From the human T2T-CHM13v2.0 reference genome, Homo sapiens: a DNA stretch of 64,000 nucleotides. The position numbers and the translations under genes were made by a program. Position 1 is the first letter of the stretch, and each line of letters opens with the position of its first letter. Shown piece by piece: positions 1 to 64,000 of this stretch. Location of the stretch: NCBI RefSeq assembly GCF_009914755.1, contig NC_060928.1. One strand, 5' to 3'. Below the pieces are notes generated by a model. It had not been told where the DNA came from, did not search any database, and was given only the letters and a program-made list of their open reading frames with translations.

Positions 1-702
1 GCAGAGATCGGAGTGACGTGTTTGCAAGGAAGACTTGGCCAAGGAACAAAAGGACTGCCCAGCAACCACCAGAGGCGAGGGGAGCCGCACAGACCAGGTT
101 CTCACTCGCAGCCTCCAAAATAAGCCAACACCTTGATTTCAGACCTCTGGTCTCCAGAACCGTGAGAGAGTACATTTCCATGGCTGAAGCCACCAAGTAC
201 ATGGTCATTCGTTATGGTGATCCTAGAGAACAATCCAACCCACCGTGAGCCAGACAGAGACAAACAGGAACCAGTTTCTACCCTCAAGCGGCGTCCCTGA
301 AACGGCAGGTTCACGGACAAGGGCTGTTGTGAGAGTAAATGAGATCATGGCTGTGGAGGCAGACAGCCGGGGCAAGAGAGGGGCTTTTATGACTACTACT
401 GGGGTTCGTGCTGGGCAGAATCAAAGGCCCTGCTCGAGTTGAGTGCGCCCTTTATCCTCCAGGCAGGCTGCTCTCAGAGAGAGAGCGGAGACTCATCTGA
501 CAGGCCTTATTCTCTTTCAAACCATGCAGATAATTAGTCAGACTTCTATTTCCTTCGTGGTTTCTGTGAATGGATTTTGTGGTGATTTTTTTTTTTCCGG
601 GCATTTTGGCAGTGTCGAGGAGAGATGTAAAAGAGCCCATTAACATCAGCATGTGTCACTGGGGACACTGAAAGGCTGAGACCGAGAAAAGAAATATCTT
701 TA

Positions 703-837
<135 letters not shown>

Positions 838-956
838 CTAAAACAGGAGATAAGAAACACCACACAATGAAACCAGGTTCTACCTCCTCGATACAGTCAT
901 TCATCCGGGAATCAATTCTCCTGGGTCAGTCTGTTCTGGGGAGAGTGCCCCATTAG

Positions 957-1298
<342 letters not shown>

Positions 1299-1937
1299 TA
1301 GAAATGCCATTTCTAATGAGCTAGTTGCTTGGTCTTTCCAGAAGAAAATGTGCCCAGTAGGTTTATAGTATTCCACACTTTCCTTAAATTATTTACATAG
1401 ATATTTCTATACTCGATCTGTAGGGTGGCTTTAATACCATTCCTGGAAGGCCACTCAATTTCTTTTGAAAACAAAACAAAAAAGTTAATTGGTAAAGAAA
1501 ATGAACAACATTTAAGAATTATATAGGTAAAATGAGAAAAGAGTGGTTGGGGGTGCTCTAAAAGTGTAAGGCCTTAATTATGATGATGATTAACCAACTA
1601 ATTGTAATATTTGAATTAAACAGACAGATTTCCCCTAGACTTTGAGGAGAATGAGGCCAAAAAACATAAAGGAAACTTTGACTTTCCTCAAAATTTTCTA
1701 GAAACCTTAATACTAGTTAGGCACCATGCTAGGTACAAGGAGGGATGGGGAAGGGACAGAGTGAGAGCAAGATAGTAAAATCATAAAGCTTGGTCCCTGC
1801 CTTTAAGGAGCTGTCATTTTATGAGGGAGATAGATAAATGTTTATAACACCAATGACACTCAGTAGAGATATGTACAAAATAATAAGAGCACCTCCTTAA
1901 TGGTCCATTTGCCCTGTGCCACCCAGGAATCTAAGCC

Positions 1938-2140
<203 letters not shown>

Positions 2141-2172
2141 TAGGCACTACTGCACAGAATTTACAGCAATAG

Positions 2173-2473
<301 letters not shown>

Positions 2474-3429
2474 TTACAGCAATAAACTCTGCCCAGGGGC
2501 ATTCAAGCAGCTTAAGGGCACTGAAGGATGAACAGGAGTCTGCCATTGGTGAAGGTGGGATAGTGCATTCCAGACAGCAGAAACAGCAGGTGTAGTGGTA
2601 GAGGGCGGGTGGGGTAGATGTGAGGACTGAAGAAAGAGTCCATGTTGGAGGGGCCAGAGTGAAGGACGGGACAGAGGCAGCAGAGCCTTGGAGGATAGTG
2701 GTAGCAAGTGAGGTTCGGCCCAAATTGTGAAGAAGATGGGGATTCAAGATTTTAGGAAGGGAGGAGTGGGGCTTTGAGCAGATTTGGATTTTAGAACATG
2801 AGTTCTGGGAGTAGCTGGCCTAGAGAGAACGTGGAGGCAGAAAGATCCATGGCAACGCTCTTGCAAGACTCTAGCAACATTGCAGGGGAACAGCAAGGCT
2901 ATCGGAAAGTCCTTCCAGACTTTCCATAAGGAATATTAGAGAAAGAGATATTTCAAGATTATAAAACTATGCTTAAACTGCGTCTTGCTAAGGTTTATGA
3001 ACTATTCAGAGGAGCTGGTGCAATTGTTTATGTAACATCTACAAGTGGGGAAAGAGTCTAGGCAAGTCATTCCAAGGATCTTGTTCAAGGCATAGGTGTG
3101 GAGAGAAGGGAGGGGACAGAAAGGCTTAAGGCGTAGGACCCACAGGACTTGACAAGGATCGGGTGTGATGATAGGGCAGGATTGTGACTAGGGGTGAGGA
3201 TGGGAGAGCTGGGAGAAGAGACTATGATCAAGGATGACACTTTCATTTCTAGCTTTGGTAAGGTGGGGACAGATTGTAGCATCATTTAGGGGGTAGGAGG
3301 AGTCAAGAATGGAGAGCAAGACTGAGGCCCTTTGTCAATGGTCAACCTCTTGGTCATGACTTGCAACTGAATGTAAACATTCAGGTTCTGAGTGACCGTT
3401 AGTCATCAAAGAGGCAACATACCATACTA

Positions 3430-4038
<609 letters not shown>

Positions 4039-4096
4039 TCACAGAAATAGGTCAGGGCCCAGGCTTCCCTGACCTGTGTTATTCAAAAGAATGACT

Positions 4097-4387
<291 letters not shown>

Positions 4388-4469
4388 TCATACATGTACA
4401 GGCCACCTTAAGCTCTGCAGTGAGGAGTGGTCCACGTACAACATGAAGACTGGCAGTGTATCTTCAACA

Positions 4470-4575
4470 GGGCAAGAGGAAGAGATGGAGGGAGGGAGAA
4501 GTGAAGGAGGAGGGAGTGAGGGAAAGGCAGAAGGAAGGGAGGACAGTAGGGAAGAAAGGAGGAAGGATAGAGAAA
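4470..4575. repeat. GA-rich polypurine low-complexity tract
   Basis: About 100 bp almost entirely G/A on the + strand. Confidence 0.75.
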
Positions 4576-5539
4576 GGCTTCTTTGCTGTGCAGCCCCACC
4601 TTGGTCTGGGCCAGAACAGAAGCCTCTATCCCAGAACTTTTCACCAAGACCCACCTCTAGACCCTGAAATATCAACTCTAAGGAAAGACATACTCATCAT
4701 TTTTTAAAATAATAATTTTAGAAATAGAAGGAGTTAGAGAAACATCACACCTGTGTACTTATCACTCAGCTAAAGAAATAACATGTCACAAATACAGCTG
4801 CAGCCCCTTACAGTCTCTCCCTTCTAGAGATAACCACTGGTCCTCATGCCTTGTTTAGATTGACCTCTTGGATATTCCTAAACAATCGATACTGTTTTGC
4901 GCGTGGCCTTTGTGTTCTTAAAAATTCCCTAGAGGTTGTGATGTACAGCCAGGGCTGAGGAACTGGTTTCATGGGTTCCTGAAGCAGGTGGGAGACACAG
5001 GTCTCATGTGGAAGGTTTGAGGGAGGACAGGGGAAGGAAGGAAACTTGTTGACATTTTTTTGGTTTAAGCAGGCTCAGAAATGGCTCTTAGGATTCTGTT
5101 TCTAGCCTTTTCCACTAGTTCTTTGATACTTTTAGGGGCCCACGAAAATGTGTTAATTTCTTTTAAAATCAGAAAAAAGTATAGTCTGGATGATATTCAT
5201 CTTTCTACCAATGCAGTCATAAAATATAAATTTTTAATATTTTTTAATAAAGGAAGGGCCTAGAAAGGCAAAATTGCTAAGAGCCCACAAAGGGGCGAAT
5301 GTAACCCTGGGGAAGGAAAGGCAGGGGAACTGTACCCACTTGTGCCTTCATGAAGCCACAGAACCAACACCAGCGGCCTCCTGTGTCCTTCTCTTATTTG
5401 AGACATTAAAAGCCTCTTTGTTTAAGCATCTCTAATCTGGCTCTCTGTTACTTGCAGCTAAATGCACGCCCCCCGAGACAGCCTGCCTGTCTGGCTGAGT
5501 GTCCTTTTCTGTCTTCCAAAATTCTTGGCTTCTCAGTTA

Positions 5540-5710
<171 letters not shown>

Positions 5711-6127
5711 CTAAATGATGATTGGAAGAGTTAACCATACAAGGCACGAAAACAGGACACTTAATGTTTTCACACCCTGCCTTATTCCCAGAGATCAAAG
5801 AAGCTTATGAGTGTCATACAACACTGCAAATAAACATAAATTAGACATACACGAGAAGGTCAAAAGAAAACACGTGTTAACGTCACAACACAAAGCCTGA
5901 TATATATAGGGGTGGGGCGGGGCAAATTGTTGTCTTTAAGTTTTCTAGTGTCAAATAAAAAAATGCTCATTACTAACAAAATTCTCAGTGTCACATTCAT
6001 TACTAACAAACTTGTCAGTGTCACATAAGTAAAAAAGCCAACTACATTTTCGGATGCAGGGAAATAGGAAAAGCAGTACAAAATTTCTTCTCAACAGCAT
6101 CCATACATGAGTCAAAATGGTGTGGTT

Positions 6128-6280
6128 GGCCGGGTATGGTGGCTCACGCCTGTAATCCCAGCACTTTAGGAGGCTGAGGCAAGTGGATTGCTTGAGTCCG
6201 GGGGTTCGAGACCAGCCCGAGCAACATAGTGAGATGGTGTCTCTATTTTAAAAACAAATACATAAATAAAATAAAATAAA
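6128..6280 (+). mobile_element. FLAM/Alu left monomer
   Basis: Single arm followed by an (AAAT)-rich tail. Confidence 0.8.
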
Positions 6281-6539
6281 TGATGGGATTCCCAGGGCCT
6301 ATTGCTCCATGGTCCCTCACCACAGCCCACGAGCCTCAGTGCAAAGCAGATCCAGGTGAAGGAACATTCTGGGGACCACATGAGCGGTGCAGTTACATTC
6401 CAGCTGTGTCATCTCGAGCACATTTCCTACATTTCCTAACCTCTCAGTGACTCACTGTGCTACTCACTTGCTCCCTGCCACTCCAGGTACATAGTAAAGG
6501 ATTGGTAGATGACAAGCACTAATATAATTCTCATAGAGG

Positions 6540-6868
<329 letters not shown>

Positions 6869-6959
6869 TTAATTTCTGTGGAAATTGTGCAAGTATCTAG
6901 AGGAGTGAATGAGATAGTCTGTTCCTCTTAGCTGAACTTTAGGTAGACATTGTGTCACT

Positions 6960-8290
6960 CATTCATTCAACAAATATTTCTTGAGATCTACTATGTGCCA
7001 GGCACTGTCCTCAGAGCTGGGGAGATAAAAGGGAGAATTCCTACACACCAGGATCTGACATTTGAGTGAAAAAGACAGGCAGCAGTCAAAGTCCATGGGC
7101 TAACAAGACAGCAAACACTAGGTTGGATGGAGAAATAATAAAGCTGGGAGGGTGCTCTGCAGTGTTGGGGAAGGGCTGAAATGTTAGACAACTTGGCCAG
7201 AGAAGTGCTCCAGAAAGTGACTTTAGAGTAAAATCCTGTAATAAGTGAGGGAGTTCACCAAGGAGATATCTGTGTGTGAGGTTTCCAGGACCTGCAAAGG
7301 CCCTGGCTGGAATGTTCTAAGGACAGAGAGGAGCTGCCATGGCTAGACTAGATGAGGTTTGAGGAGCACCATCTGAGGCCTCAAGCATCAAGGTAAGACT
7401 AACCAGTGAGGAGTGACGTGGTTGCAATTATATTTGGATAAGCTGGCTACTGTTTTTCTGGGGTTTTTTTTTGTTGTTTTTTTTTTCTGAGACAGGGTCT
7501 CGCTCTGTCACCCAGACTGGATGGAGTACAATAGCACAATCATGGCTCACTGCAGCCTTGACCACCCGGGCTCAAGCAATCCTCCTACCTCAGCCTCTGA
7601 AGTAGCTGAGACTACAGGTGCATGCCACCATGCCCAGCTAATTTAAAAAAAATTTTTTTTAGAGATGGGGTCTTGCTATGTAGCCCAGGCTGGTCTCAAA
7701 CTCCTAAACTCCAGCGATCCTCCCACTTTCACCTCTCAAAGTGCTAGGATTACATGCATGAGCCACCATGCCCAGCTTCACTACGGCTTCCTTCTTGAGT
7801 ACAGACTGATGTGGGTGGAGGCATTGGGTGAGAGCAGTGGCAGGCAGGCCTGGGAGGAGGCTGTGGTGGTAACTGAGGTAAGAGTGATGGTGGCTGGGCC
7901 TGTGGCGGCAGTGCAGCTGGGAGGAGGGGTAGAACTTGGGATATATGTGGAATGTTGAGTGACAGGACTCACTGAAAGGAGAGGTCAGGATGACACCAGG
8001 AGAGAATGGTGCCGCCATGAACTGAGGTGGGGAAGACAGGAGTGGATTCAGGGACCATCTGAGGAGCTTGTCTGCATGTGTCAAGCTTGATACATCTGTT
8101 AGATGTCTACTTAGATAGATAGAGGGTCTGGAATTCAGGGGAGGGTTCTGGGTTGGAGTATGCATTTGAGAACCATCAACATACAGAATGTATAGAGGCA
8201 TGCATTTGAATGAGAAAAGCTAGGGAGAGAACATTAAGGAAAATATAAGACATTAAAGAACCAAGCCCTCGGACACTCCAAAATTTCCTG
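6960..8290 (-). mobile_element. L2 fragments interrupted by an AluJ
   Basis: L2 3' end motif cattcattcaacaaatattt...actatgtgccaggcactg followed by degenerate purine-rich L2 body. Confidence 0.6.
7464..7776 (-). mobile_element. AluJ
   Basis: Divergent dimer with J-type positions (ctcaagcaatcctcc, ttgctatgt). Confidence 0.85.
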
Positions 8291-8837
8291 TGAATTAGAG
8301 GTTACAATATCCAGCAGGTATTTGTAGAGCAGCTCTCCTAGGCTGTCAGTTGATTATAGACCTGTAGATCTAATGGACATGATAACAGTAGCTGACATTT
8401 GCTGAGTACATGCCATTTGCTGGCACTTTACACAGATCATCTCTCTGGTCTTTGTGAAAGCAGTATGACTTAGGTACTACCACTAAGCCTTATTGTAAAG
8501 ATAAAGAAATGAAACTTAAAGAGCTTAAACGCCTTGCCCAGGGTCAAGATTTGAACTCAGGAAAGCCTGATTGGTTGACTGTGCTTCTTCCCTGGCTTCT
8601 TAAGGAAAATTTAGTTCCTAGTACAGAAAAATGCTTGACTGTGTGAGTACAGAGGTTGTCATGTATCGGACAACAGCATCACTAGGCTGAGCAGAGAAGA
8701 CTTGTAGGAAAACCCATGTTTAAGCTAGACTGGAAGGATCATTAAGAACCGGACGGGACCAGGCAGGTAAATGTGGGAGCAGGGAGAAAGTACTCTTCAT
8801 CAAGATAAAGAACATGGAATGAAAGATGAACTAAAAG

Positions 8838-9175
8838 GCTGGAACCATCGAGTGTGCTCACGCCTATAATCCCAACACTTTGGGAGAATGAGGCAGGAGA
8901 ATTGTTTGAAGCCAGGAGTTTGAGACTAGCCTTGGCAACACAGTGAGACGCTATCTCTACGAAATTTTTAAAAAATTAGCTGGGCTTGTTGGCATGTACC
9001 TGTAGTCTTAGCTACTCAGGGGGCCGAGGCAGGAGGATCACTTTAGCCCAGGAGTTCGAGGCTGCAGTGAGCCATGATCGCATCACTGTATTCCAGCCTG
9101 CATGTCAAAGCAAGACCTTGTCTCTAAATGAATGAATGAATGAATGAATGAATAAATAAATAAATAAATAAATAG
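8838..9175 (+). mobile_element. AluJ with (AATG)n(AAAT)n tail
   Basis: Divergent dimer; tail has become a compound tetranucleotide repeat. Confidence 0.85.
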
Positions 9176-10949
9176 TAAAAGGGTGGAGGGCAGAGTTGGA
9201 CAGGGGAGAGGTGTGGGATGAGGTAGAAGAGAGCAATCAGGAGTGTGCCTCTGTAGGGTCTTAAGAACCATGTTAAGGAATTGGAACTATTTAATACATT
9301 ATAACGATGATAGGGAGTGATTGGAGAGTTTGAAACCAAGGTTGAATTTCCAGAAGTTTCCACTGCAATGAAGATTAGATTACATGAAGTGGGGAGACTG
9401 GAGGCAGGGAAATCATCACACAGTCCATCATGAAATGGAGGTTGACTGGATCAGCATGGTACCACTGAGGAGACAGGGAAGTGGAGGAATTCCACAGTCA
9501 TTGAAGAAGCAGAATTAATACATTTGATGGATGACTGAATGTGAGGGGTGAGAAAGGGATCATGTTTGACTCCTGAGTTTCCAAGTTGAACATCTGAAAA
9601 GATACTGCTGCTGATCACCTGCATGATACCTTTATACTTCCTATGGGGCCAAGCCCAGCCTAGGCCAGTGACTCTGGGGAGGCCCTTAGCATTTTTCCTG
9701 GGGTCAGTCACTTAAAAGAGAAGAAAAAAAAAACCTGGATATTTAGCATGTGTATAGTCTCTGTTCAGTAAATCTATGATCCCCTTTTGCAGGGCTTGTT
9801 GTTTCTGAGAGCTCATTTTCTAAACACAGTATGTAAATTCTCCTTTGGTTTCAAACAAGTTCAGGTAACTTAAGCAATCATCAGCAGCAAGGCCATCCCT
9901 TCAACAAAAATTCATTATCTTTACTTCATTAATTAGCTTCTCATCCATAGAAGCTTTTATTGAACAGAAGTTTTGTTTAACATGCTTTAATAAAGAAGAC
10001 ACTCACTAACATTGCCAAGATGTGTTCACTGTAACAGCACAGTGACAATCACCTGTGATAATAATTTTTAGCATAAAGGAATGGCTATTTCTAATTTTAC
10101 GTAGCTTAACTTCGCAGTCTACAAGTGATTAATCATAGCTTCAGCTGTAACCTTGACAAATGAACCTAATGTGAAAAAAAATTCTCCCTCAGATGGAAAT
10201 AGTCAATTTCAGCAGTAATTTTTGGCATTACTAAGCTTCATGTTGGGTGCAAAATAATGTGGTTTGCTTTCAGAAAACAAACAGTTCTGGGTCACTGGAG
10301 AACACAGATTTGAAAGAAGCATGCCCAGTCCAGCTCAGCCCAAAGTGACCTTGAAGATTTCAACAGGAAAATTCCCTTAACTCAGGTAAAGAGAAAAAAA
10401 AAAACAAACAAAAAAACAATAACAAAGACAAGGATATTGAGAAAAAAGGAGACTAATGCTCTCAGATATTTAAACTGCTTCATCCCAAACCTGGAAGACT
10501 GTTTCATGGGCCATTAATTTATAGAATTCACAGAGCATTTTCATAAACTCTATTCTCACTGAACTTTCAGATACCCAGGAAAACAGGTTTTATGGCACCC
10601 ATTTTACACAGAGGAAATCCCACTGCTGATAAGACGTAGATACAGGACTCACACTCATTTTCTGTTTCTTTGTCCAGATTGTCTACAATTACAGGTAATT
10701 AAGGAAAAGAGATGTAAAAGTGCCACTGTAAGGGAACAACAACTGAGCAATCACAGAAAATTACCATGTAGAGATTTCAGTTGGCGTATTACGAGAAAAC
10801 TTGTTAACTTTTTTCAAAAAGAAAAGTTAATTATTTGGTATATATTTAAAGTTCATGATGCAGCTGAAAGAATCAACCAGTACAAGGCCTTAAATAATCA
10901 CTCAGAACCAGTCATTAGCAATAATACCAACACTGATACTAATCAATAC

Positions 10950-13320
10950 ATGGGAGACCCCATGAAGTGTCCCAACTCAGTAGTAGGGCTTAACTAGAGT
11001 TAGAGAAAATTCTACTCTAGACTCATCCTAACCAAGCTTAAAAATAAATCTGGAAAATTGAAAATGTTATGTTATGTATAATTTATCATAATAAAAATGT
11101 CTCACACAATGAAGCTGGTTCACAAGTAATTTAACTGCCTGTCAAAACAAAATTCAGCAAAGAGGACAATAAAAACTAGATGTTCAACAACTTAACATTC
11201 TCAATGTCCAGCATTCAATAAAAAATTACTAAATAGGCAAAGAAGCAGAAAAATGTGTCTCATAAAGAGCAGAATAAAAAAGACCCAAAAGTGACAGAGA
11301 TGACAATGTTAAAGGAACATTTATAAATGTATTCAATAATTTAAAGGAAAACATGAAAATAATGAGGAGGGAGAAGGAAACTGTAAAGAAGAACAGAATG
11401 GAATTTCTAAGGCTAAAAATTATAATATCTAAAGTGAAAAATGTACTGAATGGGTTTTTAAAAAGATTAGATGGTACAGAAAGAAAGATGAGTAAACTTG
11501 AAGATACAGCAAGAGAAACAGAGAGACAAGGAATCTGAAAACGAAGAGAACCTCAATGACTTGTGGGACAATATTAGAAGAGAAGCAAGAGCAGGAAAAG
11601 AAATGGAAGAAATAATGGCCATAAAATTTCCAAATTTCATGAAAACTGTAAACTCATAGATTCAATGAGCCTATAACAAAAACACAAAGAAAATCACATC
11701 ATGGCATTTCATAATCAAATTGTTGAAAACTAGTGATAAAGAGAAAATCTTGAAAGCAGCCGATAAGAAGAAATATACTATGCACAAGGAAAAGAAGATA
11801 AATGTGGCTGTTAACTTTTCATTAGAATAAAATGCAAACCAAAAGATACTGAATGACATCTTTAAAGTGTTGAAAGAAAAAACAACTGTCAACCTAGAAT
11901 TCTATATCCAGTAAAAATATCCAACAAAAATGAAGGCAAAATAGAGAAAGAAAATATGTTGTGAGTAGGAGTTGACACACGCTACAAGAAATGTTACAGG
12001 AAGTTCTTTAGGCTAAAGAAAAATAATACTATACAGGCACTTGAAGCCACCAAAGGAATGAAGACTGCAGAAATGGCAAACAAATGGGAAAATGACCCTT
12101 TTTTCTCATTAACTTTTTTTTCTCTAAAATATGGTTGTCCGTTTAAGCAGGTATAAAAGCAATGTACTGTGGGATTTACAGCGCGTGTAAAATAAAATAC
12201 AATATATAACAACTATTGTACAAAGAACACAAAGGGTGAAATGAAAATGTATTATCATGAGGTTTGTATGTGTGAAGTAATGTATTTCAAGACAGACCAA
12301 TAAATTTAAAGGTGCATATTCCAAATCCTACAGTAACCACTAGCTCTCCACTTTGCCAAAAGAGAGCATACCTAGTAAGTCAAAGGTGGAGCTAGAAAAT
12401 GGAATACCCCCAAAATACTCAATGTATCCAAATTAAACGGGAAAAGGGGGTGGGGAACAGATGTGACAAGTAGGAAAAACAAGATGGTACACTTAATGAT
12501 AATTACATTAAATGTGAATGGTCTGAATGTCCCCTAAAAGGCGGAGATTGTCAATCTGTATAAAAAAGGATCCAAGTATACCACAAAAGCACTTTTAATA
12601 GAAAGACACAGGTTAAAGTAAAAGGACAGATTAAAATAGACCAAGATACACTAACCGTAAACATGCTGGAATATACATATATTATCAGACAAAGCAGACT
12701 TCAGGACAAAAAATATTTCATAAATAATAAGAGTCAATTCATCAAGAAGACACAAGAATCCTAAATGTATATGCACAAATAAAAAGGTTTCAATTTACAT
12801 GAAACAAAAACTGAGAACCAAAAGGAGAAATAGACAAATCTACAATTTTAATTTGAGATTTCAATCTTCCTCTCTCAGTGATCAACAGAACGAGCAGAGA
12901 AAAATCAGTAAGGACATAATAGACTTGAACAATACTATCAACAAACTTGACCTAATTAGCTTTTATAGAACACTCCACCCAACAGCAGCAGATTCAGATT
13001 CTTTTCAAGTACACATGAACCATTCATCTAGACAGACCACGTTTGGGCCAAAAACAAGCTGAAAAAATTTCAAAGGAATGAAATGACTGAATCTATTATC
13101 TAACCACAGGGGAACCAAATTAGAAATCAATAATAAAATGATATCTAGAAATGTCCCAAATAGTTGGACATTGAACAATATACTTCTAAATAACCAGGGG
13201 TATTTTGGGAATTGATAGAAATATGAAAAAAAAATCTGAGATTTTGGTGGTAGTAGCAAATAAAGAAAAAAATTTGAGAAAATATCATTAATATTTGTTA
13301 TTTAAAATTAGAAAACAGAG
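10950..13320 (+). mobile_element. Old L1M-family fragment (ORF1 and ORF2 endonuclease remnants)
   Basis: A-rich; degenerate translations such as DLNNTINKLDLISFYRTLHPT resemble L1 ORF2 endonuclease, and aacctagaattctatatccag resembles the ORF1 PRI-YP motif. Confidence 0.8.
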
Positions 13321-14044
13321 GCCATAATGACATATGTCGAGGTGACATATTTAAGATTTGACAGTGAGACTGCTCTCCCCAGGCACAGTGCTTATTACAC
13401 ACTGACTTGACTCTGGTTGTTTGACTAGATCTTGTCCTCCCTACCAGACTGTTTGTTCCCTGAAGACATGGCTGATTCCTGTGTTCCTGCATTGCTCGAA
13501 ACATAAATATGCATTCAGTCAATGGTAAATAAACAGTAGATGAATAACGGCAGAGCGAGGACCCGAATGTTATAATCTACGGCCCAGGGCAATGTATATT
13601 CTTTTATACACATAGACTGGTAGAGAGCAAGAATTACTGGCTATGGAGTCAGACAAGCCTGATTCATATCCAACTTTAGTTGTGTTCTACTCAAGTTACT
13701 TAATTTCCCAAGTTCCTTGTCTATGAAGTGGAAAAACAACAACAGAGCTGAGGTCAGGATCTGAATGCTGAGTGGAGAGTTGTCATTCATTTTGGCTGCC
13801 AAAGATCTAGCCTCCCTTCCATTTGGATGTTTGAGAACCCTCCATCTGATGGATCAGAGCCCTCCTCTTATTATAGACCTGGAAAACACCAGACTGCCTG
13901 CAGCTTGAGCATGGGCACATGACTGAAGCTTCCCAGTCAGGCGCACCTATCCTGGATTGCAAATCACAGGCCATGATGTGGACAGTGGGAAGCACACAGA
14001 ACTTGGCACCTGCAGTATCCAGGGGCAGCAGGGCCAGCTGTTCT

Positions 14045-14318
14045 AGAGCTGTACTGACCAACCGAACTTTCTGTGATGATGGAATGTTCCACAGTGTGAC
14101 GTAGCTAATGTGCAGAAATCACATTTCTGTGTGATTTCTCAGACACTATGCTCAGACCTGTGCTGGCCAGTAGGGTAGCCACTGGCCATATATGACTAGG
14201 GAGCACTTGAAATGTGGCTAGTGCCACTGAGGAACTGAAATTTAAATTTTATTTGATTGTAATTAATTCAAATTTAAGTAACCACACATGTCTAGTGGCT
14301 TCCGTATTAGATAGCTCG
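14045..14318. mobile_element. MER3-like hAT-Charlie MITE
   Basis: aactttctgtgatgatggaatgttc...agcacttgaaatgtggctagt...gaggaactgaa signature. Confidence 0.7.
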
Positions 14319-15493
14319 GTCAGTTCTCCAGGCAATGCGCAGGGCCCAGTGTGGGTGGTGCTGGCTGTGTAAGCTGCAGGTCCAGGTTCAGAGGTGGCAG
14401 CATAGGTGTTCTAATTTGTTTTGCAATAGATTTGGGACATTATTCCTGGCTGGGTAGCTGCCAAGCCCAGTTCCTTGGTCTTCCATTACGCTTGTTAAAT
14501 TCCTTTTCTGCCTAAACGCCCAGTTTGGTTTGTGATTCTTGTCACCAAGAATCCTAAGTGATACAAATGAGAATTGCAGAAGTGATTAGCACAGCTCAGG
14601 AGGTGCTGAATACATCATCTGCACCCCTTCCCCAGGAGTCAGTGTATGCAAATGCTAATTATAGGATGTGTACTGTGCTGTCCATCAAGATTCGGTGACA
14701 GTATCATCTAATCTGGGGTCAAGGAAGGCATCAAGGCCTACAGGTCAGCTCCAGCCCACCTCCTATAGTGTTTTCTTTAGGGTAGGGTAGCACTTAGGAT
14801 ACACAGTATACCTGCAGACAAGGGCTCAAAGAAATAGTGCACTCCTAACTCTACAGGGGAAAATGATATCTATTTTTAGTCCATAAACCCTAGATTGGAG
14901 GCCTCTTTAAGGTTTCACCTTTCCCAATCTGCATGGCCTAATTTAAATTCTCAGTTCTTGGAAACGAACAAAATGTAAAACCAAAAAAACAAGTAAGTGC
15001 AACTTATTGTGACATGATTCATATCCCAGGTGGACTCATGCCCCCTATTAAGGCTGAAGTGAGATTTACACATTCAGGGTCAGGTGTGGCTGACAGGTTA
15101 CCAGGGCAACCTGTAGTTCTGCGAGAGCATGCTGCGGTCCCTCCTGCTGCTTGTGGCCGGGGATGGAAAGAGTGTCCATCTGTTTGTCTGAGGATTAGAT
15201 TTGTGCAACCAGTTGCAGCTCATGTGGAGAAAAAATGCTTTCAATACAGCTGCCTACCCAGTGTGAAGGTGGGGAAGCCACGGGCTCTGGAGTCAGGATA
15301 TCAGATTTGAATTGCAGCTCCACCACTTAGCTGTGTGTGTTGATATATAACATCTTTGAGCTTCAGCTTCCTCAACTCTAAATGGGGATATGAACATTTT
15401 GTAATATTGTTGGAAAGACTAAATGTGTTCTAAAGTATGAGGTACTTTATAAAGTATAGTGGTCATGAAATAATATTATCACACATTATGTTA

Positions 15494-15870
<377 letters not shown>

Positions 15871-15958
15871 CTAAGGGTTTATATATACTATAATACCATA
15901 TTTAATTTACATAATAAGCCCTTGAAGTATTTAGCCCTATTTTAGAAATCAGGCTTTA

Positions 15959-16300
<342 letters not shown>

Positions 16301-17209
16301 CTACAGTCACACAGCTTGTGTCAGGGTTAAGACTTAGATCCAAGACTAGTCTTGATCTTTCACCAGTTCATTTAACACATAATCTTGAGTATTTACTACT
16401 CGTAACCCCCACACAACAGTGCATGCCCCAGTGATACAGGATTATCTTTCAGTGGACACTCAAAGCTGGTACTGCAGAATCTTGGGCTATAAAGAGGCCT
16501 CCTTGTAATTAAACAAAGCATTCCACCTACATTCACAATGATATTGCTTCATACTTCCTTCTTTTCTGAAATCTTCACATATGTTACTTACTTATTCCAG
16601 CAAACACAAGAGACGAGGCTTTGCATGCCTTGCCAGCAGAAAGCCACCCTGTTTGGAGGGAGAGTGGAACAGCACACAGAGACAGAAATTTCCCTCACTT
16701 TGGCATGCTGCTGATTAATCACCTGTATCGACCTGCTGCCCACGTGTCCTAGGCACTAGGATACGCCTTGTGTCTTCACGTGGTTCCTCATTAAATCCTT
16801 GCAGCTACTCTACAAGGTGCTATTATTATCATCCTCCATTTTACAAATTAGGATCCTGAGGCATGTGGAATTTCCCTCTGTGGGGGCCCAGGTTAAATCA
16901 CTTGAAGTGTGGTGATAGAGTGGGGAATTGGATCCAGGAACTCCTCCAGGCATGAATTTTTGGTTAATGGTATTTCTCTGTGTGTTTTTGCAGAGTAAGT
17001 AGAGTTGAATTTCCCTAAGTTCACCACTCGTGACACAATTCCACCCCATGTCAATGACTCCAGGCCTATAGGGGTGTCCCCCATCTCCTCCAAAAGACCC
17101 TGAACTCCCTTTGGAGAAGGCATAGGGAGCTGTGCTATCTATCATAACTGTATGTTTCATCTGTGTGTATTCAGAGAATAAGCTTACATTTGTACAGAGC
17201 AGGAGCTCA

Positions 17210-17515
<306 letters not shown>

Positions 17516-17991
17516 CTATAAAAAGAAAAAGGACCTTGTAAAACCACTGGGGAGGGGTGAGGAGCAAGGAATCACCATTTCCCTTTCATACAACTTTTAC
17601 AACGTTTATACACTGTTTTTACAGCATGTAGCACAAGGTGCAATCAATTTTACAAGACTATATATTTGATGTTAGTAAAAGTCTCCACCACTGGAAAAGG
17701 GCTTTTTGCAATGGTGTATCTATTATCATGAGATCAGATACTTCAGCCCATACTATGGTAGATTTTAAATAATGCTTTGCTTGTTTTGACTGGGAACATG
17801 CAATGAGATCCTAAGCCAGTTTCCAGTTTCCCAGAAGCCGATGATATAGCGTTGGGAGGATTCTGCTACAGTCTCAGTCTCCTGGTTTCCAGTAGCATGG
17901 AGTAGGCAGTAAGTTGGCTGGAATTCTACTCCAGGAACTACAGGGTCTTCTGATTCCAAGTGGATCCACTATGCTTGGGGACTGGCCTCTA

Positions 17992-18270
<279 letters not shown>

Positions 18271-18995
18271 TCAGGCCCCCGTTCCGCTTTACAACCACTT
18301 TGTCCAACATCCACTGTGTAATTCCTGCCCTGTGGTCTGCTGACCCCGAAGCACGGTCAAGGTAGCAATTCTCATCTCTTCTCAAGAAGCCTCGTGAGCT
18401 TAAATAACTGCCCTGCTCTACCTTCCTAAATAACCTCCAAATCTTTTTGACTGCAGTTTCTATAGGTTAAAAAAGTTGAGCATGTTTCAAATATGTTCTT
18501 TTAATAGGAATTTAAAGGATGAAACAAAAACCAATATTTAATATAAGCAGAATGACTAAGTTTTCCTCCCATATTCTCTGAAGTACTCATGTCCCACTTT
18601 TGAGACCTCTGCTCGAAACCCACAACACCTTTCTGGTTCCTGCAGAACCAGTACCTCCCCTTCTCTGCACCTTTCTGCTCCATGGTGGCATCTTTCCCAT
18701 GCACGTTATTCGTCTGCTGCCTGGGCCATGTCTAGATACCAAAGCATGCTGTGGGCCGTAAGGTACAGGCCCATGAGCTCCCTGAAGGCAGCTCCCAGGT
18801 TTTGTGCCTTTGTTATATCTCCCAGTGTCAAGAGCTTTCTGTTGAGGGCCCTAGGGGAAGGCACTTAGAATCATGTATTTTTGGATACAAGCAAGAGCTC
18901 TGTCACCAACCAGTTGGCTGACCTTGAGCCAGCCACTTATCTTTTCTTGGTCTCATTTCTTCATCTGTAACATGAAAGATTGGCAATACTTTTTG

Positions 18996-19550
<555 letters not shown>

Positions 19551-19883
19551 CAGATTGACAATACTTATCACACAAAATTATTGGAAAGACTCAATAGCAT
19601 AATTGTGTTAAATGATGTTAAAAGCATAAAGCATTGTGTAAGTGGTGGGGGGTGAAGTGAGTCAGTGCTAAGAATTTCAGGCACTGTGGTGAGCCTGGTG
19701 GGGAAATATCTGGGGGCAAGGGGTCCTTTCACATCACACCTTTTAGATGTCCAATCTGAGCCAGCTCCAGGTGAGGCAGCTGTAGTTGTCAGCTCACCTG
19801 TACCCTGCAGGGATTGGTCTCACCCACCAGGCAGGTCAGATCAAGCAGCCCTGCCCCTCCTCTCTGCTCCCTTAGCAGGCTTA

Positions 19884-20093
<210 letters not shown>

Positions 20094-20658
20094 CTAAACA
20101 GACAGGAAGGGTCCCATTTCTCTGGTTATAGCTCTGTATAGAGACATCCTGTGTACACAGAATAGCCATCAGACCTGAAAGGCGGGTATATGCACAGCAG
20201 AAGCCCTGAGTCAGTGGAATTCAGTGGCCCAGGGCTCATCAAATCTCTCCTCATCCTCTGGCCTTCCTTTAGTGAGGATTAAATGAGATAAAGTGGTAAA
20301 AAAAAAATGCTCAGGGAGTGTTAGAAATACTAACTGCTGCTACTTGTAGAGATGGGGCTCTGTGCTTTTGTGGGGCTCACATAACTGAATCATCCATGAT
20401 CCTGCTCTCTATAAACACAAAGTCCTGGGGATTTTAGGTTGCTATGAAACTAACAGGGGCTTTAGAATCAGGCTGACCTGAGTTCAAACACTTATTAGCC
20501 ATGTGCCAATGTAGGCTAGTCCTTACGCCTCTCAATTTCAGTCTTAGCTTCTCATCTGTAGACTGTAGGTTTCCAAGTTCTCCAACGTTAGGGACCAAGT
20601 CTAACTCACCACGTGTCCCTTGCCCATAGCCCTGGGCCTGGCAGATAGTCAGTGTTCA

Positions 20659-21096
<438 letters not shown>

Positions 21097-21139
21097 TCAC
21101 CTCCGTAGAAGGCAAGTGCTTAGCACAGTGCCTGATCTA

Positions 21140-22099
<960 letters not shown>

Positions 22100-22360
22100 T
22101 TATTAGAAACTGTTCCCAGGAGAAGCCAGTGAGAGAGCTGCAAAGTGCGACAGGGAAGGACTTGGATTGGGAGCAAAGGGGTGACATTGCACAAAGGCCC
22201 CAGAGAGGGCAGCTTTGGCCGAATTCCGAAGGGGACCTCTGTAGTACGGTGGGAATCCACGGAAGAGTTTTAAAGCAGAGAAGTGATGTCATCTCATTTG
22301 TTCAGAAGGAACACTTTGGAATGCAAACCCCGGAACAAAACATTTAGAAAACTGGACCCA

Positions 22361-22990
<630 letters not shown>

Positions 22991-23265
22991 AACACAAAAG
23001 AAAAAAAAATGCTTTCTTTGCTGTGTGAAGAACTGAATGAAGGAAGACAGGAGCACAATGAGAAGCCCGGGAATGAAGAATGACTCTTAGGATGTTGGCC
23101 TGAGCCACAGGTCGGTGTTTCCTGAAATGGGAAAAACTGTAGGTAGAACAGGTAAGCAGAAGAAAATCGGGAAGTCTAATTTGGACATAGTAAGTTTGAT
23201 GTGCCCCTGGACATACTAGTGGAGATGGCACCAAGGCATAAACAGAGATAAATGTCCAGCGCTCA

Positions 23266-24298
<1,033 letters not shown>

Positions 24299-26475
24299 TC
24301 ATTTTTAGGAAGAGGGAAGCCAGTGGTCTACTTTACAGTGTGTGGCATCAGAGGCTGTGTTGAGTTACAGTTCTCTCTGCTTTGCTATGAGATTTTCCTC
24401 AGTCAGGTTCATCTGAATGAGTTCAGAGAAGAACAGGAAGGATGGATGGGTTATCTGGAGTTGGAGTTTTATTTGGTGGGTGTGACAGAAAGAGAAGACA
24501 AGGTATTTTCAAGGTCCAGCAAGATGGAAAGATGGAGCAGAAGTAGTTTTTTGGTGATGACAAGGCCAAGTGGCAAAGGGAGCATGTGACTGAGGCCAAG
24601 TAGAGGAAAAGATCACTGGAGATAAGGGGGTCAAAGACTGAGAAATCCAGGGCAGAGTGAACCCCACATGAGACGTCCTCACTGAGAACAATGCAAGAGA
24701 AGCTGGGCTGGTGTAGACGCCGTGGAGTCAGATGCCAAACACGACACTGGCTGCCTGGGGCATTTACAATCAGAAAAGTTTTCCTGAAGACTCCCCATCA
24801 CACCCTTTCACACGGACTTTTAGCCTTTGTGGGTTGCTGGTTTTTCCTTATCCATGAGGCTGTCTATTGAACTACACTCTAACTTCATTGCCAAGTTCCT
24901 ATTACTGATTCACCCATGGTTTTCAAACTGCACTCCTTGTAGTCTTGAGTTCTCTGATAGAGGTCAGGGCAACATCAGGGATCCTGGGGGAGGCTGAGCA
25001 AGTGGGGAGCCCCCTATCAACCATGGAAGAGCTTTCACACTCAGCCTTCCCTAGCATAGAGTTTAGAAAACAAAAAAAAAGCTTTGTATGGCTTTAAAAA
25101 AAAGTCAAAAACTAGAGGCTTAGATAATTATGAAATAGAAAATAGGCCAATCGGGAATAGTGTATGAGAGGAAGTTTTGGGTATCACTGTGTGCCTGTGT
25201 GTCTGTGCATGTGTGCATTCATTACAAAATCATCATCGACGGCCAGATGGCACCACTAGAGGTGACATGTGTAATAGATTTAATAACGGTTTACCTGGAG
25301 GCTGCAGATGTTGAAGAAAGAGTGAACGTATAACCACGACACAGCCTAAGATCTTACTTTTCATTGTCTCTGTCTGATATAGCCATCAGTTTTTTGTCTG
25401 TCTTCCTCACCAGAATGTAAACTCCAGGAGAGAGAAGCTTGGTCTTCCTTGTTCATTACTCTCCATCCCCAGTGCCTGGCTCAAGTGGACACTCTAAAAA
25501 TTATTATGCGAATGAGTGAATAAAGGAGTCAGAACTCCATCTTAAAGAATGTAACTCAAGGTGCGATATGAATGTGACATCTTGTGAAGCCCTGGGAGAA
25601 TAAGCACTACCTTGAGGACCATGAATCCAACACTCTGTCATGGACAGGAGAAGGAAGTCCCCTTGTCCTTCCAGGAAGATCCTGCAATGAAATGAAGTGC
25701 TGTCTCCAAAACTCCTCCCTCTCATCACTTGGTGCACAGGATTTGGCCACTTCTGTTAATTTCCGTGACCTTCTAATGACTTCCATCCAAGAATATATCT
25801 GGAAGCTGAAATTGGTTTCCCACTGGCTATAATTTATGTTAATAACAGATACCATTTTAATCAAATTTACTATGTGCCTAGCACAGGGATAGGTGCTATA
25901 TACACATTCACAATCTCAGAGGATCCTCATGGCAACCCTGCAATTTGGTATTTTTCTGAGCAAATGGGGTTCAGAGAAGTTCAGTAGCTTTTGTGAAGTC
26001 TCATATAAGAAGGTTTGAGTAATGCTGAAGCACACGTTCTACACATGGTGCCACACTGCATCTCACCGTCTCACTCAGTCATTTATTCATTCGCGGATTC
26101 ACTGCACATCTCGGATGTGGCAGGCTCTGTGCTGGGCACTGGGGTTACCTGCTGGCCAATAAGACAACTGAATTTGCAACCTCAGAAATATTTTAATCCA
26201 GTAGGAGAGTCAGACAAGAAAATGGAAAGTTTCAATGCACTGCGATGAGTACTACGAGAGGATTCGTCACCAGTTACTATGGAAACACAGAGGAAGCGGT
26301 CTGGGAGGAAAGAAGACTTCCCAGAAAAAGTGGGCCTTGCCTCCTCATCCTTGGGGTGGCCAATCCCCTTTTCCATGTCAAGCTGCACATGGACAAGAAC
26401 CGTATCACTTCTTTGGGCTGCTCGACAGCACTTGGTATACAGTTGAGTATACAGTAGGTTCACAGTAAGTATCTG

Positions 26476-26895
26476 CTATGGGGCTGCTGTAGGTCATCAA
26501 GGATTCACGCTTTCCTTCCACAGCGAAGAGCTGCTGCAGAACAGCCATTGAGCAGAGGCCCCATTTCCTAGCTCCTTTCATTTAGGTGAGGTCCTATGAC
26601 TGGTGATTGCCAATGGAATTTGGGTAGATGGGGTGATGTGTGTCATCCTGGGGCCAATGTGGGGACATTAAGAAGGGCTTATGTCCTTTCCACAGTTTCT
26701 TTTTTCATCTGCAAACTTAATGCAGAGGAGTCAGAGGCCTTAGAGGAAGGCAGAGTTCAAGATGGAAGGCATCCGAGCCCTGAAGGACCAGGGAGAAGGC
26801 CACCTACTCCCTCAGGAACACTGTCTGTCATTGATCTTTATGGCAATAACTACCGTGTTGAGCCTCTGACATCTTGGCATTTATCTGTAACAGCA
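26476..26895. mobile_element. MLT1-type (MaLR) LTR remnant
   Basis: Degenerate MLT1-like motifs. Confidence 0.5.
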
Positions 26896-26906
26896 TCTAT
26901 TAGTAC

Positions 26907-27290
26907 CTGTTTGGGGTCCCTGAGACTAACTCCAGGTTTAACCATTCATTAGAGGATTCAGTATATAGCCATGCTCGGGGCTATGATTTATGACAGTGAA
27001 AGGTACAAAGTAAAATCAGCTAAAAGGAAACGTGCATGGGATGAAATCTGGAGGAAATTTAGGGGCAAGCTTCCAAGGTGCCCACCCAAAATTAACACAA
27101 AATCAGATTCAGGGTGAGGGTAGCAGAGAGGGTACCACATGGTGGGCTCACAATGTCTAAGGGCACTTTGGCATGTTCACATGGAGCCACAGTGTCTGGC
27201 AACCAAAGTCCCCAAATCCAACAAAATGTGGTATCCCTTGGGGACACCAAGGATCTGCCTGAACTGTTCTGTCAGGCTGAAATCTGGTAA
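26907..27290. mobile_element. MER21-like LTR fragment
   Basis: tgtttggggtccctgagact...ggctatgatttatgacagtgaaagg signature. Confidence 0.5.
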
Positions 27291-27516
27291 ATGGTTCCTC
27301 CCCTCCCCTTCCCCTCACCTCCCTGCACAGAAGGTTACTTATATATCCTTTCAGGGATAGTGTGTACATAAACAAGAATGTTATGTTACATACTCCATAT
27401 CACATATTTTCGCCGTCTTTTATACACATACACATTCATCTGCACCTTGATTTTTTTAAACTTCATAATAGATTTTGGAGACCATGCTATTTCTGTACAT
27501 AAAGAAATTAATGTTG

Positions 27517-27832
<316 letters not shown>

Positions 27833-27834
27833 GA

Positions 27835-28115
27835 AATTAATGGGGTCAAAAGACACAAAATTTCAATTAAAGGAATAAATTCAAGAGATCTTTCATATAG
27901 CACAGTGACTGTAGTTAATAACAATATACTGTATATTTGAAAATTGCTAAGAGAGCAGATTTTAAGTGTTCTCACCACAAAAAATGATAAGCATGTGGGG
28001 TAATGCATATGTTAAATAGCCTGATTTAGCTACTCCATCACATTTGCATACATCAAAACATCATGCTGGAAACCATAAATGTATACAATTTTTACTTGTC
28101 AGTTTAAAAAAAAAG
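27835..28115 (+). mobile_element. L1MA-type 3' end fragment
   Basis: gaaaattgctaagagagcagattttaagtgttctcaccac motif and A-tail. Confidence 0.7.
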
Positions 28116-28664
28116 AGATTTCTTATTTTAATTTTTGGCTGCTTCATGTGCCATTGTGTAAGTTATAATTTATTTCTCTGCCTCCTTCTGAGAGCCGTTA
28201 AGTCATTTCTGTGGGAGATTATCGACATGTTTCTTATTTCACTGTTATTAAGTAAAATTTTCTTTACTCTTTTTTCCATTTCTGCCAGTAAGCCTGAAGT
28301 CTGCTTTTTGCTTATAAATGCAACTAATAAAATTCCAATGCCTGGCCTTAAAAAACTCATCTTCATAATTAATACAGGAGCCTCAGAAAGAGATGCAAGA
28401 GGAAGGAGGACAACATACCTGCCATCTTGTGTCATAAAACTAGCTCAAAGAATGTTGAGAATGCTTGCAAGCATCCAGTGTGTCTTCCTGTGCAATGTGG
28501 AGATGTGTGCAAGTGTTCACCACTGACCATGCAAGGGCACTCCTGGGACTGCTCCCCAGGACATGTACTTACTCTTACCACATCCTCTCTTTTCTCCACC
28601 CTCTCCACTCCCTTCCCCTCATTCTATACTTGTTCTCTGAGCTTGACCCTTTTTCCTCTCCCAG

Positions 28665-28970
28665 GTTTTTTTGTTTGTTTGTTTTTTGAGAGACAGGGTC
28701 TCTATGTCCCAGGCTGGAGTGCAGTGGTGTTATTATGGCTCACTGCAACCTTGACCTCCTGGGCTCAAGTGATCCTCCCACCTCAGCCTCCTGAGTACCT
28801 GGGATTACAGGTGCATACCACCATGCCTGGATGATTATTTCATTTTACTTTTTACAGACAGGGTCTCATTATGTTGCCCAGGTTGGTCTCGAACTCCTGG
28901 GCTCAAGTCATCTGCTCGCCTCAGCCTCCAAGAGTGCTGGGATTATAGGTGTGTGTCACTGTGCCCAGCC
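28665..28970 (-). mobile_element. AluJ
   Basis: Divergent full dimer. Confidence 0.85.
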
Positions 28971-29130
28971 CTCTCCTAGTTTAACAGTCTCTTTTCATCT
29001 TAACATCTGTCCTTTTACAGCCTGTCCCTCATGGTCAATCATTTCAATTACATTCTTGTTGACATCTCCAATCCCCTGCTCAGCTCATCTTTAGCCTTGC
29101 ATTCTTGGCATTCTCAATACCAGAGCTTAC

Positions 29131-29436
29131 CCTTTATTTTATTTTATTTTATTCTATTCTATTGTCTCCCTCTGTCTTCCAGGCTGAAGTGCAGTGGTGT
29201 GATCTTGGCTCACTGCAACCTCTGCCTCCTGAGTCCAAGCGAGTCTCCTGCCTCAGTCTGAGTAGCTGGGACTAAAGGCACATGCCACCATACCTGGCTA
29301 GTTTTTTGTATTTTTAGTAAAGATGGGGTTTCACCATGTTGGCCAGGCTGGTCTAGATCTTCTGACTTCAGGTGATACACCTGCCTCAGCCTCCCAAAGT
29401 GCTAGGATCATCAGTGAGAAACACTGCACCCTGCCC
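29131..29436 (-). mobile_element. AluS
   Basis: Dimer with (TTTTA)n tail; TSD ccaga(g/a)ctta. Confidence 0.85.
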
Positions 29437-30208
29437 AGAACTTATCTTTTAAAATGTGCTCAAGTTATTTCATCTCTCTGAAGCTCAGTTTTCTTGCCTG
29501 TAAAATAGAGAGAATCCAGGCCCAGTTTTTGTGAGGATCAAATAGGGTAATATATCTTAGGTGTCTGGCACGTAGTAAATACTTATTAAACGTTTCTTCC
29601 TTCCCTCCTCTCTCACCCAATCTCCTCCAAAGGAAAGGTCCCATGTTTTAGAGACACAATCTCCTCCAACTTGTTCTGAATATCTGAAATCATTGAGCAG
29701 ATTTTGAGCAGTCCGCTCTTCTCCTGGGCTTCATGCCTCACAGGTCGCTTGGCAACTCTTCTGCCATCTGCTTGCTTGCTTTCACTCACCACCTTCTAGA
29801 CTGGAACATCAGACTGCTCCAGGCCTCATTTATAAACCCACCTCCTACGGGGGAGGCTGACTTCAGAATCCATCAAGGCACATAAATAATTCAGCAGCCA
29901 AGAGAAATTCTGAGCAAGTCAAAACGACTTCCTAAGAGTTTTAGAAATCCACTGCTGATGGGTTGACGTCAGAGGAGATTTCAGCAGAGGCCTGTTAGGG
30001 TCGTAGAGATTGAGTGTTGTAGGTTTAACAAGGCTCTAATTAATGGCTTTTAAGCATCAGATCCTGATGACAGTTTTCATCAAGTTTGGCAGCAGGAATC
30101 AGAATTGAAATGAAAAAGAAAAAAAAAAGGACATAATATCTGTTGAGGGCCCAGAGTATGACATTCACTGGGCCAGATAATTTACATGTGTCTTTTCAAT
30201 TAATCTAT

Positions 30209-30285
30209 TTAGGTTGGTGCAAATGTAATCGTGGTAATCGCAAAAAGTAATGGGGAAAGCCGTGATTACTTTTAAACCAACCTAA
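30209..30285. mobile_element. MADE1 (Hsmar1-derived MITE)
   Basis: About 80 bp with TIRs ttaggttggtgcaaa...ttttaaaccaacctaa, flanked by TA. Confidence 0.8.
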
Positions 30286-30805
30286 TAACAATTCTACAAA
30301 GTGAATGTTTTTATGCTTAGCCTTATTTTACAGATGGGGCTAACTTCATATGTAGGGGTAATATAATAGAACTCCACCTTTTTCTAGATGTGTGAACTTC
30401 AGTACGTTGCTGAACCTGAGTCTCAGTTACCTTATCCAAGACATGCGGAGAGTTTTGTTTGGAGATCAAATGACATTATGAACCAAAAACCCTTCACAGC
30501 ACTCTTAAGCACTTAACCCTTCTTAAGCTCTTAAAAAATTCATTAGTTATGATTTTTACTATTATCGGTATTACTGCCAGAAGTCATTGAGCTAAAAAGT
30601 GAGAGTGCTGGGATTCAAATCCAAATCCTTCTGGGTCCAAAGTTAAAAGAGTAGAATCATACCTTGTTTAGAAAAAAAAAGCTGGTAATATGCTTTTACT
30701 CAATGTTTTTGCAGCATTTCCTATATGCCTGGCATGATACTAGGCATGGGAAAAACAGAACAAATAAGACCATTCTGTTGAGGGGCTTATAGGCTAGTAG
30801 AGTGT

Positions 30806-31240
30806 GGCAGACTACATTATTTGTCCGTATAATAATCTTCGCCCTTTCTTTCCCCTTCCTTGCCATGGTCTGTGGATGGCATTTATTTGTCTTCCCCATT
30901 GATGTTGAACTTGGCTGTGTGACTTGCTTTGGCCAAGGGAATGTGAGTGGACTTGTTGCAAGCAAAGGCTTTTGATATGTTTATGTGCTTTGGCTTGCCC
31001 TCTTGTGCTTCTACCACTTGCTACAAGAAAAGCCTGTGCTGGGTACCCACGGGTCCCAGAATGAGAGACACAGAGCAGGCTGGACCCCACCCCAGAGTGT
31101 GGAATGCAACTGGCTCAGCCAAACCCAGCTGAAATCAGCTGAACAGCAGTGAAACTGAGCAGGAAATAACTCACTGCTGTAGCCATTGAGATTTAGAGTT
31201 GTTTGTTACACAGAATTATTGCAGGAACATCTGCCTAATA
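30806..31240. mobile_element. MLT1-type LTR
   Basis: tgtggcagact start; ggctgtgtgacttgctttggccaa and gttgtttgttacacag motifs. Confidence 0.65.
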
Positions 31241-31278
31241 CACAAAGTGAGATAGAAAAGAAAGCCAATTAGTATGTA

Positions 31279-31832
31279 CAGTAGTTGTCCCTTATCTGAG
31301 GGGGATACCTTCCAAGATGCCCACTGGATGTCTGAAAGCTTGGCTGGTACAACCCCTATAGACACTATGTTTTTTCCTATACGTATGTACATATCTGTGA
31401 TAAGGCTTAATTTATAAACTAGGCACAATAAGAGGTTAACAACAATCACTAGTAATAAAATAGAACACTTATAACAATGTACTAGCATCACTGCTCTTGA
31501 GCTTTGGGGCCATTATGAGGTAAGAATAAGGCTTATGTACTTGAAAACAAGCACTGTGACAGTTGATCTGATAATCGAGACAGCTACTAGTGACTAATGG
31601 GCAGGTAGGGACTACAGCGCCGATACTCTGGACAAGGGTATGATTCACATCCCAGGAGGAAAAGAGGAGGACGGCACAAGATTTCATCATGCTACTCACA
31701 ACGACAAATAATTTAAAACTTATGAATTGTTTATTTCTGGAATTTTCCATTTCATATTTTCAAGACTTCTTTGGTCCACCTTGGGTAACTAAAACCTTGG
31801 AAAGCAAGACCACAGAAAAAAAGGGACTACTG
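31279..31832. mobile_element. MER44/Tigger7-derived DNA transposon
   Basis: TIRs cagtagttgtcccttatc ... aagggactactg; internal aaaacttatgaattgtttatttctggaattttccattt. Confidence 0.8.
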
Positions 31833-31999
31833 TCTAGGGATATTTCAAGTACTTTGCTAGAAGTCTGTAGAGGTGCAGAGAAAGGCACAGGGGAGGAAAG
31901 GATCACATTGCTCCAGTAATCCCCCCTTTTCTCCTTCATTACCATTAGTGGATCACTCCTATCAATACATAACTGTGCTGTAATTTTTATCATGAACAA

Positions 32000-32695
32000 A
32001 AATCTTTATTTTAACCCCACATTCTCCATTTTTCTACACCCCTTTATAGCAAACTCCTCAAATACTCTATAACCATTGTTACTAATTTCTCAACTTCCCT
32101 ATTCCTCTTGAATTATCACCAATCAGGCTTTTACACCAACTAATCCACTCAAACAGCTCATCAGAGTCACTAGTGATGTCCATGTTACTAAAACAATACC
32201 CAGTTCTCAGTCTTCATCTGTTCAACTTTTCAGCAGCATTAGAGCTAATGAATCACTCCCTCTTCTTGAAATATTGTCTTCTCTTGGCTTCCGCAATAGA
32301 ACATACTCCTACTGACCGCTGACCACTCCTTCTCATCTCTTTGGCTAGTTACATCCTCCTCAACTCCCATCCTTCACATAGGAATGCCCCAGAGTGTTAG
32401 CCTCAGTCTGTTTCTATTCTTTTGCAAAAATTTCCTTGGGGTCTCACTCAATTCCATTATTTAATGCATTCTCTATTTGCTAATGACTCCCAAATTTATA
32501 TGACCAGGCTGGACCTGCCACCTGAACGTCATACTCATGTATTCTGTTGCTTACCAATATCTCTACTTGGATATTGAACCTGCAGCTCAAATTTAATTCT
32601 GGATTTTTCCTTTTAATACCTGCTCTTCCCACAATATTCCTCATCTCATTTCACAGGAACTCCTTTCTTTCAATTGCTAACGTCAAAAATTTTAG
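32000..32695 (+). mobile_element. L2 ORF2 fragment
   Basis: Pyrimidine-rich degenerate L2 body (aatcaggctttt...gctaatgactcccaaatttata). Confidence 0.65.
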
Positions 32696-32696
32696 A

Positions 32697-33290
<594 letters not shown>

Positions 33291-33426
33291 TTTGCTTATC
33301 TTTCTCTCTAAAATATAAATTACATGCAGGTGAAAAAGTTCGTCTGCAGAGTTCACTACCAGATCCCCAAAGAGTGGCTGGCTCATGGAAAGGACCCTAA
33401 TATTTGTTGAATGAATAAAAAATCTC

Positions 33427-33755
<329 letters not shown>

Positions 33756-35984
33756 CTAGCAGAAAGGGCATCCGAGTGCAGAGGATACCCAAGTTGGGTT
33801 TGGAAAGGTGAGCAAATGTCACCCAGGTGGACAGGAAGGGGAAGAAAATACTGATAAGGGAAGTACCATGAGCAGGAAGTAGCGCAAAGGCATGGCATAG
33901 AGGCAAGACATGCAAGGGGCGTCCTCCGGGGCAGAGCCGAGGTGAAGGGCATTGGCAGGGAAGAGGAGCGCACCATGACATGACGCTGGACAGGTGGGCA
34001 GGGGTCAGACCCTCACAAGTCCAGCATCCATGTTAGCGAGTGCTGACTTTGTCCTGTTTGCTAGCACATGGTGATCATGCAGACTCCCAGGCCCTGCCCC
34101 AGACAGCCTGATGTGGAGAGTCTGGGGGAGGTCCCGAGATATGCATTTTTAACATTCCCTCGCAATGGGCCTAAGATCTGAAAGCCAGATGGATGCATAC
34201 TTTGGAGACTTGTGGTATGTGTTCCACGCAGGAAGTTTCTCTCACAAGATTCGGCCTCTTGGGAGTTAGGGGGAATAACACTGCATCTCATAACTGCATC
34301 TCTGGAATCGTTGCAGAGAGCAGTCTGGTTGAGATGCAGGCAGGAAGAAGAGTTAAGGAAGGGGCCAGGGAAGGGAGTTTGGGCTAGAGAGCTGTCCAGG
34401 AGGAGGAGTGGCAGGGCCAGTGACTCACTGGGTGTGGAGAGGGGGAGACGGAAGAGTCCAGAAGATTCTGCAGCTTGTGTGACTGAGGGTATGGCTATCC
34501 CATTTCTACTGGGAAGCAGAGCTTCCTGGGATCACAGGACACCAAAAGGCCACAGTCACTGCTCTTGACTCACATCCCTGCACACAGAGCGGAGCTTCAG
34601 TGTTCTGGGCACCAAGTCAGAAAAGAGGACTAACTAAACCGCCAGAAGGAAGCCCTGGATTCGGGTGCTGAGAGGCCTGGGGAGAGCAGAGGTTGTGTGG
34701 TTACTGTCCCTTCCTTTAAGAAAACAGGCTCAAACAGGTCCCCAACAAAGCTGGGCTCCTTCCAGCAAATGAGCTTGGAATGGATTTCTAGATAGATCCA
34801 AAACGCTAATTAAAATCTCATCATTGCTCATCAGAGAGCTGTTGCTAGGCACCTAGCTGCACATGGCATTGAACTGTGAGACATCAGCTTCTGAGTAATT
34901 GAAACCCAACTGTTCTCCAAACCAATTTAGGCTGAGACTTAGCTGAAAGACGAGGGTGGGCTCCCAGGAAGGTTCTTAATGAGAGCCCCACCGTCTACAG
35001 GCCCAGTCCAACCCTCACACAGAACACAGGCCTGGACTCTTTCCCAGGGAGTCTCCCCACTGCATAAGATGGGGGTCTGGAAAGGGATCATCTTGTTTAT
35101 TTCAAATCTCGAATGACTTGCTTAGAGTTTTTGGAAAGCACCTTTGGTTGGCCAACCTGGTTAATAAACATGTGTATGCGTGAATGATTTTTTTTATGAA
35201 TAAAAACAATACAAAGAAATCTTAACACTTTTCATAGGAAATATTATGAGAGAGAATTAATCCAAGCGGGAGCATCAAACCCTATAACCATGCATACAAA
35301 TGGAATTGCGAAAATTCAAACGCAGACAGAGCAGCTCTTCCAGTTCACCTCTTTATATGCCAATTTTACATATTTAAATCCTGAAAGCAGCTTTTGTGTG
35401 CAGATCTAAATAGACATGCATATCCATTTTTCCATATGAATGGTATAACAATGTGTGCTACCATTATTTTTGCATAGCACTTTCCAGTTCACCAAGCAAC
35501 TTTACAAGGTAAACCCCGCAGCATGATAAATATAAACATATTGAATGCTCGTTCTAACTGAATTTTTACTTTTGCCACTATTCGCAGCAGAGAAAAATCT
35601 CTTTAACTATTTTCTAGTTCATTTATTGTAGCTTCTGCAAAATCCTCAAATAAACAGTATGCTTCAAGTTATATATTATTGTCCAAACAACACCATCACA
35701 AAACCCAAACATCCATTTATGATACTTAGGTCACCTTTGCCAGTTGTCTTCCCAGCAATGGCTGAATTTCTGTGCCCTGACTGCACGTGGCCTCGAGTGT
35801 AGCAGCGGGTAGTTTTGCTAATGATTCTGTTGAATTCTCAGTTTATGGGTTATGGGTCAGATGCTGCTCACTTAACCTGCACATCAGAAATGGAAGGGCC
35901 ACACTGGGTCAAGTCCACGGCCAGCCCATCTCTTGTCTCTGACTTATGCTCTCAGTAGCGTCTGTATACAGTCCATGACAGTCT

Positions 35985-37238
35985 GCCAGGCCAGGGAGAA
36001 AAGGGACATACAATAGAGGAGTCCTAGGAAGGGTGGTCTGGAGAAAATGATTCCAGAAATGTCTAGGCAGGACACGGAGCAAGCTCACCCTCCACTTTAC
36101 ACAGCCAAATCTTCTTACTGTTGCTGTGATGTTCATTCCCAGCATTCCCAGAAGAACTTCATGCAAGGTCGAATTCAAGAGCTCATTTCTGAAAGCGTAG
36201 CGTGCCTGCCACCACATGACCTCTTTTGTTCGTGCCCTGTGGTTCCCTGTCTGCTGGATGGAAGCTTCCAGTAGCACGTCATCACATCCGGGGCAGCAAG
36301 ACTCTCTTAAACAAGGTACAATCTTGTTCCAGGTTTGTTTCAGAATCACACATGCCACCACTATACAATGTATCCATGTAATCAAAAACCACTTGTACCC
36401 CTGAAGCTAATGAAATCTTTTAAAAAGAGGGAGGCAAAAAAACAAAATCTCACACACACACACACACACTCACACACACACTCTTACATACACATGCATA
36501 TGTATCGACAAAGGAAAGGGTCAAGAATACACCAAAACATGACCGTGGTTATCTTTAGATGGTAAGATTATGGGTGATCAATTTTTCTTCTTCTTTTTGT
36601 TTTTATGCATTCTCTAATTTTTCTATGATGCACATGGCACTTCATTTATCATCAAGTTGTATTTTTTAAGGCTAAAGGTATACCATCAAAATACTCTCCA
36701 TCAGTTAATCCACAAGTACAGAAGCCTGGGACACAGCCCTGGGAGAAGAAACAGATCCTGACAAGGAAGGGCCAAGTCCTGAGGCCTCCCTTGAGGGATT
36801 TGGCTCTGGCTGTGCCATGTCCACCTGGCTGGTGAGAAACCAAAATTGGTCTGTTTTAGTCTGAGCAGCCCAATTACAGTAAATGTGTTGTCTCTTCCAC
36901 CAAGAAACTTGGTTCCATGGAGGAAAAGAGTTTAAGAGAGTCTTGCTGCTGATGATGTAACGAGGTGCTACCATCCAGCAGGCAGGGAACCACACCGCAC
37001 AAACAACAGAGGCCATGTGGTTGCAGGCACTCTGCGCTTGCAGAAATGAGCTCCTGAATTCAACCTCGCATAAAGCTCTTCTGAGAATGAATGTCACAAC
37101 AACGGTAAGAAGATTTGGCTTTGTAAAGTGGAGGGCAAGCTTGCTCTCTGTCCTGCCTAAATATTTCTGGAATCATTTCCTCCAGACCACCCTTCGTAGG
37201 ACTCCTATATTCTACGTCAATTCTCTCCCTGGCCTGGC
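35985..37238. repeat. Inverted duplication: arms 35985-36312 and 36930-37238, 617-bp spacer
   Basis: Hand alignment: 267/309 identical, plus 9-bp and 10-bp indels. Confidence 0.95.
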
Positions 37239-38264
37239 TAGAGTGTTCTTTCTAAATTGAAGGGCTGACTACAAGACAGTCTTGCTTAATACTCCATGGA
37301 TGCTCTTCATCCACCCCAGAAGTGGCTCTCAATCTCTATCTGCCCCCGCATACCTGAGGGTAGGGCCTGGTCTCTGGGGGACTCACCGCTGCAGAGCCTG
37401 CTGGCTTTGTGAGGCAGGGTCATGACTTCGTCACCTTTGTGTCCCAATGGCAAACATAGGGTCAGGCAATGTGCAGGCATATGGCAGGTCCTCAGGGACA
37501 GGAACTAGTAGGGACTGTTTGTTACTCAGTATTGTATCCTCACTACCAAGCAGAACCATGGTCCAGGATTTAACAGATGGTAAGTGAATGAGTGAATAAA
37601 TGGTGAAAAAATGAATGAAGAATTCTGTATGACAGAGAGGGGACACCATTTAGATGTGTTATGTGCAAGTGGATTTACGCAGTGCTGCCTGGGAAAAAGA
37701 GGCATGTAATTATTATCCCCACTTAGCCTATTTAAGAAATGCTATTTTTCTCATCCCAGATACCAATGTCAAAAAGTAATAGAAACTACTCTTTCACAGA
37801 CACATCTAGTAGCACCAAATATGTGTCAGGTCCTGAATCCAGGGCTGCTTTCATTCAGTTCAAATCTGGTAGCTGTCTTTAGGGTCACGCACACTCCTAT
37901 TAGCACATTTGAAGGTGAGGGTCTGGGAAGTTGCCAGTGTGGGTTGGATAATAGGGTTAAGTGTAAAGGCATCTCCATTTTCACTAATGGTGACAGTCTC
38001 CCTTTTTCTTGGCTGGGTTCCCTGAGCCAGTCATATAGCGTCTGTCAGTACTGGGAGGCAGAAAGTGGCATTTAGTACATATTCCTAAAAGTCTTTCCTT
38101 GCCTTTTTAAAAAGAAAGGCCCAGGGGTTGTGGCATAATGCCCTCTCAGGATGGCTTGGTCAGATCCTTCTTGTCCAGTGAAAATCTGTGAGATTCCTTT
38201 TAAAATCATTATGATTCAGCAACCAAATCCCATATATGTACGGATTTACTAATCAAAACTCTTC

Positions 38265-38558
<294 letters not shown>

Positions 38559-38694
38559 CACTAATCAAAACTCTTCTATATACAAAACCAGATTCCCAAA
38601 TCCATTAGCTTGGGTTAAAGGAAATTTATTGGCTCATATACCTGAAAAGCCCGAAGCCAGGGCTAGCTCCAGGTGTGGGCTCTTAAATGATGTC

Positions 38695-39006
38695 TTTTTG
38701 TTTTCTTTTGTTTTGTTTTTATTGGGACAGAGTTTTGCCCTTGTTGACCAGGCTGGAGTGCCATGGCGTGATCTCAGCTCACTGCAACCTCTGCTTCCCA
38801 GGTTCAAGTGACTCTTGTGCCTCAGCCTCCTGAGTAGCTGGGATTACAGGTATGTGCCACCATGCTTGGCTAATTTTTGTATTTTTAGTAGAGACGGGGT
38901 TTCACCATGTTGGTCAGGCTGGTCTCAAACTCCTGACCTCAGGTGAGCCACCCATCTCGGCCTCCCAAAATGTTGGGATTACAGGCATGAGCCACTGCGC
39001 CTGGCC
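38695..39006 (-). mobile_element. AluS
   Basis: TSD aaatgatgtc. Confidence 0.88.
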
Positions 39007-39758
39007 AAATGATGTCATTTTGACTCTACTTTTCCCCATCCCATAGTTTTGCTTTCCTCTGAGTTGGCTTTATTCCTTGGTAGGCTCTTGACAAAGTAGC
39101 CACAGGCAGCTTCAGGATTTTATTTTCCCAGCTCAGCCTGCCCCAGGAAAGAGAACTCCTCTTTGTCAACAGTCCCAACAAAAGCTCCAAAGCTAACTCT
39201 ATCGATCTGGCTAGTGTCATGGACCTAATGCTGATGGATCACTGTGGCCAATGGGATAGAATATTCTGATTGGCTAATTTCAGGTTGCATGGGATCCAGG
39301 AGAATGGGGTTGACCTGCCTCAATCACATGGAATGAAGACTGAGTCAGGGTACCTGCTCAGTATCTCAAAGGAAATTAGAAACCTGGTGCCAGGACACAC
39401 ATAGATTCTGTGTCAGTAAGAACAGATACATGCTACAGCCAGCATTCCTGACCCTTCTAAGTAAACTCAGTATGACTCACTGAACACCAACTTCAGAACT
39501 GGAGGAGATAGAACAAAAGATTAAGACTCTGTCCCTACTCTCACATAGCACATGAGAAGGACGTGTACACACACAGGGTCATGTGAAACCTCCAGGCAGA
39601 AAGATGGCACAGGATGAAGGCTCCGCAGGACACCAGAGGAGGCACCAGGACAGCTGACAAGAGACCTGAGTCCCAAGACCCAGCTCTGTCCCTCTCAAGC
39701 AGTGTGAACTTAGGCATGTCCTACAGTCTCTCTGAGAAAACTAAGTTTCCTTTCCTAA

Positions 39759-40155
39759 TGTATTAGTCTGTTCTCACACTGCTATAAAGATACTAGCTGA
39801 GACTGGGTAATTTATAAACAAAAGAGGTTTAATTGACTCACAGTTCCACATGGCTGGGGAGGCCTCAGGAAACTTACAATCATGGCGGAAGGTGAAGGGA
39901 AAGCAGGCAACTTCTTCACAAGGTGGCAGGGGAGAGAGTGAGTTCAGGGGAAATTGCCACTTTTAAATCATGAGATCTTGTGAGAACTCCTTCATTTTCA
40001 GATCAACAGAACTCATGAGAACTCACAATCATGAGAACAGCATGGGAAAGACCACCCCCAAGATCGAACCACTTCCCACCAAGTCCTTCCCTTGACATAT
40101 GGGGATTACAATTCAAGATAAGATTTCAGTGGGGACACAGAGCCGAACCATATCA
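39759..40155 (-). mobile_element. MSTA-type MaLR solo LTR
   Basis: tgtattagtc...ccatatca ends; 5-bp TSD cctaa. Confidence 0.85.
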
Positions 40156-40308
40156 CCTAATAAATGAAATGGTCAAACTAACCTGATATTTCCCAAAGGG
40201 AATGAAAGTGACAAAGGGTCAAATAAGCTTGGGGAGTGTTTGGTTAGCTCTGTTATAAAGACATTTGCTTAACTGTCTTTACCCCAGCAGTTGGCCATTG
40301 AGTTCTTA

Positions 40309-40731
<423 letters not shown>

Positions 40732-41066
40732 ATTACAATGAAAATTAACATGCCTCAGAACATATTTTGGATAGTGCTGGACCAGGAGATCTTTACATTT
40801 TGACTGCTGTGAGTTAAAGTATGAACAGCACACAAGAACAAATCCTAGGAGAGCTTAGGGCTTGCAGACTCCGTCTCTCGGGGCAGTCAGTGTAGGTCCT
40901 GCAGTGAAAGCAGGTGTCCTGAAGGGTGGAGAAGATGGCAACTAAGGGGCAGTAGGAAGGAAGAGTGCTGCGGAAATTAAGCCCAGGTGTGGAGCAGAGG
41001 CAAATGCTGGTGTCAGACTCAGAGGTGGTATTTCAGCATGTTAGTAGTAACCTCCGGGTGATGGGA

Positions 41067-41549
41067 TTACAGTAGATTTAAATTTTTTAAAAAAAATTTC
41101 TGAGAGCCAAGATGGCCGAATAGGAACAGCTCTGGTCTACAGCTCCCAGCGTGAGCGACACAGAAGACAGGTGATTTCTGCATTTCCATCTGAGGTACCG
41201 GGTTCATCTCACTAGGGAGTGCCACACAGTGGGTGCAGGACAGTGGGTACAGTGCACCATGCGCGAGCTGAAGCAGGGCGAGGCATTGCCTCACTCGGGA
41301 AGCGCAAGGGGTCAGGGAGTTCCTTTTCCTAGTCAAAGAAAGGGGTGACAGACGGCACCTGGAAAATCGGGTCACTCCCACCCTAGTACTGTGCTTTTCC
41401 AACAGGCTTAAAAAACGGCACACCAGGAGATTATATCCCGCACATGGCTTGGAGGGTCCTGTGCCCACGGAGTCTTGCTGATTGCTAGCACAGCAGTCTG
41501 AGATCAAACTGCAAGGTGGCAGCGATGCTGGGGGAGGGGCGCCTGCCAT
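41067..41549 (-). other. L1 antisense ORF0, extended to 160 codons and running out of the element
   Basis: Begins MAGAPPPASLPPCSLISDCCASNQ, the known ORF0 N-terminus. Confidence 0.8.
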
Positions 41550-42142
41550 TGCCCAGGCTTGATTAGGTAAACAAAGCAGCTGGGAAGCTCAAACTGGGTG
41601 GAGCCCACCACAGCTCAAGGAGGCCTGCCTGCCTCTGTAGGCTCCACCTCTGGGGGCGGGGCACAGACAAACAAAAAGACAGCAGTAACCTCTGCAGACT
41701 TAAATGTCCCTGTCTGACAGCTTTGAAGAGAGTAGTGGTTCTCCCAGCATGCAGCTGGAGATCTGAGAACGGGCAGACTGCCTCCTCAAGCGGGTCCTTG
41801 ACCCCCGAGCAGCCTAACTGGGAGGCACCCCCCAGTAGGGGCAGAATGACACCTCACACGGCCAGGTACTCCTCTGAGACAAAACTTCTAGAGGAACGAT
41901 CAGGCAGCAGCATTTGCGGTTCACCAAGATCTGCTGTTCTACAGCCACCGCTGTTCTGCAGCCACTGCTGCTGATACCCAGGCAAACAGGGTCTGGAGTG
42001 GACCTCTAGCAAACTCCAACAGACCTGCAGCTGACGGTCCTGTCTGTTAGAAGGAAAACTAACAAACAGAAAGGACATCCACACCAAAAACCCTTCTGTA
42101 CGTCACCATCATCAGAGACCAAAAGTAGATAAAACCACAAAG

Positions 42143-43570
42143 ATGGGGAAAAAACAGAGCAGAAAAACTGGAAACTGTAAAAAGCAGAGTGCCTCTCCTC
42201 CTCCAAAGGAATGCAGCTCCTCACCAGCAATGGAACAAAGCTGGATGGGGAATGACTTTGACGAGCTGAGAGAAGAAGGCTTCAGACAATCAAACTACTC
42301 CGAGCTACAGGAGGAAATTCAAACAAATGGCAAAGAAGTTAAAAACTTTGAAAAAAAATTAGATGATTGGATAACTAGAATAACCAACACAGAGAAGTCC
42401 TTAAAGGAGCTAATGGAGCTGAAAGCCAAGGCTCGAGAATTACTTGAAGAATGCAGAAGCCCCAGGAGCCAATGTGATCAACTGGAAGAAAGGGTATCAG
42501 TAATGGAAGACGAAATGAATGAAATGAAGCGAGAAGGGAAGTTTAGAGAAAAAAGAATAAAAAGAAATGAACAAATCCTCCAAGAAATATGGGACTATGT
42601 GAAAAGGCCAAATCTACATCTGATTGGTGTACCTGAAAGTGACGGGGAGAATGGAACCAAGTTGGAAAACACTCTGCAGGATATTATGCAGGAGAACTTC
42701 CCCAATCTAGCAAGGCAGGCCAACATTCAGATTCAGGAAATACAGAGAACGCCACAAAGATACTCCTTGAGAAGAGCAACTCCAAGACACATAATTGTCA
42801 GATTCACCAAAGTTGAAATGAAGGAAAAAATGTTAAGGGCAGCCAGAGAGAAAGGTCAGGTTACCCACAAAGGGAAGCCCATCAGACTAACAGCAGATCT
42901 CTTCGCAGAAACTCTACAAGCCAGAAGAGAGTGGGGGCCAATATTCAACATTCTTAAAGAAAAGATGGGGAAAAAACAGAGCAGAAAAACTGGAAACTGT
43001 AAAAAGCAGAGCGCCTCTCCTCCTCCAAAGGAATGCAGCTCCTCACCAGCAATGGAACAAAGCTGGATGTGGAATGACTTTGACGAGCTGAGAGAAGAAG
43101 GCTTCAGACAATCAAACTACTCTGAGCTACAGGAGGAAATTCAAACAAATGGCAAAGAAGTTAAAAACTTTGAAAAAAAATTAGATGATTGGATAACTAG
43201 AATAACCAACGCAGAGAAGTCCTTAAAGGAGCTAATGGAGCTGAAAGCCAAGGCTCGAGAATTACGTGAAGAATGCAGAAGCCCCAGGAGCCAATGTGAT
43301 CAACTGGAAGAAAGGGTATCAGTAATGGAAGACGAAATGAATGAAATGAAGCGCGAAGGGAAGTTTAGAGAAAAAAGAATAAAACCCAGAATTTCATATC
43401 CAGCCGAACTAAGCTTCATAAGTGAAGGAGAAATAAAATACTTTACAGACAACCAAATGCTGAGAGATTTTGTCACCACCAGGTCTGCCCTAAAAGAGCT
43501 CCTGAAGGAAGCACTAAACATGGAAAGGAACAACCGGTACCAGCCACTGCAAAAATATGCCAAAATGTAA
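42143..43570 (+). CDS. L1 ORF1p, open, 475 aa owing to an in-frame duplicate of residues 1-140
   Basis: ORF track and direct comparison of 42143-42562 with 42965-43384. Expression unknown. Confidence 0.8.
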   Translation: MGKKQSRKTGNCKKQSASPPPKECSSSPAMEQSWMGNDFDELREEGFRQSNYSELQEEIQTNGKEVKNFEKKLDDWITRITNTEKSLKELMELKAKARELLEECRSPRSQCDQLEERVSVMEDEMNEMKREGKFREKRIKRNEQILQEIWDYVKRPNLHLIGVPESDGENGTKLENTLQDIMQENFPNLARQANIQIQEIQRTPQRYSLRRATPRHIIVRFTKVEMKEKMLRAAREKGQVTHKGKPIRLTADLFAETLQARREWGPIFNILKEKMGKKQSRKTGNCKKQSASPPPKECSSSPAMEQSWMWNDFDELREEGFRQSNYSELQEEIQTNGKEVKNFEKKLDDWITRITNAEKSLKELMELKAKARELREECRSPRSQCDQLEERVSVMEDEMNEMKREGKFREKRIKPRISYPAELSFISEGEIKYFTDNQMLRDFVTTRSALKELLKEALNMERNNRYQPLQKYAKM

Positions 43571-43634
43571 AGACCATCAAGACAAGGAAGAAAACTGCAT
43601 CAACTAACGAGCAAAATAACCAGCTAACATCATA

Positions 43635-47461
<3,827 letters not shown>

Positions 47462-49197
47462 ACAATGAAAACACATGGACACAGGAAGGGGAACATCACA
47501 CTCCGGGTCCTGTTGTGGGGTGGGGGGATGGGGGAGGGATAGCATTAGGAGATATACCTAATGCTAAATGACGAGTTAATGGATGCAGCACACCAACATG
47601 GCACATGTATACATATGTAACAAACCTGCACATTGTGCACATGTACCCTAAAACTTAAAGTATAATAATAATGAAATAAAATTAAATTAAAAAAAGAAAG
47701 TTCGATTATAAAAAAAATTTTCATTTTTTAAAATTTTCTTATTTCCTATAATGAATTACTACTGGTTCAATTAAAATGATCAAAGGAAATTTTAAAAATA
47801 TTTTTTAAACCCTGACATGATATGAACCTACATGTAGCTTTTTCTATGTCCAATATTGTATTTTATTAAAAGGGAAAGATTTTCATGTTAATGGTAACTT
47901 TCAAGGCTTCTTCCTTAGACCCCTGTCATTGGCATTTTTTTTCATAGTCAAAAAGCAAATCTAAGGATGACAAATATGAAAAAGAAACCCTTCTCTATCC
48001 AACCGTTCATTTTTCCTCATTGCTCCCTATCTCATTTCAGGTGTTCCGGCTCCTGAGAGGATGCTGAATGTGCAAGACCACAAGTGCAAGGAACGCCATG
48101 CTCAATCACTCTGCAAATGACATTACAACCGGAATAAATGCAAAGGCAGCAGGTCTCTTTAGGACATACACCTACACACAGTGCCAAACTCATCCTGTGG
48201 CCAACAGATGTACAGAGAATCCCAGAGTGCTTTATTAAGGATGGGTGACTGTTCATAGTTGGCATAGTTGGTTTCCTAAACCTGGGAAGCTCAGCAAACC
48301 AGTTTTACAAAAACATCAATAGATGATGATGGTGGTGATGATCTTGATAACAGTGTTAATGATTATATCAGAAACTAGTACTTCTGAGGGTTTACAAGGT
48401 GGCAGGCACTGAGGCAACATCTTCCTATACCTTCTCTCATGTGATTCTTCCAAGCATCCCATCAGGTAAGTCTCATTATTGCCCCAGTTTTACAGATAGA
48501 CAAACCAAGGTGTGGTGAAGCTGGGTAATATGCCTGAGGTTACGGGGCTGGAAAACAACAGAACTAGGATTCTGTTCCGTCTGACTCCACAGCCTGTGTT
48601 CTTAACCACTGTGTAAGCCATTTAAAGAAAATAGGAGTACCACTTAAGTAAAAGTGAATCCTAATTCTGTGATTGGTAGGGACTTAATTAAATAATGAAT
48701 CTTAATCGTTACTCAATCTTAAGTAAAAATGAATTTGAATTATGTGATTCGTAAGGTTCAGGTTAAGCTGTGTTTAAAAAAACTCTCCAAAAGTACAGAG
48801 GGTTAAATAAGGTGGAAATGTCTGCTTCTCTTGGGACAACAGTCTCAAGGCCAGTGGTGGTCAGAAATGGATGGAAGGCTCTACTCTGTGACCATTCAGC
48901 CTTCATCAGTTCTCAACCTACAACTTCTGTTATCTGGGCCCAAGTCAGCTGTCCTGGTTGTCACCATTCTCATGTGGTAAGAAGGGGAAATACAGGAGAT
49001 ACAGGGTAAGTACCTTGTGCTTAGGTTGGGGATGAACTAGAGGGTGCATTCATCCCCTCATCTCACCTCCCTCTTGCCTGCACTTACTCCCATAGCCACA
49101 CCTGGCCACACGGAGGCTGGGAAATGAAGTCTCTAGCTGGGCTGCCATGTGCCCAGAAAACTCATGGATGGTTCAATTATTGAAAGGAAAAAGGGGA

Positions 49198-49492
49198 GGC
49201 CTAGTGCAGTGGCTCACGCCTTTAATCCCAGCATTTTGGGAGGCCGAGGTGGGCAGATTGGCTGAGGTCAGGAGTTCGAGACCAGCCTGGCCAACATGGT
49301 GAAACGCCATCTCTACTAAAAATACAAAAATTAGCTGAGTATGGTGGCAGGCACCTGTAATCCCAGCTACTCGGGAAGCTGAGGCAGGAGACTCACTTAA
49401 ACCCAGGGGCGGAGGTTACAGTGAGCTGAGATCGTGCCATTGCACTCCAGCCTGGGCAACAAGAGTGAGACTTCGTCTCAAAAAAAAAAAAA
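49198..49492 (+). mobile_element. AluS
   Basis: TSD gaaagga(a/t)aaaggggag. Confidence 0.9.
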
Positions 49493-51008
49493 AGAAAGGA
49501 TAAAGGGGAGATGGCTGTTTCCTCCATGCCAGTACCTCAGGACATTAAAATTAGAGCTTGCCTTTTACCAAATTTATACCAGCTGTGTTATGTACAAACA
49601 AGGAAGATAAAGCTCAGAGAGTTTAAGAGATCTGGTCAATGTCCTTCATCTCATTAGGCAGAACTGAATCTAGAGCCTGTTCCATGATTTTCAGAACAGT
49701 GTTCTTTTTTTTTTTTCTAAATTGAGTCTTCATATTAAATTGGAAAGGAAAGCATGAAATTTCTAAGTTGTGCCAGATAAACACAATGACCTTTAAAAAA
49801 TGATACCTGATTTTAACATTGCTCAGATGTTAAAAAGAGGTTGAAAAGGAGCCAATAAATGTCAAAAAGAAAGATAAACATATTCATAGAATTTTAAGAT
49901 CGTAAGCAAGATATCACCAGGATCACCTTCCTCATTCTGTAATAAGGCAGCTTTGGCTCCAGAAGTTGAGTTGACTGATTTATCTTTCGATTTTCAGTGT
50001 TCCTCCCCCGAACCTCAAAGTCCCTCATGAGAAGGACAAAGTATCTCCCAACACCCTAACATTGGAGCCCATAAGACTCCCAGGAAACCCCACTCTATCT
50101 TCTTGAGCATTATCTCAAATCTGTTACTCTCTGATCTGGCTCACATTCAGAAAACAGTGAGTTTCAACCAACCAACTTCCATTTATAGAGGTACCATACT
50201 AGCTGCTGAGGAACGCAAAGATACAAGGGCCATGGTTCCTGCCTCTGGGAGCTTACAATTTAGCAACAAACAGACAAAAACAACCATGAAATGATACAAA
50301 ATGGCATAACAGCTGGATATAGACTGTCAGCTATTTTATTTGTTTTCCCAGAGAGCATAATATTCCACATATCATCTGTAATAGACCCTGACCCTTGGTC
50401 ACAGGGATGAGCAGGTATCTAAGACTGGGCTGATGATAGAACTCCATCCCTCTGACCAAAGTGATTGGCATAGGATGGGCATGTGACTCAAGCCAAGCCA
50501 AGCAGTCCTTCTTGGGAATTTATTCATTGGGATGGGAGAGAATTTCTCTCTTGCTTGTTAGGTCTGAGGGTTGGAAGGGTATGAATTCAGAGTGACCAGT
50601 GGCCCTGCTCTCCATCACATGGAAAAAGCTTCCTGTTAGTAGGAAAGGGTGACCCTGCCAAGCAGATCAATGCAGAGATATGAGTTGGAGAGAGAGTTAA
50701 AGATATCTGCCTAACAGCAACAAATATCCAGATTATGTATCATCATCATTATCATCAGAATAAACATTTTGAATGTTTATGCCAGGAATGGTGCCTACAT
50801 ACAATGTAGGCACTTAATAGCATCTCATTGAAGGATGATAAAAACAGTAATATTCATAAGTATAATGTCATTATCCTCCTTTTTTCTTTGGAGAACAAGG
50901 AGGACCAATAATTTGCCACACAGCTAATGAGAGAACTGGGCCATGAACCCAAATCTGTCTGACTGTAAAAAAAAATCTTAGTTCTTTCTACTGCAACAGA
51001 TAGTCCTG

Positions 51009-51417
51009 TGCTATAGTTTGGATGCTTGTCCCCTCCAAATCTCATGTTGAAATTTGACCCCAGTGTTGGAGGTGGGGCCTAATGGGGGTGTTTGGGTCAT
51101 GGGAGTGGCTCACTTATGAATGGATTAATACCCCAGGTGGCGGGCACAGTGAGTTTTCACTCTATTATTATAGTTTCTGTGATGGGTCCTTGTTAAAAAG
51201 CATCAGCCCCTCCCTTCTCACTCGTTTCCTCTCTCGCCATGTGATCTCTGCACACGCCAGCTCCCCTCAGCCTCCACCATGAGTAGAAGCAGCCTGAGGC
51301 TTTTACCAGATGCCCAGTCTTCCATCCAGCAGAATCATGAGCCAAATAAACCTTTTTTCTTTATAAATTACCTAGTCTCAGATATTCCTTTATAGAAGTA
51401 AAAAATGAATTAACACA
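51009..51417 (+). mobile_element. MSTB-type MaLR solo LTR
   Basis: tgctatagtttggat...aataaacc...taacaca; TSD (t/c)cctg. Confidence 0.82.
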
Positions 51418-51890
51418 CCCTGTGCCTGCAAGGCACCATCCTCTGAATGAAGATAGCAGCTTGACTTTCCTGCATAGAATTAGGATTCATGTATTCACCT
51501 CACTTGACCCACAAGGTGGATTTGATTCTGGACAGCTTCTTCTCTGTGTTGATTCCTGGCAGGCTCCTTCCCCAGTCTGACCTCCCCTCCTCAGCCACCA
51601 TGGCGGATCCCCTTCCAGGCAGAGGAATCTCAAGTCTTGTCCCCAGTACAACTGTCCCACAGTGGACATCAGAATCTGCCTCTGCTGTTCCCGCCTCTGT
51701 CCAGAGTAGAAAACTTCCGCTTGTGACACCTACACAACATCTCCACAGGTGTTCATTATTCGAGGTTCCTGGGAGAGGCGACGTTAGCCAGGCAGAATCT
51801 GGGTGAAGAGTTCTAAGCCAGGGCAGCATGGCAGAGCAGAAGAATAACAAGAGCCTGGCTGGCTCCCTACACCATATGTCATACCAACTG

Positions 51891-52303
<413 letters not shown>

Positions 52304-52401
52304 TAAACGTTAAACCTAACCCCAAGTAATAAAAAGTCCCTCCTTGTTCACTTTTGCATCTTCCGCACCTTGCATAGTGTCTGGCACAAAACAGGCACTC
52401 A

Positions 52402-52854
<453 letters not shown>

Positions 52855-53760
52855 CTAGGGATGTTTCACTATAGCTTTTAAGACCTAGTTGAGCCACTGT
52901 TTATACTCTTCATTTCTTGAAATAAAATACATAATCTTGCCCTTGGAAGAGAGCTGCTGTCAGGTGGGCCTCACCGTTCAGGTCACAACAGACAGAAAAG
53001 GAAGAGTGGCAGTTGCCCAGTTGGAAGCTGGCTGGGAGAGATGATTGATTGGTTTTGGGATTATACTTATCTAATATTTATAAAAGCTAACCATCATCAG
53101 AAGCCAACCTCCAGGCCCCCAGGTGCTTTGTATCATAAAGCCTCATGGGAGACTTATGTTTTATGTGGTGTCTTTCTTTTTCCATCACAACAGGTTTCAC
53201 TGTCGGCTCTGCTTGCAAAGCAAGCTGCATAACCTTGCCGTCTCTTTGTCCTGGACTGTTGTAGCCAAGGGGAATGAATAGCCAACTCATTACTTTTCTT
53301 AAAAAAAATACCCACCCCCAGTTTCTTAGTAAGGAGAAAGCAGTTACCCTTAGGAAATGGAATATATTTCTGCTTATGCGCACATCTCTCTTTTGTTCAA
53401 TCATTTAGCAAATATTTATTGAGTGCCTGCCACGTGCCAGGCACTGTTCTTGGTATTAGGAATACGACGTGCTTTAAACACACCTGGGTTCTTGTGGGCA
53501 TCAAGCTAACATTCTAGTGGGAGGATCTGACAAACATATTAAATGAGTAGAATAAACAATTTGTTAGTGATATGTGCTCAAAGAAAGAATAAAGCAAGGA
53601 AGGGATATTGGGGGATGGAGTTACAATTTTAGACAAGGTGGTCAAGAAAGGCTTCACTGAGAAAGTGACATGCGAGTGAAGATTTGACAAAAATGAAAGA
53701 GTAAGCAATAAGGTATCACAGGAAAGCGCAGTCCTGCCCAGGGTTCAAGAGCAAAGTCCT

Positions 53761-54064
53761 GGCCGGGCGTGGTGGCTCACGCCTGTAATCTCAGCACTTT
53801 GGGAGGCCGAGGCAGGTGGATCACCTGAGGTCAGGAGTTTGAGACCAGCCTGGCCAACATGATGAAACCCCATCTCTACTAAAAATACAAAAAGTAGCTG
53901 GGCGTGGTGGCGCATGCCTGTAATCCCAGCTACTCGGGAGGCTGAGACACAAGAATCGATTAACCCAGGAGGCGGAAGTTGCAGTGAGCCGAGATTGCAC
54001 CACTGCACTCCAGCCTGGGCAACAGAGCAAGACTCCATCTCAAAAACAAAACAAAACAAGAAAA
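53761..54064 (+). mobile_element. AluS
   Basis: TSD aaagtcct. Confidence 0.9.
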
Positions 54065-54134
54065 CGTAAAGTCCTAGGCAATATGGACTGACATGGACAT
54101 AAACCCGGAGGACACTCTCCTGGGTTAAATAGCC

Positions 54135-54460
54135 CACTCACAGAAAGACAAAGACCACATTATGTCACTTCTATGAAGTATCTAAAATAGTGTGTTTATA
54201 TAATTAAAGAGTGGAATGGTGGTTACCAGTGGTTGGGGCAAGTGGGAGATGGGGAGTTTCTAATCAATAGGTTTACTATCAATAGAAGTTACTAACAGTT
54301 ACAATAAGAGTTGCTAATCAATAGAAGTTTCAGCCAACAAACATAATTAACTGCTAGAGATCTGCTGTACCACATTGTACCTACAGTCAGCAATAATATA
54401 TTGGACACTTAAAAATTTACCAAGAGGGTAGCTCTCATGTTAAGTGTTCTCACTACAATA
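54135..54460 (+). mobile_element. L1M 3' end fragment
   Basis: cacagaaagacaaa...ttaagtgttctcactacaataaaa motifs. Confidence 0.65.
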
Positions 54461-54489
54461 AAATATACATATACATATACATATGAATA

Positions 54490-54521
<32 letters not shown>

Positions 54522-54527
54522 AAAGAG

Positions 54528-55535
<1,008 letters not shown>

Positions 55536-56128
55536 CAAAGTATGAGAGGTGTAAGTATCTATGTGGGTTGATGGATCCACCAGGCCAGAGTGGCTGGGAT
55601 GGGGGTGGGGAGAGAGCTCGTGGAAAGAGGGATGGCACCAGTGGTGGAGGCATCTGTCAGCCACCGAAGAATTTAGATTCACTCCTCATGAAATGAGAAG
55701 ACCTGGAGAGTTTTGAACAGGGTGCCAAAGCTGATTCACCTGTTATAAAGTTCACTCTGGCTGCTGCGTTGAGAGCAGGTGGAAGCAGGGAGACTAGTCA
55801 GGGAGACCAGTGAGGAGACATTTATTTTCCAGGTCCCCAGGCACCATCTCTCACCAGCCATTTTCCTCTCTCCCTCTTCACTCCTGCGGTGATCTTCCTC
55901 CCCAGCCACTTCAGAAACAAGAATCGTCTTGTGCTCCCTCTGTCCTCATCCAAATGTGCTTTTAAATTCTTTCATCACACTATTCAACAACAGATACTCC
56001 TGTAAGCAGATTCATACCCAAGAAAAGCCAAGTGAAGAACAGCAGTTTCTAGAGTCTGCGTAGGGCAGTAGAAGAGGACTATTTTCTCCTCACTGGTTTA
56101 GTCAACACTTCTTCAGGTCTTACCCAAG

Positions 56129-56670
56129 TGTATTAGTTTTCTATTGTTGATAAACAACCACTAACTTGACCACTTAAAACACGTGCTGTATGTCAGCAGT
56201 CTAGGTATGGCAGGGTTGGGGTCTTCACTCAGGGTCTCAAGGACCAAAGGAAATCGTGGTGTTGGCCCAGCTGAGTTCTCATCTGAAGGCTCTGGGGAAA
56301 AGTCCGTTTCCAAGCTAATTCAGGCTGTGGGCCTAATTCAGTTCCCTGTGGTTATTAGACTGCTGTCAGGGGACTGCTCTCAGCTCCAGAGGCCACCGGC
56401 TTTGACTCCTTCACTAACATTTGGTCACATTTCACATCTTTCTGATTTTTCTATGCCTGATCTCTAGACTCAGTTTGAAGGCCTTGTGTAATTAAGCCAG
56501 ATCTGCTTGGCTCATCTCCCTATCTTAAAGTCAATTTATTTGGGGTCTTAATTACAACTGCAAAGTCCCTTCACAGCAATACCAAGATTAGTGCTTGACT
56601 GAATAACTGGGAGAAGGTGCAATAGACCAGGGGCTGCGAATTATGAGCCATCCTAGAAATCTGCCTACTA
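56129..56670 (-). mobile_element. MLT1-type LTR
   Basis: tgtattagttttctattg start; ...agaaatctgcctactaca end. Confidence 0.65.
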
Positions 56671-56789
56671 CACCAAGAAAAAGGGAGCACATTGACCCAT
56701 CTGGGGAAGTGCCTGGAGTAGAAGAGCTGAAGGCGCGAGGCAGGCCTTGGGGGCTGGGACTAGGATTCAATGTGCCATGAGTCACTCAT

Positions 56790-56834
<45 letters not shown>

Positions 56835-56856
56835 ACACACACACACACACACACAC
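56790..56856. repeat. (CT)n(CA)n microsatellite
   Basis: Read directly. Confidence 0.9.
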
Positions 56857-56930
56857 CTTTCTCCATTCACCTCTCATCTCTGCTGGTCTTCATTCCGCAG
56901 AGTTGCTCCTCCCATGTAACAAGAAAGCCA

Positions 56931-57087
<157 letters not shown>

Positions 57088-57595
57088 GCCACCAACTGCC
57101 CTAGTTCCTGCTATCACAGTTTTGCTTTTCCAGTAAAAAGATAATGTCTTTCTCCTAATGCTTGAATATCAACCTAGAGAAAGAGTCTGATAGAGCCAGC
57201 TTGGGTCTGGGATGGGAAGTAGAGTGCTGAGATTGAGAGGCAGCTGGAAGAGGTGAAGAGTTGTCTAAAGGAGGCAGTAGGACGCATGTCAGGTAAGCAG
57301 ATGCACAGAGCCACTGGGACCTCTTCAGCCGGAGCTGCTGCTTTTCCTCAAAGACCTTACAGCCCTTCTGCATCGCTCTCCTTCCTCTTCTGACCTGCTT
57401 AGTGGTCCTGCCTTCTCTAACCTTCAGGGGGCTGACATCTAGCTCTAACATCCACAAGATTAAGTCCAAACCTATAAACTTGGGGCCATGGGATGGGGCC
57501 AGGCATTGGAGAGAGAATGCCTTGCAGAATAATCTAGAAAGAATTCTGGACTAGATTTTAGTCCTTGCTCTGCTACTAACCGTGATCATGAACAT

Positions 57596-58087
57596 GTTGC
57601 GGTGGCCATGGAGGTTGGCCGCTCAGACCTCCCTTAGAGAGAACCTGATGTGGGGAGTATAGTTGGGTGACAGCTTATACCTTTCACACCTTTGGATTTG
57701 CCGTGATATTCACAACAAAGCTTGATTTCCCCCTGCCGCTCACCAAGCTACTTCTAGCCAACTACTAAGTCCGCGGCCTTAGGTACCGCGGCCGGGCTAT
57801 TTCTGCCCAACACAAAACTCCTTGAATGTTCGATCTTTGCTCAGGGATACTTTACTGGCCTGGCCAAGACCCTTTCATGGCTGTATCGCAGTCTGAGGGT
57901 TCTCCTATCCACCCACTTCCTTCCGTCTCCTTTCACATATGCAGACCTGCACCTCCATCAATAGGTGCACCCTGCCTACTCCTGTTCTCTCCCTCATTAC
58001 CTTTCACAGATATTTCTCCCAATAAATCTCTTGTACATCTAAATTCTTCTTGGTTTCTGATTTTCAGAGGACCCAAACTGACACACA
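57596..58087 (+). mobile_element. LTR16-like (ERVL) solo LTR
   Basis: tgttgcggtggccatggagg...atttctgcccaa...aataaatctcttg...aggacccaaactgacaca. Confidence 0.65.
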
Positions 58088-58303
58088 GGTGAATCCTCCT
58101 TCTCTCATCTGTAGCATCAATGTCACTCGACTGGATTTCTGGGGTCCCTTCTGGCTCAAAGGTCCTACCTGCTTTTGTGATTTTAGAGAGTTATCCCTGT
58201 TTGATGAAAGAAGAAAAAGATGATTGCATATTTAGATCTCTGATCCACAACTATTTGGGCCTATGATCTTTGGTTATATTTAATTTTTGTCACTACAAAG
58301 AAC

Positions 58304-58599
<296 letters not shown>

Positions 58600-58689
58600 G
58601 CTACAAAAAACTTTCCTGTTGGTGATATCTTATCAGGCAAGGTAAAGGATTCTGGGCAAGATTTCGTGAAGGACTGGCTGAAAACTCTA

Positions 58690-59403
<714 letters not shown>

Positions 59404-59859
59404 GTAGATTCCTGGATTTGACCCATTGAGAGCTTCTTAAGTTCTACACAAATTATTTCCTGGGTACGTATAATGTGCTGTGGGGCACCATAGGAAGTCA
59501 CTGATGCTGCATGGTGGGGGGCGGTGTGAGCCAAGGTGATCTCTTTAGGTGGTGACATTTCAGCAGGTAATAAAGAATGAGAAGGAATTTGTCCCCCAGG
59601 TGGCAATGTGGTAAAGCCATTCCCAGTATGTTGAGACAACTCAACTGCTAGGCAGTTGAGGGGGTGTGGGGTTGGCCAGCGAGGGAAGAGAAGAACATGG
59701 GAAACGGTGTGGACCTTTGGTTTAGCTCCGTTTCTGGCACGGACGTTATTTTAGAGATCTGTGATATGGGTAGAGGTTGGTACTTCCGAAGTCTGGAGAA
59801 GAGCTCTCTTATCTAAACAAAATACAAAGTAAACAAAAAGATAAGAAAGAGTCAGCATC

Positions 59860-60511
<652 letters not shown>

Positions 60512-60836
60512 TCAATGTCCAATACTTAGAATGCTGCTCCACCGGAACCTCTCTGTGACACGGTGGGGTGTCCACTCTTGCTCTCTGAGGTGCGTGTTAT
60601 ATTCCAGTACATTTCCCAGTCCCAGGAGTGAGCATCTAACTGACTTTTGGCAACCCCCCACCTGCCTCGAAAAGCTAAACTGCCCCAAAGATCCAGGAAT
60701 CAGTTTGGGGCATCCTCAGTTGATAGAGTTGTCCCTGTCAGAAGTGGGAATCAAGACTCTTTGGTCCATTGATATACCTCAGAGTTGGTCAATGGTTGTC
60801 CTTGGATTTGACACATGACTTTGTCCCTTACTTTAA

Positions 60837-61450
<614 letters not shown>

Positions 61451-61634
61451 GAGCCACTATGCTCAGCTTAAAATATCCTTATTTCTTTTTTAAAGAGTAT
61501 ATATGTTTCACAATTTTAAGGCATTAAAGATCCTCTGAAGCGCATCTATAAGCCTCTTAATGTCTATGGACTCTAGTTCAGGAACCCATGGAATTATAAA
61601 AAAGGAGGCCAGAAAAGATCAGAAACGAAAGAAC

Positions 61635-61762
61635 CAGACGGGCACAGTGGCTCACACCTATAATCCCAGCACTTTGGGAGGCTAGGGCAGGAGAATCGCT
61701 TGAGGCCAGGAGTTCAAAACCAGCCAGGGCAGCCTAGTGAGATCTCATCTCTATTAAAAAAA
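61635..61762 (+). mobile_element. FLAM/Alu monomer
   Basis: Single arm with A tail. Confidence 0.75.
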
Positions 61763-61800
61763 AGATGCTTCAGGAAAGGATTCTAGGAAAAAATAAAAGA

Positions 61801-61921
61801 AAACACTATCAATGGAAACAGATCTAAAAATTGAATTATTAAAAACTATCAATGGAAACAGATCTAAAAATTGGATTATTAAAAACTATCAATGGAAACA
61901 GATATAAAAATTAAATTATTA
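61801..61921. repeat. 40-bp minisatellite, 3 copies
   Basis: Unit aaaaactatcaatggaaacagatctaaaaattg(a/g)attatt. Confidence 0.92.
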
Positions 61922-62811
61922 GTACCATCTATATGGCCTGCATTTGTTGCCATGTTACATCATAATATGGTGGTTGCATTACATTAAAAAACAAGGTTGT
62001 ATTACCTTAAAAATAAACATGGCTGTATCATCTTAAAAAAATCAAAGCTAGAAGAATAAAATTCACCTCAATCCCCTTCAGTACAAAGGAATAGTCATAC
62101 TAACACTCTGGTGTTTCTTGCCAGGTTACTTTCGTGCATATATATTTTAAGGTATTTATTTTCATAGTTAAGTATTTATTTCATAGTTAAGATCGTGGTA
62201 AGTATTCTATTTTATTTCGTCACTTTTAGTATTTACCGTTATAATGTAAGTGTCTTTTTCCTTCATACAAATCATGCTTAACACCAATATAAAATTCCAT
62301 CATGTACCTCAATCATATTTTATTGCTGTTTACACCTATGTTGAAGTTTATTTTCAATGTTGTCTTATAAATAATGGTGTTTAGAATAAAGATCTGCATT
62401 AAAGCTTTTTTCCTATTTTGGATTTTTCCCTTAGGACAGATTCTCAGAAGTGAAATTTGAGGATGAAAGGGCATGAACATTTTTAAGAGTCATCATACAT
62501 ATTGTAAAACTGCTTTTGAAAATAGTCATGCGATTTCCTATCACCACCAGCTTAAAATAGTGTCTGCTTCACTATACTCTCACCATTATTGTGTATTGTT
62601 ATTCTTTAATCTTTACTGTTGGCAAAAATCATTGACTTAATTCCCATGATTCAGTTTTAATCCTATGAACTTTAATTCTCAGAGATGCCAGTAAGATATT
62701 ACAAACCAGTATCACAGATACGCAAAAAATGAACTAAAACATTTTACAAACATTCATAAAAGCAGTTTCAGTCTTTTCATTCATCCTGCTTCATATTGTT
62801 GTATTTTAATG

Positions 62812-63018
62812 CAGGGTTTCACTCTCAGTGACGCTGGCATTTTGGGCTGGATAATTCTTTGTCATGAGGGGCTGTCCTGGGCATTCTTGTATTTCACAGC
62901 ATTCTTGGTGTTGACCCAGTGGATGTCAGAAGCTCCCCTAGGTTGTGACAATCAAAAATGTCTCCAGACATTGCCAAATGTCCCCAGGGGGAAAATAGCT
63001 CCTGTCTAAGAATTACCG
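62812..63018. mobile_element. MER20 (hAT-Charlie)
   Basis: cattttgggctggataattctttg...aaaaatgtctccagacattgccaaatgtccc signature. Confidence 0.85.
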
Positions 63019-63089
63019 TTCTAATGAAAACCATATAGCTCTATTAGTTCACATTTCATTCCAATGTTAAAATTTTATTCTTTAGTATC

Positions 63090-63940
<851 letters not shown>

Positions 63941-64000
63941 TTTCTGGGAGCCCCTAAATAGTGCCAGGGAGAGGTGGTTGAGCCTGGTTCTATCTGAGCC

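What the first reader, a model, noticed from the sequence alone, without database searches (positions are those of the whole stretch)
42143..43570. LINE-1 ORF1 with a second N-terminal/coiled-coil module inserted in frame (475-aa ORF1p)
Seen: ORF1 has no stops over 475 codons. A 420-bp copy of codons 1-140 (42143-42562) sits at 42965-43384 and replaces the 9 nt encoding NFQ in the C-terminal domain (338-3+140=475). The copy starts exactly at the ATG and keeps frame, while ORF2 of the same element has many disabling lesions. The 5'UTR promoter with its YY1 site is present. Established: ORF1p is a trimer of N-terminal region, coiled coil, RRM and CTD. Inference: if expressed, a protein with two trimerisation coils and a split CTD could co-assemble with normal ORF1p, cross-link trimers, alter condensates or act as a dominant-negative. 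ORF1 often outlasts ORF2 simply because it is shorter, so openness alone is not proof of selection.
Basis: partly seen in the sequence, partly recalled or inferred. Interest (0 to 1): 0.8.

Follow-up and report, generated by a model that had tools for sequence, protein, structure and literature searches.

The report
Dead LINE-1 with internally duplicated ORF1
An old, inactive LINE-1 copy in an intron of FAM184B carries a 420-base in-frame repeat of the start of its own first gene, most likely made by a DNA copying slip long after it inserted, and nothing found here suggests the long reading frame is used.

Summary
ORF 42143-43570 is open for 475 codons. Codons 1-140 recur at 42965-43384, where 22 of 29 related L1 copies have 9 nt encoding NFQ. 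Both junctions carry microhomology (AAAG, AA), so "starts exactly at the ATG" is not determinable. Each junction occurs once in the assembly.

The two copies differ at 6 of 424 nt. The next-best genome copy is 95% identical. The copies share 5-7 substitutions that 0-2 of 29 relatives carry, and 8 of 14 CpG decays. The template was therefore this element itself, and the event probably came late in its residence. The differences also rule out an assembly artefact.

Nothing points to function:
- Private substitutions in ORF1 are 12 nonsynonymous to 3 synonymous, giving dN/dS of about 1.
- Both coils carry L107P at a core layer.
- The CTD is split.
- 8 of 29 relatives also keep an open ORF1, and every one of those checked has a broken ORF2.

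Verdict: this is a one-off microhomology-mediated templated duplication in a neutrally decaying L1PA3/4-grade fossil. The ORF is most likely open by chance. Interest is low.

The parts
41088..41100 (+). Left target-site duplication (T, eight A, TTT, C)
   Evidence: Read directly. It matches 47709-47722 apart from one extra T.
41101..47708 (+). Full-length L1PA-type LINE-1 insertion, about 6.6 kb (about 6.2 kb without the net 411-nt gain), antisense to FAM184B
   Evidence: Flanked by the target-site duplication and ending in an A-rich tail. It is 95-96% identical to 29 other genome copies over 865 nt. Pfam finds ORF1, endonuclease and RT domains.
41101..42142 (+). 5'UTR, long form; motif CAAGATGGCCG at 41108-41118
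   Evidence: The motif-to-ATG distance is 1034 nt. In 12 of the 13 relatives where it could be measured it is 1015-1038 nt, and in one it is 891.
42143..43570 (+). Open 475-codon ORF1 (stop included)
42139..42562 (+). Repeat copy 1: AAAG plus codons 1-140 (N-terminal region and coiled-coil heptads up to residue 140)
42961..43384 (+). Repeat copy 2 (the inserted module). 42961-42964 (AAAG) and 43383-43384 (AA) are junction microhomologies.
   Evidence: It differs from copy 1 at 6 of 424 nt. The next-best genome copy is 95% identical over the 201-nt core.
42605..42898 (+). RRM (Pfam Transposase_22, residues 155-252)
   Evidence: E = 4e-60; PDB 2w7a/2yko alignments.
43367..43510 (+). Distal part of the split CTD (Pfam Tnp_22_dsRBD profile positions 18-65, residues 409-456). 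The proximal part ends at residue 274 (42964).
43635..47461 (+). ORF2 remnant: 2 premature stops and 8 frameshifting indels
   Evidence: Endonuclease and RT Pfam matches on fragments.
47709..47722 (+). Right target-site duplication

Best explanation
This is a fossil L1PA3/L1PA4-grade LINE-1. It inserted by ordinary target-primed reverse transcription and has decayed neutrally since.

Long after insertion, roughly in the last fifth to third of its residence, a DNA-level copying error occurred. The growing strand left the template at codon 274 and re-annealed 822 nt upstream through the 4-nt AAAG just before the ATG. It copied 420 nt, then returned through a 2-nt AA match, skipping 9 nt. This is one event with two microhomology-mediated template switches, of the FoSTeS/MMBIR or templated break-repair type. 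A tandem 822-nt duplication followed by a 411-nt deletion would give the same result but is less likely.

The net gain of 411 nt kept the frame by a 1-in-3 chance. The 475-codon ORF is open because ORF1 is short, not because it is used.

Shown: the anatomy, the microhomologies, the in-cis template, uniqueness in the genome and neutral substitution. Inferred: the timing and the mechanism.
For: - Template is the element itself. The copies differ at 6 of 424 nt. The best other genome copy is 95% identical over the 201-nt core, with 40 of 2162 candidates scored. None of 406 pairs among the 29 relatives differs by fewer than 12 in this stretch; the median is 22.
- Shared history before the duplication. 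5 substitutions seen in 0 of 29 relatives, or 7 seen in at most 2 of 29, are present in both copies. Only 3 such changes are copy-specific.
- CpG decay. Of 14 CpG-type sites, 8 show the same decay in both copies, 3 are intact in both and 3 differ. No site has decayed in opposite directions.
- The shared L107P hits a coiled-coil core layer needed for retrotransposition. It is therefore unlikely to have been carried by an active source RNA.
- Microhomology is present at both junctions.
- Each junction has 1 hit in the 3.1-Gb assembly at up to 2 mismatches.
- Neutrality. Private ORF1 substitutions are 12 N to 3 S against 806:199 sites.
- 8 of 29 relatives have an open 338-aa ORF1.
- ORF2 lesion load is 10, within the range of 2-12 seen in 8 relatives.
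Against: - The shared 'private' changes could have been inherited from an unsampled, already diverged source rather than arising in place. Only 40 of 4671 and 40 of 2162 candidate copies were scored.
- Several shared TG sites (42212, 42231, 42246) are TG in 12-15 of 29 relatives, so they may be subfamily variants rather than decay in place.
- Gene conversion between the two copies would also lower their divergence.
- With the element's own ORF2 lesion rate (10 per 3.83 kb), an untouched ORF1 has P = 0.07 for 1017 nt and 0.024 for 1428 nt. This is mildly unexpected for one element.
- The 6 copy differences split 3 synonymous to 3 nonsynonymous. That is more synonymous than the 1:4 neutral expectation, though not significant.
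- The 29 relatives are the best-scoring matches. They are biased towards well-kept copies, so 8 of 29 overstates the family's rate of open ORF1.
Confidence: 0.75

Rival explanations
1. The duplication was made during retrotransposition. The L1 reverse transcriptase, copying its RNA from 3' to 5', jumped from codon 278 to codon 140 of the same RNA, ran to just upstream of the ATG, jumped back to codon 274 and finished the 5'UTR. The element would then have been born with the 475-codon ORF1.
For: - Both copies come from one template and sit inside one set of target-site duplications.
- Template switching by ORF2p is an accepted route to chimeric insertions (bioRxiv 10.1101/2025.02.02.635956, passages). 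'Internal duplication' is listed among uncharacterised L1 insertion structures (PMC2912911, Table 1 note).
- Short microhomologies fit this route as well.
Against: - Two independently decaying copies of family-typical age should differ by about 12 or more in 424 nt, the minimum among 406 relative pairs. Six are seen; P(<=6 | 12) = 0.046.
- There are 8 concordant CpG decays and no discordant-direction decay.
- The shared private changes include L107P in a core layer and give dN/dS of about 1. That would be odd for an RNA from a competent source.
Confidence: 0.17
2. The 475-aa protein is made and matters. It would be an ORF1p variant with two coiled-coil modules that co-assembles with active ORF1p and damps retrotransposition, or it would be on the way to domestication like L1TD1.
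For: - The frame is open over 1428 nt although ORF2 has 10 lesions.
- The 5'UTR is full length.
- Truncated or older ORF1 proteins with an N-terminus and coiled coil suppress L1 in trans (PMC5605252, abstract and section 24).
- L1TD1 is built from two ORF1-like regions (PMC4161310, passages).
Against: - dN/dS is about 1 on the element's own branch.
- L107P is present in both coils.
- The CTD is split.
- The second coil lacks residues 141-152. The N-terminal heptads need the C-terminal ones to trimerise (PMC5940361, section heading and passage).
- Open ORF1 is common in the family.
- The hub's RefSeq table shows no gene model here.
- The element lies antisense to its host gene, so expression would need its own promoter. 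That promoter is the long 5'UTR form, which is reported to be the target of ZNF93 repression (PMC7110667 passages; length).
Confidence: 0.04
3. The duplication is an assembly artefact of this genome build.
For: Only one assembly could be examined, and the structure is unique in it.
Against: A collapsed or expanded read artefact would give identical copies. These differ at 6 sites, 3 of them CpG transitions in alternating directions. The junctions also show a clean 9-nt loss with microhomology.
Confidence: 0.02

Closest known systems
Human LINE-1 ORF1p (L1PA lineage; solved as 2YKO/2YKP, 2W7A, 2LDY, 6FIA)
   Same: Residues 1-274 and 415-475 are collinear with human ORF1p (2yko: 106-274 and 409-468, E = 7.6e-121; 6fia: 52-152). 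All three Pfam ORF1 domains are found. The protein is 90-92% identical to 8 intact relatives.
   Different: A second copy of residues 1-140 replaces NFQ (275-277) inside the CTD. Both coils carry L107P. The second coil stops at residue 140. No protein among the best 120 of 1421 database hits covers more than 58% of it.
L1TD1, the domesticated ORF1-derived gene
   Same: It is a host-genome ORF built from repeated ORF1 material. A dominant-negative action through the coiled coil has been proposed for it (PMC4161310 passages). The L1TD1 CTD structure 2lr6 matches residues 409-459.
   Different: L1TD1 is ancient, spliced, conserved in placental mammals and under selection. Here there is a single intronic fossil with neutral substitutions, no gene model, and a partial duplication (N-terminal region plus coil only) that interrupts a domain.
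Trans-suppressing defective ORF1 loci (Sokolowski et al. 2017, PMC5605252)
   Same: It is a defective genomic L1 locus that still encodes an N-terminus plus coiled coil, the part reported as sufficient to suppress L1 in trans (abstract and section 24).
   Different: Those proteins are truncated by stop codons and come mainly from L1PA2/3. This one is elongated, older in coil type and carries a core proline. Its expression is unknown.
Microhomology-mediated template-switch rearrangements (FoSTeS/MMBIR-type templated insertions; name recalled, no paper read)
   Same: A nearby upstream segment is copied in direct orientation into a site. The junction microhomologies are 4 and 2 nt, and a few bases are lost at the target.
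   Different: This is usually described for larger genomic segments or for disease alleles. Here it sits inside one retrotransposon and happens to keep a reading frame.

Membership tests
LINE-1 (L1PA) retrotransposon insertion | Target-site duplication and A-rich 3' tail | tested here: met
   A 13-14-nt repeat lies at 41088-41100 and 47709-47722, and an A-rich tail precedes 47709.
LINE-1 (L1PA) retrotransposon insertion | ORF1 with trimerisation, RRM and CTD domains | tested here: met
   PF17489, PF02994 and PF17490 all score above their cut-offs.
LINE-1 (L1PA) retrotransposon insertion | ORF2 with endonuclease and reverse transcriptase | tested here: met
   PF03372 and PF00078 match ORF2 fragments. 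ORF2 is broken by 10 lesions.
LINE-1 (L1PA) retrotransposon insertion | Full-length 5'UTR with the 5'-terminal YY1-type motif | tested here: met
   CAAGATGGCCG lies at 41108-41118, 1034 nt before the ATG, as in 12 of 13 measurable relatives. The motif name is recalled.
Retrotransposition-competent ORF1p | Uninterrupted CTD | tested here: not met
   The CTD profile is split: positions 18-65 lie at residues 409-456, and the rest ends at residue 274.
Retrotransposition-competent ORF1p | Hydrophobic core layers of the coiled coil (L107, layer VIId) | tested here: not met
   CTC has become CCC at 42462 and at 43284. This is seen in 0 of 29 relatives. The L107N/L114N double mutant is inactive (PMC5940361).
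Retrotransposition-competent ORF1p | Evidence that the variant was copied to new sites | tested here: not met
   Each junction has 1 hit in the assembly at up to 2 mismatches.
Domesticated ORF1-derived host gene (L1TD1-like) | Purifying selection on the frame | tested here: not met
   12 N to 3 S private substitutions against 806:199 sites. Only the element's own branch was tested; orthologues were not available.
Domesticated ORF1-derived host gene (L1TD1-like) | Open frame conserved in orthologues; transcript and protein detected | not testable with these tools
   No ape or other human assemblies and no expression data were at hand.
Microhomology-mediated template-switch duplication | Microhomology at both junctions and a template nearby in cis | tested here: met
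   AAAG and AA at the junctions. The template lies 822 nt upstream in the same element.
Microhomology-mediated template-switch duplication | Arose in genomic DNA after insertion, not during reverse transcription | tested here: inconclusive
   Post-insertion origin is favoured by 6 differences against at least 12 in relative pairs, by 8 shared CpG decays and by 5-7 shared private changes. Inheritance from an unsampled source or gene conversion is not excluded.

The most novel reading that the evidence does not exclude
When old L1PA promoters are derepressed (early embryo, germ line, tumours), this locus might produce an ORF1p of 475 residues (about 1.4 times the usual 338) with two N-terminal/coiled-coil modules. 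That protein could enter ORF1p trimers or condensates of active L1s and poison or cross-link them. It would be a naturally occurring, locus-specific trans-inhibitor that arose near the human-chimpanzee split.
Probability: 0.03. Interest if true: 0.5.

Novelty: new variant of a known kind. Interest (0 to 1): 0.15.

Why it matters
If the ordinary reading holds, this is a tidy, datable example of a microhomology-mediated templated duplication inside a retrotransposon fossil. It also shows that a long open ORF1 next to a dead ORF2 is the family norm, not a sign of selection. That is useful as a calibration case for scans that flag unusually long ORFs in repeats.

It would matter more only if the protein were made. 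Defective ORF1 proteins can suppress L1 in trans (PMC5605252), and a double-coil form has not turned up in the library searches made here:
- 2 papers
- 2 papers
- 1 paper

None of these, judged from their search listings (titles and abstract starts) plus passages of PMC2912911, concerns this structure.

Tried and rejected
- Structure prediction of the 475-aa protein with a 9-row alignment gave mean pLDDT 42.8 and pTM 0.19. Even the known RRM was not modelled, so nothing can be concluded about whether the split CTD folds. No fold search was run on it.
- The paper with the standard L1PA ages (Khan et al. 2006) is not held, so ages in Myr rest on recall and on the '30-10 MYA for L1Pa7-L1Pa3' in the abstract of PMC7449397.
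- I tried to name the subfamily from the supplement of PMC7449397. Two coil peptides were not found. A second look showed only that the stored file is cut and that the N-terminus of its L1PA5 'mod' sequence differs from the window's. I therefore say 'L1PA3/4-grade' from three observations: the 338-aa collinear ORF1, the long 5'UTR and about 5% pairwise distance.
- The protein database search found many 474-493-aa ORF1 entries. The four I read are N-terminal read-throughs of the 5'UTR, not duplications. The window's own protein is not in that list, so the search says nothing about ape orthologues.
- Twin priming is rejected because the repeat is direct, not inverted. A second L1 copy as donor is rejected because of the shared private changes and the gap between 99% and 95% identity.

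Full report
**What is there**

The + strand from about 41101 to 47708 is one full-length LINE-1.
- It is flanked by a 13-14-nt target-site duplication (41088-41100 and 47709-47722) and ends in an A-rich tail.
- It begins with the 5'-terminal motif CAAGATGGCCG at 41108-41118. Calling this the YY1 site rests on recall.
- It lies in a FAM184B intron, antisense to the gene (hub annotation).
- Its ORF1, 42143-43570, is open for 475 codons.
- Pfam finds the ORF1 RRM at residues 155-252. It finds two stretches of the trimerisation domain. It finds the CTD (dsRBD-like) domain in two stretches, the larger being profile positions 18-65 at residues 409-456.
- Solved human ORF1p chains align as two blocks, 106-274 and 409-468, with the same residue numbering as the human protein.

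**The repeat**

42139-42562 recurs at 42961-43384, 822 nt downstream, with 6 mismatches in 424 nt. In 22 of 29 related copies the two flanks of the second copy are separated by exactly AATTTTCAA (NFQ). Three relatives have a 9-nt variant, and in 4 the anchors did not match. The window lacks these 9 nt.

One point needs correcting. The repeat includes AAAG upstream of the ATG, which is also the end of codon 274. Its last AA is also the end of the lost 9-mer. The breakpoints are thus ambiguous by 4 and 2 nt, and these are junction microhomologies. The copy cannot be said to start 'exactly at the ATG'.

**Where the second copy came from**

A search of the assembly with the 201-nt core returned the two local copies at 100% and 99%. 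The next best was 95%, and most others were 93% (40 of 2162 candidates scored).

I aligned the element with 29 relatives. These were the 29 matches besides the window's own that the search stored as loci, out of 40 scored from 4671 candidates.
- Both copies share 5 substitutions seen in none of the 29, or 7 seen in at most 2 of the 29.
- Only 3 such rare changes are specific to one copy.
- The copies differ by 6. No pair among the 406 pairs of relatives differs by fewer than 12 in the same stretch, and the median is 22.

The template was this element, or its own RNA, and not another L1. The 6 differences also exclude an assembly artefact. Three of them are CpG transitions running in both directions.

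**When it happened**

Of 14 CpG-type sites in the repeat, 3 are intact in both copies, 8 carry the same decay in both, 3 differ, and none has decayed in opposite directions. The CpG retention of the element outside the repeat is 28 of 62. That lies within the range of the relatives, 0.32-0.72, so its age is typical of the family.

If all shared rare changes arose in place, the duplication took place when about 80% of the residence time had passed. That estimate comes from 3 copy-specific against 6 shared changes. The binomial interval for the share of time after the event is wide, about 0.04-0.54; this is my arithmetic.

In absolute terms, 6/424 = 1.4% between the copies (Poisson 95% interval for the count 2.2-13.1). 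That is about the human-chimpanzee level of divergence. This calibration is recalled, not computed.

One shared change is L107P. L107 is core layer VIId of the coiled coil, and the L107N/L114N double mutant does not retrotranspose (PMC5940361, passage). An RNA from a competent source is unlikely to have carried it, so this too favours accumulation in place before the duplication.

Caveats:
- Some shared TG sites are common among relatives and may be subfamily variants.
- An unsampled, diverged source cannot be ruled out.
- Gene conversion between the copies cannot be ruled out.

**Mechanism**

The simplest account is one DNA-level event with two microhomology-guided template switches. The strand goes back 822 nt, copies 420 nt, then returns and skips 9 nt. 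A tandem 822-nt duplication followed by a 411-nt deletion gives the same sequence but needs two in-frame events.

Reverse-transcriptase template jumping at insertion is the main rival (for the published concept). It predicts about twice as many differences as are seen (P = 0.046), and it predicts independent CpG decay.

**Is the open frame meaningful?**

ORF2 carries 2 premature stops (codons 332 and 646) and 8 frameshifting indels. Eight relatives carry 2-12 such lesions, and none has an open ORF2; their longest open stretches are 315-651 aa.

Among the 29 relatives:
- 8 have an open 338-aa ORF1
- 1 runs to 343 aa
- 17 stop early
- 3 lack the ATG at the expected place

All 5 of the open-ORF1 relatives whose ORF2 I fetched have it broken. 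These relatives are the best-scoring matches, so 8 of 29 is biased upward.

From the element's own ORF2 lesion rate, an untouched ORF1 has P = 0.07 for 1017 nt, or 0.024 for 1428 nt over the whole time. That is unremarkable given thousands of such elements.

The element's rare substitutions in the original ORF1 are 12 nonsynonymous and 3 synonymous against 806 and 199 sites, so dN/dS is about 1. The 6 copy differences are 3 synonymous and 3 nonsynonymous, too few to test.

**The protein, if made**

It would read in this order:
- the N-terminal region
- the coil, with proline at residue 107
- the RRM
- the first roughly 17 profile positions of the CTD
- a second N-terminal region
- a second coil, also with the proline, ending at residue 140 and so lacking residues 141-152
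- the rest of the CTD

The N-terminal heptads are reported to need the C-terminal ones for trimerisation (PMC5940361). A structure prediction was uninformative, with pLDDT 42.8.

The 5'UTR is the long form: 1034 nt from motif to ATG, like 12 of 13 measurable relatives, with one relative at 891. That fits the versions that still hold the 129-bp ZNF93 target lost in later L1PA3 (PMC7110667, passages). That the extra length is this segment is inferred, not aligned.

**Comparison and novelty**

The element is a member of the L1PA lineage. Its ORF1p fails the tests for a competent ORF1p and for a selected host gene (see the membership table).

L1TD1 shows that doubled ORF1 material can be domesticated (PMC4161310). 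Defective ORF1 proteins can suppress L1 in trans (PMC5605252).

No database protein among the best 120 of 1421 hits covers more than 58% of the query. The 474-493-aa entries I read are 5'UTR read-throughs. Library searches found no description of such an ORF1.

**Verdict**

The structure is real and datable but ordinary in meaning. It is a one-off rearrangement in a neutrally decaying repeat.

Noticed in passing
window 41067-41549, minus strand: A 160-aa ATG-ORF lies antisense in the L1 5'UTR and runs out of the element's 5' end into flanking DNA. Its start lies about where the primate antisense ORF0 is described (recalled). I did not compare it with anything.
   Followed up: no
proteins P0058, P0019, P0042, P0109: The public protein collection holds many 'ORF1' entries of 474-493 aa. 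P0058 alone stands for 67 member sequences. The four I read are normal ORF1 with an N-terminal extension read through the 5'UTR in frame, apparently from gene calling. They could be mistaken for enlarged ORF1 proteins.
   Followed up: partly
loci L004-L032: The 95%-identical relatives are a mixture. Two coiled-coil types occur among the 8 intact ORF1 proteins. One of 13 measurable copies has a 5'UTR about 140 nt shorter (891 against 1015-1038), as expected for the later form with the deletion.
   Followed up: partly
window 42139-43384: The two 424-nt direct repeats, 822 nt apart, could recombine. Such a deletion would leave a 201-codon in-frame ORF (codons 1-140 joined to the last 61). Whether human haplotypes differ here is unknown.
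   Followed up: no
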